Shown here: one piece after another, positions 1 through 64,000 of the stretch | Layout of the letters: each line of letters begins with the position of its first letter | Numbering within the stretch: the stretch's first letter is position 1 | From: Candidatus Poriferisocius sp. | Lineage (GTDB): Bacteria > Actinomycetota > Acidimicrobiia > Acidimicrobiales > Bin134 | DNA length: 64,000 bases | Reading direction: 5' to 3' | Assembly (NCBI RefSeq): GCF_965219775.1 | Contig: NZ_OZ244793.1 | Coordinates: forward strand, 724,249-788,248 | Translations under genes and position numbers: made by a program | Notes under the pieces: model-generated | Told to the model about the DNA's origin: nothing | Databases searched by the model: none | What the model saw: only the letters and a program-made list of their open reading frames with translations

Positions 1-75
1 ACATCGAGCCTCCCTTGCTCAGTGCGGTAGTTCGCAAACACCACACTGGCATCGGAGGCTCACCCAATAGCGGAG

Positions 76-441
76 CTACCTGCCTGAGCTAACAACCTCT
101 ATGGACAGAACAATTAGCCCCGGTGCAGCGATCTCAGCCGCACCGGTCTCGTCTACCCACCCGATGCCAGCTTCCGAGAGTGCCTCACGGGCACCGGGGG
201 AGAGATGGCGAGCAACCACGATTGTCGAGCGAGGTGGCCTTCGGCCCAGCAGTTCCTGCACTCTTCCCAGTGTTCCTTCCCCGATCCAATGCAGTTCGAA
301 GTCTTGGCCGGCAACGACGATCTCGTCGGCCGTCTCGCCCCCGGCGGTGGTCTCGAACTCTACCGAGCGCGGCAAGACGTTCATCAGGGCTTCCTTGGCT
401 CGCTGCTTGATCCGAGGAAGGGCGGGCATTGTCGATGGCAT
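76..441 (-). CDS. hypothetical protein
   Basis: 121-aa ORF with ATG at 439-441. Codon third positions are GC-rich. No family recognised by eye. Divergent from 692..937 across a palindrome-containing spacer. Confidence 0.45.
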   Translation of the reverse strand: MPSTMPALPRIKQRAKEALMNVLPRSVEFETTAGGETADEIVVAGQDFELHWIGEGTLGRVQELLGRRPPRSTIVVARHLSPGAREALSEAGIGWVDETGAAEIAAPGLIVLSIEVVSSGR

Positions 442-465
442 CGTAGTGTTACCTCAGCGAGTAAT

Positions 466-492
466 ATTACCTCACTATGGCAGTGAGGTAAT
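466..492. promoter_or_regulatory. Perfect inverted repeat ATTACCTCAC-N7-GTGAGGTAAT, candidate operator
   Basis: Read directly from the sequence. An extra half-site GTTACCTCAG lies at 448-457. The site sits in a locally AT-richer spacer between divergent ORFs 76..441(-) and 692..937(+). Confidence 0.4.
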
Positions 493-691
493 ACAAATTT
501 CTGAGCAATATGTCCTTGCTGCCGGCTCCAAGGGGTGGAAGGTGGGGCCTGGGCGGGGCCCGTCGGGGTTGGTTTCGCCAATGCTGGTGGGGAGAAGAGC
601 TGTGGTCACCGGGATGCTCTGACAATGCAGGACGTCTCGTTCCTCCAGAATCTCTAGCCTGTCGGTGGTACCACACTCCCAGCCTTGATAG

Positions 692-937
692 GTGACGATG
701 GGAAAGGAAGCTGTCTCCATGGACGAGTCCGAGGCCAAAGACGATCCTCAGCCCGTTGAGCACCGCGAGCGGAGATCTTCAGCATGGAAGGACGAGGTCG
801 CGGCGCGTGCCCACATTCTGAGGGCAGGCAAGGCGGCGGTGCGAGCCTGGGAGGCGGAGCACGGAGAGCTGACAGCGGAGGAGTTGGCCCGGGCCGACTC
901 CATCCTGGATGGCGTCGGCAGCCGAGAGATCTCGTGA
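692..937 (+). CDS. small hypothetical protein (81 aa; alternative ATG at 698)
   Basis: ORF with coding-like codon usage. Charged helical sequence with no family recognised. Ends 1 nt before the convergent YaaC-like gene. Confidence 0.4.
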   Translation: MTMGKEAVSMDESEAKDDPQPVEHRERRSSAWKDEVAARAHILRAGKAAVRAWEAEHGELTAEELARADSILDGVGSREIS

Positions 938-938
938 C

Positions 939-2063
939 CTAATCTACAAAGTGCTCCTCACCAGTAATGCGGCTGGAGAGGTTCAAGAGGTAGCTTTCAC
1001 ACGCTCGGTCAACCCAGCTTGAGAATAGCCAGAAGTAGCGGGTGGCTCGGAGTCGCTCAACGTCTTGCGGTCGATATCTGACCATGTTGGAGAGGTGAAG
1101 GAGAATCAAGAATGCTACTGCTTCATGGGAATGAAGATCAGTGCGGTCGGAGATCACTAGGTATCGCCGGGGACCTCGATAAGATCGGTCAGTAGCCATA
1201 AGCATCTTGTCGTACAGAGAACACAGTTTTGGAGCTGCTTCCTGCGTAGACCTCCCATAGGTATATGCGGCAGTAGACTCGTAAGATACTGTAGACTCTG
1301 GTGATTGAACAAGTCGGAATGAACCTCCAAAGATCTGGCAACTCTTAAGTACAGATTCGGGCTTTAGTTTGTGACGCCTCAGAGTATTTCTATCAATCTC
1401 GACCCTAAGCCAGCCCTTCTTATTCGCGAATAGGGGGTAGCAGGAAGTGATTGGTAACAGCTTTGGGAGTCGGTCTGTTGAGTCTGTGTAGAGATCACAA
1501 GCCTCAGGAAGGTAGGGAAGTAGCCTTAGTAGCGCAATAGTCTTTCCGTCACGTGCGCTATCCTCATGACAGAACTTAGCACCAGTACGGGAGGCCAAGA
1601 GATGAAAGACACCCTTCTTCCCAATCGTAAAGCTCTCCTGTTCAATTCGGTAGCGCCTCTTTCGTACGAATTTGGCGGATGCTCCATGATGGATGAAATC
1701 TGGTTTCGTCGTGGCTGGATCAATCGCGGTAAGGAAGGCCTTAGTTAAGTTTAGGGCAAAGTAGTACGCCAGAAGAGGCTTGGAGACTGGTCCCACGTTT
1801 GCTGTTGCCTCGAAGTACTCCTTGGCCTGCTTGATGTAGGAGATGAACCTACGACCTGCCTCCGCATCAAGATTCGTCCCGTGCTTGCTCTGGAGCCGGT
1901 GGATGCCAGCACCCTCAACAGCAAATGCGTCAAGGCTGGACCAGAGATCCGCGCTTGAGGCACGGTGCGAGAGCAACCGGGCATGTGGCGCTACACCGGC
2001 AACGATAAGTCTGCCCTTCGACCAGCCCGGCTTGCCTTCCCGAGCGGATGGGGGAGCTGCCAC
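939..2063 (-). CDS. YaaC-like protein (PF14175-type)
   Basis: 374-aa ORF with a GTG start at 2063 (N-terminus uncertain). The stretch RRFISYIKQAKEYFEATANVGPVSKPLLAYYFALNLTKAFLTAIDP...HHGAS..RKRRY...FTIGKKGVFH matches my memory of the B. subtilis YaaC core. GC is visibly lower than the flanks. Confidence 0.7.
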   Translation of the reverse strand: MAAPPSAREGKPGWSKGRLIVAGVAPHARLLSHRASSADLWSSLDAFAVEGAGIHRLQSKHGTNLDAEAGRRFISYIKQAKEYFEATANVGPVSKPLLAYYFALNLTKAFLTAIDPATTKPDFIHHGASAKFVRKRRYRIEQESFTIGKKGVFHLLASRTGAKFCHEDSARDGKTIALLRLLPYLPEACDLYTDSTDRLPKLLPITSCYPLFANKKGWLRVEIDRNTLRRHKLKPESVLKSCQIFGGSFRLVQSPESTVSYESTAAYTYGRSTQEAAPKLCSLYDKMLMATDRSYRGPRRYLVISDRTDLHSHEAVAFLILLHLSNMVRYRPQDVERLRATRYFWLFSSWVDRACESYLLNLSSRITGEEHFVD

Positions 2064-2077
2064 TGCCTATTTGACCT

Positions 2078-2245
2078 TCAGATGCATAGTCCTTCATTGA
2101 AGCATACGGGTGGCGGTGCAGAAGTGATGGTCATAAGGCAGATGCATGTTGGTGCCTTCGTGCTTAGGCCATGAGGTACTTCCGGCGGGGGAGTGACCTG
2201 CAGGAGGTCGCCGAATTCCTGCACTCGACGGCAGCACTCCTCCAT
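2078..2245 (-). CDS. possible 55-aa Cys/Ser/Thr/Pro-rich small ORF (below the track cutoff)
   Basis: Hand translation gives MEECCRRVQEFGDLLQVTPPPEVPHGLSTKAPTCICLMTITSAPPPVCFNEGLCI. ATG at 2243-2245 and TGA at 2078-2080. No obvious SD. Sits in the 220-bp gap between the AbiEi-like and YaaC-like genes. Confidence 0.2.
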   Translation of the reverse strand: MEECCRRVQEFGDLLQVTPPPEVPHGLSTKAPTCICLMTITSAPPPVCFNEGLCI

Positions 2246-2282
2246 GGGAGGCGGTCACGCAATTGTCGCTGGGGTGGGGTGG

Positions 2283-2864
2283 TCAATGGAGATCGCTCCA
2301 ACGCTGTCGCGCTGCTATGTGGCGCTCGTGGGTGAGTTGCTGGGAGATGAGGTTGGGGCGGACGAGAGCATCTCGAATGAGTCGAGCCACGGCTTCTGTG
2401 AAGTCCGACCACGGAGTCTCGATCGCGGTGGGTCCCTCCCGAAGAAGCTCCAGGACGGCGATCTCGGTGGCCTCCAGACCCAGGACGCGTCGTTCGATGG
2501 ACCGGCCCACGAACCGGACACTGTCAACAGGTGACGGAACCCTGCCGGGAACGGCAATCGTCTCGATGGCAGGAACCTGAGTGGTCAAGCCCAGGTAGGC
2601 GGCCGCGGTCGCGCCAGCAGGGCCTGCACCGGGCCCGGCGACTTCCATACCGACGTCAAAGGCACGGGGCAGTGGCACCCCGACGGGAGTGCGTGGCCCC
2701 TTCCAGTACAGGCCCCGGCGGACCCTGGCGACGTCCCCCTTGGCCACGAGTCGCGACAACTCGCACTCCACGGCGCGCCGCGGCCCCGCCAGGTCGGCGA
2801 TTTGGATGAAGCTGCGCACCGGTGCGTTCTCGATCCGTTCGCGGACACGCTCAGCCGTACTCAT
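2283..2864 (-). CDS. AbiEi-family (DUF6088-like) type IV antitoxin-like transcriptional regulator
   Basis: 193 aa. N-terminal wHTH-like segment ...LSRLVAKGDVARVRRGLYWKG... and AAAYLGLTTQVP, typical of AbiEi_4/DUF6088 proteins as I remember them. Confidence 0.7.
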   Translation of the reverse strand: MSTAERVRERIENAPVRSFIQIADLAGPRRAVECELSRLVAKGDVARVRRGLYWKGPRTPVGVPLPRAFDVGMEVAGPGAGPAGATAAAYLGLTTQVPAIETIAVPGRVPSPVDSVRFVGRSIERRVLGLEATEIAVLELLREGPTAIETPWSDFTEAVARLIRDALVRPNLISQQLTHERHIAARQRWSDLH

Positions 2865-2966
2865 AAGAGATAACCGTAACGAGATACTCTCAACTAGTCC
2901 AGTCTGATTCCTCCTGGCGGAGGGGCAGGAGAAAGGCCAGATGGGATCAAGGTGGGGCTCTGATGG

Positions 2967-3422
2967 TTAGGAGACGGCGATGACCCAGAAGTCTTGGGTG
3001 GTTTGGCCGGGGGTGATGTCGAACGCGGTGTCGTTGATGTAGAGCAGGTTGTCGTCGGCGTCTTCGATTCGGGCCGACACGGCGTACGTCCGTCCGGCTA
3101 CCAGGTTGCCGCTCCAGGTCAGTTCGTAGTCGAAGGGGATGGCGGTAGTGGGCACCGTCTGTCGGGTGATGGGCTCGGAGGCGACATCGGTGCGGCTCAC
3201 GTCGGCCAGGGTGACCACCACCACCGCTCCGTCAGGAAGCCGGGCTCCGGCGGGGATGATGGTGCCGTCGAGTTCACCGAGTTCCACCGTCCCCGACAAC
3301 GAGTTCGACGACGGGCTTGGAGTACCACCACCGGGGTCGACGGTGGGCCCCGGCTCGCCGGACCCACACGCCGCGGCGAACACGGCGGCAACAACCAGGA
3401 AGGCGGCGACGAGGTGCCTCAT
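2967..3422 (-). CDS. YbaY/YscW-like lipoprotein
   Basis: Internal ATG at 3420-3422 gives MRHLVAAFLVVAAVFAAACGSG, a signal peptide plus lipobox Cys. The body TLADVSRTDV...PFDYELTW...RTYAVSARIEDADDNLLYINDTAF is YbaY-like. The longer track ORF (to 3575) is an upstream extension. Confidence 0.7.
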   Translation of the reverse strand: MRHLVAAFLVVAAVFAAACGSGEPGPTVDPGGGTPSPSSNSLSGTVELGELDGTIIPAGARLPDGAVVVVTLADVSRTDVASEPITRQTVPTTAIPFDYELTWSGNLVAGRTYAVSARIEDADDNLLYINDTAFDITPGQTTQDFWVIAVS

Positions 3423-3426
3423 CGGC

Positions 3427-4605
3427 TCATGCCGGGGCGTCCGCGGACCGGGGAGCGGGCAACGGGTCACCCATGCGGGCGAAAGCGTCGGCCGCCGTGT
3501 TGCCCAGGAAGGCAGCCCGGAGGTCGTCGTCGAGGCGGTCGAGCCCCGGGCGGTACAGCTCGATGGGGTCGGCATTGCCCTCCTGGTGGGGGTAGTCCGA
3601 CGAGAACACCACCATGTCGGGCAACTCGGCCAGCACGTCGAGGGCGTCGGCGTCGCCGAAGCCGGGCAGGGGAGTGAGGCGCAGGTTGCGGTGCAACATG
3701 TCGGCCCCGCTGGTCGGCCACGGCCAGTCGCCCAGCGACGCCGACGACTGGCTCTGGCGCGACAGAGTCGTCACGTACCAGGGCAGCCATCCGGCCCGCA
3801 TCTCCTCGACGAGCACGGTGAGATCGGGAAAGCGGTGGAACACCCCGCCGAAGAGCATGCTGGCGATGAGATTCTGGGCGGCGTGCAACCGCTGGGTGTT
3901 GGCCAGACGGATGAGGCCCCCGACGCCGGCACCGTCGGGTTGGTCCCAACCGATGTCGGCCCACTCGGTGAAGTCGGCCTCGGTGTTGCCCACGTGGATG
4001 ACCACCACCATGCCGAGGTCGATGGCCGCCGCCCAGATCCGATCCCAGCGGGGATGGCCGGGCGGTCCGCCGGCCGGAACACCCCGGCGGGTGTAAAGGA
4101 AGAAGGCCCGGGCCCCACGGCTGCGGCATCGCTGCAGGTCCTCGACGGCGGCGTCGAGATCGGAGAAGTCGATGGTGGCCACCGCATGAAGTCGCCCCGA
4201 TTGGTCGGCAAGCTGTTCGGTGAGGAAGTCGTTGCACCGCCGGGCGGCCACGGGACGGTCCTCGGCCCGCAGGTAGTCGAGCTTCTGCCAATAGCCGCCG
4301 GGGTTCACCAGGCAGTGGTCGATGCCCACCCCGTCCATCCACGCCACCCGTTCGGCGGCGGTGGAGTCGTGGCGGGGATGGAGGACCACCGGACCCCCGC
4401 TGCGTTCGGCCCGGTCGAACAGCTTGGGCAGCAGCTCGGCGGGGGAGGGGAGCCGTTCCGCGGGCAGCACCTGCAGCAAATCCCCGGCGATGGCGTTGGC
4501 CAAGTGGGTGCGATTGTCGGGAATCTGATCGGCCCACGCCAGCATCGGGTCGTCGCTGGCGTTGTGCCCGGTGATCTCCCAGTGGGTGTCGACGTCGACG
4601 ATCAT
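3427..4605 (-). CDS. amidohydrolase family protein (PF04909/ACMSD-like)
   Basis: Starts MIVDVDTHWE (ATG at 4603-4605). Has a metal-binding D-x-H N-terminus and SSDYPHQEG near the C-terminus. The track ORF extends to 4719, but that part is Arg/Pro-rich shadow. Confidence 0.85.
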   Translation of the reverse strand: MIVDVDTHWEITGHNASDDPMLAWADQIPDNRTHLANAIAGDLLQVLPAERLPSPAELLPKLFDRAERSGGPVVLHPRHDSTAAERVAWMDGVGIDHCLVNPGGYWQKLDYLRAEDRPVAARRCNDFLTEQLADQSGRLHAVATIDFSDLDAAVEDLQRCRSRGARAFFLYTRRGVPAGGPPGHPRWDRIWAAAIDLGMVVVIHVGNTEADFTEWADIGWDQPDGAGVGGLIRLANTQRLHAAQNLIASMLFGGVFHRFPDLTVLVEEMRAGWLPWYVTTLSRQSQSSASLGDWPWPTSGADMLHRNLRLTPLPGFGDADALDVLAELPDMVVFSSDYPHQEGNADPIELYRPGLDRLDDDLRAAFLGNTAADAFARMGDPLPAPRSADAPA

Positions 4606-4717
4606 CTCCTCAGCGTAGTGATGTCGGTCGCCGTTGTGTCGGCGACACCGTGTACTCTCGCCGCCAGCGGCCTCGGCGGAGGCCGGTGTTGGCTCAACAC
4701 ACAAGGGAGGGACCGGC

Positions 4718-5872
4718 ATGACCGATCAGATGATGCGGGAGTTCGCGGCGGCCCTGCCGGTGCCCGAATTCGAGACCACGGCTTGGGCCCCGGCCCCGGA
4801 GTTGTCCCGGGCCACCGTGGCCGTCGTGACCAGTGCGGCCCTGCACCGCCCCGACGACGAGCCTTTCTCCGCTCGGGGCGACGCCGGCTACCGGTTGCTC
4901 GACCGGGAGGATCGCAACCTGGTACTGGGGCACTGGAGTTCCAACTTCGACCGGTCGGCGTTCCTGTTGGATCTCAACGTGGTGTACCCGGTGGACCGTC
5001 TGGAGGAGTTGGCGGCCGACGGGGTGATCGGCGAGGTGGCCCCTCGTCATGTGGCCTTCGCCGGCAACCAGCCCGACACGGTGTCGGAGGTCCGCATGGA
5101 CACCGGACCGGCGGCCGCCGCCGATCTGCGGGCCGACGGGGTGGACGTGGCCATCCTGACCCCGGTTTGACCCCTGTGCACGCGCACCGTGTGTGTGCTG
5201 GCCCACGTGTTGGAAGCAGCCGGGATCGCCACCGTGGTGCTGGCCGCCATGCGCCCGGTGGCCGAGAAGATGCGGGTGCCCCGGGCCCTGTACTGCAAGT
5301 TCCCCCTCGGGCGTCCTCTGGGGGCGCCCAACGACGCCGCCTTGCAGCACCGGGTGCTGCGGGCTGCTTTCGATCTGCTGGACGCCCCGGCGGGACCGGT
5401 GTTGGCCGATTTCCCCGAAGTGGTGGAGGCCGAGGAGACGCCCATGGCCTGTGCGCTCCCTTCCCGGTTCGACCCCGATCTGCCGGCGTCGGTGGACGAG
5501 GCCCGAGGACTGCGGGCCGCCTACGACCGGGCGGTGGCCCGTCGAGGGGTAACCGAGGTGGGCCGGGCGGTGGACGCCGACGGAGTGCCCGCCGCGCTGG
5601 CCGACCTGGAACGGGTGGCCGGCGGGGAACACTGGAAAAAGGTGTACGGGCCCCGGCTCGATACCATTGCCTTGTCCCACGACATCCGGGCCTACTACCA
5701 GGAGGCGGCGCTGGAGTTGGCCGACCGGCCTGCTCTCGGCGCCCGCCAGATGGAGACTTGGTTCTTCGACCAGACCGAAGCGGGGGCCACCCTGAGCGCC
5801 GCCCGGGCCGCGCTCACCGAACAGGGCGCCCCCGACGGCATCGTCTTCTACATGGCCCCCGCCGGTCGCTGA
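4718..5872 (+). CDS. GrdB-family (selenoprotein B-like) protein with in-frame TGA (probable Sec, codon 151) at 5168-5170
   Basis: Track ORFs 4634..5170 and 5189..5872 are in the same frame with only the TGA between them. Read-through gives ...DGVDVAILTPV-U-PLCTRTVCVLAHVLEAAGIATV. This parallels clostridial GrdB ...DGVDAVILTST-U-GTCTRCGATMVKEIERAGIPVV (from memory). ATG at 4718 is preceded by AAGGGAGG. Confidence 0.75.
5178..5198 (+). promoter_or_regulatory. SECIS-like hairpin 8 nt downstream of the in-frame TGA
   Basis: GCACGCGC-ACCGU-GUGUGUGC gives an 8-bp stem (three G-U pairs) with a 5-nt loop containing GU. Folded by eye only. Confidence 0.35.
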
Positions 5873-5961
5873 CGCATCAAGAGGACAGGCCAGCCATAGG
5901 CGCCGACGGCCCACGACTGTTCTCGCCGCGCCGCCACTGAGGGCCGCGAGCAGCCCAGGGC

Positions 5962-7167
5962 TCAGGCGGCGATGGCGTTCTTCAGCAAGGCCTCGTTGGG
6001 CTCAGCGGGAAGATCGGTGAGGGGCTCGGCGATCTCGGCATGGGTGGGGCCGTGCTGGGCGGCCAGCGGCGCCAGGGCGTCGAGGTCGAAGCCGTAGAGG
6101 TCGGCGGCGTTGCCGGCCAGAATCTGCTGCAGCTCCACCGGATCGGTGTCGCAGAACACCTGGCGCAGGTGCTCGCGGGTGTAGGGGCCGGTGCCCTCGT
6201 TGTGGGGATAGTCGGAGCCCCACATCACCTTGTCGACCCCGAGCACTTCGCGGGCAGCAGCGTCGGCGTGACCGGGCTGGCTGATGCCCACCCAGCAGTT
6301 CCGCTGGAAGTACTCGGTGGCCGAGCGGGGCAGGATGTGGCTCTCGTCGTAGCGCATCTCGCCCATGCGGCCGGTGTCGCGGATGGTGGCCAAGGTCTCA
6401 TCCATGTGGGCCAACGCCCCCACCAACCAGGCGCAGCCCTGTTCGGTCATCACGAACTTGAGCTTGGGGAACCGCTCGAACACCCCCGACAGCAGGAGCT
6501 GGTAGAAGGGCCGGTGGGAGTAGAAGCTCACCTCGTGGATGAACAGCAGGTCGGCCACCGAGTAGCGCCCGTAGTTGGGCGCCCCAGTGCCGCCGTGGCT
6601 GTTGACGATCACCCCGAGATCCTCACAGGCGGCCCAGAACGGGTCGTACACCGGGTCGTAGAGCGGGGCGAGGTCCTTGCAATCGGGCGGGATGGCCGAG
6701 ATGAGCACGCCGCCGCGCAGGTTGTTGGCGGCGATGAACTCCACGTCGGCGATGGCTTCGTCCACGTCGTTGAGGAAGGTCTGCCCGATACCGGCCCGCT
6801 GGTCGGGGTACTGGGCGCACCAGTCGGCCAGCCAGCGGTTGTGGGCCCGGATACCGGCCAGTCGGTGCTCGAGCTGGTCGTCTCGGGGCGGGCGGGCGAA
6901 AAGGATGAAGCTGGGAAAGAACGGGGGCACGGTGTTAGGGAACACCACCTCGCCCACCTGGCCGTCGGCGTACAGGTCGCCCAGGCGCCGCTCGTTGTCC
7001 CAGTTGCGCACCCGGCCGCCGTCCTGGAGGTCGCGGAACGGGTTCCGGTACTTCTCCCGCCACGCGTCGAAGTCGTCGTGGTATTTCGACTCCAGGAAGC
7101 CCCGGTAGGTCTCGTGGTTGGCCCCGGCGTGGCAGTCGGCCGAGATGATGGTGTAGCGATCGCTCAT
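5962..7167 (-). CDS. amidohydrolase family protein (PF04909-like)
   Basis: 401 aa. Starts MSDRYTIISADCHAG, with ...WGSDYPHNEG further on. Clean ORF with GC3 bias. Confidence 0.9.
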   Translation of the reverse strand: MSDRYTIISADCHAGANHETYRGFLESKYHDDFDAWREKYRNPFRDLQDGGRVRNWDNERRLGDLYADGQVGEVVFPNTVPPFFPSFILFARPPRDDQLEHRLAGIRAHNRWLADWCAQYPDQRAGIGQTFLNDVDEAIADVEFIAANNLRGGVLISAIPPDCKDLAPLYDPVYDPFWAACEDLGVIVNSHGGTGAPNYGRYSVADLLFIHEVSFYSHRPFYQLLLSGVFERFPKLKFVMTEQGCAWLVGALAHMDETLATIRDTGRMGEMRYDESHILPRSATEYFQRNCWVGISQPGHADAAAREVLGVDKVMWGSDYPHNEGTGPYTREHLRQVFCDTDPVELQQILAGNAADLYGFDLDALAPLAAQHGPTHAEIAEPLTDLPAEPNEALLKNAIAA

Positions 7168-7241
7168 GTTTGCTCCTGGTGGCTCGGGAACTGACGGAAC
7201 GCACGTCTTGACGAGAACGCAACCCTCAGGATGCCACGCCG

Positions 7242-7637
7242 GTGATGCCCGAGTGCAGTTCGGCGTGCGCTAGGTTGCTCCCCATGGGTTCCACGCCGGG
7301 AGTTGTCAAGGGGGAGTGGGACGACCAACCCCACAACTGGCGCACGTTCTTCAGGCGGTGGCGGCGCGGCAAGGAGCCCTTCCGATTCGAGGTCGTCCGC
7401 ACCGAGGCCATGTCGGCCGAGGCCTTCTTCGTGATCGGTCGCAGCGTCTCGGGCCGGGTCCAGCCCGGAGACCCCGTGGTGGTGCAGACGGGCGACAGTA
7501 TGATCGCCACCCGGGTGGCGTCCATCGACCACACCGTGCAGGACGAGGGCGAGTTCCACATGCTCATGGCCCTCCAACTCGACGACGTCGGCCCCGACAC
7601 CGCCATCTCCCCAGGCGACATCATCCACCACCCCTGA
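7242..7637 (+). CDS. hypothetical protein (start uncertain; alternative ATG at 7284)
   Basis: 131-aa ORF with strong GC3 bias in the 3' two-thirds. The C-terminal half looks like a small beta-barrel (GRVQPGDPVVV...). No confident family. Confidence 0.5.
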   Translation: MMPECSSACARLLPMGSTPGVVKGEWDDQPHNWRTFFRRWRRGKEPFRFEVVRTEAMSAEAFFVIGRSVSGRVQPGDPVVVQTGDSMIATRVASIDHTVQDEGEFHMLMALQLDDVGPDTAISPGDIIHHP

Positions 7638-7673
7638 AGTCCGGGTCGGCGCCTGGGACGGTATTGTTCGGGT

Positions 7674-7994
7674 ATGAGCGCTCGAGTGCGACCGTTGGGG
7701 CGTCCCCCGGTGGCGATTCCCCGAAACATCGCGGATCGCTCGATCCCCAAGGCCTGCGGAGTGGTCCGCTTGCCGGGCCATATCGCATGGAGTGAACCAT
7801 TCGAGTACGACCTCGGCGACCGGTGCGAACTGCTCCTCGCCTATGCCCAGGTGATGACCGAGGGTATGGAGGAGGACGTCTTGCGCTACATCGACCTCGA
7901 TGTGCTGCTGGCAGTGTGGGATGAGCTCTGCCTGTCTCCCTATGTTCGGGAGGCGTGGGCCGAGTGGCTCTGTTCACGAGGCTTGATCGAGTAA
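7674..7994 (+). CDS. putative cognate partner (antitoxin-like) of the downstream nucleotidyltransferase
   Basis: 106 aa, ending 7 nt before the NTase gene. The motif LPGHIAWSEPFEYDL...VLRYIDLDVLLAVWDELCLSPYVREAW resembles partners seen upstream of AbiEii-type genes in actinobacteria (from memory). Confidence 0.5.
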   Translation: MSARVRPLGRPPVAIPRNIADRSIPKACGVVRLPGHIAWSEPFEYDLGDRCELLLAYAQVMTEGMEEDVLRYIDLDVLLAVWDELCLSPYVREAWAEWLCSRGLIE

Positions 7995-8001
7995 TTCCCG
8001 A

Positions 8002-8637
8002 GTGCTCAGCGATCTGCAACGAAGGGTACGCGAGATCCTGGCGGGACTGCCGGAAGCTGAGACCTTCGCTCTTGCGGGTGGTGCCGCACTCATCGTCACG
8101 GGTGTTGTCGATCGATTGACGAATGACCTCGACTACTTCACGCCCCACCCTCAAACGGTCGGGGACCTCTCCGACGCGGTTCAGGCCGCACTAAGTGACG
8201 CCGGCCTGACCGTAACGGTGATCAGGAGTAGCGAATCCTATGTCCAGTTGCAGGTCTCCACTGGCGACGAGACAACCAACATCGACCTTGCGACCGACTA
8301 TCGGATGATGGAAGCGAGGATCACGGAGGAAGGGTTCGTGCTCGTGGTCGACGAATTGGCGGCTGACAAGGTGCTTGCGCTGGAGGCCAGGGGCGCGCCC
8401 CGCGACTACATCGACTTTGCAGCTCTCTGCGACCGTTTCGGCGTGGCCGAGATGTGTGAACTCGCGGGAGGAAAGGACGTGGGGTTCGACCGGGCCCGGC
8501 TTGCCGAGAGGCTTGCGCGGTTTTTCGAGTTGCCACCGAGAGTGTTCAGGTTGGACGACAGCGATTACGAAGGACTGAGAGTGTCCATTGAGGCTGCGTT
8601 GGCCGACCTCGAAGAAGCCATCTCCCAACGAGAGTGA
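8002..8637 (+). CDS. nucleotidyltransferase, AbiEii/AbiGii toxin family
   Basis: 211 aa. NTase signature FALAGGAALIVTGVVDRLTNDLDYF (G-G-x..-D-L-D) and a later RDYIDFAAL. Confidence 0.75.
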   Translation: MLSDLQRRVREILAGLPEAETFALAGGAALIVTGVVDRLTNDLDYFTPHPQTVGDLSDAVQAALSDAGLTVTVIRSSESYVQLQVSTGDETTNIDLATDYRMMEARITEEGFVLVVDELAADKVLALEARGAPRDYIDFAALCDRFGVAEMCELAGGKDVGFDRARLAERLARFFELPPRVFRLDDSDYEGLRVSIEAALADLEEAISQRE

Positions 8638-8639
8638 TG

Positions 8640-8658
8640 CCAGCACATGTGTGCTTGG
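8640..8658. terminator. hairpin between convergent genes (CCAGCACA-TG-TGTGCTTGG)
   Basis: Near-perfect palindrome read directly. No T-tract. Confidence 0.3.
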
Positions 8659-8686
8659 GAGAGGGGGCTGAAGCTGGGTGGGCGGG

Positions 8687-9718
8687 TCAGCGGCGCAGGA
8701 GTTTGGTGACCAGGCCTGACGCAGAAACGGCCAGGATGAGGATGCCCCCGGTCACGATGTCGGGCCAGAAACTGGGCCAGCCCATGAGGGCGATTCCGCT
8801 GAAGGTGACCTTCAGGAAGAGCACGCCGATGAAGGTTCCGAGGATGTGGAACTCACCGTTGCGCAGGGTGACCGCCCCCAAGAAGGCGGCGGTGTAGGCC
8901 TCTAGGAGGAAGGGGTTGCCGGCGTTGGTGGCCGCCACGCCGGTTCGGGCGGCCAAAAGGGCGCCGGCCCCGGCTGCACACCCCCCGCTGATCACGAAGG
9001 CCAGGATCCGGTAACGCGAAACACGGATGCCCGACAGCCGAGCGGCGGTCATGTTGCCCCCGATGGCATCGAGACGCCGACCGGCCACGGTGCGGGCCAT
9101 CATCAGGGCCAGCACCACCAGCACCCCTACCATGATCCAGACCATCATTCTCGGGTGCAGGAAGTGGAAGCCCGGCCACTCGCTGTTGGCCAACTCCTGG
9201 AAGCGGTTGCGCAACGAGATATTGCGGTCGGTCCGCCACAGCGCCAAGCCGGCCAACACCGCCCCGGAACCCAGGGTGGCCACGAACGCGTGAATGCCGA
9301 ACCCGGTCACGATCGCCCCGTTGAACAGCCCGATCAGAATCCCCACACCCACAGCGGCCAACATGGCGAGAAGGATGGTCATGTTGCCCGGCTGGGTGAG
9401 GGGGTCGGCGATCGATCCCGGATCGATGACCTCGGCGGCGATGATGCCGCCCAATCCGATGGCCCCGGCGATCGACAGGTCGAAGTCGCCCACGATCAAC
9501 GCGATGGTCAAACCGCCGGCCACGATGCCCAACAAGGCGGTGTTGTTAACGATCACGTGCCAGTTGTTGGCCGTGAAGAAGGTGTCGAATCGCAGAATCC
9601 CGAAGAACGCGATCTCCGCCAGCAGGATGGCCACCGGGGCCATTCGGGCAATGGCACGGGGGTCGAGACGGCTCAGCACTGAGTCCGAGGGGGCAGCGGC
9701 GGATGGGGTGTCGGTCAT
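8687..9718 (-). CDS. sugar ABC transporter permease (RbsC-like)
   Basis: 343 aa, multi-TM hydrophobic, typical BPD_transp_2-like sequence. In an operon with the SBP and ATPase genes. Confidence 0.9.
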   Translation of the reverse strand: MTDTPSAAAPSDSVLSRLDPRAIARMAPVAILLAEIAFFGILRFDTFFTANNWHVIVNNTALLGIVAGGLTIALIVGDFDLSIAGAIGLGGIIAAEVIDPGSIADPLTQPGNMTILLAMLAAVGVGILIGLFNGAIVTGFGIHAFVATLGSGAVLAGLALWRTDRNISLRNRFQELANSEWPGFHFLHPRMMVWIMVGVLVVLALMMARTVAGRRLDAIGGNMTAARLSGIRVSRYRILAFVISGGCAAGAGALLAARTGVAATNAGNPFLLEAYTAAFLGAVTLRNGEFHILGTFIGVLFLKVTFSGIALMGWPSFWPDIVTGGILILAVSASGLVTKLLRR

Positions 9719-9779
9719 GGCAGAACTCCGGGGAGGAATTGCTCGGGAGGCACCACGGGCACCCCCCGAGCAGGTGTCC

Positions 9780-11000
9780 TCAGTTGCTGACCATGTTGGG
9801 ATTCAGCACGTAGGGCGGGGCATTGAACACGCCCTCGGGTCCGGGAATCTCGTCGTTGGCGGTCAAGAAGCCGGTGGGAACGAGCGTGTCCTCAGGCAGG
9901 TCCACCCCGGAAAGGGCCAAGGCCAGGTACTCACAAGCGAGCATCCCGATCTGGGCGTTGGACTGGCCCACGGTGGCGTGAATGTCACCGGACCGCAAGA
10001 GGTCGAATCCGGTCACGTTGTCGCCGGTGTAGCTGGTGATGACGATGTCGTCGCGCCCCAGATCATCCAAGGCCTGCAGCGCACCGAGGGCGGGTACGTC
10101 CCAGTGGGCGAAGATCGCTCCGATGTCGGGATCGGCCTGAAGGTTGGCTTCGGTGATCGACCGGAAGCCCTCAGGGGTGCCGTCACCGGGCGGCCAATCC
10201 ACCACCTCGATGTTGGGGAACTCGAAAGCCAGCACCGACTTGAGGATGTGGGTGCGCTGGTCGAGGGTGTAGATGCCGGGAATCCCGAGCACGGCCACCT
10301 TGCCCTCACCGTTGAGCTGGTTGCCGATGAACTGGGCGATGAGCGGGCTGGCGGCCCATTCGTCCTCGCGGATGTCGGCCGAGCCAACCTCATTGCCGGC
10401 GTATGTGCCGATGAACGGGGTGCCGTCGGCGTTGGCCGCGTCGATGGCGGGGCGCAGGGCCTCTCCCGCGTTGGAGACATTCCAGATGGCGTCGTCTCCC
10501 CGACCAAGGAACGTCTCCACCGCCTGGACGGCGGCGTTGGCGTCGAAGTTGGCGTTCACGAACTCGGCCGAGCCTCCGTTGGCCTCAATGGTGGCAATGC
10601 AGGGGTCGGTCTGGATGGTCACCTCCGGAACGGCCAGCACGCCCACGATGCCGATGCTGGTGCCGTCGAACGCCCCGAAGTCCACCTCCCAACCGGATTG
10701 GCTCATCTGGGCCCCGACCACCCCGACAGAGCCCGCTTCCTCCTCGGGGCGCAGCCGCTGATCGCCGGAGGTCACCACGACCTCGACGCTCTCGGCACCG
10801 TCCCCGTCGGCCGCGGCATCACCATCGCCGGAGGTATCCCCGTCGCCGGAACCGCCGGCATCCGCGGCGGCATCCGGTTCCCCGGTGGCGGGGGCTCCTG
10901 CGTCCCCCACGGGGCCGTCATCGTCGTCGCCGCACGCGGCGGCCACCAGAGCCAGCGACAACAGCATCGCCAGCAAAGCGAGCAGACTGCTTCTCCTCAT
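9780..11000 (-). CDS. sugar ABC transporter substrate-binding lipoprotein (Peripla_BP-type)
   Basis: ATG at 10998-11000 gives MRRSSLLALLAMLLSLALVAAACGDDDD, a lipobox followed by an acidic D/G-rich linker and a periplasmic-binding fold. Alternative starts up to 11078. Confidence 0.85.
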   Translation of the reverse strand: MRRSSLLALLAMLLSLALVAAACGDDDDGPVGDAGAPATGEPDAAADAGGSGDGDTSGDGDAAADGDGAESVEVVVTSGDQRLRPEEEAGSVGVVGAQMSQSGWEVDFGAFDGTSIGIVGVLAVPEVTIQTDPCIATIEANGGSAEFVNANFDANAAVQAVETFLGRGDDAIWNVSNAGEALRPAIDAANADGTPFIGTYAGNEVGSADIREDEWAASPLIAQFIGNQLNGEGKVAVLGIPGIYTLDQRTHILKSVLAFEFPNIEVVDWPPGDGTPEGFRSITEANLQADPDIGAIFAHWDVPALGALQALDDLGRDDIVITSYTGDNVTGFDLLRSGDIHATVGQSNAQIGMLACEYLALALSGVDLPEDTLVPTGFLTANDEIPGPEGVFNAPPYVLNPNMVSN

Positions 11001-11095
11001 GGAAGTCTGCCTTTCGTTGATTCTCGTATGTCTCTTCATGGTTGTTTGCCTCCAAGTGGAATGGGGTGATCTTGTCACCCTCTCCCGTTCAACGC

Positions 11096-12595
<1,500 letters not shown>

Positions 12596-12636
12596 GGCTG
12601 GAGCAATCCCGCCCGACTACGACACCACGGCGGCTA

Positions 12637-13389
12637 TCACTGGGCCACCCAACCGCCGTCGACGGCAAGTATGGAGCCCTGGCAAAGGCTGGAGTCCTCG
12701 GTGGCGAAGAACAACACGGCGCCCGCAATTTCTTCGGGGCGGCCCATGCGGCCGATGGGCATCATCCCCCGGAGCATCTCTTGGGCTTCCTCCTGGTCGG
12801 GCATGAGCTGGGTCCAGCGTTCCATCATCGGTGTCTGGATGACACCGGGGCACACGCAGTTGAAGCGAACACCCGATTGGGCCAGCTCGATGGCCACGTG
12901 CTTCACATAACCGACCAGCCCGTGTTTGGAACCGCCGTAGGGGCTGGCCAGGGGAAAGCCGACCAGGCCATTGAGTGAGGCGATGTAGATGGCACTGCCC
13001 GATCCGGCGGCCACCATGTGGGGAACCACGTGTTTGGTGAACAGCCACGGCCCCTTGAGGTCGGTATCGATCACCAGATCCCACTCGTCCTCGGTGACCT
13101 CGTCATACGCCTTGTTCAGCTCCGCCCCGGCGTTGTTGACCAGCACATCCACCCGCCCCCAGCGATCCATGGCGGCATCGGCCACCTGCTTGACCGAAGC
13201 TTCGTCGCGCACATCCACATGGATGGCCCAGGCGGCGTCGCCCAGCTCGGCGGCCAGCCGGTTGGCCCCCTCAAGGTTGATGTCGGCAATGCAGACTTCC
13301 GACCCCTCGTCGACGAACCGACGGACGATGGCCTCGCCGATACCGCTGGCCCCGCCGGTGATGATGCTGGTCTGTCCCTGGATACGCAT
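12637..13389 (-). CDS. SDR family oxidoreductase
   Basis: 250 aa. Has TGGASGIGEA, NNAG, and a Y-x3-K context. Confidence 0.9.
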   Translation of the reverse strand: MRIQGQTSIITGGASGIGEAIVRRFVDEGSEVCIADINLEGANRLAAELGDAAWAIHVDVRDEASVKQVADAAMDRWGRVDVLVNNAGAELNKAYDEVTEDEWDLVIDTDLKGPWLFTKHVVPHMVAAGSGSAIYIASLNGLVGFPLASPYGGSKHGLVGYVKHVAIELAQSGVRFNCVCPGVIQTPMMERWTQLMPDQEEAQEMLRGMMPIGRMGRPEEIAGAVLFFATEDSSLCQGSILAVDGGWVAQ

Positions 13390-13465
13390 GGTGCCTCCCC
13401 CGGATCCCGTGCTCGGTGGCGCGAGAACCTAAGAAGCGGGCCGAAGATTGTCAAGCATGAACCGG

Positions 13466-14575
13466 TCAGTCGAAGAGCACCACGCCGCGGGCGTCGCGGC
13501 CGTTTTCCATTTTGGCGACGGCGTCGTTGATGTCCTCGAGGGCGAAGTGGTGGGTGACGAGTTCGTTGAGCCGGATGCGGTCCTGACGGAACATGTCCAC
13601 CAGCATCGGGATGTCCTTGGTGGGGCGGGAGGTGCCGTACAGACAGGACATGAGCGTCTTCTCGGTGGTGGCAAACTGCTCGGCGGGCAACGCCACGGTC
13701 GAGCCCGCCGGATGCACCCCGATGGCCACCAGGGTGCCGTCCACCCGCAGGCAATCCCAGGCCAGCCGGACCAGCGGCGGCACCCCGACCACCTCGAAGG
13801 CGTAGTTGGCCCCCTCGCCGCCGGTGAGGTCGAACACCTGGGCCACGGTGGCCTCGGCGTCGTCGTTTCGGATGGTGTGGGTGGCGCCGAATTCTCTGGC
13901 CATGGCCAGCTTGGCGTCGTGCAGGTCCACGGCGATGATGGTGGCGGCGTTGGCCATGGCGGTGGCCTGCACCACGTTGAGGCCCACCCCCCCGCAGCCG
14001 ATCACCACCACCGATGAGCCCGGCTGCACCCCGGCTCGATTGAACACGGCCGAGACACCGGTGAGTACGCCACAGCCGGTGAGCGCGGCCGCCTCGAAGG
14101 GCACGTCATCGGGGATCGGCACCGCGTGCTTCTCGCTGCAGATCAACTCCTCGGCCAGGGTGCCGATGGAAGCGAACTGGTAGAGGCCGTTGCCCTCCGG
14201 ATCGGTGGCCCGCAGGGCCCGGTCGTTGGCGTTGGTGCCGGAGAAAATGGTCTCCAGGCCCCACATGCACAGGTTGGGTCGACCCTTGAGGCAATTGGTG
14301 CACTGCCCACAGTGGATGAGCGCCGACAGCACGACGTGGTCGCCCACCGCACACGTGGTGACCGCATCTCCGGCCTCCACCACCACGCCGGCCCCCTCGT
14401 GGCCGAGCACCATGGGGAGGGGGAAGGGCAACTCCCCGGTTTGCACCGCCACATCGGAGTGGCACAGGCCGCTGGCCCGCACCTGCACCCGCACATCGTG
14501 GGGCCCGACCGCTCCGGGGGTGGCGTCCACCACCTGGATCGGCGTGCCGAACTCGTAGACAACCGCAGCTTTCAT
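13466..14575 (-). CDS. Zn-dependent alcohol dehydrogenase family protein
   Basis: ATG at 14573-14575 with AAGGAGA upstream gives MKAAVVYEFG.. and GLCHSDV. The track ORF to 14998 is an Arg/Pro shadow extension. Confidence 0.9.
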   Translation of the reverse strand: MKAAVVYEFGTPIQVVDATPGAVGPHDVRVQVRASGLCHSDVAVQTGELPFPLPMVLGHEGAGVVVEAGDAVTTCAVGDHVVLSALIHCGQCTNCLKGRPNLCMWGLETIFSGTNANDRALRATDPEGNGLYQFASIGTLAEELICSEKHAVPIPDDVPFEAAALTGCGVLTGVSAVFNRAGVQPGSSVVVIGCGGVGLNVVQATAMANAATIIAVDLHDAKLAMAREFGATHTIRNDDAEATVAQVFDLTGGEGANYAFEVVGVPPLVRLAWDCLRVDGTLVAIGVHPAGSTVALPAEQFATTEKTLMSCLYGTSRPTKDIPMLVDMFRQDRIRLNELVTHHFALEDINDAVAKMENGRDARGVVLFD

Positions 14576-14652
14576 CGCTCTCTCCTTATGGGCGGGGTCC
14601 GGTTGGTGTTTGGGGTCAGTTCCTGCTTTCGGGATTCTCGGGGCGGGCTGGG

Positions 14653-15672
14653 CTATTTCAGGGCGATGGGGTTGATGGGGGAGCCGACGGCGCCGGGGAC
14701 GTTCAGCGGGGGGGCCACCAGCAGGAACTCGTAGCGACCGTCGGCGGCGCAATCCGCGGCCAGCTCGTCCAACACCCAGAACTCGCCGAGGGGCAGGCCT
14801 CGGTCCACCAGCGCCCCGCAGTGGACCGGGTAGCGCCGGCCGTCGGGATCCTCGGGGACGAGCACCTCCACGCCGATGGTGTCGGCGGCCACCGCGGAGA
14901 TGTCGTGGCGATCGCACCAACTGAGCGCATCGATGCCCAATCCCGGTGACCCCTGGAAGTAGGCCCCCTGCTGGGCGGGGGAGAACTCCGGGTTCCACTG
15001 GGCGAGGTAGCCGGTGCGCAGGAGAAGCATGTCGCCGGGCTCCACGGTGGTGGACTGGGCCTCCACGCAGCGGTCGAGCATGGCCGAATCGACCACGGTG
15101 GATTCAGCCAGCACGTCGCAGCTCTCCGACCGGGCCAGGTCGCACAGAATGGCCCGGCCCACGAAGCTCTGGCGGTGGTGCTCGATGCCCAGGAACGCGG
15201 CGCCCCCGAAAGCGGTGATGTTGCCCCCCCAGTAGCCGTTGTACAGGGTGTCGCGGTACATGACGTGGCCGAACCCGTCCCACTGGGTGGAGCCCTGCAG
15301 TGGCATCTGGAACATGTCGTCGTTCCACTGGAAGTCGGGGTCGAGGGCACTGTAGGGCGAGCCCACCACCTGGTCGGAACCCGACATGAGGAACCAGTGC
15401 AGCGGGGCCGGACGGGAGTGGAAGCGGGGACCGCTGGCGTCGATGGGCAGGGCCAGGGAGAACACCTTGCCGGATTGCACCAGCGATGCCGCCCTCACCC
15501 GCTGGTCGGGACCGATGAGGTTCTGGGTGCCGATCTGGTCGTCGTCGCCCCAGCGTCCCCAGTTGTTGGGCTGGTCGGGCTGATAGCCACCGACCACCTT
15601 CCCGGCGTCGTCCACGGTGTAGTCGGGGGCCGACCAAGCCGTGGCGTACTGGGCGAAGTCCTTGCGGCCCAT
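14653..15672 (-). CDS. cyclase family protein (kynurenine formamidase-like, PF04199)
   Basis: 339 aa. NNWGRWGDDDQIGTQNLI is typical of putative cyclases. Confidence 0.8.
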   Translation of the reverse strand: MGRKDFAQYATAWSAPDYTVDDAGKVVGGYQPDQPNNWGRWGDDDQIGTQNLIGPDQRVRAASLVQSGKVFSLALPIDASGPRFHSRPAPLHWFLMSGSDQVVGSPYSALDPDFQWNDDMFQMPLQGSTQWDGFGHVMYRDTLYNGYWGGNITAFGGAAFLGIEHHRQSFVGRAILCDLARSESCDVLAESTVVDSAMLDRCVEAQSTTVEPGDMLLLRTGYLAQWNPEFSPAQQGAYFQGSPGLGIDALSWCDRHDISAVAADTIGVEVLVPEDPDGRRYPVHCGALVDRGLPLGEFWVLDELAADCAADGRYEFLLVAPPLNVPGAVGSPINPIALK

Positions 15673-15842
15673 GATGACAACCTCCTTGTGACCGGCTCGG
15701 GCGAGCCGTTGTTCGCTCCGGCGGGTTGGGTGGTCACACTAACCGGCCCGGCCGGGCGGGGCCGGGCCTGCTCACCCACCAACCGTCCCCGGGCACCCAC
15801 CACCCCAACAGGCGGGGTTGTTCCGCCGGCCCCCGCCGGGGG

Positions 15843-16619
15843 TCACGGGGTGAGGAGTTGGCCCAGGCGGCGGCTGGCGATGGTGGCCCCCAAGGCCCCG
15901 AGGGCCAGCAGGTAGGCGGCGTGGACCAACAGGCTCCAGCCCACGTCACCGGAGATGAAGGCCCGCTCCAGGGCCACCCCGTGGTAGAGGGGGGTGGCCT
16001 GCACCAGGAACTGCACGGCCCGGGGATAGGTGTCGAGGGGGAAGAAGGTGGCCGAGAACAGAAACTGCACGATGAGCGGCACCGTCACCAGGTCGAGATC
16101 GTTCCAGCTTCGCATGTAGCTGGTGGCCGCCATGCCCACCGCGGCGAAGGTGAACCCGATCAGCGTGGCCCCCGGCAGGGCGACAATGGCCCACATCGAA
16201 TCGACCAGGCCGAATCCGGCCATGACCCCCAGGAAACCGGCCCCGTACATGGTGGCTCGCAGCACCGACCAGCCCATCTCCCCCAGGGCCAGATCCAGCA
16301 CGCCCACCGGGGTGGCCAGCACGGCGTCGTAGATCTTGGCCCAGGTGAGCTTGTAGTACATGTTCATGGTGCTGTCGTAGAACGTGCCGTTCATGGCCGA
16401 GGTGGCCAACAGGCCGGGGGCCACGAAAGTGCGGTAGTCCACCGAGCGCCCGCCCACGGACACCTCGCCCACCAGTTCGCCGATCCCGATGCCGATGGAC
16501 AGCAGGTAGAACACCGGTTCGAAGAAGCCGGTGAACAGCACCAGCCAGGTGCGCCGGTAGACGGTGACATTCCGCTCCACCACCCGTACGAACCGCCGCG
16601 ACGGCACCAGCAGCGTCAT
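15843..16619 (-). CDS. ABC-2 type transporter permease
   Basis: 258 aa, six-TM style. Follows a paralogous permease and an ATPase. Confidence 0.85.
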   Translation of the reverse strand: MTLLVPSRRFVRVVERNVTVYRRTWLVLFTGFFEPVFYLLSIGIGIGELVGEVSVGGRSVDYRTFVAPGLLATSAMNGTFYDSTMNMYYKLTWAKIYDAVLATPVGVLDLALGEMGWSVLRATMYGAGFLGVMAGFGLVDSMWAIVALPGATLIGFTFAAVGMAATSYMRSWNDLDLVTVPLIVQFLFSATFFPLDTYPRAVQFLVQATPLYHGVALERAFISGDVGWSLLVHAAYLLALGALGATIASRRLGQLLTP

Positions 16620-16653
16620 GGCCGCAACCCTCGGCGCAAAGGCACCCGGAGGC

Positions 16654-17454
16654 TCATTCGTAGAGCTTTCGGGCGAAGGTGTGGGCGGCGGCCCGCCACC
16701 CCAGCAGGATCAGCGCCACCAGGTAGACGGCGTGGCCCGCCAAATCCCACCCCAGGCCCCCGCCGGTGGACAGCGCCCGGCACAGGCGCACGCCGTGCCA
16801 CACCGGGGTGATCCAGGCGATCTGCTCCAGCACCACCGGCAACTGCGACACCGGGTAGAAGATGCCCGAGAACAAGAACATGGGCATGATCACGAACCGG
16901 GTGAAGGTGCTGAAGTTGTCGGCCTGGGTGCGGGTGGCCACGAAGGCGGTGGTGGGGGTGGCAAAGGCCATGCCGCACAGGGTGGCCGCCAACGGGGCCA
17001 GCAGGGCCAGCGGCGACGACACCGCCCCGAAGACCGCCATCACCCCCAGGAACACCACGCTGGCCAGCGCCACCCGGGACGCCATGAACCAGAAGTGGCC
17101 GAGCAGGATGTCGCGGTCCCGAAGCGGCGAGGCGGCCATGGCCAGGTAGGTGCGGTACCACTTGAAGCCGCCCATCACCGGATAGGTGGACTCGTTGACG
17201 GCCAGCATCATGGCGTTGCCGGCCAACAGGCCCGGCGCCAGAAAGTCCAGATAGTCGAGGCCGCCCAGGCCCTGGCGGGCCCCGGCCTCGGCGTCCACCA
17301 GCGAGCCCAGGCCCAGCCCCATGGCGGCCAGGAACAGGATCGGGCTCAAGAAGATGGTGAACAGCGACCCCTTCCAGTTCCGACGGTAGGTGACCAGCCA
17401 GTACTCGTAGGCCAACCGGGGACTGGGGATGACGTCGGCGCGGGCCATCAGCAA
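16654..17454 (-). CDS. ABC-2 type transporter permease
   Basis: 266 aa hydrophobic paralog of 15843..16619. Confidence 0.85.
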   Translation of the reverse strand: MLMARADVIPSPRLAYEYWLVTYRRNWKGSLFTIFLSPILFLAAMGLGLGSLVDAEAGARQGLGGLDYLDFLAPGLLAGNAMMLAVNESTYPVMGGFKWYRTYLAMAASPLRDRDILLGHFWFMASRVALASVVFLGVMAVFGAVSSPLALLAPLAATLCGMAFATPTTAFVATRTQADNFSTFTRFVIMPMFLFSGIFYPVSQLPVVLEQIAWITPVWHGVRLCRALSTGGGLGWDLAGHAVYLVALILLGWRAAAHTFARKLYE

Positions 17455-17518
17455 ACCCCGCGAAGAGCGGGTGAGAGGCCAGGGTCGGAGCGATCGGTCG
17501 ACACGTCGGCGCGGGTCA

Positions 17519-18514
17519 TCAGTCCACCAACGACCGCCCGGTGAGGTGCAAGAACACGTCCTCGAGGGTGCTGCGGCGCACCAGCACGCTCTCGGGCTTG
17601 ACCTCGCCGAGTTGGGACACCACCCGCTCCCCGTGGTCGGTGTACAACAGCACCCGATCGGGCAGCTCCTCGGCCCGCTCGTACAGCCGGTGGGCCCCGT
17701 CGCCGTCGGATTGCGCGGGCAACCGGCGGAGCTGGTCGGCCAGCGCGGTGGTCTGGTCGTGGGCCCGCAGCTCCACCACCTCCCGGGTGGAGTAGCGCTC
17801 GATGAGTTGGCGGGGCGAGCCCTCGGCCACGATCTCCCCCCGGTCCATCACCACCAGGCGGTCGCAGAGCTGCTCGGCCTCGTCCATGTAGTGGGTGGTG
17901 AGCACCTGCGTCACCCCCCGGCGCTTCAGGGTCCACAGGCGCTCCCACACCACGTGGCGGGCCTGGGGGTCGAGGCCGGTGGTGGGCTCGTCCAACAGCA
18001 GCACCTCGGGCTCGCTGATCAGGGCCCGGGCGATGGTCAAGCGGCGCTTCATGCCCCCCGACAGCGGTTCCACGTGGTCGTCGGCTCGTTCGCTGAGCTG
18101 CACGAACTCCAACAGCTCGGCGATGCGGGGGCGCAGCACCGACCGGGGCAGGTCGAAGTACCGTCCGTACACGTAGAGGTTCTCGGCCACCGACAGCTCT
18201 TCGTCGAGGTTGTCCTGCTGGGGCACGACCCCCAGGCGGGATCGGATCCGGGTGCCCTCGCGAGCGGGATCCATGCCCATCACCCGCAGTGCGCCCCCCG
18301 TGGGGGCCGACACGCAGCCGATCATCCGCATGGTGGACGACTTGCCCGCCCCGTTCGGACCGAGGAACCCGAAGACCTCGCCCCGGTTGACCTCGAAGTC
18401 GATGCCGTCCACCGCGGTGAACTCGCCGAACTGCTTGGTCAACCCCCACGCCACGATCAGAGACACTCGGTGGAGGATACGGCCCGGCCACCGCGCCGAG
18501 GCAGTTCTGGCCAC
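17519..18514 (-). CDS. ABC transporter ATP-binding protein (DrrA/NodI-like)
   Basis: GPNGAGKSSTMRMI is Walker A, LSGGMKRRL the signature and LLLDEPTTGLD Walker B. Start is GTG at 18514 or GTG at 18466. Confidence 0.85.
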   Translation of the reverse strand: MARTASARWPGRILHRVSLIVAWGLTKQFGEFTAVDGIDFEVNRGEVFGFLGPNGAGKSSTMRMIGCVSAPTGGALRVMGMDPAREGTRIRSRLGVVPQQDNLDEELSVAENLYVYGRYFDLPRSVLRPRIAELLEFVQLSERADDHVEPLSGGMKRRLTIARALISEPEVLLLDEPTTGLDPQARHVVWERLWTLKRRGVTQVLTTHYMDEAEQLCDRLVVMDRGEIVAEGSPRQLIERYSTREVVELRAHDQTTALADQLRRLPAQSDGDGAHRLYERAEELPDRVLLYTDHGERVVSQLGEVKPESVLVRRSTLEDVFLHLTGRSLVD

Positions 18515-18555
18515 CGAGGCCGTCGGCTCCCGCTCGAATGGGCCATGATGGGGTC

Positions 18556-20562
18556 ATGAGTTACGACCATCTGCTGTCGCCGGGACGCATCGGCACCCTG
18601 GAATTGCGCAACCGACTGATCATGGCCCCCATGGGCGAGGAGTTGGGCGACGAGAACGGCGAGGTGTCCGACGACCAAGCCGCCTACCTGGAAGCCCGGG
18701 CCAAGGGCGGGATGGCCGTGGTCATGCTGGGGTCGGTGGGGGTGGCCCATCCGGTGGGCTGTTCCAACAAGCGCCAGACCGCCATGTCCCACGACCGGTT
18801 CATCCCGTCGTGGCGGCGGGCGGCCGACCGGGTCCACGCCCACGGGGGCAAGATCGCCATGCAGCTCACGCACGCGGGCAAGATCGCCCTGCAGGACACC
18901 ATGGCGGGCCGCCCCCTGTGGGTGCCGTCGGAACCCGGTCCGGCCACCGTCGACCCCCTCTACGGGATGGTCACCGCCGAAGAAGGGGCCATGATGGCCG
19001 AGCCGCTCATGACCCCGGACTCCAAGGTCCACTACCGGGTGATGGACCACGACGACATCGCCACCGTGGTGGACCAGTTCGCCGCCGCCACCGTGCGGTC
19101 CCGGGAGGCCGGGGTGGACGCGGTGGAGCTGCACGGCGGCCACGGCTACCTCATCGACGCCTTCTTGTCGCCCACCATCAACACCCGCGACGACGAGTAC
19201 GGCGGATCGGTGGAGAACCGATCCCGCTTCCTGGTGGAGATCCTCACCGAGATCCGCCGACGGGTGGGCGACGACTACCCGGTGTGGGTGCGGCTCAACA
19301 GCACCGAGGTGGGCATCGACGGCATCGTGCTGGACGACGCCCTCCACAACGCCCGGGTGGCGGCGGCCGCCGGGGCCGACGCCATCCACGTGTCGGCCTA
19401 CCACGATCCCGGCATCGCCACCGGTCCGACCGAGTCCTACGCCCCCCACGTGCCCGAGCTGCTGGTGGCCAACGCCGCCGCCGTCAAGGCCGTGGTGGAC
19501 GTGCCGGTGATCGCGGTGGGCCGGATCAGCCCCGAAGCCGCCGACGGTCATATCGCCGACGGCGCCTACGATTTCGTGGCCATGGGCCGCAAGATCCTGG
19601 CCGACCCCGACCTACCCTCCAAGCTGGGCGCAGGCGAGCCCGACGACGTGCGACCGTGCGCCTACCACTACCGCTGCATCGGCAACATCTTCCTGCGGGT
19701 GGGCACCCGCTGCGCGGCCAACGGCTTCCTCGGCCGGGAGGACACCCTCACAACCGAGGCCGCCCCGGTGGCCAAGCGGATCCTGGTGGTCGGCGGTGGC
19801 CCCTCGGGCATGGAGACCGCTCGGGTGGCCGCCCTGCGGGGCCACGAGGTGACCCTGGCCGAGGGCTCCTCCCGGTTGGGGGGCCGCTGGGAACTGGCGT
19901 CGGCCGCCAACCCGACCAACGGCGAACTCCTGGAGTGGCTCCGGCGTCAGATCGACCAACTCGACGTGGACGTCCGGCTCGATACCCACCTGGACGCCGA
20001 CCAGGTGCAGGCGATGGCCCCCGACGCGGTGGTGGTGGCCACCGGGGGACGGTGGGGACGGCCCGCGGTGGACGGCTTTGACGACCCCCGGGTGTGGGGC
20101 GTGGACGACCTGGGGCCCTGGCTGCTGGAAGGGGAGACCCTGGACGCCGAGCGGGTGGTGGTGCTCGGGGGCAACGTGCCCGGCATCGGGGTGACCGAAG
20201 CGGCCACCCGGCAGGGGGCCGACGTGACCCTGATCGAGTCGGGCCCGGCCTTCGGCGAAGCGCTGGGGTTGCCGGGCCGCTGGCGGGCGGTCAACGACTT
20301 CGCCCAGGCCGGGGTCCACTTGGTGACCGGCGCCGAGGTGGTGGCCCTCACCGCCGAGGGCGTGGTGTGGCGGTCGAACGGGACCGAGCAGACCACCCCG
20401 GCCGACCTGGTGGTGGTGACCTCGGAGGTGACCGCCGATGCCACCTTGGCCGACGAACTCCGAGGCCTCGGCCTGGAGACCCACGCGGTGGGCGACTGCG
20501 CCCAACCCGGCTACCTGGAGGGCGCCATGCGCTCCGCCGTGGAGCTGGCCGCCACCCTGTAG
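18556..20562 (+). CDS. NADH:flavin oxidoreductase / 2,4-dienoyl-CoA reductase-like (OYE domain + FAD/NAD(P) domain)
   Basis: MSYDHLLSPGRIGTLELRNRLIMAPMGE is an OYE N-terminus. The C-terminal ILVVGGGPSGME is a Rossmann motif. Confidence 0.9.
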   Translation: MSYDHLLSPGRIGTLELRNRLIMAPMGEELGDENGEVSDDQAAYLEARAKGGMAVVMLGSVGVAHPVGCSNKRQTAMSHDRFIPSWRRAADRVHAHGGKIAMQLTHAGKIALQDTMAGRPLWVPSEPGPATVDPLYGMVTAEEGAMMAEPLMTPDSKVHYRVMDHDDIATVVDQFAAATVRSREAGVDAVELHGGHGYLIDAFLSPTINTRDDEYGGSVENRSRFLVEILTEIRRRVGDDYPVWVRLNSTEVGIDGIVLDDALHNARVAAAAGADAIHVSAYHDPGIATGPTESYAPHVPELLVANAAAVKAVVDVPVIAVGRISPEAADGHIADGAYDFVAMGRKILADPDLPSKLGAGEPDDVRPCAYHYRCIGNIFLRVGTRCAANGFLGREDTLTTEAAPVAKRILVVGGGPSGMETARVAALRGHEVTLAEGSSRLGGRWELASAANPTNGELLEWLRRQIDQLDVDVRLDTHLDADQVQAMAPDAVVVATGGRWGRPAVDGFDDPRVWGVDDLGPWLLEGETLDAERVVVLGGNVPGIGVTEAATRQGADVTLIESGPAFGEALGLPGRWRAVNDFAQAGVHLVTGAEVVALTAEGVVWRSNGTEQTTPADLVVVTSEVTADATLADELRGLGLETHAVGDCAQPGYLEGAMRSAVELAATL

Positions 20563-20585
20563 GCCGAGAACCTGTAGGCCGAGAA
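20556..20585. repeat. perfect 15-bp tandem duplication CCTGTAGGCCGAGAA x2 including the stop codon of 18556..20562
   Basis: Read directly. The second TAG is in frame, 5 codons after the first. Confidence 0.9.
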
Positions 20586-20613
20586 ACCGCGACCGCACGA
20601 GGAGCAGATCGTC

Positions 20614-21438
20614 ATGAGTTTTCGATTGGCCAACCGTTCCGGCGAGGCCGTGTTGCTGGACGGCGACGACTTCTGGGCCACCGGGACCGAACCGATGAGC
20701 GCCCTGGCGCGCCGAGAGGAACTGCACGAGCAGTGGGCCAACCGGGGGCGCCCGGACGGACAGGTCACCATGGCCGAGTTGGGCCCCCCGGTGCCGACGC
20801 CCCTGCAGGTGTTCGGCTACGGGCTGAACTATCGGGACCACATCGAGGAGATCGACCGCGACGACCCGTTGGGCGCCGCCGCCGGCGAGGCCCCGGTGGT
20901 GTTCACCAAGTTCCCCACCTGTTTGGTGGGCCCGGCGGCGTCGGTGCAGCTCGTGGGCGACCGCTGCGACTACGAGTGCGAACTGGTGGTGGTGATCGGC
21001 GTCGAAACCCGCAACATCGACGAGCGCCAGGCCTGGGACCGGGTGGCCGGCCTCATGATCGGCCAGGACATCTCCGACCGGGCCCTGCAGGGCGCGGCCT
21101 CACCGCCGCAGTTCTCGTTGGGCAAGTCCCGGTCCACGTTCGGACCCACCGGTCCTGCGTTGGTGAGCCCCGATTTGGTGCCCGACCCGGATGATCTGGC
21201 CATTTCCTGTCGGGTCAACGGCGAGGTGCGCCAGGACAGCCGCACCAGCCTGCTGCTGCGCCCGGTTGCGGAGATGGTGGCCTACTTGTCGTCGATTCTG
21301 ACCCTGCACCCCGGCGATCTGGTGTTCACCGGCACCCCCGGTGGCGTGGGCCACGGCCAGGGCATCTACCTGCAGCCCGGCGACCGGATCACCTCGGAAA
21401 TCGAGGGCCTCGGCACCCTGGAGAACACCTGCGTCTGA
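20614..21438 (+). CDS. fumarylacetoacetate hydrolase (FAH) family protein
   Basis: 274 aa. CDYECELVVVIG and FTGTPGGVG are motifs typical of the FAH family. Confidence 0.9.
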   Translation: MSFRLANRSGEAVLLDGDDFWATGTEPMSALARREELHEQWANRGRPDGQVTMAELGPPVPTPLQVFGYGLNYRDHIEEIDRDDPLGAAAGEAPVVFTKFPTCLVGPAASVQLVGDRCDYECELVVVIGVETRNIDERQAWDRVAGLMIGQDISDRALQGAASPPQFSLGKSRSTFGPTGPALVSPDLVPDPDDLAISCRVNGEVRQDSRTSLLLRPVAEMVAYLSSILTLHPGDLVFTGTPGGVGHGQGIYLQPGDRITSEIEGLGTLENTCV

Positions 21439-21456
21439 CGCCCCCGAGTTTGGCCA

Positions 21457-21538
21457 GGTCCCAGTGCTGGCCCACGGGGTAATCAGGGCAGGTACGAGGG
21501 CAGGCCCCAGTGGTAGCCCACGGGGTGATCAGGGCAGA
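21457..21538. repeat. imperfect 36-bp direct repeat (period 46) overlapping the 3' end and stop of 21529..22431
   Basis: GGTCCCAGTGCTGGCCCACGGGGTAATCAGGGCAGG versus GGCCCCAGTGGTAGCCCACGGGGTGATCAGGGCAGA. Confidence 0.7.
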
Positions 21539-22431
21539 CCCAGCATGTCGGCGGTCTCGGCGCTGGTGGCCACCGGGCGGCCCACCCGGGCGCACAGCGC
21601 CACCGCCTCGGCCAGCAACTCCTGGTTGGTGGGGCTGCGGTCGGGGTCGTAGAACTCCTCGATGCCCACGTGCAGGTGGCCGCCCAGCTCCAGGGCCAGC
21701 CGGGCCACCGGGGTGGCCATGAGGTCGCCACCCCACACCGACACCGACCACGGGATGTCGGTGCCCTCCAGCATGTCGAGATAGGCCAACAGGGCGTGCT
21801 TGGTGGGTGACAGCCCGAACGTCACCCCCCGGGATCGGCGGGTGAGACCCCACTCGCCCCCGAAGTAGAGCTTGGCTATCGACCCGGCGGGGAGCCGACC
21901 CGCCCGGTGGTAGGAGAGCACGCACTGCAAGAAGCCGGGCTCGTAGATGGCCAGTGCCGGTCCCCACTGGTGATCCCGGCACATCTCGAAGCTGGCCCGG
22001 ATGTCGGCGTAGTCGTTCCTGTAGGTGCCGCCCACCGGCAGGCCGTCGGGCCCGGCGGTGCCGATGTTGGTGGAGCCGGGGTCCACCACCCCCATGCGCA
22101 GCGGCACCTCGGCGGCGATGAGGGGCAGGTGGGCGTTGCGGGCCTGGTGGTCGCCCCCCGAGGTGAGTGTGGGATACCAGAGGGCGTCGGGCCGGGCGGC
22201 CAGCACCGGCCCCATGGCCTCGATGTAGGGCCCGGCGGCGTCGGCGCCGGTGAGGCTGATGTCGAAGTTGTGGGTGTGGATGATGGCCGCACCCCCGTCC
22301 AGGCAGGCCAGCGCGTCGGCGCCGATGGCCTCGGCGGTGAGCGGCACGTGGGGGTTGATCTCGGGCGTGGTGATGCCGTTGATGGCCACCTCGATGATGA
22401 CCGGGATGTCCTGGATTGCCGTCGTTGCCAT
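21529..22431 (-). CDS. 3-keto-5-aminohexanoate cleavage enzyme family (BKACE/DUF849)
   Basis: 300 aa. VIIEVAINGITTPEINPHVPLT...GAAIIHTHN is typical of BKACE. Confidence 0.85.
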   Translation of the reverse strand: MATTAIQDIPVIIEVAINGITTPEINPHVPLTAEAIGADALACLDGGAAIIHTHNFDISLTGADAAGPYIEAMGPVLAARPDALWYPTLTSGGDHQARNAHLPLIAAEVPLRMGVVDPGSTNIGTAGPDGLPVGGTYRNDYADIRASFEMCRDHQWGPALAIYEPGFLQCVLSYHRAGRLPAGSIAKLYFGGEWGLTRRSRGVTFGLSPTKHALLAYLDMLEGTDIPWSVSVWGGDLMATPVARLALELGGHLHVGIEEFYDPDRSPTNQELLAEAVALCARVGRPVATSAETADMLGLP

Positions 22432-22477
22432 GGCCCGATCCTATTGCGGGCGCGTCCGGCGTGGTTTACTGCCCATC

Positions 22478-23464
22478 GTGGTTGCACCGGCGACTGACGG
22501 CCCGTGGTTCGAGGATTTCACGGTGGGCGAGCAGCTCGACCCGGCGCCCGCCATCACCATCGGACCGGGGGAGGCGGCCGTCTACCAGGCCATCTGCGGC
22601 GACCCGCTGGCCGTCAGCTTGAGCCGCCCCCTGGCCGAGGCCGTCACCGGCCGGCCCGGAGCGGTGGTGAACCCGGCCCTGGTGATGCAGATGGCCATCG
22701 GACAGTCGACGGTGGCCACCCGCAAGGTGGTGGCCAACCTGTTCTACCGCGGGGTTCGCCTGCTGCGCACCGTGCGGGTGGGGGAGACGCTCACGACCAC
22801 GGTGACGGTCAAGGGGTTGCGGGAGGCGTCGGCCCGGCCCGACCGACCGCCCCGTGGTTTGGTCCTGCTCGCCATGCGGACGGTGGACACCGACGGCGGG
22901 CTCGTCTTGGACTTCGAGCGGTGCGCCCTGGTGCGCCAGCGCTCCGATGCCCCCACCGGTCGACACGACGACCTGGGGGGCAGCCCGGAGCAACTGGACT
23001 TTTCCCCCTTCGCCGAGGTGGCTCCCACCCACTGGGACCTGACGCCGCTGGGGCCGCCTCAGGAGTGGCCGGTGGGCGAGACCCGGCGTGACCCCCTGCG
23101 GGACACGGTCACCGACGCCCCCGCCCTGGTGCGCCTCACCCAGAACCTGGCCCCGCCCCATCGGGACGCGACGTTGGGCCAGGGGGGCCGTCGTCTGGTG
23201 TACGGGGGCCACACGGTGGGCCTGGCCCAGGCCGGGTTGGTGCGACTGTTCCCCGGCGCGGCCACCGTGGTGGGTTGGCACCTCTGCGACCACACCGGGC
23301 CGGTGTTCGAGGGCGATGTGCTGGAGGTGGCCGCCACCGTCGACGCCGAACACCGGGTGGCCAACGGCCGACTGCTGGCCTTCACCGTGGTCGTGACCGC
23401 CGAACGCGACGGCCACGACCCGGTGCCGGTGCTGGATTGGCGGCCGATCGTGCTGGCCCGGTGA
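22478..23464 (+). CDS. MaoC-like (R)-hydratase / double hot-dog protein
   Basis: GTG at 22478 gives VVAPATDGPWFEDFTVGEQL.., with hot-dog-like repeats. The track ORF from 22250 overlaps the divergent gene, so I chose the internal start. Confidence 0.75.
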   Translation: MVAPATDGPWFEDFTVGEQLDPAPAITIGPGEAAVYQAICGDPLAVSLSRPLAEAVTGRPGAVVNPALVMQMAIGQSTVATRKVVANLFYRGVRLLRTVRVGETLTTTVTVKGLREASARPDRPPRGLVLLAMRTVDTDGGLVLDFERCALVRQRSDAPTGRHDDLGGSPEQLDFSPFAEVAPTHWDLTPLGPPQEWPVGETRRDPLRDTVTDAPALVRLTQNLAPPHRDATLGQGGRRLVYGGHTVGLAQAGLVRLFPGAATVVGWHLCDHTGPVFEGDVLEVAATVDAEHRVANGRLLAFTVVVTAERDGHDPVPVLDWRPIVLAR

Positions 23465-24222
23465 GCGGCCCGCCGGAGCCCGACGACCACCAGTTGGCCC
23501 ACTGGTTGGCCCAGCGGGCGGGCGAGCAGCTCCTCGAACTGCGGGAGGAGATGGAGAACTCCCGGGCCGGCTACCTCCATCGGGAGCTGGCCGGCGACCA
23601 GCTCAGCCACCGTTTCCTGACCGGGGCCCTGGCCCAACTGCGGCCCGACGACATGGTGCTGTCGGAGGAGGGCCACGACGACCGGACCCGACTGGAGGCC
23701 GAGCGGGTGTGGATCGTGGATCCGCTCGACGGCTCCTCGGACTTCGCCGACCAGTGGAGCGACACCTGGGCGGTACACGTGGGTTTGACGGTGAACGGCG
23801 AACCGGTTGCCGGGGCCGTGGCCGTACCCCCGTGGGGTCGCACGTTCAGCACGGGGCACGCTCCGGAGCCGCCGGCCCATGCCGACCGTCGTCGGCCCCT
23901 GGTGGTGATGTCCCGCTCCCGGGTGCGCTGGGACGGCCATCGTCTGGCTCGCCACCTGGACGCCGACGTGTACGGGGTCGGCTCGGCCGGGGTGAAGGCC
24001 ATGGCCGTGGTGGTGGGTGAGGCCGACGCCTGGGTCCACGCCGGTGGGCTGTACGAGTGGGACACCTGCGCGCCCGCGGCGGTGGCGGTGGCCGCCGGCC
24101 TGCACGTCTCCCACCTGGACGGCTCGCCGCTGCGGTTCAACCGGGCCGACGTGGCCCAGTGGGGCATTCTCATCTGCCGTCCCGAGTTGGCCGCCACCCT
24201 GCAGGCCGCCTTCGCCGCCTGA
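23461..24222 (+). CDS. inositol monophosphatase / CysQ-like 3'(2'),5'-bisphosphate nucleotidase family
   Basis: GTG at 23461 overlaps the upstream TGA (GTGA coupling). Motifs EEG..D, WIVDPLDGS and a late WDTCA. Confidence 0.8.
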   Translation: MSGPPEPDDHQLAHWLAQRAGEQLLELREEMENSRAGYLHRELAGDQLSHRFLTGALAQLRPDDMVLSEEGHDDRTRLEAERVWIVDPLDGSSDFADQWSDTWAVHVGLTVNGEPVAGAVAVPPWGRTFSTGHAPEPPAHADRRRPLVVMSRSRVRWDGHRLARHLDADVYGVGSAGVKAMAVVVGEADAWVHAGGLYEWDTCAPAAVAVAAGLHVSHLDGSPLRFNRADVAQWGILICRPELAATLQAAFAA

Positions 24223-24253
24223 GCGGGCATTGCCGGTGGTCTAGGTTCTGGCC

Positions 24254-25294
24254 ATGAGATTGGGCATGTTGGGGGCGGCCTGGATCGGTCCGATGGGTGT
24301 CATCGAACCGGCCCGGGAGATCGACGGGGTGGAGTTGACGGCGGTGGCCGCCCGCGATCCGGGCCGGGCTCGGGCCTACGCCGATGAGCACGGCATCCCC
24401 AGAGTGTTCGACAGCTACGAGGCCCTGGTGGCCTCCGAGGACGTGGACGCCATCTACAACCCGCTGCCCAACTCCCATCACGCCCTGTGGACCATTGCCG
24501 CCCTGGAGGCGGGCAAGCCCGTGCTCTTGGAGAAGCCGTTCACCGCCAACGCCGAGGAGGCCCGTCGGGTGGCGGAGGTGGCGGAGCGCACCGGCTTGGT
24601 GGTGATGGAGGCCTTCCACTGGCGGTTCCACCCCCAGGCCGCCCGGGCCATCCAACTGGTGGGTGAGGGGGCGGTGGGGGAGATCACCCACGTGGAGGCG
24701 GCGATGATCTTCCCCTCGATGCACGGCCCCGACGACATCCGCTACCGCTACGACCTGGCCGGTGGCGCCCTCATGGACACCGGTTCCTACGCCCTCAGCA
24801 ACCTACGGGTGTTCGGGGAGCTCGACGTGGTGCGGGCCGAGGCCGTGGAGATGGCCCCCGACGTCGACCAGCGCACCACCGCGGAGCTGCGGTACCGCGA
24901 CGGTGACGCCACCGCTTCCGTTGTGTCGGCGTTCACCGGCATCGACCAGAAAGTGGAGCTGGACACCACCGAGGCCATCGACATTGATGCTCTGGCCGCC
25001 GACTTCCGGGCCGAGGTGGTGGTGAGCGGTACCGACGGGAAGCTCCACATCGACAACCCGCTGGCCCCCATGTGGGGCCAAGGCCTGACGCTGACCGACG
25101 CCGACGGCGCCACCGTGTTGCACGAAGCGGCCGAGCAGGTGGCCACCTACACCTGCCAGCTCCGGGACTTTCGGGCCTGCGTGGAGGACGGCGGACCCAA
25201 CCTTTACCCGCCGTCGGAATCGATCAAGACCATGGAGCTGATCGACGCGGTGTACCAGGCCGCCGGTCTGCCGGTGCGCCAGGGGATCGGCTAG
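24254..25294 (+). CDS. Gfo/Idh/MocA family oxidoreductase
   Basis: 346 aa. N-terminal Rossmann fold and EKP motif (LLEKPFTAN). Confidence 0.9.
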   Translation: MRLGMLGAAWIGPMGVIEPAREIDGVELTAVAARDPGRARAYADEHGIPRVFDSYEALVASEDVDAIYNPLPNSHHALWTIAALEAGKPVLLEKPFTANAEEARRVAEVAERTGLVVMEAFHWRFHPQAARAIQLVGEGAVGEITHVEAAMIFPSMHGPDDIRYRYDLAGGALMDTGSYALSNLRVFGELDVVRAEAVEMAPDVDQRTTAELRYRDGDATASVVSAFTGIDQKVELDTTEAIDIDALAADFRAEVVVSGTDGKLHIDNPLAPMWGQGLTLTDADGATVLHEAAEQVATYTCQLRDFRACVEDGGPNLYPPSESIKTMELIDAVYQAAGLPVRQGIG

Positions 25295-25331
25295 CCGGCC
25301 TGGCGACACTCCCCGCTGGCCAGGGCTAGCC
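25289..25331. terminator. long imperfect palindrome embedding both convergent stop codons (GGCTAGCC...CCTGGC-N14-GCCAGG-GCTAGCC)
   Basis: Read directly. Likely a bidirectional terminator hairpin. No U-tract. Confidence 0.4.
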
Positions 25332-26147
25332 CGTCCCGGCCAGCACCCGGCGGGTGGCGTCGCCGAGGAGGCGGGCGAAACCCACCGGACCCAGCGACGC
25401 CAGCCGTTCGCCGTCGAACACTTCCAGGGTGATCGGGGCGGCACATCCCGCCTCCCGCATGGTCCGCAGAGCGCCCAAGAGGTCGATGGCCCCTTCGCCG
25501 GGGACGCCCCGGCAGTGGCGGGTGGCCCAGGCCAGGTCCGACGGGGGCTCGGCCGGGGCGTCGTTGAGCTGGATGGCGCCGATCAGATGGCCGGGCACCG
25601 CCGCGAAGTCGGAGAAGTCACCGGGGCCGTGATGCACGTGCCAGAAGTCCACGGTGAGCCCGCAGTTGGGCCGGCCGGTGGCGGCAACCACCTCGGCGGC
25701 GGCCAGGGGATCGGGGACGGGCCGGTTGCGGCTGAACTCCATGTACACGTCCACCCCGACGGACGCGCCCTGGTCCGCAAGGTCGGCCATGGCCGCCACC
25801 ACCTGCTCTCGGGAGGTGGGGCCGGGACACACCAGCAGCGTGTTCACCCCGGTGGCCCCCAGGGCGGCGGCCGCCTCGAAGACGGTCCCCCGAGGGGCCT
25901 CCTCGTAGTAGGGCCCGCCGGGGTCGTCGGGACCAACCCACACGATGGCGGCGTCCATGTCGACCACCGCCAGCCCGGCGTCGCGGATGCGTTCGCCGAT
26001 GGCCGGGTCGGGCGGATAGACGGCGGGCCACAGGGTCAGCCCGGCAAAACCCCCGGCCACCGCCGCCTCGATGAGCACCTCGACGGGCGGGTTGTCGAGC
26101 GAGCCCGAACTGAGCACCAGGTCGTCGGGGCCGAGGTTCATCCCCAC
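25326..26147 (-). CDS. sugar phosphate isomerase/epimerase (xylose isomerase-like TIM barrel)
   Basis: 273 aa with an AP_endonuc_2-like layout (...VYMEF..., ...IQLND...). Confidence 0.8.
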   Translation of the reverse strand: MGMNLGPDDLVLSSGSLDNPPVEVLIEAAVAGGFAGLTLWPAVYPPDPAIGERIRDAGLAVVDMDAAIVWVGPDDPGGPYYEEAPRGTVFEAAAALGATGVNTLLVCPGPTSREQVVAAMADLADQGASVGVDVYMEFSRNRPVPDPLAAAEVVAATGRPNCGLTVDFWHVHHGPGDFSDFAAVPGHLIGAIQLNDAPAEPPSDLAWATRHCRGVPGEGAIDLLGALRTMREAGCAAPITLEVFDGERLASLGPVGFARLLGDATRRVLAGTG

Positions 26148-26235
26148 CAGCTTGGCATCCTCACGGGGCCAACGCCGGAGTTGGCCATAGCGGGGGAGAT
26201 CCGGGCCTTCGCCAGGGCTTGGCCGGGGGCCTGCC

Positions 26236-27516
26236 CTATAGGCCGGCTTCGAGGTATTCGGTCAGGCCGATGCCGATCTCGTCGGCGAACGCCGGGTTGA
26301 TGGGGGCGTCGGCACCGGCCAGCTCCTGGAGGAACTGCGAGGTGACCAGGTGGTTGAGGGCGGCGAAGGTCACCGCCGGGTCGGCGAAGTCCGGGGTACA
26401 ACCGTCTTCGGCCCGGGCCACCTGGGCGGCCCCCAACAACGGTTCGAGGATGCCCAGTCCGCCCATGGACAGGATCTGGGGGCAACTGTCGGTGAAGCTG
26501 TTGTGCCCCGCTTTCTCCAACACGATGAAGCGTCGGGGTCCCGTCAAGGCCTCGAACAACTCCAGGCCGCGTTGGGCGGGCACGGTTTCGTCCAGTTCGG
26601 CCGAGATCACCAGCACGGGCTTGTCCCCTCCGGCGATCTCCCCGGAGAAGCCGCCGGCCAGGGCCACCGCGCTGAGCACTCGGTCGTCGGCCAATGCCCG
26701 CACGGCGGTGCCCGCGCCCGCGGAGTGGCCGATCACCCCGGTGCGGGAGGTGTCCACGGTGTCGGCGAAGGTCTGGTCGAGGGCGGCCAGGGTGTCGGCG
26801 ATGTCGGCCATGTCGGCTTCCGGGTCCGACCGGGCCGTACCGAACGACTGTGCGGGCAGGTTGCGGTGGATGTGCTCGGGGGAGGCCACGATGAACCCCC
26901 AGGAGGCCAGATGCACGGTGTGGAAGATGGCCACGTTGCGGTGCCCACCGAAGCCGTGGCTGTAGATGACGACGGGGAATTCGCCCGATGCCACCTCGGC
27001 GTCACGGTAGGCATTGGTCTCCACCACGCTCTGCAGCTCCTCGGGCAGCAGGCTGCGAAAGGCCTCGGGGATCACGCTGCCGGAGTCGAACTGGTCGGTT
27101 TCCTGCCCGGCCACCGCCTCGTCGGTGGTGGGGTACCAGACCTCCAGGATGCGCTGGTCGGCCTCGTCCCCCAACACCAGGGTGGTGGTTCCCACGGGGT
27201 GGGGCCCCGCCTCGCTGAGCACCTCGGGCAGGGGTTCGGGCGTGGCCTCGGGCGGCTCCGTGGGTGCGGGCGCCTCGGTGGGCGCCGGTTCCGGGGTGGC
27301 CTCGGGCGGATCTGGGGTGGCTTCGGGGGTTGCGGGCGCCTCCGTGGGTGCGGGCGCCTCGGTGGGCGCAGGCTCGGGAGTCGCCGGTGGCGTTGACTCG
27401 GCTTGCGGCTGGGTGGGCTGGGCGGCGGGTGGGGGAGTGTCGGCGTCGGAGCCGCAGCCCGCTGCTCCCAGAGCAACCAACAGGCACAGCCCGATTGCGG
27501 CCAAAGCGCTTCTCAC
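26236..27516 (-). CDS. secreted alpha/beta hydrolase lipoprotein with Pro/Thr/Glu/Ala-rich linker
   Basis: GTG at 27514-27516 (GGAAGGGA upstream) gives VRSALAAIGLCLLVALGAAGCGSD. Then a PT-rich repeat and a hydrolase core with GHSAG. Confidence 0.75.
   Translation of the reverse strand: MRSALAAIGLCLLVALGAAGCGSDADTPPPAAQPTQPQAESTPPATPEPAPTEAPAPTEAPATPEATPDPPEATPEPAPTEAPAPTEPPEATPEPLPEVLSEAGPHPVGTTTLVLGDEADQRILEVWYPTTDEAVAGQETDQFDSGSVIPEAFRSLLPEELQSVVETNAYRDAEVASGEFPVVIYSHGFGGHRNVAIFHTVHLASWGFIVASPEHIHRNLPAQSFGTARSDPEADMADIADTLAALDQTFADTVDTSRTGVIGHSAGAGTAVRALADDRVLSAVALAGGFSGEIAGGDKPVLVISAELDETVPAQRGLELFEALTGPRRFIVLEKAGHNSFTDSCPQILSMGGLGILEPLLGAAQVARAEDGCTPDFADPAVTFAALNHLVTSQFLQELAGADAPINPAFADEIGIGLTEYLEAGL
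27256..27369. repeat. 30-bp perfect direct repeat (84-bp period) encoding the APTEAPAPTE linker
   Basis: CTCCGTGGGTGCGGGCGCCTCGGTGGGCGC occurs at 27256-27285 and 27340-27369. Confidence 0.85.
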
Positions 27517-27573
27517 GTGGTTCCCTTCCGGTTGCGGCTTTCCTGGTTCGGGTCGTGAGCATACACTGCGGCC

Positions 27574-28740
27574 ATGGGCCGAAAGTACAAGGTGATCAGC
27601 GCTGACGGGCATGTGGAGACCCCCCCGGATGTTTTCGTCAAGTACGTCCCCGAGAGGTGGAAGGATCGGGCACCCCGGCTGATCCACCTCCCCGAGGGCG
27701 GGGAGGGGTGGCTCATTGAGGGTCAACCCATGCTCCGCAACGGACAGAACATCGCCGGGCGGGACAAGGTCAAGTTCTCCGGCGGCACCTACTACAAGGC
27801 CGACGGCAGCCCGGCAGAGGGGGCCGGTCCGGCGGAACAGCGGCTACGGGAGCAGGATCTCGACGGTGTGGACGCCGAGGTGCTGTTCCCGCCGGTGTTC
27901 GCCAGCCGCTTCCTGGAGGGCATCAAGGATCCCGACGTCTACCGCTCCATGATCCGGGCCTACAACACCTTCTTGGCCTACGACTACTGCTCGGTGGCCC
28001 CCGACCGGCTGGTCGGCAACGCGGTCATCCCCATCAGCGGCATCGACCACGCGGTGGAGGAGCTGGAGTTCATCGCCGAATCGGGATTGCCCTCGGTGGC
28101 GTTCTACAACTTCCCCAACGGCACCCCCTACGCCGCCCCGGAGGACGACCGGTTCTGGGAGAAGAGCCTGGAGTTGGGGCTCAAGCTGGCCCCCCACTTC
28201 GGCTTCGGGGCCCGGGAGGCACCGTTGCAGTCGGCGGCCAAGGGCACGTCCGAGAGCCCGTGGGCCAGCGCCCTGGTGCAGCGGGCTGGCAACCACGCCC
28301 CGGTGTACTGCATGGCCCAGCTCATCGCCGCCGGCGTGCTGGAGCGGTTCCCCGACATCAAGTTCTACTTCGCCGAGACCAACGCCAGTTGGTTGCCGGG
28401 CACGCTCTACTTCATGGACGACAACTACGACCTGTTCAGCGACTGGTTCAAGGTGAGCTACGAGCGCAAGCCCAGCGAGCAGGTGGTGGACCACTTCCAC
28501 TTCAGCGTTATCCGCGACCCGGTGGTGTTCGACATGGTCGACATCATCCCGTGGGACAACATCATGTGGGGTTCCGACTTCCCCCACTCGGTGGGGTCCT
28601 ACCCCGACTCCCAGGAGTACATCGCCGAGCACTTCCCCAAGGTGGACGAGTCCATCTCCCGCAAGGTGCTGCTGGAGAATCCGGCCAAGTACTTCGACCT
28701 GGATCTCGACGCCGACATCACCGAGACGCCCGCGGCCTGA
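27574..28740 (+). CDS. amidohydrolase family protein (PF04909-like)
   Basis: MGRKYKVISADGHVETP... and ...MWGSDFPHSVG. Third paralog in the window. Confidence 0.9.
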   Translation: MGRKYKVISADGHVETPPDVFVKYVPERWKDRAPRLIHLPEGGEGWLIEGQPMLRNGQNIAGRDKVKFSGGTYYKADGSPAEGAGPAEQRLREQDLDGVDAEVLFPPVFASRFLEGIKDPDVYRSMIRAYNTFLAYDYCSVAPDRLVGNAVIPISGIDHAVEELEFIAESGLPSVAFYNFPNGTPYAAPEDDRFWEKSLELGLKLAPHFGFGAREAPLQSAAKGTSESPWASALVQRAGNHAPVYCMAQLIAAGVLERFPDIKFYFAETNASWLPGTLYFMDDNYDLFSDWFKVSYERKPSEQVVDHFHFSVIRDPVVFDMVDIIPWDNIMWGSDFPHSVGSYPDSQEYIAEHFPKVDESISRKVLLENPAKYFDLDLDADITETPAA

Positions 28741-28782
28741 CCGGGGACCACCGGTAGCCGAGGCGGCGGCGGGCTCGCGGCG

Positions 28783-29907
28783 TCAGCTCAGGTCCAGCAC
28801 CCCTCGGGCCAGCTTCCCGGCCTCGAGGTCGGCGAACACCTTGTCCAGGTCGGACATGTCGTAGGTGGCCGACACCAGCTCGTCCAGCAGCAGCCTGCCG
28901 TCGAGGTACAGGTCGACCAGGGCGGGGATGTCGAAGGCCGGGCGGGCGGAGCCGTAGCGGCAGCCCATGATGGACTTGTTCTGGTAGAGCTGGAACGGGG
29001 CGACCTCCATGGTGGACTCCATGCCAGCCACCCCCAGGATCACCATGTTGCCGCCGGGGCGCAGCATCTCCACCGCCTCCTGCATCAAAGTGGTGTGGCC
29101 CACGCACTCCACCGAGCAGTGAACCCCGCCCGATGAGATGTCGTGTACGGCGGCCACCGCCGGGTCGCGCCCGGAGTCCACGAAGTGGGTGGCCCCGAAC
29201 TGCCGGGCGAAGTTCTCCTTGGCCGGGTTGTTGTCGACGGCGATGATCTTGGTGGCTCCGGCGATGCGGGCGGCCTGGATGACGTTGAGGCCGATGCCCC
29301 CCACCCCGATCACCGCCACGCTCTCGCCCCGGTACACTTTGGCCCGATTGAAGATGGCCCCGGTGCCGGTGAGCACGGCGCAGCCGATGAGGCAGGCGCT
29401 GGTGAACGGCACCCCCTTGTCGATGGCCACCACCTGGCCCTGGCCCACCACCACCTCTTCGGCGAACACGCCGGTGTTGGCAAACCCCAGGATGCGTTCT
29501 CCCTCGTAGGTGAAGTAGGCGGGCAGGTCGCCGGGGCCGGGCTCCTCCCCGGTTTGGTTGCGCCGGGCTATGGCCGCCCCCAGTTTGGACGTCTGGCAGA
29601 GGGTGGGGTGGCCGGTGGCGCATACCGAACAGCGACCGCAGTTGTCGATGGTGGCGACCACCACGTGATCGCCCAGAGCCACGGTGGTGACGTCGGCGCC
29701 CACCGCCACCACTTCCCCGGCCCCCTCGTGGCCCATGACGAACGGGGGTGGGAACATGGCCCCGAACTTCCCGTCGACCACCGACATGTCGGAGTGACAC
29801 ACCCCGGCGGCCCCCACCCGCACCCGCACCTGGTGGGGTTCGAGATCGGTCACCCCCAGGCCGTCGGCCACCACCGCGGCCTCACCGTCGAACAAAATGC
29901 CCCTCAT
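28783..29907 (-). CDS. Zn-dependent alcohol dehydrogenase (class III-like)
   Basis: 374 aa. GVCHSDMSV, GHEGAGEVV and GxGxxG. Confidence 0.9.
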   Translation of the reverse strand: MRGILFDGEAAVVADGLGVTDLEPHQVRVRVGAAGVCHSDMSVVDGKFGAMFPPPFVMGHEGAGEVVAVGADVTTVALGDHVVVATIDNCGRCSVCATGHPTLCQTSKLGAAIARRNQTGEEPGPGDLPAYFTYEGERILGFANTGVFAEEVVVGQGQVVAIDKGVPFTSACLIGCAVLTGTGAIFNRAKVYRGESVAVIGVGGIGLNVIQAARIAGATKIIAVDNNPAKENFARQFGATHFVDSGRDPAVAAVHDISSGGVHCSVECVGHTTLMQEAVEMLRPGGNMVILGVAGMESTMEVAPFQLYQNKSIMGCRYGSARPAFDIPALVDLYLDGRLLLDELVSATYDMSDLDKVFADLEAGKLARGVLDLS

Positions 29908-29946
29908 CGTGTGCTCCTTCGTCTTGTGCCGTCCGGCGGGCCCAAC

Positions 29947-30720
29947 TTACGCCCGGTTGATGTAGGTGTCTTCCTCGTAGGCCTCCGGGCCGGTACGGGT
30001 GCCCGGCGCCGGGGTCATGAGTTCCTCGCGAAAGCGGGTGGTGTACTGCTGGGCGGTGGCCCGCCAGGCCACCAGGCGGTCGTCACCGTCGGCGTCCTCG
30101 TCGAAACCCTGGGCCGCGTCGGCCGCTTTGTTCAGCGCCACGTAGGCCTCGGGCGACGCCGCCCAAACCGTGCACACCTCGTAGTCGTGGTGCAGCACCT
30201 CCCAGAGCCCCATGCAGGTGTAGCCGTACTCGGCGGCCACCGGCAGGTAGTCGGCGGCCATGGCGGCCAGGTAGTCGCGGGCCGATCCCGGACGCACCTC
30301 GCTCAGCTCGTGGACGTACAGCGTGCCCCGCACGTCGCTGGCCAGCACCGAGGCCACCGGGGGCGACTCCGGCACTGATCCCAGCACCCGGTCGTAGCCA
30401 CCGGTGCGGAGCTTGTAGGCCTCCTCCCACCAGTCGTCGAGCAGGTCGTTGGACTTCCGCTTGAGGTTGAGCCGGTCCACCCGCTCCTGCCAGCCGTCCC
30501 AACCCCCGGAGTCCCACAGGTTCACCACCTGGGGCCAGCGGGCGGTGATCCCCATGGTGTACCAGGTGCCCAGCAGCTCGAACCCCACCCGAGCATCACG
30601 GCTTTGCATCTTGGTGTGCTCCATGTAGGGCCAGGCCGCCTGCCCGGTGATGTCGACGTACTCGTGCAGGATGATCTCTCGCTTGGCCACGGCCAGCACA
30701 CTACCGGGCCGTGGCGACAC
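29947..30720 (-). CDS. hypothetical protein, possibly NIPSNAP-like tandem alpha/beta barrel
   Basis: 257-aa ORF with good codon bias. Two halves each resemble a NIPSNAP/ABM-like unit. This is a weak call by eye. Confidence 0.55.
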   Translation of the reverse strand: MSPRPGSVLAVAKREIILHEYVDITGQAAWPYMEHTKMQSRDARVGFELLGTWYTMGITARWPQVVNLWDSGGWDGWQERVDRLNLKRKSNDLLDDWWEEAYKLRTGGYDRVLGSVPESPPVASVLASDVRGTLYVHELSEVRPGSARDYLAAMAADYLPVAAEYGYTCMGLWEVLHHDYEVCTVWAASPEAYVALNKAADAAQGFDEDADGDDRLVAWRATAQQYTTRFREELMTPAPGTRTGPEAYEEDTYINRA

Positions 30721-30784
30721 GGTGGGGGGACCGAACTCTGCGGCTCGGCCAGGTCACCGGGCAGGGTGCCCGAGTGATGGGCCG

Positions 30785-31093
30785 TCAGACCATGGCCACC
30801 GCGAGGGCCACGATGAGCAGGACGATCACCGCCACCAGGGCCACCGAGGCCAACAGCATGGCGCCGGGCAGCCGGCGGCCGAACAGCCGGACGGTGCGCC
30901 GGCTGGGCAGAGGTGGCGCCGGTTCGTTGAGGGGCACCCCTCGGGGGGCCACCGCGATGCCCGGCGGGTCGATGCCCGACAGCCCCTGGTCACGGACCTT
31001 TTCCGTCCATTTAGTGCCATCCCACCAACGAGACTCGTGCCGACCGAACGGGTCGGTGTGCCACGCGGCCTCGGATTCGGGATTCGCACTCAC
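30785..31093 (-). CDS. DUF2510-domain membrane-anchored protein
   Basis: GTG at 31091-31093. AAWHTDPFGRHESRWWDGTKWTEKV is the DUF2510 motif. Has a C-terminal TM helix. Confidence 0.65.
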   Translation of the reverse strand: MSANPESEAAWHTDPFGRHESRWWDGTKWTEKVRDQGLSGIDPPGIAVAPRGVPLNEPAPPLPSRRTVRLFGRRLPGAMLLASVALVAVIVLLIVALAVAMV

Positions 31094-31198
31094 TTCGGCG
31101 GCAAGTCTAGCCCTCAGAGAAAACCGGCGTTGGAGAATCCCGGCCGGCCGGGGTGGCAACCCACTCCAGGACTGCGAGTCGGGCGACAGCGATGCACA

Positions 31199-31768
31199 AT
31201 GGAAGCCGTGGAACCCCCGAGGATGCCCGCCGAACCAACACCCCTGGACGTCGTGGTGGCCAAACAGGAGATCACCGAGTTGCTGTACCGGTACTGCCGG
31301 GGGGTGGACCGTCTCGACCTGGACCTGGTCCGCTCGTGCTATCACCCCGACGCCACTGATTCCCACGGCAGCTTCGAGGGCACGGTGGAGGAATACCTGG
31401 TGTGGTGCGAGCGACTGCTGCGCCGCTACACCGGCACCGTCCACACGGTGGCCAACGTGCTGATCGAGTTGGGGACCCCCGCCGCCGGCCCCGGCGGAGC
31501 GGGCGGCGGGTGGTGGGCCCGCTCGGAAGCCCACGGTGTGGCCCGGCACTGGACCGATGGCGGGCCACCGGAGTTGAACCTGTCGGTGGGCTTTCGCTTC
31601 ATCGACGACGTGAGCCGGCGCGACGGGGGACCGTGGCTCATCCACCGGCGGGTGGCCACCACCGAATGGGTGCGCGAAGAAGCGTTCCGTCCGTTTGACA
31701 GCCGCTTCCTCCGGGGAAGTCGCGACGCTTCCGACCCGCTGTACGCCCCTCCTGTCCCACCCGGCTGA
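31199..31768 (+). CDS. SnoaL-like / NTF2-family protein
   Basis: ATG at 31199. ITELLYRYCRGVDRLDLDLVRSCYHPDA is typical of SnoaL_4. Confidence 0.75.
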   Translation: MEAVEPPRMPAEPTPLDVVVAKQEITELLYRYCRGVDRLDLDLVRSCYHPDATDSHGSFEGTVEEYLVWCERLLRRYTGTVHTVANVLIELGTPAAGPGGAGGGWWARSEAHGVARHWTDGGPPELNLSVGFRFIDDVSRRDGGPWLIHRRVATTEWVREEAFRPFDSRFLRGSRDASDPLYAPPVPPG

Positions 31769-31804
31769 GCCGGCATCGAGGGCCGACGGCTACCATCGGC
31801 GGCC

Positions 31805-32521
31805 ATGCAGACCGAAAACGTGGAACTCACCACCGCCGACGGCCCGATGCGGCTGTACGTGGCCCGTCCGGACGGGGAACCCCGGGCCGCGGTGATCGTG
31901 ATCATGGAGGCCTTCGGGGTGAACGGCCACATCGAGGACGTCACCCGCCGGGTAGCGGCCGAAGGCTATCTGGCGGTGTCCCCCGACCTGTACCACCGCT
32001 ACGACAACAATGTGGCCGGCTACGACCAGATGGCCGAGATCATGGAGATGATGGGCAACCTCCTCGACGACCACTCCCTCATGGATGTGGACGCCGCCCT
32101 CGAGTGGTTGGCCGGCCAGGGTTATGCCGCCGATCGGGTGGGCATCACCGGTTACTGCATGGGTGGCCGGGTCACGTTCCTGACCGCCATCAACCGCCCG
32201 GTGGGCGCGGCGGTTACCTGGTACGGCGGGGCCATCGTCACCGACGGGTTCACGCCCGGCCAACCCAAGCTGGCCGACCGCCACGCCGACCTGCAGTGCC
32301 CGTGGCTGGGGTTGTTCGGTGACCTGGACGGCATGATCCCCGTCGAGGGCTTGGAGCAACTCCGGGCCGACCTGGAGGGCAACGCCCAGCCCACCGAGTT
32401 GGTGCGATACGCCGACGCCGACCACGGGTTCTTTTGCGACCAACGCCCGTCGTACCACGCCGAGTCCGCCGCCGACGCCTGGAGCCGGATGACGGCGTGG
32501 TTCGGCACCCACCTGTCGTGA
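31805..32521 (+). CDS. dienelactone hydrolase family protein
   Basis: 238 aa. VIVIMEAFGVNGHIEDVTRRVAAEGYLAVSPDLYHR and GYCMGG. Confidence 0.9.
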   Translation: MQTENVELTTADGPMRLYVARPDGEPRAAVIVIMEAFGVNGHIEDVTRRVAAEGYLAVSPDLYHRYDNNVAGYDQMAEIMEMMGNLLDDHSLMDVDAALEWLAGQGYAADRVGITGYCMGGRVTFLTAINRPVGAAVTWYGGAIVTDGFTPGQPKLADRHADLQCPWLGLFGDLDGMIPVEGLEQLRADLEGNAQPTELVRYADADHGFFCDQRPSYHAESAADAWSRMTAWFGTHLS

Positions 32522-33300
32522 GCGCCGAGCAGCAGCCGGGAGCGGGCCCGGAGACCATCGGGGTCATCGGCTCGGGGGTGATGGGTTCGGGCATCGCCCA
32601 GGTGATGGCCATTGCCGGGCACCCGGTGGTGGCGTTCGACCTCGACCCCGAGGTGGTGGCCGCCGCTCCCCAGTTGGTGGCCGAAGGTCGCTTCGGCATC
32701 CAGGGAGCGGTGGCCCGGGGCAAGCTGACCGCACCGGAGGGTGAAGCCGCGTTGGATCGCATCACCTTCACCACCGACCGGGATGCGGCCGAAGCGGTGG
32801 ACGTGATCATCGAAGCGGTGCCCGAACGGCTCGATCTGAAGATCGACCTGTTCCGGGAACTGGACGAGCGGTGCCCCGCACACACCATCTTGGCGTCCAA
32901 CTCCAGCGGGTTCCCGGTGCAGGCTTTGGCCGCGGCCACCAACCGGGGAGACCGGGTGGTGGGCTGGCACTGGGCGTCGCCGCCGCCGGTGATGCGGTTG
33001 GCCGAGATCGTGCGCGCCCCCCAGACCTCCGAGGAGACCATCGAGGCCGTCTGCCGTCTGGCCGCAGCCGCGGGCAAGAACCCCATCGTGGTCAACGACT
33101 CGGCCACCTCGTGGGGTTACATCACCAACCGCGTGTACGGGGCCATGATGCGAGAGGCCAACGCCGCGGTGGCCGAGGGGGTGGCCACCCGAGCCGAGGT
33201 CGACCAGCTCATGATTGATTGCTTCCGGTGGCCGTCGGGCCCGTTCGGCATGGTGAGCGGGGCCACCACCGGCTGGAAGTCGAAGACCGAAAACAGTTGA
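32518..33300 (+). CDS. 3-hydroxyacyl-CoA (3-hydroxybutyryl-CoA) dehydrogenase
   Basis: GTG at 32518 overlaps the upstream stop. IGVIGSGVMGSGIAQV is a Rossmann motif and SNSS is also present. Confidence 0.85.
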   Translation: MSAEQQPGAGPETIGVIGSGVMGSGIAQVMAIAGHPVVAFDLDPEVVAAAPQLVAEGRFGIQGAVARGKLTAPEGEAALDRITFTTDRDAAEAVDVIIEAVPERLDLKIDLFRELDERCPAHTILASNSSGFPVQALAAATNRGDRVVGWHWASPPPVMRLAEIVRAPQTSEETIEAVCRLAAAAGKNPIVVNDSATSWGYITNRVYGAMMREANAAVAEGVATRAEVDQLMIDCFRWPSGPFGMVSGATTGWKSKTENS

Positions 33301-33325
33301 AAGCACGAGCAGAAAAGAGGGTTCC

Positions 33326-34423
33326 ATGAAGGCCGCCTTGCTGGCATCCCCAGCCACACCCCTGGTGATGGCCGACGTCGACTGCATTGATCCCGGTCCC
33401 GGTCTGGTGCGGGTGCGGGTCACCCATTGCGGACTGTGCCATTCCGACTTGACCATGATCGATGCCCAGGAGAGCCTCACCCCGATCATCCTGGGCCACG
33501 AGGCCGCCGGCATCATCGACGCCGTCGGTCCGGGAGTGAGCACGCTGGCGCCGGGCGACCACGTGATGCTGTCGCCGTTCGGCCCGTGCTCGCAGTGCTA
33601 TTGGTGCGTGCGGGGGGAGCCCACCCACTGCGCGGCGGCCATGTCGATGTTCGGGGGCACCATGTCGGACGGCTCGGTGCCGTTCTCGATGGACGGCGAG
33701 CCGGTGTACCGGGGGCTGGGGGTGGCCGGCTTCGGCGAGTTGACCATCGTGGCGGCCTCCGCCGCGGTGAAGATCGACCACGACGTGCCCTTGGAGGTGG
33801 CCGCGGTGATCGGCTGCGCCATTCAGACCGGCGTGGGTGCGGTGCTCAACACCGCCCAGGTGGAAGAAGGGGCCACCGTGCTGGTCATGGGCCTCGGGGG
33901 CGTGGGCATGTCGGTGGTGCAGGGGGCCCGGCTGGCCGGGGCGGCCCGGGTTTTCGCCTCCGATCCGGTGGCCGAGCGTCGCAACGCCGCGGTGGCTTTT
34001 GGGGCCACCGACCTGCTCGACCCCACCGACATCGACGTGGTGGAGCACGTGAAGGAGGCCACCGCCGGGATCGGGGTGGACTACGCCTTCGACGCCGCCG
34101 GGGCCGGGCCGCTGGTGGAAACCGGCCTGGCCGCCAATCGCAGCGGGGGCACCACCGTCATGGTGGGGGCCCCGGCGGTCGAGCACTCGGTCACCATCAA
34201 CCCGGCGGTGCAGTTCCTGGTGGAGGGCAAGAAGCTGTTCGGCTGCCTCTACGGCGACTGCAGCTCGCAGCGGGAAGTACCCCGTCTGCTGTCCCTGTGG
34301 CAACAGGGCCGCCTCGACCTGGAACCCATGATCACCGCCCGCCGCCCCATCGCCGACATCAACGCCGCCCTCGACGACCTGAGAGCCAGCATCGGCATCC
34401 GCACCGTCCTCAACGTGAGCTGA
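33326..34423 (+). CDS. Zn-dependent alcohol dehydrogenase family protein
   Basis: 365 aa. GLCHSDL, GHEAAGIID and GLGGVG. Confidence 0.9.
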   Translation: MKAALLASPATPLVMADVDCIDPGPGLVRVRVTHCGLCHSDLTMIDAQESLTPIILGHEAAGIIDAVGPGVSTLAPGDHVMLSPFGPCSQCYWCVRGEPTHCAAAMSMFGGTMSDGSVPFSMDGEPVYRGLGVAGFGELTIVAASAAVKIDHDVPLEVAAVIGCAIQTGVGAVLNTAQVEEGATVLVMGLGGVGMSVVQGARLAGAARVFASDPVAERRNAAVAFGATDLLDPTDIDVVEHVKEATAGIGVDYAFDAAGAGPLVETGLAANRSGGTTVMVGAPAVEHSVTINPAVQFLVEGKKLFGCLYGDCSSQREVPRLLSLWQQGRLDLEPMITARRPIADINAALDDLRASIGIRTVLNVS

Positions 34424-34504
34424 ACTCCGTCTTCGGCAATGGCGGGAGCCCAGAATCAGCCTTCCGCAAGGGCCATCCAGGCCACCAGGTACACATCATA
34501 TTCA

Positions 34505-35940
34505 GCAATTTTCGGGGGGATTTCTCGATAATTCCGGAAAATTCAGGGGGTAGTTGTCACCGGGGTCGGTATACTTTCATGTATGGAGTTTGGGTCTTCA
34601 AGCGAGACAACTTTCGAGCCATCTAGCGGGGTATCTGCCGCCGGGGGGTGCTGCAATTGTGCTGAGACAAGGCCGGTGATTGCTGGTTTTGAGTTGGTGG
34701 ATTATTCGGGGTTGGGTGCGTCGGATTTGATGAAGGTGGCGTTGCAGGGTGATGTGGCCCGCCGGCAGTTGGACGGGTACCTGGCTGGGGTGTTGGGCCG
34801 GTTCGGCGACCTCGAAGGTGATGACGCCATGTTCGCGGTGTGCAAGCAGTTCGGGATCAAGGCCCACAAGGCCAACCGTCAAGCCAAGGTGGCCTCGGGG
34901 TTGCGGGCGTTGCCCGACGTGTTGGGGGCCGTCAAGGACGGGTACATCTCCATGGATCACGCCGAGATGATCTCCGCCTCCCACGCCCGGGCCCCGTTGG
35001 CCGAAGGTGAGCCTCTGGACTTGATTCTCGAGGCTATGCGCCTGGACTGCGACCAGTTCAAGAAGACCTTGGCCACCCGTGAGGACCAGCGGGCCTCGGT
35101 TGACGGGTTGTCCCGCACCGAACGCCAACGAGCCCGGCGCACGGCCAGTGTGTTCGACGGGGACGACGACATGGTCATCCTTCACGCCGAACTCGACGCC
35201 ATCGCCGGCCAACGCGTCAAGACCGCCATGGCCGCCATGAACACCCGCCTGCTCCACCACGACACCAAAGCCGGCCACGAACGCACCTACCACCAACGCA
35301 ACGCCGACGCCTTAGTGGCATTGATGACCCAACAACCCGCCGACCAGGCTGGCGGGACGGGTATGGCGGCCAACGGCTTGTCCCTACCGCCCGCAGCCGA
35401 CGAGCCAGGCCACGGTCATGCTGGCGAGCCCGTAGGCGGAACCGATTGCGGACCAGCCCCGCAGAAGACGACTTTGGTGGTCACCGCCGAATGGGACCCG
35501 ATCTACGGGGTGCTCCAAGACGCCGAACTCATCGACGGCACCCCCATCGAAATCGAAGAACTCCGCCGTCTGGCTTGTGACGCCGACATCATCCCCGCCA
35601 TCTTCGGCACCGACGGCCAACCCCTCTACCTGGGTCGCACCCAACGTGTCCCCAACCAAGCCCAACGGATGGCCCTGTTCGCGAGAGACCAACACTGCGT
35701 CGCCTGCGGCCTGGCCGCCCAGGCGTGTGAAGTCCACCACATCCTTCCGTGGGAACAAGGCGGACCCACCAACATCGACAACCTGGTCCTGCTCTGCCCC
35801 AAGTGCCACCGCCAAGCCCACCAAGACGACCACCAACACGCCTACCACAAACGACGCCGCCACAAGCCGAGACCCCCAGCCACCCACCACCAACCCCCCG
35901 ACCCGGCCAGGCCACCCGACACCGTCTCACTCTCCTGACC
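34505..35940. repeat. copy 1 of the DUF222-HNH repeat (pairs with 41207..42650; roughly 90% identity by eye, with indels)
   Basis: The alignment by eye includes the upstream leader (...GATAATTC..GAAAATTCAGGGG..GTTGTCAC.GGGGT..GTATACTTTCATGTATGGAG). Confidence 0.85.
34583..35938 (+). CDS. DUF222 domain / HNH endonuclease (REP13E12-type)
   Basis: 451 aa. C-terminal CEVHHILPWEQGGPTNIDNLVLLCPKCHRQAH is the HNH motif. The DUF222-like N-terminal body is typical of multi-copy actinobacterial genes. Confidence 0.85.
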   Translation: MEFGSSSETTFEPSSGVSAAGGCCNCAETRPVIAGFELVDYSGLGASDLMKVALQGDVARRQLDGYLAGVLGRFGDLEGDDAMFAVCKQFGIKAHKANRQAKVASGLRALPDVLGAVKDGYISMDHAEMISASHARAPLAEGEPLDLILEAMRLDCDQFKKTLATREDQRASVDGLSRTERQRARRTASVFDGDDDMVILHAELDAIAGQRVKTAMAAMNTRLLHHDTKAGHERTYHQRNADALVALMTQQPADQAGGTGMAANGLSLPPAADEPGHGHAGEPVGGTDCGPAPQKTTLVVTAEWDPIYGVLQDAELIDGTPIEIEELRRLACDADIIPAIFGTDGQPLYLGRTQRVPNQAQRMALFARDQHCVACGLAAQACEVHHILPWEQGGPTNIDNLVLLCPKCHRQAHQDDHQHAYHKRRRHKPRPPATHHQPPDPARPPDTVSLS

Positions 35941-36170
35941 CGAAGCGAACCGTCCACGTTGGCGAGACCACGGTGTGGATCCGTCCGAAGTTGTGGCGCG
36001 CCGCTAGGTAGACGTCCTGCTCTCTGCACTCGCCGGAGCGTTTGTCGATCAAGCCAACCATGCACTGGAGTCCGTTCTGCTCCAGGGATACGTCGAGGTG
36101 TACGACACGCTGACCGTTCTCCGGGGCCGGGTCCCCGACGTCACAGAATCAACGCGTAGAGCCACATACG

Positions 36171-36392
36171 TTGGCCTACTACACCGCTTTCGACCTGGAC
36201 GAGGGGTACCTCACCTTTGCCAACGGCAACGAGCCCGAGACGGGCCACGAGGTCCGCAACGTCGGAATCATGGTCTGGGCCCACGCCCTCCACCTGGAAC
36301 TGTTCCTGTCCGACCTCCTCAAGCAGGTGCAATCCTACGCCACCCGTATCCCTGCCGATGCGTCGCCCAATCTCCCCAAATTTGCTGCCTAG
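36171..36392 (+). CDS. unassigned 73-codon ORF (TTG start), possibly a gene fragment
   Basis: Strong GC3 bias (GCC TAC TAC ACC ... GAG CCC GAG ACG GGC CAC GAG GTC CGC AAC GTC) but no recognisable family and no RBS seen. Confidence 0.3.
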   Translation: MAYYTAFDLDEGYLTFANGNEPETGHEVRNVGIMVWAHALHLELFLSDLLKQVQSYATRIPADASPNLPKFAA

Positions 36393-36655
36393 AAACGGCA
36401 ACCGACGCCGATCCTCAGTGGACGCCAGCGGCGTGGACCCTGCCAACATGCCAGCACAGCAGTCGGAACCGTGGCCCCATGCAGTATCCGAGGCCTTCAA
36501 TACGACCGCGCCGACACAGAGAGCAGGGTTGTTCCTGCTCATAGAACGGATGCCGCCGCCACTGCGAGTCTGTCTCTCGGGCTCAGGCTGCCCGACCGGA
36601 AACACTGTGTGAGTTGCTGGCCATGGTTCCTGCCCAGGCGAACCCCAGGAAACAT

Positions 36656-39600
36656 TCAGTCCAGCGGGTTAGCACTTGCCATTGCGAACGCTTTGTCCGC
36701 AACCGGGATGAGCAGGTTGATGGCCTGAATTCGGCGGACGAGTAGCATGACCGACTCGCGGTAGCCTTGATCGATGCTCGTGCCGACCCGATAGGAGAGC
36801 AGCTTGGAAAGGACTGCGTACCCTCCTAGCCGGAAATTCCACACGTCGTCCGGGACATTCCGCCATCCTCCGATGTCACTCCACAGCACGGCGGTTCCAG
36901 ATCGTTGACCACCCGTCCGCCCGGAGGAACCCTTTGTGAGCGTTGCGGAACCAGAGGGAACGTCAGGCGTGCCGATCCCCCGCAACTCCTGATCGATTGA
37001 ACCGATCGTCACGCCCTCTACATCGATGTCCGGGTCGACCAGATCTGCGTAGCGGCGTCCAACGTTGGCGGCTTGTTCGAGTCCGGCTGGATCGGAGGGC
37101 AACGGCACATACGGGAAGTCTCCGGAGTCCATCTCTTGTGAGGCAAGCCATTTCGCCGAGAGACAAACTCCGGCGATCGCGTAGAAGAGCCGTTCGGCGA
37201 CTTCTTCGTCGCTACCGGGCGAGCCAGCGGCTCTGGCTGCCGCGATCCACATCGGATCGATTGCCGGCGTTCTTCCGGAGACGGAAGTGCCGCCAGCCGC
37301 TGCCAGCACGTCGGGGCGCCACAGGGGGAAGACACGGGCATCGGGATCGAACGCGTGATAGCTGGGGACCTGGCTCGCAACCACTGGCCGTGCCGCGCCT
37401 TGCCTCCGACGGGTCTGCCCGACAACCAGGGCACGCTGACCGTCGACGTTCCAGAAGGGCAGCATCTGTTTTCTGGGCTCAGTGAGGAACTTATGCTCGG
37501 TCTCCCAGTACAACCAGCGGACATCCATCGGCCGGAAAAGGAACTGCTTCAATTGGTCGGCATTGAATCCAACTCCTCTTCCGAGTAGTTTTCGTCGAAC
37601 CTCGGGAGGGTCATAACGCGCTTGCCTCTGTGCGAAATCTGGGTAGCGCGCGGCGAGGTCATCAAAGGCGATCGAGGGATCGAAGTAGTCCTTAATCCGC
37701 TGCTCTAAGCAGGCTCGGTCTTGGTCGGTCGCAACATTCCCACGTCCCGGCTGGACACCGGAAAAGAAAGACAGCCCGGCGTCATTCACTAGGAAGTACT
37801 CATCGAGGCAGGGGAACTCGCTCCCAACTCCTGAGCTGAACCGCCACTTGCAACCTAGAGTAGGTGTGACGACGGTCGAACCCCCAAAAGGTTTGTCGTG
37901 GCGCGCTGCCAGATCGGAGCGCTTCTGGTCGGCAGCTCCGCGGAGGTCTTGTACATGAACCTGTGCAGGAGTAGTTGTTCCATCGATTCTGGTTGCCGTG
38001 ACGATGGCCGTGCCTACCTGGATTCCCGGGGCGCTTTCGGTGGTGAAGATTGACTGATCTTCCGGGTGTGATCGATCGTGTACATCTCCATGCAGGTCCA
38101 CTACTTGTACCATGTCGAATGTGGACAACACTGTGCGACGCATCTCAGGGTAGGAACGTCCAGTAAGCCATTGACTATTGGTGATGAACGAAACCACCCC
38201 TCGTTCAGTCTTCACTATGCGTCCAATTGCAGCAGCCCAGAACCGGGCATACAGATCATTAAGACGGTGTTTCCGGATCCCCCAATTGGAGTACAGTGGG
38301 TCGACCCAAGGCCGAATCAGCTCCTTCTCTTCATCGCTTTCTGCAGACGAGTAGCCTTCATAGGGAGGGTTGCCAAGGATAACGATCACTGGCTCCTGCT
38401 GTTTGACTTGTCGGGCCTCTTCGAGTTCATCATCAAAGTCTGGAAACAGTGTGGTGGTCGAGATATTCTGGGTAGGATCCCAACCAGTCAGGCTGTTGGT
38501 GAGGTATACCCGAAGCCGTTCCCCTTCTTCTACTGGTGCTCCCAGATTGGCAAGCGTCTGCGACAGGGCATAGTGGCCGATGATAAACGCTGCCGGGAGG
38601 ATCTCGAATCCAATGATGCGTTTCAACGCTGCATCCTTGGCGCGGGCAGCCGCCACCGACTCTGCCTCGCCGTTTTCAACGTGGTGCTGGTAGATGAAGC
38701 GGTACACGGCTTTCAGGTAGGTGCCCGTTCCCACCGCGGGGTCAAGGACGACCACGTTTTCGTCAGCCAGCCCGCTCGCTATCCCTAGTTCATGGCGAAG
38801 TTGATAGTCACACGCAGCGACCTGGAACTCTGCGACTTCCCTCGGTGTGTACCAGACGCCCAGGCGATCGCGGAGGAGGGGGTCAAACTCCGCTAGGAAG
38901 GGCTCGTAGAAGTATTCGATCGCGCCCACCGCAAGTGCTTCGTTGAAGCGATCCCGATCGACACGGCGTAGAACACCTGCGATCGCGGCCAGTCGTGGGA
39001 AGAGGTCGCACCGGCGGATGAGTTGAGGACTGAGACTTGCATGGAGGACGTCAGCGAATAGCGGTACCTCAACTCGATACGCCGCCGACTGCCAGTCAAA
39101 CGTTGTCGGGTCGTCCTCGCTTACGACCCATCCGGCGAAGAGGCCGTAGACGAGTGTTTGGACAACCGCAGGAACAAAGAACTCGTCGTCGAGTTCGGTG
39201 CCCAGACCGGATTCGAAGAGGTCCCAGATCGGTCGCAAGAGATCCTTCGCGTCGCCAACATCGAGGATCTGGTCGCGCATCGCCACTGCATGCTCTGCAA
39301 GGTGGTGAGCGACTTGCTTTGGTTGCACTAGGGTGGCCCTTAGCGCGGTACTATACTTCAATAGAGCTGCCAGGTCATCGTCGGTTGCCGTTGGTGCTAC
39401 CGACGGATCTGTCAGATCAGCTTCATCGATAAGGGAACATTCCGACAGCACATCTCGTGAGCCTGTCGAGTCGAACTCAGCCAGGGCGAAAGTGTGGAGG
39501 TTTGTGACCATCACTCGTCCGCCTCCAAAACGCATCGCATAGGCCCTAGTCTTGGGCTCGTCCAAGATGTCCTGGATTGACCATTTCGGCGGCTTGGCCT

Positions 39601-39832
39601 CAACGGGCAGCACAAGGACGTTCGTTGGGGCCTCGATCACTACAAGGTCGGGAAAGGACCTGCTCACACTTGCTGGGTCGGTCTCGGCTCGTACTCGGGG
39701 GCTCGTCATCCCTCCAAGTCCCCTCAGCAATTGCTTCAACGCGGGGTAGTGGGACCGCTCCTTGGTGCCTACACCTGAGGCCAATGTTGCCCGCACTTCT
39801 CGCAGGTAGGTATCGATGATCGTTGTACTCAT
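36656..39832 (-). CDS. single-polypeptide restriction-modification enzyme: N-terminal PD-(D/E)xK-like nuclease + gamma-class N6-adenine DNA methyltransferase + Type-ISP-like C-terminal domain
   Basis: ATG at 39830-39832 with GGAAGGAGG upstream. FPDLVVIEAP..VLPVEAKPP gives the PD...ExK motif. VLDPAVGTGTYL is SAM motif I and ILGNPPYEGY is motif IV (NPPY). C-terminal VWNFRLGGYAVLSKLLSYR resembles the Type ISP C-terminal domain. No helicase domain. GC is visibly lower than the flanks. Confidence 0.8.
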   Translation of the reverse strand: MSTTIIDTYLREVRATLASGVGTKERSHYPALKQLLRGLGGMTSPRVRAETDPASVSRSFPDLVVIEAPTNVLVLPVEAKPPKWSIQDILDEPKTRAYAMRFGGGRVMVTNLHTFALAEFDSTGSRDVLSECSLIDEADLTDPSVAPTATDDDLAALLKYSTALRATLVQPKQVAHHLAEHAVAMRDQILDVGDAKDLLRPIWDLFESGLGTELDDEFFVPAVVQTLVYGLFAGWVVSEDDPTTFDWQSAAYRVEVPLFADVLHASLSPQLIRRCDLFPRLAAIAGVLRRVDRDRFNEALAVGAIEYFYEPFLAEFDPLLRDRLGVWYTPREVAEFQVAACDYQLRHELGIASGLADENVVVLDPAVGTGTYLKAVYRFIYQHHVENGEAESVAAARAKDAALKRIIGFEILPAAFIIGHYALSQTLANLGAPVEEGERLRVYLTNSLTGWDPTQNISTTTLFPDFDDELEEARQVKQQEPVIVILGNPPYEGYSSAESDEEKELIRPWVDPLYSNWGIRKHRLNDLYARFWAAAIGRIVKTERGVVSFITNSQWLTGRSYPEMRRTVLSTFDMVQVVDLHGDVHDRSHPEDQSIFTTESAPGIQVGTAIVTATRIDGTTTPAQVHVQDLRGAADQKRSDLAARHDKPFGGSTVVTPTLGCKWRFSSGVGSEFPCLDEYFLVNDAGLSFFSGVQPGRGNVATDQDRACLEQRIKDYFDPSIAFDDLAARYPDFAQRQARYDPPEVRRKLLGRGVGFNADQLKQFLFRPMDVRWLYWETEHKFLTEPRKQMLPFWNVDGQRALVVGQTRRRQGAARPVVASQVPSYHAFDPDARVFPLWRPDVLAAAGGTSVSGRTPAIDPMWIAAARAAGSPGSDEEVAERLFYAIAGVCLSAKWLASQEMDSGDFPYVPLPSDPAGLEQAANVGRRYADLVDPDIDVEGVTIGSIDQELRGIGTPDVPSGSATLTKGSSGRTGGQRSGTAVLWSDIGGWRNVPDDVWNFRLGGYAVLSKLLSYRVGTSIDQGYRESVMLLVRRIQAINLLIPVADKAFAMASANPLD

Positions 39833-40269
39833 GCCAACCTCCTTCCAGCCACCGGGTACGAACCAAGAGGCGGAACCGCATCGCTCGACTGCGGGCGGAC
39901 GGTGGCAGCAATTTCGGCCCTCCGGCGCATGGAGGAGTAGCAGGGGGGTGTCCCGGAATAGTTCATACAATTCAGCGTCTTACCGTGCCGACGCTTCAGC
40001 ACAGCCGATGAACCCGAGTTGCTCGTCCGGTCAATGGTCCTCCCGAAGGATATCAGTCTGAACTTCCCACCCCAGTCGTGGCCACGTTGTCCGCCGGGTC
40101 TGGGGGTGTGGGCTTGTTCGTATCCTATGGGTTGGACCATGCCGATGGCCGAGTAGAAGCGGCGATCCAGGCGATTGTCAACGGTCTTTGGGTATCGCGC
40201 GATGGCGGACAGTGGGACCGCGCGGTGGTGGCCGTTGTTGCCGCGCGGTGGGGGTTGGTGCAGGAGTGT

Positions 40270-40410
40270 GACCTCCATTCCGGAGGTGGCTTGGGTTAGG
40301 CGGCTTATGTCGCCGGTGGTGACGATGAGGTGATGGTGGTGTAGGAGTCTGTTGACAGTGGTGTTGGCGCTCATGATCCGGCGGATGGTTGTTGGGGTGG
40401 TGTCGTCGGC
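40270..40410 (-). mobile_element. remnant of an IS21-family IstB helper ATPase C-terminus
   Basis: The minus-frame translation ..DDTTPTTIRRIMSANTTVNRLLHHHHLIVTTGDISRLTQA resembles the IstB tail (..A.A..DRLLHH.h.i...G.SYRL). It begins exactly where AlkB-copy homology breaks (40406). Confidence 0.4.
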
Positions 40411-41051
40411 GGGGGGTCGTGGCGGAAGGTGATGCTGAGGCGGGGGCCGGTGGGTGTGGAGAGCTTCGGTACCGAATGTTCGAAGCAGTGTTGGCAGGTG
40501 CCGCCCATGACCAGAAGGTCACCGGAGCCGAGCACGAATCGCCTGGACTTGCCCCCACCCACAGGGCGGAGCAAGAAGGGACGGGCTGCGCCCAGTGAGA
40601 CGACAGCTATGGCCGGTTGCCTGAACGTCCGACCCACCCTGTCGGCATGCCAGGCCACGCTGTCGCGTTCATGGCGGTAGAGGTTGATGCCGACCCGGGG
40701 GAACGCCTGCCGGTAGTACGTCTCCAGTATCCCGGCCATGTCGTTGACCACGGGAACGAGCGAACCGAGCACGTCGGCGTCGAGGTGGTTGGACAGCCGG
40801 GGAACCTCCACCGTCTTGTCGTACATGGGGCGCCGCTCTGCGAACAGCGGGACTCTCGCCACCAGGGTGTCCAACAGGGTGTCGCCCCCTCGTATGAACT
40901 CGGTCATTGTGTCCACCCACGCATCGTTGCCGAGGGCCACACGAGTGACGGCAAGCTCGAGCGCAACCGGCTCCTGCAAACTCCACAAGGCAGGCTGGAC
41001 GGTGGTACCGCAGGAAGGCAAGGGCGGAGAAGCTACTGACATGGGCCGCAC
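40371..41051 (-). CDS. alkB: AlkB-like 2OG-Fe(II) dioxygenase, copy 1 (C-terminus replaced by junction sequence)
   Basis: WHAD (HxD), FEHSVP (distal His) and RLSITFR (RxxxxxR). Identical to copy 2 except one residue and the last roughly 12 aa. Confidence 0.8.
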   Translation of the reverse strand: MRPMSVASPPLPSCGTTVQPALWSLQEPVALELAVTRVALGNDAWVDTMTEFIRGGDTLLDTLVARVPLFAERRPMYDKTVEVPRLSNHLDADVLGSLVPVVNDMAGILETYYRQAFPRVGINLYRHERDSVAWHADRVGRTFRQPAIAVVSLGAARPFLLRPVGGGKSRRFVLGSGDLLVMGGTCQHCFEHSVPKLSTPTGPRLSITFRHDPPPTTPPQQPSAGS

Positions 41052-41168
41052 ACTCTACGGGCACCGGGTGACAACATTGCCGGATTGCCGAGCTAGGCCC
41101 GGCGAACGGGATGGCTCACCGTCTCTCACCTCCGCAAGCGGGTCAGTGCTCTCGGCAGTGTCATTGCC
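40406..41168. repeat. 763-bp near-identical direct repeat, copy A (pairs with 42851..43613; offset 2445 bp)
   Basis: Aligned by eye, with only a handful of mismatches. Most are in the first 60 bp, plus 41114 and 41161. Confidence 0.9.
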
Positions 41169-41206
41169 CCGCAGGGGGCGTCGAGGATGGTGATGGAAGC
41201 ATCATC

Positions 41207-42650
41207 TTTGGGGATTTCTGGGACAAATTGTCGATAATTCAGGAGAATTCAGGGGAATTGAGGGAAGTTCGGGGGGATGTTGTCACTGGGGTTAGTATAC
41301 TTTCATGTATGGAGTTTGGGTCTTCTGCCGAGACAACTTTCGAGCCATCTAGCGGGATAACTGCCGCCGGGGGGTGCTGTACGTGTGGTGGTGGCGGGCC
41401 GGTGATTGCTGGTTTTGAGTTGGTGGATTATTCGAGATTGGGTACGTCGGATTTGATGAAGGTGGCGTTGCAGGGTGATGTGGCCCGCCGTCAGTTGGAC
41501 GGGTACCTGGCGGGGGTGTTGGGCCGGTTCGGCGACCTCGAGGGTGATGATGCCATGTTCGCGGTGTGCAAGCAGTTCGGGATCAAGGCCCACAAGGCCA
41601 ACCGTCAAGCCAAGGTGGCCTCGGGGTTGCGGGCGTTGCCCGATGTGTTGGGGGCGGTCAAGGACGGGTACATCTCCATGGACCACGCCGAGATGATCTC
41701 CGCCTCCCACGCCCGAGCACCGTTGGCCGAAGGTGAACACGTTGAGTTGATCATGGAGGCCATGCGCCAGGATTGTGACCAGTTCAAGAAGACCCTGGCC
41801 ACCCGCGAGGACCAACGAGCCTCGGTCGACGGGTTGTCCCGCACCGAACGCCAACGGGCCCGCCGTACGGCCAGTGTGTTCGACGGGGACGACGACATGG
41901 TCATCCTCCACGCCGAACTCGACGCCATCGCAGGCCAACGAGTCAAGACCGCCATGGCCGCCATGAACACCCGCCTCCTCTACCACGACACCAAGGCCGG
42001 CCACGAACGCACCTACCACCAACGCAACGCCGACGCCTTGGTGGCTCTGATGACCCAACAACCCGCAGGCCAGGCCGGCGGGAAGGGTATGGCGGCCAAC
42101 GGCCTGTCCCTACCGCCCCCAGCCGACGAGCCAGATCCCGTGGGCGGAGCCGATTGCGGACCGGCGCCGCAGAAGACGACCTTGGTGGTCACCGCCGAAT
42201 GGGACCCGATCTACGGGGTGCTCCAAGACGCCGAGCTGATCGACGGGACACCCATCGAAATCGAAGAACTGCGCCGTCTGGCTTGTGACGCCGACATCAT
42301 CCCGGCCATCTTCGGAGCCGACGGCCAACCCCTCTACCTCGGCCGCACCCAGCGGGCTCCCAACCAAGCCCAACGGATGGCCCTGTTCGCCCGAGACCAG
42401 GGCTGCGTCGACTGCGGGCTGGCTGCTCAGGCCTGCGAGGTCCACCACATCCTCCCGTGGGAACAAGGCGGACCCACCAACATCGACAACCTCGTCCTGC
42501 TCTGCCCCAAATGCCACCGCCGAGCCCACCAAGACGACCACCAACACGCCTACCACAAACGACGCCGCCACAAGCCGAGACCCCCAGCCACCCACCACCA
42601 ACCCCCCGACCCGGCCAGGCCACCCGACACCGTCCCACGCTCCTGACCCA
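41207..42650. repeat. copy 2 of the DUF222-HNH repeat
   Basis: See 34505..35940. Confidence 0.85.
41309..42646 (+). CDS. DUF222 domain / HNH endonuclease, copy 2
   Basis: ATG at 41309 corresponds to the MEFGSS start of copy 1. Roughly 93% aa identity by eye. A 6-aa indel (GHGHAG) is absent here. Same HNH motif. Confidence 0.85.
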   Translation: MEFGSSAETTFEPSSGITAAGGCCTCGGGGPVIAGFELVDYSRLGTSDLMKVALQGDVARRQLDGYLAGVLGRFGDLEGDDAMFAVCKQFGIKAHKANRQAKVASGLRALPDVLGAVKDGYISMDHAEMISASHARAPLAEGEHVELIMEAMRQDCDQFKKTLATREDQRASVDGLSRTERQRARRTASVFDGDDDMVILHAELDAIAGQRVKTAMAAMNTRLLYHDTKAGHERTYHQRNADALVALMTQQPAGQAGGKGMAANGLSLPPPADEPDPVGGADCGPAPQKTTLVVTAEWDPIYGVLQDAELIDGTPIEIEELRRLACDADIIPAIFGADGQPLYLGRTQRAPNQAQRMALFARDQGCVDCGLAAQACEVHHILPWEQGGPTNIDNLVLLCPKCHRRAHQDDHQHAYHKRRRHKPRPPATHHQPPDPARPPDTVPRS

Positions 42651-42839
42651 AGACGAGCCGCCCAAGGCTCCGCCTCCCCTTAGCCCATTTCGGGGCATCC
42701 GAAGCGGTACTTGCCCCCCGTTTGGGCATGGACGGTGGTACTGAGGAACGGCCTGGCGGCGGTTCCTTGGCCAGCCATCTCTTGGGGGAGCGGTCTGTAC
42801 GCCGTGGGGAGAGGTAGAAGGGGATGGGTGTCGGGGCTT

Positions 42840-43496
42840 TCAGGCATCCTTCGGCGGGGGGTCGTGGCGGAAGGTGATGCTGAGGCGGGGGCCGGTGGGG
42901 CGGGAGAGCTTCGGGACCGAGTGTTCGAAGCAGTGTTGGCAGGTGCCGCCCATGACCAGAAGGTCACCGGAGCCGAGCACGAATCGCCTGGACTTGCCCC
43001 CACCCACAGGGCGGAGCAAGAAGGGACGGGCTGCGCCCAGTGAGACGACAGCTATGGCCGGTTGCCTGAACGTCCGACCCACCCTGTCGGCATGCCAGGC
43101 CACGCTGTCGCGTTCATGGCGGTAGAGGTTGATGCCGACCCGGGGGAACGCCTGCCGGTAGTACGTCTCCAGTATCCCGGCCATGTCGTTGACCACGGGA
43201 ACGAGCGAACCGAGCACGTCGGCGTCGAGGTGGTTGGACAGCCGGGGAACCTCCACCGTCTTGTCGTACATGGGGCGCCGCTCTGCGAACAGCGGGACTC
43301 TCGCCACCAGGGTGTCCAACAGGGTGTCGCCCCCTCGTATGAACTCGGTCATTGTGTCCACCCACGCATCGTTGCCGAGGGCCACACGAGTGACGGCAAG
43401 CTCGAGCGCAACCGGCTCCTGCAAACTCCACAAGGCAGGCTGGACGGTGGTACCGCAGGAAGGCAAGGGCGGAGAAGCTACTGACATGGGCCGCAC
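42840..43496 (-). CDS. alkB: AlkB-like 2OG-Fe(II) dioxygenase, copy 2 (apparently intact)
   Basis: 218 aa with the same motifs as copy 1. Native-looking end ..FRHDPPPKDA. Confidence 0.85.
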   Translation of the reverse strand: MRPMSVASPPLPSCGTTVQPALWSLQEPVALELAVTRVALGNDAWVDTMTEFIRGGDTLLDTLVARVPLFAERRPMYDKTVEVPRLSNHLDADVLGSLVPVVNDMAGILETYYRQAFPRVGINLYRHERDSVAWHADRVGRTFRQPAIAVVSLGAARPFLLRPVGGGKSRRFVLGSGDLLVMGGTCQHCFEHSVPKLSRPTGPRLSITFRHDPPPKDA

Positions 43497-43613
43497 ACTC
43501 TACGGGCACCGGGTGACAACATTGCCGGATTGCCGAGCTAGGCCCGGCGAACGGGATGCCTCACCGTCTCTCACCTCCGCAAGCGGGTCAGTGCTCTCGG
43601 CAGTGACATTGCC
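42851..43613. repeat. 763-bp near-identical direct repeat, copy B
   Basis: See 40406..41168. Confidence 0.9.
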
Positions 43614-43740
43614 TTTTTGGGGGCTCTACACGTCGTAGCTGGGAGAAGCCCCGGTGGACACTGAGGGGTTGTTCAGTGGCAGCCCAGGGGATGTTCAGGA
43701 GATGGGCAGTGGCAGCTCAGCCACTTCTCTCGCTCCTCCC

Positions 43741-44529
43741 TCACTCTTCAGCGAGGAACTCCAGCATGGCCGGGTAGGCGGCGGGGTCTTGGATCATGAA
43801 GACGTGGCCGCCGTCGAAGACTTCCAGGCGGGCGTTGGGGATGCGGTCGCACAGGAGTTCGCTGTTGCGCAGGGGGGCGATGCCGTCGTGCGCCCCGGCG
43901 CACACCAGGGTGGGGACGTCGATCTCGCCCAGCCGATCCACCACGTCGTGACCCCGGCGGGCTTCCAGTTGGCCCACCGCACCCGGCGTCTCCTGGGGTA
44001 GGGCCGGGCCGTCGGGGCGTATCGCCGTGACAAACGTCTCGATGCCGGGAGGCAGCGGCCCACCCCGCTCGTAGCGGGTGTCCATGATCTCCAGGGTGGT
44101 CTCCGCCCGCTCGGCCGGATCGAGATCGGCCAGGGTGTGCAGGGGCCACGAGCTGTACTCGGGGCCGCCCGGCGAGGTGCAGTTGAGCACCAGCTTGCTG
44201 ATGCGTCCGGGATGGCGCACGGCCAGGTTCATGCCGACCATGCCGCCGAAGCTGGTACCCACCACCGGCACCCGCTCCCATCCCAGAAAGTCCAACAGGG
44301 CCGCCGCGTCGTCGGCGTAGTCGGCCATGGTCCACGGCAGGGGAGGCGTGGAGGTCTGCCCCAGGCCCCGTTGGTCGTAGTGGGCCACACAGAACGCCGC
44401 ATTGAGCGGGTTCTGGTCGGGAGCGGTCAGGCGCAGGTCGCCCCCGCTGCCGCTGATGTTGAGGAGCGGTGGCCCCGAGCCGTGCAACTCGAAGTAGAGG
44501 TTGAGATCCCGGACCTTGGCTCGCGGCAT
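43741..44529 (-). CDS. alpha/beta hydrolase
   Basis: 262 aa. VVGTSFGGMVG is the nucleophile elbow, with a late His in GGHVFM. Confidence 0.85.
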   Translation of the reverse strand: MPRAKVRDLNLYFELHGSGPPLLNISGSGGDLRLTAPDQNPLNAAFCVAHYDQRGLGQTSTPPLPWTMADYADDAAALLDFLGWERVPVVGTSFGGMVGMNLAVRHPGRISKLVLNCTSPGGPEYSSWPLHTLADLDPAERAETTLEIMDTRYERGGPLPPGIETFVTAIRPDGPALPQETPGAVGQLEARRGHDVVDRLGEIDVPTLVCAGAHDGIAPLRNSELLCDRIPNARLEVFDGGHVFMIQDPAAYPAMLEFLAEE

Positions 44530-44592
44530 CCCTCAAGCGTATTGCTGCGACACACCACGAGCCACGAGGCCCCTGCCTGCCCCCGTCCGGGC

Positions 44593-46689
44593 TCAGACGA
44601 ACGCCGAGGCGAACACCAACGACACGATGGTCATGACCTTGATGAGGATGTTCATGGACGGCCCCGAGGTGTCCTTGAAGGGATCACCCACGGTGTCGCC
44701 CACCACGGCGGCCTTGTGGGGCTCGGAGCCCTTGCCCCCGTGGGCGCCGGCCTCGATGTACTTCTTGGCGTTGTCCCACGCCCCGCCCGCGTTGGCCATG
44801 AAGATGGCCAGGGCGAAACCGGTCACCAGGGCACCGGCCAGAAAGCCGCCCAGGGTGTCCACGTCGATGAACCCGATCACGAGCGGTACCACCACGGCCA
44901 GGGCGCCGGGGGCCAGCATCTCCCGCAGGGAGGCCTTGGTGGAGATGGCCACACACCGGGCCGAGTCGGGCGACACCCCTTCGGCTCCGTCGCGCAGGCC
45001 GGGAATCTCCCGGAACTGACGGCGGACCTCCTCGATCATCTTGTTGGCCGCCCGACCCACCGCGTCGATGGTGAGGGCCGCGAACAGAAACGGCAGCATG
45101 GCTCCCAGGAATAGGCCGATGAACACGTCCACCTTGCCGACGTCCAAGGAGAGTATGAAGTCGGGATCCTCCAGTTTCAGGGCCACCTCGAACGTCTTGA
45201 ACAAGGCCAGAGCGGTGAGGGCGGCCGAGCCCACCGCGAACCCCTTGGCGATGGCTGCGGTGGTGTTGCCCAGCGAGTCGAGGGCGTCGGTCACCTCCCG
45301 CACCTTGGGGTCGAGTTCGGACATTTCGGCGATGCCGCCCGCGTTGTCGGCGATGGGGCCGTAGGCGTCCACCGACACCACCACGCCGGTGGTGGCCAGC
45401 ATCCCGATGGCGGCCACCGCGATCCCGTAGATGCCCGATGCGGTGGAGTCGCCCAGCGTCTGCTGGCCGCCCCAGTAGGCCACCAGCACGCCGGCGCCGA
45501 TGAGCACCACCGACGCCGCCACCGACACCATGCCCGCGCTGATGCCCGACAGCACCGTGGTGGCCGGGCCGGTCTCGGACTGCTTGGCGATTTTGCGTAC
45601 CGGGGAGTAGTGGTCGCTGGTCCAGATCTCGGCCACCTTGCCGATGGCCCAGCCCACGGCCAGGCCGCCGATCACCGAGACGGGCAGCCCCCACCAGCCT
45701 TCGAAGTCGTCGCCGGTGAAGAACCACAAGCCGATCAGGACGGTGCCCACCACGGTCAGGGCCATGGCCACGTTGGTGCCCATGTGGAGCTGACGGGACA
45801 GGCTCTTCACGTCGGCGCTGGCGCTGCCCCGCACCGCGAACGAGCCCACGATGGCGGCCAGCATCCCCACGAAGGCCACGGCCAGAGGGAACATGAGTTG
45901 GGCCAGCCCGATGTCGCTGCCGGTGGCCTCGGTGCCGAGCACCGCGAACGAGAACGCGGTCAGCGCGATGGGGGCGATGATCGATCCGCTGTAGCTCTCG
46001 AACAGGTCGGCCCCCATGCCGGCCACGTCGCCCACGTTGTCGCCCACGTTGTCGGCGATGGTGGCGGGATTGCGGGGATCGTCCTCGGGGATGCCCGCTT
46101 CCACCTTGCCCACCAGGTCGGCCCCCACGTCGGCGGCCTTGGTGTAAATGCCGCCGCCCACGCGGGAGAACAGGGCGATGGAGCTGGCCCCCAGGCCGAA
46201 CGCGGTGAAGATCTCGAACGGATCGTCCACCGAGAGCCACTCCACGAACAGCAGGTAGGTGAAGGCCAAACCCAAGAGGCTCAATCCGGCCACGGAGAAG
46301 CCCATGACCGCGCCGCCCCGGAAGGCCAACGGCAGCGCCCGGGCCGGGCCCTCGGTGGCCGCTTGGGTGGTGCGGGCGTTGGCCATGGTGGCCACCGTCA
46401 TGCCCACGTACCCGGCGCCGGCCGACAGGACCGCGCCCAGGATGTAGCTGATGAAGGTGAGCTCCACCCCGGTGAGCAGGGGGATGAGTACGGCCATGAT
46501 GATCACGAACCCGGTGACCCAGGTGTACTCCTGCTTGAGGAACGCTCGGGCCCCCGACTGGATCTCGGTCATGAGATGGACCATGCGGTCGTTGCCCGGC
46601 GGGGCGGCCTTGACCAGCCTGAAGAAGAAGAAGGCGAGTACGAGCGCAAGAATGGCGCTCAAACCGGCAAGATAAGGAACGGCGTCCAC
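44593..46689 (-). CDS. hppA: membrane-bound proton-translocating pyrophosphatase
   Basis: 698 aa, multi-TM. Motifs GGIYTKAADVGADLVGK, DNVGDNVGD and GDTVGDPFKDTSGPS. Confidence 0.95.
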   Translation of the reverse strand: MDAVPYLAGLSAILALVLAFFFFRLVKAAPPGNDRMVHLMTEIQSGARAFLKQEYTWVTGFVIIMAVLIPLLTGVELTFISYILGAVLSAGAGYVGMTVATMANARTTQAATEGPARALPLAFRGGAVMGFSVAGLSLLGLAFTYLLFVEWLSVDDPFEIFTAFGLGASSIALFSRVGGGIYTKAADVGADLVGKVEAGIPEDDPRNPATIADNVGDNVGDVAGMGADLFESYSGSIIAPIALTAFSFAVLGTEATGSDIGLAQLMFPLAVAFVGMLAAIVGSFAVRGSASADVKSLSRQLHMGTNVAMALTVVGTVLIGLWFFTGDDFEGWWGLPVSVIGGLAVGWAIGKVAEIWTSDHYSPVRKIAKQSETGPATTVLSGISAGMVSVAASVVLIGAGVLVAYWGGQQTLGDSTASGIYGIAVAAIGMLATTGVVVSVDAYGPIADNAGGIAEMSELDPKVREVTDALDSLGNTTAAIAKGFAVGSAALTALALFKTFEVALKLEDPDFILSLDVGKVDVFIGLFLGAMLPFLFAALTIDAVGRAANKMIEEVRRQFREIPGLRDGAEGVSPDSARCVAISTKASLREMLAPGALAVVVPLVIGFIDVDTLGGFLAGALVTGFALAIFMANAGGAWDNAKKYIEAGAHGGKGSEPHKAAVVGDTVGDPFKDTSGPSMNILIKVMTIVSLVFASAFV

Positions 46690-46748
46690 GTTGACCCCCT
46701 GTGTCTACGGTGAGTGGGACTCCCTCGCGCAACCACGGCACGCACAAG

Positions 46749-46791
46749 CGCTCGCAAGCGCCCACGAGTGCCCACAAACGCTCGCAAGCGC
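46749..46791. promoter_or_regulatory. two copies of CGCTCGCAAGCGC (30-bp period), each a small palindrome (GCGCT-CGCA-AGCGC)
   Basis: Read directly. Lies 60-100 bp upstream of the hppA start, in the spacer shared with the divergent 5-FCL gene. Confidence 0.3.
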
Positions 46792-46933
46792 AGTCAGCGT
46801 GGGAATCCTCGGTGAAGTTATCCACCACGTGAGCGGCCTGCCAAGGTTGCCCGAGGTACCGGTACGCGCCGGTGACCGCCCGGATGCTCGACTTCCGGCC
46901 CGGTACCCTGGCGGGGTGGACAGCCTCCCCCGG

Positions 46934-47521
46934 ATGCGGTCGCAAGCCCGGCAGGCCCGTCGATCCTTCCCCGATCCCACCGGTGCCGCGGAGGCCGTCT
47001 GCCGATCGGTGCTGTCAACCGGCTGGTTGGACGGTGCCCGGAGGGTGGCGGCCACCCTGGCCGACGACGGGGAACTCGACCCGGCGCCGGTGGTGGCCGC
47101 CTGTCGCGCTCGGGGCATCGGGGTGTACTTCCCGGTGATGCGGGATCCGGATCCCCTGCGGTTCGCCCCCGCCGACGCCGACACCCCCCTGGTGGCCAAC
47201 CGCTTCGGGATTCTCGAGCCCGACGTGAACCCGGCCACGCTGGTGTCGGCGGTGGACCTGGACGTGGCGTTGGCCCCGCTGGTGGTGTTCGACGACATGG
47301 GCCACCGCGCGGGTCGGGGCCGGGGCTACTACGACCGGGCCCTGGCCCACCTGCTGGGCGGCCCCCGCCCGGCCCAACCCCTGGTGGTGGGGCTGGCCTA
47401 CGAGCTGCAGCGGGTGGACGAGGTGCCCACCCACCCCGGCGACGTACCCATGGACGCGGTGGTCACCGAGCAACGGGTGCGGGTGTTCACGTCGGGGCTG
47501 GATGCGTCGCCTGGGTCGTGA
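46934..47521 (+). CDS. 5-formyltetrahydrofolate cyclo-ligase
   Basis: ATG at 46934. NRFGILEP... and ...DDMGHRAGRGRGYYDR are typical of MTHFS. The start could be further upstream. Confidence 0.8.
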   Translation: MRSQARQARRSFPDPTGAAEAVCRSVLSTGWLDGARRVAATLADDGELDPAPVVAACRARGIGVYFPVMRDPDPLRFAPADADTPLVANRFGILEPDVNPATLVSAVDLDVALAPLVVFDDMGHRAGRGRGYYDRALAHLLGGPRPAQPLVVGLAYELQRVDEVPTHPGDVPMDAVVTEQRVRVFTSGLDASPGS

Positions 47522-47599
47522 CCGGGGACGGCTCGAACGGCTGCCGGCGAACCGGGTGCAGGGCTCGCCACCGGGGAGAATTTCGGCAAGGATGAGACC

Positions 47600-48943
47600 G
47601 TGCGCATCGTGGTCGTGGGCGCCGGCGAGGTGGGGTTCTACGTCGCCCAGATTCTGAGCCAAGAAGGCAACACGGTGTCGGTGGTGGAGTTGGACGCCAA
47701 GAAGCTGCACAACGTGGCCGAGGAACTCGACGTGCTGGCCGTGGAGGGCAGCGGCACCCACCCCCACATCCTCCGCCAGGCGGGCATCAAGGGGGCCGAC
47801 CTGCTGGTGGCGGTCACCGCCAGCGACGAGGTGAACCTGGTGGCCTGCCTCTTGGCCAAACAGCACGGGGTGGAGCGCACCATCGCCCGCATCCAGGCCC
47901 GCAACCTGCGGGAGAAGGACGCCCGGGAGCTGCGGGAGGCCATGAAGGCCGACACCATCATCGACCCCGACGAGGAGACCGCGCTGGAGATCATGGATCT
48001 CCTGTCTTATCCGGGGGCCACCGACGTGACCGTCATGGCCGACGGCGAGGTGGTGGTGGTGGGGGCCAAGCTCACCGACGACGCCCCGTGGGCCGATCAA
48101 CGGCTGGCCGACATCGCCGAGGAGTACGAACCCGACTGGGACTTCCTGGTGGCGGTGCTCACCCGGGAGGGCGAAACCCGGATCCCCCGGGCCGACACCA
48201 CCCTGGCGGCCGGCGATCTCTTGCGGGTGGTGTGCAAGCGGCGGGCCCGCCGCACCCTGCTGCCGCTGATGGGCCTGGCGCCGGGAACGCACCGCCGGGT
48301 CATGCTGCTGGGCGGGGGGCGCACCGCCGAGATCGTGGGACGGCGCCTGGCCGAGCGCCACGCCGAGGTGGTGCTCATAGAACGCAACCTGGAGCGGGCG
48401 GAGAAGCTGAGCGAGGACCTGGACGGGGTGCTGGTGATCCACGGCGACATCACCGACCCCGAACTGCTGGAGTCCGAGGACGTCGGCAACTTCGACGCGG
48501 TCATTGCCCTGACCGGCAAGGACGACGCCAACATCTTGGCCTGTCTGTACGCCAAGTCGATGGGGGCCAGCGAGACGATCGCCGCCATCCACAACCTGGC
48601 CCTGCGGACCCTGCTGCGGGAGGTGGGCATCGACGTGGCCCTGTCGCCCCGCACGGCCAGCGCCAACGGCGTGCTCCGCTACGTGCGGGGGGAGGTGGCC
48701 CAGGTGGCCACCTACCTGTCGGGAGACTTCGAGATCATCGAAGCGGAAATCAAAGAGGGCTCCCCGGCCGACGGGGTGGTGGTGAACGAGCTGGGTCTGC
48801 CCAAGGACGTGCTCATCGGCGCCTACGTGCGGGACGGCAAGCCGCAGATCGGCCGGGGACGCAGCCAGCTCCGCAGCCGCGACCACATCGTGGTCTTCGC
48901 CCGCCCCGACTCGGTGGACGAAGTGAAGCGCTTCTTCGGGTGA
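47600..48943 (+). CDS. trkA: Trk system potassium uptake protein TrkA (two RCK/NAD-binding modules)
   Basis: GTG start. MRIVVVGAGEVGFYVAQ and a second VMLLGGGRTAE module. Confidence 0.9.
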   Translation: MRIVVVGAGEVGFYVAQILSQEGNTVSVVELDAKKLHNVAEELDVLAVEGSGTHPHILRQAGIKGADLLVAVTASDEVNLVACLLAKQHGVERTIARIQARNLREKDARELREAMKADTIIDPDEETALEIMDLLSYPGATDVTVMADGEVVVVGAKLTDDAPWADQRLADIAEEYEPDWDFLVAVLTREGETRIPRADTTLAAGDLLRVVCKRRARRTLLPLMGLAPGTHRRVMLLGGGRTAEIVGRRLAERHAEVVLIERNLERAEKLSEDLDGVLVIHGDITDPELLESEDVGNFDAVIALTGKDDANILACLYAKSMGASETIAAIHNLALRTLLREVGIDVALSPRTASANGVLRYVRGEVAQVATYLSGDFEIIEAEIKEGSPADGVVVNELGLPKDVLIGAYVRDGKPQIGRGRSQLRSRDHIVVFARPDSVDEVKRFFG

Positions 48944-48950
48944 GCCGCCC

Positions 48951-50255
48951 ATGAGCGACCCGTCACGGGTCCGCTTCCCCTGGCACCGCTCCGCGGTTCG
49001 AGTCCTGACGTCGGTGGTGGTTATCGCCGTCGCCCTGGTGCTGGTTTCCACCGTGGTCTACTGGGCCTCGGGGGAGGTGGAGCGCGTCGACGACGCCTTG
49101 TTCGAGTCGGTGGCCGGGTTCACCACCACGTCGCTGACGGTTCTGGACCCCGAGGCCCTGCCGGCATGGCTGCTGTGGTGGCGGGCGGTCACCCAGTGGG
49201 CCGGGGGTTTTGGCGCGCTCGTGTTCGCCCTGGTGGTGGTGCCCACCTTCGGGGGCCAGCGGCGGCTGAGCGAGGTGGCCGAAGGGCGGGGCCGACGGGC
49301 GGTGCTGTCCAGCGCCTGGTCGCACACCACCCGTCGGGTGGTGCTGGCCTACGGCGGCTTGACCCTGGTGGTGATGGCGGCCTACGCCCTGGCCGGCATG
49401 GGGGCCCGAGACGCCGCCACCTTCGGGCTGACCACCGCTTCCACCGGTGGGTTCTCCAACTACCGGGACTCATTCGCCCACTTCGACTCGGCCGCGGTGG
49501 AGTGGGTCGGGGCCGGGGCCATGGCCGTGGCCGGCATGTCGGTGGCGGTGTTGGTGTGGATCGTTCGCGGCCAGGCCCAAGCCCTGTGGCGGTCGACCGA
49601 ACTGAAGCTCTACGCCGGGTTGATGTTGGGCGCCACAATGCTGGTGTCCGCCTGGACCTGGCAGGACACCGGCGGAGGGGTGGCCACCGTTCGCCAGTCG
49701 TTCTTCACGGTGGCCTCGGCCATGAGCACCACCGGCTTCCGGGTGACCGACTGGGGGCAGTGGGTGCAGGCCCCCCAGACCCTGCTGCTCATCCTCATCG
49801 GGGTGGGATCGATGGCGGGCTCGGCGGGCGGCGGGTTCCGCATGTTGCGGGTCATCCAGTTGCTGGGCATCGTGCGGCGAGAGCTGGTGATGCAGCTCCA
49901 TCCCCAGGCGGTGGTGAAGGTGAAGGTGTCGGGCGCCGCGGTCTCGGAGTCGTCGCTCATCCGGGTCCAGACGTTTCAGATCCTGTGGGTGTTGGCCGCG
50001 GCCATCGGGGTGTTCGCCCTGGCGTCGTTGGGCAGCGACGTGCCCACCGCGGTGTCGGGGGCCATCTCGGCGCTGGCCACCGCCGGGCCCGGATTGGGCG
50101 ACCTGTCCGGCTTCGCCGACGCCACCGTGTTGGCCGCCCCGGCCCGGGCGGTGACCATGGCGTTGATGTTGCTGGGCCGGCTGTCGATCTATCCGCTGGT
50201 GGTGGTGATCGGCTGGGGGGTGGGGGAGGCCCAGCGGATGAGATTGCGTCGATGA
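48951..50255 (+). CDS. trkH: TrkH family potassium uptake protein
   Basis: 434 aa, multi-TM. Repeated pore-loop motifs (TTTS, TASTGGFSN, MSTTGFRV) and GSAGGGFRMLRV. Confidence 0.85.
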   Translation: MSDPSRVRFPWHRSAVRVLTSVVVIAVALVLVSTVVYWASGEVERVDDALFESVAGFTTTSLTVLDPEALPAWLLWWRAVTQWAGGFGALVFALVVVPTFGGQRRLSEVAEGRGRRAVLSSAWSHTTRRVVLAYGGLTLVVMAAYALAGMGARDAATFGLTTASTGGFSNYRDSFAHFDSAAVEWVGAGAMAVAGMSVAVLVWIVRGQAQALWRSTELKLYAGLMLGATMLVSAWTWQDTGGGVATVRQSFFTVASAMSTTGFRVTDWGQWVQAPQTLLLILIGVGSMAGSAGGGFRMLRVIQLLGIVRRELVMQLHPQAVVKVKVSGAAVSESSLIRVQTFQILWVLAAAIGVFALASLGSDVPTAVSGAISALATAGPGLGDLSGFADATVLAAPARAVTMALMLLGRLSIYPLVVVIGWGVGEAQRMRLRR

Positions 50256-50262
50256 GGTTGAG

Positions 50263-51792
50263 ATGAGGGCACGGATCCTGAAAGTCCGCCGGTGGAACGT
50301 GACCAGCCGGGTGGGGTTCGTGGTGGGCCTGGGGCTGTTGTTCCTGGTGCCGGGGATGTTGTTCGCCACCATGGTGGAATGGGGTTCGTCCACCTCCCAC
50401 GACGAGGCCGCCCTGGGCTTGGGGGCGTTGGCAACGCTGGCGGCGGGGGCCCTCCTGGTGACGTTCACCCGCCTGGATGAGGAGATGCCGCCCGCGTCGG
50501 TGTTCGCCGCGGTGGCCTGGACCTGGATCGGCTCGTCGGTGGCCGGGGCGCTGCCGTTTTGGTTCTCCGGGGAGTTGGGCAGCTTCGACAACGCCCTGTT
50601 CGAGTCGGTGTCGGGCTATACCGCCACCGGGTCCACCGTGCTCCACCCCATCGAGGAGGCCGGCCGGGGGGTGCTCATGTGGCGCCAGGTGATCCAGTGG
50701 TACGGGGGCATGGGGATGGTTGTGTTGGCCGTGACCGTCCTTCCGTTCCTGGGGGTGGGCGGGCTCAGCCTCATCACCGCCGAGGCCCCCGGACCCACCT
50801 CCGATCGGCTGGCCCCTCGGGTGAGCTCCACCGCTAGGCGCCTGTGGGCGCTGTACGTGGGCTTCACCGTGGCGGTGGCCGTGGCCCTGTTGGCCACCGG
50901 GCTGAGCCTGTACGACGCGGTGGCCCACGCCTTCACCACCGCGAGCACCGGGGGGTTCTCGCCCTACGACAGCTCCATCGGCCATTTCGACAGCCAGGCA
51001 GTGGAGGCGGTGATCATCGTGGGGATGCTGGTGTGCGGGGCCAGCTTCACCCTGCACTGGCGAGCCGTGTCGGGCAACCCCCGGGCTTACGGACACTCGT
51101 CGGAGTTCCGGGTGTATCTGGTGGTCATCCTCGCCGCTGCCGCCCTCACGGCCCTGTTGAACTGGGGGCACGACGTGACCGACTTGGCCGCCGGGATCCG
51201 CAACGGCGTCTTCAACGCCACCACCTTGGGCACCAGCACCGGGTTCAGCAACGCTTCAGGGGCCAATCCGGGGGGCGACTTCGCCGCCTGGACGCCGGGG
51301 GCGCAGGCCCTGTTGTTGCCACTCATGGTGATGGGCGGCATGTCCGGCAGCACCGCCGGGGGCCTGAAGGTGCTGCGGGCCCAGGTGATGGCCAAGTACA
51401 TGCGGGTGGGGCTCCTGCGGATCAAACACCCGAGGGTGGTGGCCCGGGTCAAGCTGGGGACAATGGCCTTGTCGGCCCCGGTGCTGCAGCGGGTGGCCGG
51501 TTTGGTGGCCCTGTACGCGTTCACCGCCTTCGTCGGCACCATGGTGTTGTCGATGCTGGGCCAAGACCTGGTCACCTCGTCGTCGGGGGCGATCAGCGCG
51601 ATGAGCAACATGGGACCCGCGTTGGGTGAGGCCGGGCCGACGTCCAACTTCTTGGTGTTCACCCGGCCGGCCCGGGCGGTGCTGATGGCGCTCATGCTCA
51701 TCGGCCGGCTGGAGTTCTTCGCCGTGTTCCTGGTGGTGGTGGCCGCCTACGAGCGAACCCGCCGGGTGGCCCGAGTCAAGCTGCGTCGCTGA
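50263..51792 (+). CDS. trkH: TrkH family potassium uptake protein (second paralog)
   Basis: 509 aa. SGYTATGSTV, TASTGGFSPY, TSTGFSN and GSTAGGLKVLR. Confidence 0.85.
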   Translation: MRARILKVRRWNVTSRVGFVVGLGLLFLVPGMLFATMVEWGSSTSHDEAALGLGALATLAAGALLVTFTRLDEEMPPASVFAAVAWTWIGSSVAGALPFWFSGELGSFDNALFESVSGYTATGSTVLHPIEEAGRGVLMWRQVIQWYGGMGMVVLAVTVLPFLGVGGLSLITAEAPGPTSDRLAPRVSSTARRLWALYVGFTVAVAVALLATGLSLYDAVAHAFTTASTGGFSPYDSSIGHFDSQAVEAVIIVGMLVCGASFTLHWRAVSGNPRAYGHSSEFRVYLVVILAAAALTALLNWGHDVTDLAAGIRNGVFNATTLGTSTGFSNASGANPGGDFAAWTPGAQALLLPLMVMGGMSGSTAGGLKVLRAQVMAKYMRVGLLRIKHPRVVARVKLGTMALSAPVLQRVAGLVALYAFTAFVGTMVLSMLGQDLVTSSSGAISAMSNMGPALGEAGPTSNFLVFTRPARAVLMALMLIGRLEFFAVFLVVVAAYERTRRVARVKLRR

Positions 51793-51872
51793 GGAACTGG
51801 CCCAGGGCTCGGTGACGGCGTTGCCCAGGGTGGCTCGGATCAACCTGCGTCGCTGAGGAACTGGCCCAGGGC
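51781..51872. repeat. 28-bp perfect direct repeat CTGCGTCGCTGAGGAACTGGCCCAGGGC (51781-51808 and 51845-51872)
   Basis: Copy 2 encodes the C-terminus and stop of the minus-strand aminopeptidase (..ALGQFLSDAG*). Copy 1 contains the last codons and stop of trkH-2 on the plus strand. Confidence 0.9.
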
Positions 51873-53132
51873 CCGGGCGAAGTCAATCGGATCCTGCACG
51901 CCGCACATCTCGCGAGCCGAGTGCATGGAGAGCTGGGCCACCCCGGCGTCCACCGTGCTCACCCCGATGCCCGCCGAGGCCATCGGACCGATGGTGCTGC
52001 CACACACCATGTCGCCTCGGTGGACGTACATTTGGTGGCTCACCCCGGCCCGCTCACAGGCGGCCACGAAGGCGGCTTCGGCCACCGCGTCGGTGGCGTA
52101 GCGCCGGGCGGCATTGCGCTTGATCACCGGCCCACCGTCGATGGCGACGGGATGGTCGGGCCGGTGGCGCTCGGGATAGTTGGGGTGGGTGGCGTGGGCC
52201 CCGTCGGCCGACACGCACCGCGATCGGGCCAACGCCGGGTGCAGGGCGCTCCGGCTACCGGCGATCCGCTCCAACACCGTGGGCAACAGGGTGGAGGCGG
52301 CCCCCTCGGCCGACACGCTGCCCACCTCCTCGTGATCGAACAGGCACAGCACCGAGCTTGCCGCGGTGTCGTCGGGGGCATCGATCAAGGCCCGCAGCCC
52401 GGCCCAGCACGACACCAGGTTGTCGATCCGGGGGGCGAAGAGGAACTCCCCGTCGAGGCCGGCCACCGTCGACGGGGTGAGGTCGTGGAGCATGGCGTCC
52501 CAGGCCACCACCTCGCCGGGGGCCAGCCCCGCGGCCTCGGCCACCACCTCGGCGAAGGCCCCGTCGGCCCGAGGCCCCAGCCCCCACACCGGGGTCAGGT
52601 GATGCTGGGGGTTGAGCTGGACACCCTTCTGGTTGACCTCTCGATCCAGATGGATGGCCAACTGGGGCACCCGCAGCACCGGTCGGTCGATGCGGAACAG
52701 CCGGGTCTGCGAACGGGTGGTCACCCGCCCGGCCACCCCCAGGTCGCGGTCCAGCCAACTGTTGAGCAGGACCCCGCCGTACACCTCCACCCCGAGTTGG
52801 CGGTATCCCGCCGCCCCGGTGTCGGGACGGGGCGTGATGCGCAGATTGGGGCTGTCGGTGTGGGCGCCGACGATGCGAAAGCCCCGCTCGCAGGATCGGT
52901 GGCGCCAGGCCACCAGCGACCCGCCTCGGCAGACGAAGCGGTCTCCGGTGGTGTCGGGCCAATGATCGGCCTCGTCCAAAGGGGTGAATCCGGCGTCCCG
53001 CAACCGAGCCGACACCTCGGCCACCACGTGGAACGGGGTGGGGGAGGCGTCGATGAACTCGATCAGCTCCTGAATGCCTGTGCTCTTCGTGTCTGGTGCC
53101 ACTCCAGCCCCATTCTCAACAGGTGCAGTCAC
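51840..53132 (-). CDS. M18 family (aspartyl) aminopeptidase
   Basis: GTG at 53130-53132. ...FIDASPTPFH... and GAHTDSPNLRITP are typical of M18. Confidence 0.85.
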   Translation of the reverse strand: MTAPVENGAGVAPDTKSTGIQELIEFIDASPTPFHVVAEVSARLRDAGFTPLDEADHWPDTTGDRFVCRGGSLVAWRHRSCERGFRIVGAHTDSPNLRITPRPDTGAAGYRQLGVEVYGGVLLNSWLDRDLGVAGRVTTRSQTRLFRIDRPVLRVPQLAIHLDREVNQKGVQLNPQHHLTPVWGLGPRADGAFAEVVAEAAGLAPGEVVAWDAMLHDLTPSTVAGLDGEFLFAPRIDNLVSCWAGLRALIDAPDDTAASSVLCLFDHEEVGSVSAEGAASTLLPTVLERIAGSRSALHPALARSRCVSADGAHATHPNYPERHRPDHPVAIDGGPVIKRNAARRYATDAVAEAAFVAACERAGVSHQMYVHRGDMVCGSTIGPMASAGIGVSTVDAGVAQLSMHSAREMCGVQDPIDFARALGQFLSDAG

Positions 53133-53268
53133 CCGGCGGTCGTGTCCTGTCGCCGCCCTCCGGCGGCAACAGACTTGGTAGGACTCCGGCGGCCAACAAT
53201 AAAATTGGAACCCTGCCGCTGGCCAATGTCGTCTCGGCGCGCACCGCCAACCTGCCCAAAAGGACGAA

Positions 53269-56200
53269 ATGAGCAACCGGCCGCAGATTCCCGATCTGCC
53301 CCGCACCCAAGGCCTCTACAGCCCCCACAACGAACACGACAGTTGCGGGGTGGGCTTCCTGGTGGACCTCAAGGGCCGGGCGCGCCACGAGATCGTCTCC
53401 GCGGGATTCGGGGCCCTCTGCAACCTGCAGCACCGGGGCGCGTTGGGGGCCGAGGCCAACACCGGCGACGGTGCGGGCCTGTTGATCCAGATACCCGACC
53501 GGTTCTACCGGGAGGTCTGCGAGATGGATCTGCCCCCGGTCGGCCAGTACGCCACCGGCATCGGCTTCCTGCCCGACCACCCCGACGCCGCCCACCAGGC
53601 CCGAGCGGCCATGGACGCCATCGCCCGCGACGAGGGGCTCACGCCCCTGGGGTGGCGGGCGGTGCCCACTCGTCCCGACGAACTGGGAGCGGGCGCGCTG
53701 GCCACCATGCCGTCGTTCTGGCAGCCCTTCTACACCGCCGACGGCCTGGATCCCGACGCCTTGATGCGACGGGCGTACATCGTGCGCACCCGGATCCGCA
53801 ACGAGGTGACCTACGAGACCGACGACCAGGGCGACACCGGCGCGTTGGGGTCCAAGGCCCGCAAGCTGACCTACGGCTACTTCGCCAGCCTCTCCAACCG
53901 CACCATCGTCTACAAGGGCATGCTCACCACCCCCCAGCTCGGGGAGTTCTACCCCGACTTGAGCGACCAGCGGGTGACCAGCGCGCTGGCCATGATCCAC
54001 TCCCGATTCTCCACCAACACCTTCCCGTCGTGGTCGCTGGCCCATCCCTACCGCTTCATCTCCCACAACGGCGAGATCAACACCGTGCAGGGAAACCGCA
54101 ACTGGATGGCGACCCGGGAGGCGCTGTTGGCGTCGCCGCGGTTGCCCGGCAACCTGGAGCGGTTGTTCCCGATATGCGCCGAAGGGGTGAGCGACACCGC
54201 CAGCTTCGATCAGGTCCTGGAGCTGCTGTACATGGGCGGCTACTCGCTGCCCCACGCGGTGCTCATGATGATCCCCGAGCCGTGGGAGAACCACGAGGCC
54301 ATGTCGCCCGAGCTTCGGGCCTTCTACCGCTACTACGCCTCGCTGATGGAGCCCTGGGACGGGCCGGCCGACATCGTGTTCAGCGACGGCACGCTGATCG
54401 GCGCGGTGCTGGACCGCAACGGCCTGCGGCCCTCCCGCTACTGGGTCACCGACGACGACTTGGTCATCATGGCCTCGGAGGTCGGGGTCATGGACGTGGA
54501 CCCCGCATCGGTGGTGGAAAAGGGGCGCTTGCAGCCCGGACGCATGTTCCTGGTGGACACCGCCCAGGGCCGCATCGTGCGGGACGCGGAGATCAAGCAG
54601 GAGCTGGCCTCGGCCCACCCCTACGAGCAGTGGCTGGCCGACAACCAAGTCGACCTGGACGACCTGGCGGATCGCCCCCGTGCTGCTCTCGACGAACCCC
54701 CGCTGTTGGTCCGCCAGCAATTGTTCGGCTACACCCACGAGGAGCTGAAGCTGTTGGTGGCCCCGATGGCCCAACAGGGCAAAGAGGCCCTGGGCTCCAT
54801 GGGCACCGACACCCCGGTGGCCGTGCTGTCGGACCGGTCCCGCCTGCTCTACGACTACTTCCAGCAACTGTTCGCCCAGGTGACCAACCCGCCCCTGGAC
54901 GCCATCCGCGAGGAGATCATCACCGCCACCTGCGGCTGGCTCGGCCCCGAGGGCAACCTGTTGGACCCCCAGCCCCGGTCGTGTCGCCAGATCTTCACCT
55001 CCCACCCGGTGATCACCGACCAACAGTTGGCCAACCTGGTGGGGGTGGACGGACCGGGCGGCCACGACCACTGGCACACCGAAGTGGTGCCCTGCCTCTA
55101 CGAGGTGGCCGACGGGGGACCGGGGCTGCGGCTGGCCGTGCAACGCATCCGGGAGCAGGTCAGCCGGGCCATTGCCTCGGGCAAGAACATCATCGTGCTG
55201 TCCGACCGGGGCGCGGGGCCCCAGTCGGCTCCCATCCCCTCGCTGTTGGCCACCGCCGCGGTCCACCACCACTTGATCCGGGAGAAGACCCGCACCCGGG
55301 TGGGCCTGGTGGTGGAATCCGGGGACGCCCGCGAGGTTCACCACATGTGCCTGCTCTTGGCGTACGGGGCCACCGCCGTCAACCCCTATCTGGCCTTCGA
55401 GTCCATCGACTGGATGATCGACGAGGGCCTGTGCGGCTTCTCCCCCGACAACGACAAGGCCACCGCCCACCGCAACTACATCACCGCCTGCGACAAGGGG
55501 GTGCTCAAGGTGATGTCCAAGATGGGCATCTCCACCGTGAAGTCGTACGTGGGCGCCCAGATCTTCGAAGCCATCGGCCTGGGTCATCCCATCGTGCAGG
55601 AGTGCTTCACCGGCACGGTCAGCCGGCTCGGGGGCATCGGCTTTCCCCAACTGGCCGAGGAGGTGCGGCTGCGCCATCGCATCGCCTACCCCGACAACCC
55701 CGATGAGCGGGCCCACCGGTCCCTGGACGGGGGAGGGGAGTACCAGTGGCGACGGGAGGGGGAGTACCACCTGTTCAACCCCGAAACGGTGTTCAAACTC
55801 CAGCACGCCACCCGCCAGGGCCGCTACGACATCTTCAAGGAGTACACCGCGAAAGTGGACGCCCAGTCGGAGCGGTTGGCCACTTTGCGGGGCCTGTTCC
55901 GCTTCCGAACCGGCCTGCGGGCCCCGGTGCCTCTCGAGGAGGTGGAGCCGGTGGCCGACATCGTGGCCCGCTTCTCCACCGGGGCCATGTCGTACGGCTC
56001 GATCTCGGCCGAGGCCCACGAGACGCTGGCCATCGCCATGAACCGCATCGGCGGCAAGTCCAACACCGGGGAAGGGGGCGAAGATCCCCGGCGCTACGTA
56101 CCCGATCCGAACGGCGACATGCGCCGCTCGGCCATCAAGCAGGCCGCCTCGGGGCGGTTCGGGGTCACCAGCGAGTACCTGGTGAACAGCGACGACATCC

Positions 56201-57888
56201 AGATCAAGATGGCCCAGGGGGCCAAGCCGGGCGAGGGGGGCCAGTTGCCGGGCCACAAGGTCTGGCCGTGGATCGCCGAGGTCCGCTACTCCACCCCCGG
56301 CGTGGGGCTCATCTCCCCGCCGCCCCACCACGACATCTACTCCATCGAGGATCTGGCCCAGCTCATCCACGACCTCAAGAACGCCAACCCCACCGCCCGC
56401 ATCCACGTGAAGCTGGTGTCGGAGCTGGGCGTGGGCACGGTGGCCGCCGGGGTGTCCAAGGCCCACGCCGACGTGGTGCTCATCTCCGGCCACGACGGGG
56501 GCACCGGGGCGTCGCCGTTGACCTCCATCAAACACGCCGGTACCCCCTGGGAGCTGGGCCTGGCCGAGACCCAGCAGACGTTGCTGTTGAACCGCTTGCG
56601 GGACCGGATCGTGGTCCAGACCGACGGGCAGCTCAAGACCGGGCGGGACGTGATGATCGCCGCCCTGTTGGGGGCCGAGGAGTTCGGGTTCGCCACCGCC
56701 CCGCTGGTGGTGATGGGGTGCGTGATGATGCGGGTCTGCCACCTGGACACCTGTCCGGTGGGGGTGGCCACCCAGGACCCCAAGTTGCGCCAGAAGTTCA
56801 CCGGCCGGCCCGAGTTCGTCATCAACTTCATGGAGTACATCGCCGAAGAGGTACGGGAGCTGTTGGCCATGCTGGGCTTTCGCACCCTGGCCGAGGCAGT
56901 GGGCCAGGTGGAGAGCCTGGACGTGAGCGACGCCGTGGACCACTGGAAGGCGGCCGGACTCGACCTGTCGCCCATTCTGTACGCCCCCGAGATTCCCCCG
57001 GAGGCCGCCCGCCACTGCACCGAGGCCCAGGACCACGGGCTGGACCGAGCCCTCGACCAGCAGCTCATCGCCCTGGCCGAGCCCGCCCTGGAGGACGGGC
57101 ACCCGGTGGAGATCGACCTGCTCATCGCCAACGTGAACCGCACCGTCGGCACCATGCTGGGCCACCACGTGACCACCAAGTGGGGCGCGGGCGGCCTGCC
57201 CGACGACACCATCCGCATCCACTTCACCGGTTCGGCGGGCAACAGCTTCGGGGCCTTCCTGCCCCGGGGGATCACCATGACCCTGGTGGGCGACGCCAAC
57301 GACTACGTGGGCAAGGGCCTGTCGGGGGGGCGCATCATCGTGACCCCCGACCCTCGGGCCCCCTTCGCGGCCGAGCACAACGTGATCGCGGGCAACGTGA
57401 TCGGCTACGGCGCCACCGGCGGGGAGCTGTACCTGCGGGGTCTGGTGGGGGAGCGGTTTTGCGTCCGCAACTCCGGGGCCACCGCGGTGGTGGAGGGGGT
57501 GGGCGACCACGGGTGCGAGTACATGACCGGCGGACGGGCGGTGGTGCTCGGCCCCACGGGCCGCAACTTCGGCGCGGGCATGTCCGGGGGAATCGCCTAC
57601 GTGTACGACCCCGAGGGCGTGTTCCCGGCGAAGGTCAACCGGGAGATGGTCGACCTCGAACCGTTGGACGACACCGACCGGGAGTGGCTGGGGGGCTGTC
57701 TGAGCCGCCACATGGCCAACACCGGTTCGGAGGTGGCCGAGAGAATCCTGGCCCGCTGGGCCACCGAGGCCGACCGGTTCACCAAGGTGATGCCCAAGGA
57801 CTACAAGCGGGTGTTGCAGGCACAGGCCGAGGCCGAGCGGACGGGGACCGACGCCGAAGCAGCCATCATGGCGGCCGCCCATGGGTGA
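53269..57888 (+). CDS. gltB: glutamate synthase large subunit
   Basis: 1539 aa. Has an N-terminal propeptide then CGVGF (Ntn amidotransferase), an FMN/Fe-S central domain and a C-terminal GXGXG domain. Confidence 0.97.
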
Positions 57889-59341
57889 CATCCGGGGGTT
57901 CATCAAGCACGATCGCCAACTGCCCACCCGCCGGGCCGTGCCCGTGCGGATCAAGGACTGGAACGAGGTCTACGAGGACTTCGCCGCCGATTCGGTGCGC
58001 ACCCAGGCGTCGCGCTGCATGGACTGCGGCATCCCGTTCTGCAACAACGGGTGCCCGCTGGGAAACCTGATCCCCGACTGGAACGACCTCGTCTACCGGG
58101 ACCACTGGCGGGAGGCCATCGAGCGTCTCCACGCCACCAACAACTTCCCGGAGTTCACCGGTCGGCTCTGCCCGGCGCCCTGCGAGGCGGCCTGTGTGCT
58201 GGGCATCAACGACGACCCGGTCACCATCAAGCAGATCGAGGTGGAGATCGTGGATCGGGCCTGGGAGGAGGGCTGGATCACCCCGGTGGTTCCGGGGGAC
58301 CGAACCGGCCGCACGGTGGCGGTGGTGGGCTCGGGCCCGGCGGGTTTGGCCGCCGCCCAGCAGCTCACCCGGGCGGGCCATGAGGTGGTGGTGTTCGAGC
58401 GGGCCGACCGCATCGGCGGCCTGCTGCGCTACGGCATTCCCGAGTTCAAGATGGAAAAGCGCCATCTCGACCGCCGCCTGGCCCAGATGGAGGCCGAGGG
58501 CACCGTGTTCCGGCCCGGCGTGAACGTGGGCGTCGACGTGAGCGCGGCCGACCTCACCGAACAGTACGACGCGGTGGTGTTGGCCGGGGGGGCCACCCAG
58601 TGGCGGGACCTGCCCATCCCCGGTCGTGAACTGGCCGGGATCCACCAGGCCATGGAGTACCTGCCCCCGGCCAACCGGGTGCAAGAGGGGGATCTGGAGG
58701 AGCATCCCTTCTCCGCCGCCGGTCGCAACGTGATCATCATCGGGGGCGGCGACACCGGGGCCGACTGTCTGGGCACCGCCCATCGCCACGGCGCCGCCTC
58801 CATCCACCAGTTCGAGATCCTGCCCCGGCCTCCCGAGGATCGCGACGACTCCACGCCGTGGCCGACGTGGCCGCTGATGTACCGGTCGTCGTCGGCCCAC
58901 GAGGAGGGCGGGACGCAGGTCTACGCCATCAACACCGTGGAGTTCATCGGCTCGAACGGCCAGGTGGAGGCGTTGCGGACGGTGGACGTCCACCAGAGCT
59001 TCGAGGACGGGCGCATGCGCTTCGACCCCGTCGAGGGCAGCGAGCGGGAGTACCCGGCCGAGCTGGTGCTGTTGGCCATGGGCTTCACCGGTCCGGAGAC
59101 CGGGGGCCTGCTCGACGACCTGGGGGTGGAGATCACCGACCGCGGCACCGTGGCCCGTGACCACAACTGGATGAGCACCGTGCCCGGTGTGTTCGTGGCC
59201 GGGGACATGGGTCGGGGCCAGAGCCTCATTGTGTGGGCCATCGCCGAGGGACGGGCCTGCGCCGCCGCCGTTGACGAGTACCTCACCGGCGACACCTTGC
59301 TGCCGGCGCCGCTGTTGCCCACCGCCCAGCAACTCCGGTAG
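57881..59341 (+). CDS. gltD: glutamate synthase small subunit (NADPH)
   Basis: 486 aa with an 8-nt overlap with glt[10 protein letters not shown] and CPLGN are Fe-S motifs and [14 protein letters not shown] is also present. Confidence 0.95.
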
Positions 59342-59366
59342 ACCAGCCGCTCCGGTAGTCCGGCCG
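59333..59366. repeat. 17-bp imperfect tandem duplication (CTCCGGTAGACCAGCCG / CTCCGGTAGTCCGGCCG) containing the gltD stop codon
   Basis: Read directly. 14/17 identical. Confidence 0.8.
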
Positions 59367-59367
59367 C

Positions 59368-60051
59368 TCAGAAGGGCTGGGCGTCGAGGAAGTCCAGCGC
59401 GGCGTCGATGAAATCGAACGACTTGGGGGTGGCGAAGTGATCCACCCCCCGAAGGGTCACCGGTCGGGCGTCGGGCAGGGCGGCCACCAACTCGTCGGCC
59501 GGGTAAGCGAAGTCCCGGTCACCGACCACCACCAGGGTGGGCACGGTGACGGTGGCCAGGCAGTCGGTGTCGAAGGCCGTCCGGCCGGCCAACAGGGCGG
59601 CCAGGGCCTGGCGGTCGGCCTCGGGGTCGTCGGCCAGGGTGGAGAAGTGAATGGCCTCGGGATTCTCGGGGTCGGGGTCCCCGGTGACCGCCTGCAGGAT
59701 CATGCGGCTGTGGTCCTCGTCGCGGTGGAACAGGTTCTTGCCCACGCCCGCCACCACCAGCCGGTGGAATCGTTCCGGCGTTCGGGAGGCGATGGAGAGC
59801 AGCGTGTAGGCCCCGAGCGAGAAGCCGATGGCGTCGATGGGCTCCGGGGGGAAGTGGTCCACCACGTGCTGGTCGAATCCGGCGTAGCCCTCGGGCTCGT
59901 GGGGCTTGGGGGCGGAGCCGTGGCCCATCAGGTCGATGCCGATGACCTCCCGGCCCGCGTCGGCCAACAGGTCGAACCAGGCGTTGTCCCCCCAGGTGCG
60001 ACGGGCCGAACCGGCCAGTCCGTGCAGCAAGGCCACCGGAGGTCCGCTCAT
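59368..60051 (-). CDS. alpha/beta hydrolase
   Basis: 227 aa. LLHGLAGS and GFSLGAY (nucleophile elbow). Confidence 0.85.
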   Translation of the reverse strand: MSGPPVALLHGLAGSARRTWGDNAWFDLLADAGREVIGIDLMGHGSAPKPHEPEGYAGFDQHVVDHFPPEPIDAIGFSLGAYTLLSIASRTPERFHRLVVAGVGKNLFHRDEDHSRMILQAVTGDPDPENPEAIHFSTLADDPEADRQALAALLAGRTAFDTDCLATVTVPTLVVVGDRDFAYPADELVAALPDARPVTLRGVDHFATPKSFDFIDAALDFLDAQPF

Positions 60052-60464
60052 GGGCGCACTGTAGTAGCGGGCTCCGAATCCCGGAAAGAAGTGGGGGCCG
60101 AGAAAGAAGGAGGCCCCGAGTAGCCTCCCGGTCGAAACCGGTCGACTTCTCGGGGCCGTCCCGTCCGGTCCCGGTTCCCCGTTGAGCGGGCGCCCTCCGG
60201 TTTCCCGTTTCCTCGCTCCAGTTTCTCACGGCACTCGGTCGGTGTTCCGGGCTCTGGCTTTCGGTGGTGCCACCGACTTCCTCGGCCCTTCCCAGCGACC
60301 CGGTGTGACCCTTCGGCCTGGACCCCTCGGTCTCGACCTTGCGATCCCAACCTCTCGGCTTTGACCTCTGATCTTGACCGGTGATCTCGACCTGTGATCC
60401 CCGCTTGACTCTGGAGAGTGGGGACACCATAGCGCGGTAAAACCCCTGGTCAAGGGGAAAATGC

Positions 60465-60526
60465 AAATCCACAGGCTTATCCCCAACTGTGAGTAGAAAT
60501 CCCCAGGCAACCCAAAATTGACCACA
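60465..60526 (+). other. four co-oriented DnaA-box-like 9-mers (AAATCCACA 60465, TTATCCCCA 60477, AAATCCCCA 60497, TTGACCACA 60518)
   Basis: Read directly. They carry 1-3 mismatches to TTATCCACA. Three are followed by GG. Confidence 0.3.
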
Positions 60527-60572
60527 GGTACAGGCGGCCCTCGGCCCCCATTTGCTCAGAACAGCAAGACCC

Positions 60573-61643
60573 TTACGACCAGTCGATGTCGCCCATTCGG
60601 GAGGAGCGCTCGAGCATGCCGATGGTCTCCACGTCGTCCCAGCGCCAGCGGACCCCGGCCTGTTGCAGAGCCGGGAAGGCGGCGTGCTCGGCCCGGAGTT
60701 GGTCCTGAGAGAAGCCGGCATCCGAATGGTGAATGTCGTGGGTCGAAAGCACGGTCTCCCCGCTGATTCGGATTTTCCCTCTGGGAGTGGAAAACACGAA
60801 TGAGACGTCCTCTCCGAGGGCTTGGATGCGTCGCAACCAAGCCGCGTGCTGGATAGTGGCCGGGAGCCGCACTCCGTCATGGTCGATCACGAAACCCTCG
60901 TTGTAACTCGGGAGCCCATCGTCACGGGGCGGGTAGGTAATGGCGCCGAAGGCCCGCCCGTCGGCGAAAAGGCCGGACGGCCAAAAGTGCCCACGAAAGG
61001 CGGCCAGCCGCCGCACGCCCTGGCGACGGACTCGCAGCGCCGTCCCCTCGAAGGTGAGTACCGGTCCGCCCTGCACCTGAACTCTGCCGGTGCTGCGGCC
61101 GAGCTGTTCGTAGCGGTCACCGCCCATCAGTCCGAGTTCGTGGGTCTCCAGAGCCGACTTGGCCTCGGGAATCAGGCTGCCCGGCTCCCACGGCGGAACC
61201 GTCATGGTGGCCATAACCTCGAATCGGATGTCCACAAGGGGCCCGTCGACGTGACCCGCGGCGAGTGCCGCAGCACTCGTTTCGACAGCCTGACCGTCGA
61301 AACGCATCGTCCAAGTCCGAAAGGGCTCGAGGCACTCGAACGCCAGTGGTCCCGCCCCGAGCACTCTCGGCTTGCCGTCCGCGCCACCAGGTGGGTGACT
61401 CGGCACGTCGGAGCGAAGCCGGTAGGCACGGCCGTCGGCGTAGGCGAGGTTGACCTGGATGCCGTGTCGCTCCCAGTTGGCCGATACCGCCTCGACGCCG
61501 ATGCGGGTAAGGCCGACACGTGCCTGGTCATCGAAGACCCACATGCTCACCGAGTCACGCATCTCGGGATCGCCGGGCCGCTCGGCAAGCACGAATTCAC
61601 GAGCCACGTCGATGCCGCCGGTCAGTTCGATGCTCACGGTCAC
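60573..61643 (-). CDS. hypothetical protein, translationally coupled to the upstream sulfotransferase
   Basis: GTG at 61641-61643 overlaps the sulfotransferase TGA (GTGA). 356 aa, beta-rich, with no family recognised by eye. Confidence 0.7.
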   Translation of the reverse strand: MTVSIELTGGIDVAREFVLAERPGDPEMRDSVSMWVFDDQARVGLTRIGVEAVSANWERHGIQVNLAYADGRAYRLRSDVPSHPPGGADGKPRVLGAGPLAFECLEPFRTWTMRFDGQAVETSAAALAAGHVDGPLVDIRFEVMATMTVPPWEPGSLIPEAKSALETHELGLMGGDRYEQLGRSTGRVQVQGGPVLTFEGTALRVRRQGVRRLAAFRGHFWPSGLFADGRAFGAITYPPRDDGLPSYNEGFVIDHDGVRLPATIQHAAWLRRIQALGEDVSFVFSTPRGKIRISGETVLSTHDIHHSDAGFSQDQLRAEHAAFPALQQAGVRWRWDDVETIGMLERSSRMGDIDWS

Positions 61644-62776
61644 TCGGAACCGCGACCGATCCAGACCGCCGCCTGTTCGATGTAGTCGGCGAACAACGGG
61701 CGGATCGAGTCGAGATCGAGGTCGAAGTCCTTCGGATCGCGCTTCGGGCTCGGCTCCCGGTTCTCGTTGTTCTGCTCCCACCAGGACCGCATATTGGCAG
61801 CGAATTCCTCACCGACCGGCTCTCCCAACCACTCGTACAGTCCTTCTACCTGACCGAACGGATCAGCCTGAGCGGCCCGGAAGTCGATGTCGTAGAAGCG
61901 ATCGCCGATTCCGGTGTTCCTGGCAACCAGAAGACGGTCCATCCCGATTGACCAAGTCTCGACGTTGAGTCGGCCTATGGCAGCCCGATCGGGATGGTCG
62001 GTGAAGCCGGAAATGATGTCGGCGTAGACGTCACAGACCGACAACATCACGTCGGTCGGATCGCGATGGGTCATGACGAAGCGGGCGTCGGGAAATGTCG
62101 CGAGCAGGTTGTCGATCCAGATGATGTGTGCCGGGCACTTGAGCCGCCACGGACGGGCAGGCTCGCCCCACTGGAGCAGTTTCATCACTCGCCTTTGGTA
62201 GGCATAAGTCGTGGTGAGATCGGCGTGCAGGAGCCAGTCCGCGTAGGACGGCACGTGGGCGAAAGCGGTGAAGATGGGGGAGCGCAAGTTGAGGTTCATC
62301 AGTTCGAGACACTCCATCGGCCCGGCACCGTCGGCAGTGGGAACATGGGACCGGGTACCCACCCGCTCGACGGCGGCCGGGTCGATCCGGGGATCGTCAC
62401 CCTCGACCGTGGAAGGTGGCGGGCAGGGTCGGGCGGCCTCCCACTGGCGCAAGTAGCGGATATCGGGATCTTGGGCCAGCAGGAATGACAGGACCGTCGA
62501 ACCGGTACGAGGCAGCCCCAGGCCGAACAATGGCGCCTCGACGGTGACATCGTCGATCTCGGGGTGGCGTCGGTACCAGTCCTCAACCTGGAGACGCTGG
62601 GCGAGGTGGCCGGTTATCCGGGGGTAGAGGAAGCCGTTGCCGCGGTCGTTGAGGCGAGCCTCATCACGCAGCGAGGCAACGAGCACCTCCAGCCCCTCGC
62701 GGAAGGAGTCTTCACCGAATTCGTCCAGACCGGTGGCTTCAACGGCTTCGGCCATGAGGTCATTGGCGGTGGGCAT
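61640..62776 (-). CDS. sulfotransferase family protein
   Basis: 378 aa. GLPRTGSTVLSFLLAQDP is a PAPS 5'-phosphosulfate-binding loop. Confidence 0.85.
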   Translation of the reverse strand: MPTANDLMAEAVEATGLDEFGEDSFREGLEVLVASLRDEARLNDRGNGFLYPRITGHLAQRLQVEDWYRRHPEIDDVTVEAPLFGLGLPRTGSTVLSFLLAQDPDIRYLRQWEAARPCPPPSTVEGDDPRIDPAAVERVGTRSHVPTADGAGPMECLELMNLNLRSPIFTAFAHVPSYADWLLHADLTTTYAYQRRVMKLLQWGEPARPWRLKCPAHIIWIDNLLATFPDARFVMTHRDPTDVMLSVCDVYADIISGFTDHPDRAAIGRLNVETWSIGMDRLLVARNTGIGDRFYDIDFRAAQADPFGQVEGLYEWLGEPVGEEFAANMRSWWEQNNENREPSPKRDPKDFDLDLDSIRPLFADYIEQAAVWIGRGSE

Positions 62777-62947
62777 CAGGGGATCCTCCCGCGACCTCGG
62801 ACGCAGGCCGTTGTTGGCAGGCCACAGGCAATACCGTAGTGATCTGACGACGAGGGAGCGACCATGTCACGAGGCACTGATTGGGAGTCGAGACTGGGGT
62901 TCGACCGGGTGCCGTCCCACATCATCGATAAGCGGGTGACCGAGGTC

Positions 62948-63733
62948 ATGTCGCTTGCGGGCCGCAAGGCGATCATCACCGGTGCTGGGGGCGATGGGCT
63001 CGGTCAAGCGGTCGCCAATCGCCTTGCCGGGCTCGGAGCCGATGTTGCCCTGATCGGTCGGACCTACGCCAAGGTGGAGCGCCGGGCCGACGAGGTTCGG
63101 CAGCGGTGGGGCGTGAGGGCGGTGCCGATACTGGCCGATCTCTCGGTGTGGGATCAGGTCCATCGCGCGGTTGACGAGAGCCAAGCCGCGTTGGGCGGGC
63201 TCGACATCATGATCAACAACCCGGTGTACGCGCTCGCCGGCACGTTTGCCGACTTCACCCAGGAGATGATCGACGACACGGTACACGGGAGCCTCACCAT
63301 GCTCATGTACGGCGCCCACGCCGCCCTTGAACACATGATCCCACAGGCCTCGGGCAAGATCATCAATATCTCGGCCGCGGCGGGCCGCACCGCGCCGCCA
63401 GGGCTCGTGGTCTACGCCGCCGCCAAGTCCGGAGTCATCGGATTCACTCGCAACCTGGCCGCCGAAGTCGCCGATCTCGGAATCCACGTACTGGGGTGCG
63501 CTCCCGGCATCATGGTGAAGCCCGACCTGTTGGAGCGCATCCTCAACCCAAAGAGCGCCATGGACCGTGCCGCCCGCCAATCCGTCATGGAGTCGCTCGC
63601 CCATGACGTTCGGCTCAAGCGCGTGTCCATTCCCGAAGAGGTGGCCAACATCGTGGCCTTTCTCGCGAGCGACGCTGCCAGCTACATGTGCGGTCAGACC
63701 ATCGACGCTTCGGGCGGCCAGTACATGAACTAA
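62948..63733 (+). CDS. SDR family oxidoreductase
   Basis: ATG at 62948 gives MSLAGRKAIITGAGGDGLGQAV. Also NNPV and Y..AK motifs. The track ORF starts at 62864. Confidence 0.85.
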   Translation: MSLAGRKAIITGAGGDGLGQAVANRLAGLGADVALIGRTYAKVERRADEVRQRWGVRAVPILADLSVWDQVHRAVDESQAALGGLDIMINNPVYALAGTFADFTQEMIDDTVHGSLTMLMYGAHAALEHMIPQASGKIINISAAAGRTAPPGLVVYAAAKSGVIGFTRNLAAEVADLGIHVLGCAPGIMVKPDLLERILNPKSAMDRAARQSVMESLAHDVRLKRVSIPEEVANIVAFLASDAASYMCGQTIDASGGQYMN

Positions 63734-63767
63734 GTGCCTGCTTCGCAAGGCAGGAAGAGGGGATCGG

Positions 63768-64000
63768 ATGCGAGGTCTGAAGGGAAAGAGGATCGTGCTT
63801 GCCGGCGCGGCCACCGGAGTCGGTGCCGGCGCAGCCGTGCGTCTCGGCGAAGAAGGGGCCGCCGTGGTGATCGGTGACCTCAACCTCGCCGGAGCGGAGG
63901 CGACCGCGGCCGAGATCCGATCGGGAGGGGGCACCGCGGTCGCGTACGAGTTCGACTTGGCCGACGAGGCTTCGGTGGTCGAGCTGGTTCAACATGTTGT
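63768..64000 (+). CDS. SDR family oxidoreductase, 5' partial (runs off the window)
   Basis: ATG at 63768 after GGAAGAGGGGA. Hand translation gives MRGLKGKRIVLAGAATGVGAGAAVRLGEEGAAVVIGD... Not in the track because no stop is reached. Confidence 0.75.
   Translation, partial: MRGLKGKRIVLAGAATGVGAGAAVRLGEEGAAVVIGDLNLAGAEATAAEIRSGGGTAVAYEFDLADEASVVELVQHV

Follow-up and report, generated by a model that had tools for sequence, protein, structure and literature searches.

A probable selenoprotein gene of the PrdB-like branch, read through an in-frame TGA, in a Candidatus Poriferisocius genome

PrdB, which carries a UxxC motif, is well established as a selenoprotein (PMC1088965, PMC2398784). In the survey of the Sargasso Sea, 'Proline reductase PrdB' ranked third in abundance among the known selenoprotein families, with 42 genes (Zhang, Fomenko & Gladyshev 2005, PMC1088965), and in the GOS metagenomes PrdB was again placed among the most abundant selenoprotein families, with 235 genes (Zhang & Gladyshev 2008, PMC2398784). 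Among the selenoproteins given in the supplement to the Sargasso Sea survey is AACY01584242, which reads ...VVLLTPVuPLCTRTVGTLASVLEQSGLATV...FPLGRPLG... (PMC1088965).

The DNA analyzed here is a stretch of 64,000 nucleotides of high-GC sequence (hereafter the window) from Candidatus Poriferisocius sp., with a GC content of ~0.70 around the locus of interest. Two open reading frames, 4634..5170 and 5189..5872, lie in a common frame (5189 - 4634 = 555 = 3 x 185) with the TGA at 5168-5170 between them. The original prediction, made from the letters of this DNA, held that the two are parted only by that TGA, and both the list of reading frames and our translation agree. Translation of 4718-5872 gives 384 codons, of which codon 151 is the sole internal stop; it is preceded by DGVDVAILTPV and followed by PLCTRTVCVLAHVLEAAGIATV, and the read-through product DGVDVAILTPV-U-PLCTRTVCVLAHVLEAAGIATV is exactly as quoted in the prediction. 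We find that 4718-5872 is one gene, read through the TGA at 5168-5170. This gene is monocistronic and very probably encodes a selenoprotein of 384 residues, with Sec151, from the PrdB-like branch of the superfamily of glycine/sarcosine/betaine/D-proline reductase protein B. The features of the locus are as follows.

4703..4711, + strand: Shine-Dalgarno sequence AAGGGAGGG, read from the sequence, 6 nt 5' of the ATG at 4718
4718..5872, + strand: coding sequence of the probable PrdB-like selenoprotein, 384 codons and a terminal TGA at 5870-5872
4760..5377, + strand: PrdB/GrdB-homologous core, residues 15-220, from the TIGR04483 and PF07355 matches
5168..5170, + strand: in-frame TGA, codon 151, the presumed U of a U-P-L-C motif; TGA in 81/81 aligned sequences
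5178..5202, + strand: SECIS-like hairpin, from the RNAalifold consensus and comparative pairing
5450..5869, + strand: C-terminal extension, all-helical, residues ~245-384, family-specific and without a counterpart in PrdB

The N-termini of homologues fall at the position equivalent to ATG 4718 and, together with the Shine-Dalgarno sequence AAGGGAGGG, favor this codon rather than TTG 4634 as the start. GC3 is 0.84 in the half before the TGA and 0.86 in the half after it, which is of the coding type in both. An amidohydrolase gene on the 5' side is divergent, its true start lying at 4605 by comparison with relatives, and a second amidohydrolase gene on the 3' side (5962-7167) is convergent; the gene is therefore monocistronic. 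Neither a consensus sigma-70 promoter nor an intrinsic terminator was detected at the locus.

When proteins were searched with the read-through product, the relatives fell into two classes, full-length proteins of 380-410 aa and many fragments of 225-228 aa that begin just after the TGA. The product called in the window itself (P0001), with 221 aa and 100% identity, belongs to the second class. An expectation that automatic callers would split the gene was thus borne out, as the record of the window and many public records contain nothing more than a 'hypothetical protein' of 221-227 aa.

Such records could also be read at face value. If the TGA were a genuine stop, the locus would hold two adjacent genes, one for 150 aa and one for 221-227 aa starting from GTG 5189 or later, or else a nonsense pseudogene. 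Public gene callers do record a 'hypothetical protein' of 221-227 aa, no other stop codon is as frequent in the window as UGA, and a search of the 64-kb window and of 80 orthologous loci did not find the machinery for Sec. Comparison of these loci argues strongly for the opposite. When species-representative genomes were scanned with the read-through product, at least 589 related loci were obtained, and the best 80 of them were analyzed, one per species-level genome, with tblastn matches that span residues 2-384. These 80 loci are 62-77% identical to the window protein at the amino acid level. Their hosts are mostly Acidimicrobiia ('Ca. Poriferisocius', Ilumatobacteraceae and Sva0996), and a few come from bins labelled Chloroflexota, Dehalococcoidia, Acidobacteria or Bifidobacterium. 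TGA occupies the identical column in all 80 orthologous loci (81/81 with the window), and there is no other in-frame stop in any of them. A nonsense mutation would not persist at one column in 81/81 sequences across such a range of identity.

The two halves are also under the same purifying selection, as judged from Nei-Gojobori estimates against the closest clade, which are alike on either side of the TGA (dN 0.165 and dS 0.797 before it, dN 0.152 and dS 0.765 after it; dN/dS ~0.2 in both). The PLCTRT codons between the TGA and GTG 5189, where a second gene would not yet have begun, are conserved in amino acid and vary synonymously at third positions. In the Pro and Leu codons right after the TGA, third positions carry 1.54 and 1.57 bits and first and second positions are invariant, a codon-periodic variation from which it follows that the six codons from the TGA to GTG 5189 are translated in this frame. 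Signals for an independent downstream start were looked for at GTG 5189, and inspection of the sequence in front of it showed neither a Shine-Dalgarno sequence nor a purine-rich tract. Full-length homologues with Cys, as well as genuine PrdB, are collinear across the site. We therefore consider termination at codon 151 to be scarcely credible, and a single gene read through the TGA is the reading adopted in what follows. Of the 38 genes predicted in the window, 29 end in UGA, this one among them (5870-5872), so that UGA is a normal terminator under the standard genetic code and the recoding must be local to codon 151. Three other adjacent same-frame pairs of reading frames in the window, considered as candidates for further genes with an in-frame TGA, are separate genes.

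The identity of the residue at position 151 was approached by comparison with annotated prdB genes, which were located by tblastn against plasmid and chromosome records. The prdB of Terrisporobacter glycolicus, in a prdC-prdA-(small ORF)-prdB operon, reads EEGVDGVLLTAG before its TGA and GTCHRSAVLVQRAIEEAGIPTV after it, and the prdB genes of Peptoclostridium acidaminophilum and Acetoanaerobium noterae are similar around the TGA, with the TGA in the Sec column. In a MAFFT alignment with two annotated prdB genes, their TGAs and that of the window fall into one column, and C154, R156, E166, G169 and T172 are invariant. Among 46 full-length homologues the Sec column is occupied by Cys in 31, by Gly in 12, by Ala in 2 and by Ser in 1, and C154 is invariant in all 46. 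The occurrence of Gly, Ala or Ser in 15 of the 46 is unexpected for a strictly essential redox residue.

Taken together, the alignment to the Sec column of prdB, Cys in 31/46 full-length homologues and TGA in 80/80 loci support the assignment, made in the original prediction, of a single gene in which TGA151 is a selenocysteine codon at which Sec would be inserted. The presence of a U-x-x-C redox motif (U151-P-L-C154) in the product, likewise predicted, is supported by the invariance of C154 and by the Sec column held in common with genuine prdB.

Recoding of UGA with Cys, by a tRNA-Sec-like tRNA and a SelB paralogue, has been described in some bacteria. Codon 151 might be recoded other than as Sec, either in this manner or by near-cognate read-through. 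The assignment of the residue rests on comparison, and Cys works at this position in many homologues. The search for Sec machinery could also be cited in favor of this reading. ARAGORN found no tRNA genes, tRNA-Sec included, in the 64-kb window; Pfam scans of essentially all sizeable reading frames of the window gave no SelA, SelB or SelD domains; in tblastn, SelA, SelB and SelD of E. coli matched neither the 64-kb window nor the 80 loci; and selA, selB, selD and tRNA-Sec were absent within ~6 kb of the 80 orthologues, motif scans included. Against it stands the Sec at the orthologous position of characterised PrdB (PMC1088965 reference 27; PMC13188914), and surveys have long included this subfamily among the selenoproteins that have SECIS elements (PMC1088965, PMC2398784). 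In Actinomarinales, another order of Acidimicrobiia, every genome examined, 84 complete genomes in all, carries selA, selB, selC and selD (bioRxiv 10.64898/2026.04.03.716425). Recoding with Cys is, moreover, rare. We regard insertion of a residue other than Sec as very improbable, and Sec151 as the preferred assignment.

A hairpin of 8 bp at 5178-5198 had been proposed in the original prediction as a bacterial SECIS. We compared 72 distinct segments of 70 nt, aligned gap-free, and found that a conserved SECIS-like hairpin follows the TGA, although in another register. In the RNAalifold consensus, the outer pairs 5178-5202 and 5179-5201 are followed by a 2x2 internal loop and by a core stem of six pairs, 5182-5187 with 5193-5198. 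The apical loop at 5188-5192 begins 17 nt 3' of the TGA and is CGUGU in the window and CGUGA in most relatives. Pairing over the 72 distinct sequences is 100% for the core and 99.8% for all eight pairs. The proposed hairpin can be drawn, and it shares its first base, 5178, with the conserved structure through the outer pairs, but the conserved stem is shifted by 4 nt. As a conserved element the 8-bp register (5178-5185/5191-5198) was rejected; it is paired in 87.5% of cells, shows no covariation and is broken in many relatives. The energy minimum of the window sequence itself is a different register of 10 bp, and this too was set aside, with 86.7% of cells paired, no covariation, and two pairs broken in 46/72 and 38/72 of the sequences. 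The conserved structure is the single-sequence energy minimum in 4 of 5 diverse relatives.

A compensatory change is seen at pair 5185-5195, where 63 sequences have C-G, 9 have U-A and mixed combinations do not occur (U21 is always accompanied by A31, 9/9); at pair 5184-5196, 57 sequences have G-U and 15 have G-C. The U at 5185 is a synonymous change in an Arg codon (CGC to CGU), and it appears solely alongside a Val-to-Thr change (GUG to ACG) that alters the partner base. The covariation concerns one pair and may represent a single evolutionary event. Synonymous variation is suppressed, in that entropy at third codon positions averages 0.34 bits within the hairpin as compared with 1.35 bits outside it. 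In the loop, G25 is 97% and U26 is 100% conserved. The same G and U are also constrained as the first two bases of a Val codon. In its GC-rich context the hairpin has a folding energy no better than that of shuffled sequences (z = 0.12 and -0.26, with further z-scores from +0.03 to -1.45), and a search of the whole 64-kb window with Rfam at gathering thresholds gave no match, the hairpin included. It is the comparison among relatives that rises above chance. Criteria of the bSECISearch type place the apical loop ~16-37 nt from the UGA with G or GU in the loop. The distance of 17 nt and the GU found here fit the usual geometry of bacterial SECIS elements (E. coli fdhF, bSECISearch). The conserved hairpin could serve to seed a covariance model with which split gene calls might be mended.

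Of the curated NCBIfam models, that of the PrdB equivalog, TIGR04483, is the top match (141.2 bits, E = 3.5e-41, residues 15-220 aligned with positions 12-217 of a 238-position model), followed by GrdF, GrdH, GrdB and TIGR01918. All of them score under their curated cut-offs, including TIGR04483 itself (300), TIGR01918 for the selenoprotein B subfamily (59 bits vs 65.45) and TIGR01917 for GrdB (49.1 bits, 3.9e-13, vs 602.2). Only the Pfam model PF07355 (GRDB) is passed, with 37.1 bits against a gathering cut-off of 22 (E = 3e-09); its match, of residues 7-148 with positions 200-345 of a 347-position model, ends three residues before the TGA. The earlier placement in the GrdB family is to be corrected, the nearest characterised relative being PrdB (TIGR04483 at 3.5e-41 vs TIGR01917 at 3.9e-13). 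The identity of genuine PrdB to the window protein is 32-33%. These scores support a protein nearer to PrdB than to GrdB.

Residues ~245-384 had no match in Pfam or NCBIfam. With this C-terminal extension as the query against 1.84 billion representative proteins, only 163 clusters were retrieved, and nearly all of them were the C-terminus of proteins of the same family. P0004, a homologue with Cys that is 54% identical, was modelled confidently by AlphaFold2 (pLDDT 95.1, pTM 0.93), and the model has an alpha/beta core followed by an all-helical domain. Compared with the PDB, this model gave no fold match at E <= 0.001 (best E = 0.012, TM ~0.3), and a search of solved structures by sequence gave no match to the family.

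Could this protein nevertheless be the true PrdB subunit of a D-proline reductase, with PrdA and PrdC encoded elsewhere in the genome? The PrdB equivalog is its best curated match (3.5e-41), homologues have been named 'D-proline reductase (dithiol) PrdB' by JGI, and the Sec-x-x-Cys and Arg residues are common to both. The score of 141 bits, however, is far under the equivalog cut-off of 300, and the extra C-terminal domain of 140 aa has no counterpart in PrdB. Genuine prdB is operonic with prdC-prdA, whereas neither the 64-kb window nor any of the 80 orthologous loci contains a PrdA homologue; the family profile also showed no similarity to PrdA. Across the 80 loci there is no conserved gene neighbor or operon partner whatsoever. 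Synteny is confined to the clade of sponge symbionts, where formate-THF ligase, xylose isomerase, xylulokinase and amidohydrolase genes are found, none of them universal and none operonic with the gene. Finally, the hosts are aerobic Acidimicrobiia and not Stickland fermenters. We judge a true PrdB subunit to be unlikely.

The absence of PrdA nearby, the helical extra domain and the aerobic Acidimicrobiia hosts together indicate that the protein is probably not a D-proline reductase of the Stickland type, and we favor a putative stand-alone selenol/thiol oxidoreductase or reductive-cleavage enzyme. More broadly, we lean toward the view that proteins with a PrdB core plus a helical domain form a family of stand-alone selenoenzymes, distinct from D-proline reductase, that would catalyze a hitherto undescribed selenol-dependent reduction. 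If that is true, the label 'proline reductase' in surveys of the ocean selenoproteome is a misnomer. That the missed cut-off, the lack of PrdA, an additional domain and aerobic hosts speak against D-proline reductase is a case that earlier work seems not to have taken up.

The probable course of events at this locus can be outlined. The ribosome starts at ATG 4718 behind its strong Shine-Dalgarno sequence and does not terminate at UGA 5168-5170. The hairpin at 5178-5202, with its loop CGUGU and the conserved GU, would recruit SelB carrying Sec-tRNA(Sec), if insertion here is SelB-dependent, and selenocysteine would be placed at position 151, with elongation then proceeding to the ordinary UGA stop at 5870-5872. 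In the protein, the predicted U151-P-L-C154 center would take the position of the catalytic Sec-x-x-Cys of D-proline reductase PrdB. The chemistry of this center may be pictured by analogy with PrdB. The selenol could act as a nucleophile or reductant, Cys154 may resolve it into a selenenyl-sulfide, and the latter might be re-reduced by a thiol or an NAD(P)H-linked system.

The split record in this genome, and in dozens of public genomes of Acidimicrobiia, loses the catalytic half together with Sec, and the use of selenium by these actinobacteria is consequently under-counted. The hosts affected are abundant sponge-associated, marine and freshwater actinobacteria. The subfamily has been among the commoner selenoprotein families of the ocean since 2005, and we found for it no partner protein and no solved structure. 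The practical value of the present analysis lies in mending split annotations that are widespread and in flagging an abundant family of selenoenzymes.

How, then, does the window protein compare with the systems already described? With GrdB, GrdF and GrdH (PF07355, TIGR01917/TIGR01918) it shares a common superfamily and the UxxC center. GrdB, however, has a full length of ~430 aa and is matched solely in its C-terminal half, at model positions ~198-410, so that its N-terminal ~200 residues are absent from the window protein. The scores with the GrdB/GrdF/GrdH models are 49-64 bits vs cut-offs of 602-800, and the second Cys of the GrdB UxxCxxC is Thr in the window protein. Pfam scans of the 64-kb window detected no grdA or grdE.

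With PrdB (TIGR04483; Clostridium/Acetoanaerobium sticklandii, Clostridioides difficile and Terrisporobacter) the homology extends over residues 1-220 at 32-33% identity. PrdB has Sec in the same column as the one predicted for the window protein, and the subsequent Cys and Arg are kept as well. In contrast, PrdB consists of the core only, with ~240 aa, whereas the window protein has 384 aa with the extra helical domain of ~140 aa; the motif is UPLCTR in the window protein and UGTCHR in PrdB; and genuine prdB lies in a prdC-prdA-prdB operon, whereas the window gene has neither prdA nor prdC nearby.

The closest likeness is to the marine PrdB selenoproteins represented by AACY01584242, which matches the window protein at 48% identity across residues 144-309 (E = 3e-50). 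The LLTPV-U-PLCTRTV motif and the FPLGRPLG block are common to both, as is the C-terminal extension, and because the match reaches into this extension, the subfamily was already recognised as a selenoprotein in 2005. The window gene is thus a further member of a subfamily already known as a selenoprotein, and in that sense an ordinary find. The published marine entries are unassigned fragments without described function or context, whereas the window copy is placed in a high-GC Acidimicrobiia genome of ~3.4 Mb, with 75-78% identity to its relatives in sponge-associated 'Candidatus Poriferisocius'.

The selenoprotein gene (4718-5872, + strand) is flanked on both sides by PF04909 amidohydrolase genes:

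3427-4605, - strand, PF04909 amidohydrolase gene, upstream flank
5962-7167, - strand, PF04909 amidohydrolase gene, downstream flank

In the orthologous loci of sponge-symbiont relatives (L002-L022), the orthologue of the upstream amidohydrolase (83-86% identical) sits downstream and is convergent, and xylulokinase/xylose isomerase are located upstream of the selenoprotein gene. These two differences in placement show that the selenoprotein locus of the window has undergone rearrangement. The longest ORF of the upstream amidohydrolase runs to 4719, overshooting the start seen in its relatives, which begin at MI(I/V)DVDTHW; the equivalent start in the window is 4605. Two very long ORFs, of 933 and 406 aa, also overlap the selenoprotein locus, either in a different reading frame or on the opposite strand (3139-5940, + strand, and 4694-5914, - strand). 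These were rejected as spurious ORFs of the kind usual in high-GC DNA, as they failed the GC3 filter that the real genes pass.

Further genes were found on both sides of the locus and at the window start:

within 1-2000, YaaC-like gene, in a region of GC only 0.56
2283-2864, - strand, AbiEi-like antitoxin fragment
8002-8637, + strand, AbiEii toxin-like gene

The AbiEi-like fragment and the AbiEii-like gene are ~5 kb apart, with the selenoprotein locus in between.

Among the full-length homologues (alignment A3), 15 of 46 have neither Cys nor Sec in the catalytic column: 12 carry Gly there, 2 carry Ala and 1 carries Ser. The second Cys of the center (C154) is retained in all 15 of these proteins, which include P0011, P0012, P0015, P0018, P0030, P0056 and others; they may be redox-dead or use a different chemistry. 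The family-specific C-terminal domain is internal (residues 702-814) in one representative protein of 1019 aa, P0140; a fusion, an assembly error and a gene call that reads through are possible explanations for this product.

Sec-containing orthologues also lie on contigs with other taxon labels: L043 is labelled Chloroflexota, L052 (2.65 Mb) Dehalococcoidia, L028 Acidobacteria and L055 'Bifidobacterium breve'. This suggests that the gene was transferred horizontally or, alternatively, that the bins are wrongly labelled. In two of these loci (L043 and L052, segment 6448-6514 in each) the loop of the hairpin is distinct, with the sequence GGUCU.

Farther along the window, the stretch 34400-43500 has a GC content of 0.58-0.65, lower than the ~0.70 it is compared with, and looks like a mobile or defense island. 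It holds the following genes:

34532-35938, + strand, DUF222+HNH endonuclease gene
36656-39979, - strand, Type ISP / Eco57I-MmeI-like restriction-modification enzyme, 1107 aa
40371-41054, - strand, PF13532 2OG-Fe(II) oxygenase paralogue
41072-42646, + strand, second DUF222+HNH endonuclease gene
42840-43499, - strand, second PF13532 2OG-Fe(II) oxygenase paralogue

The layout of these genes suggests a duplicated module.
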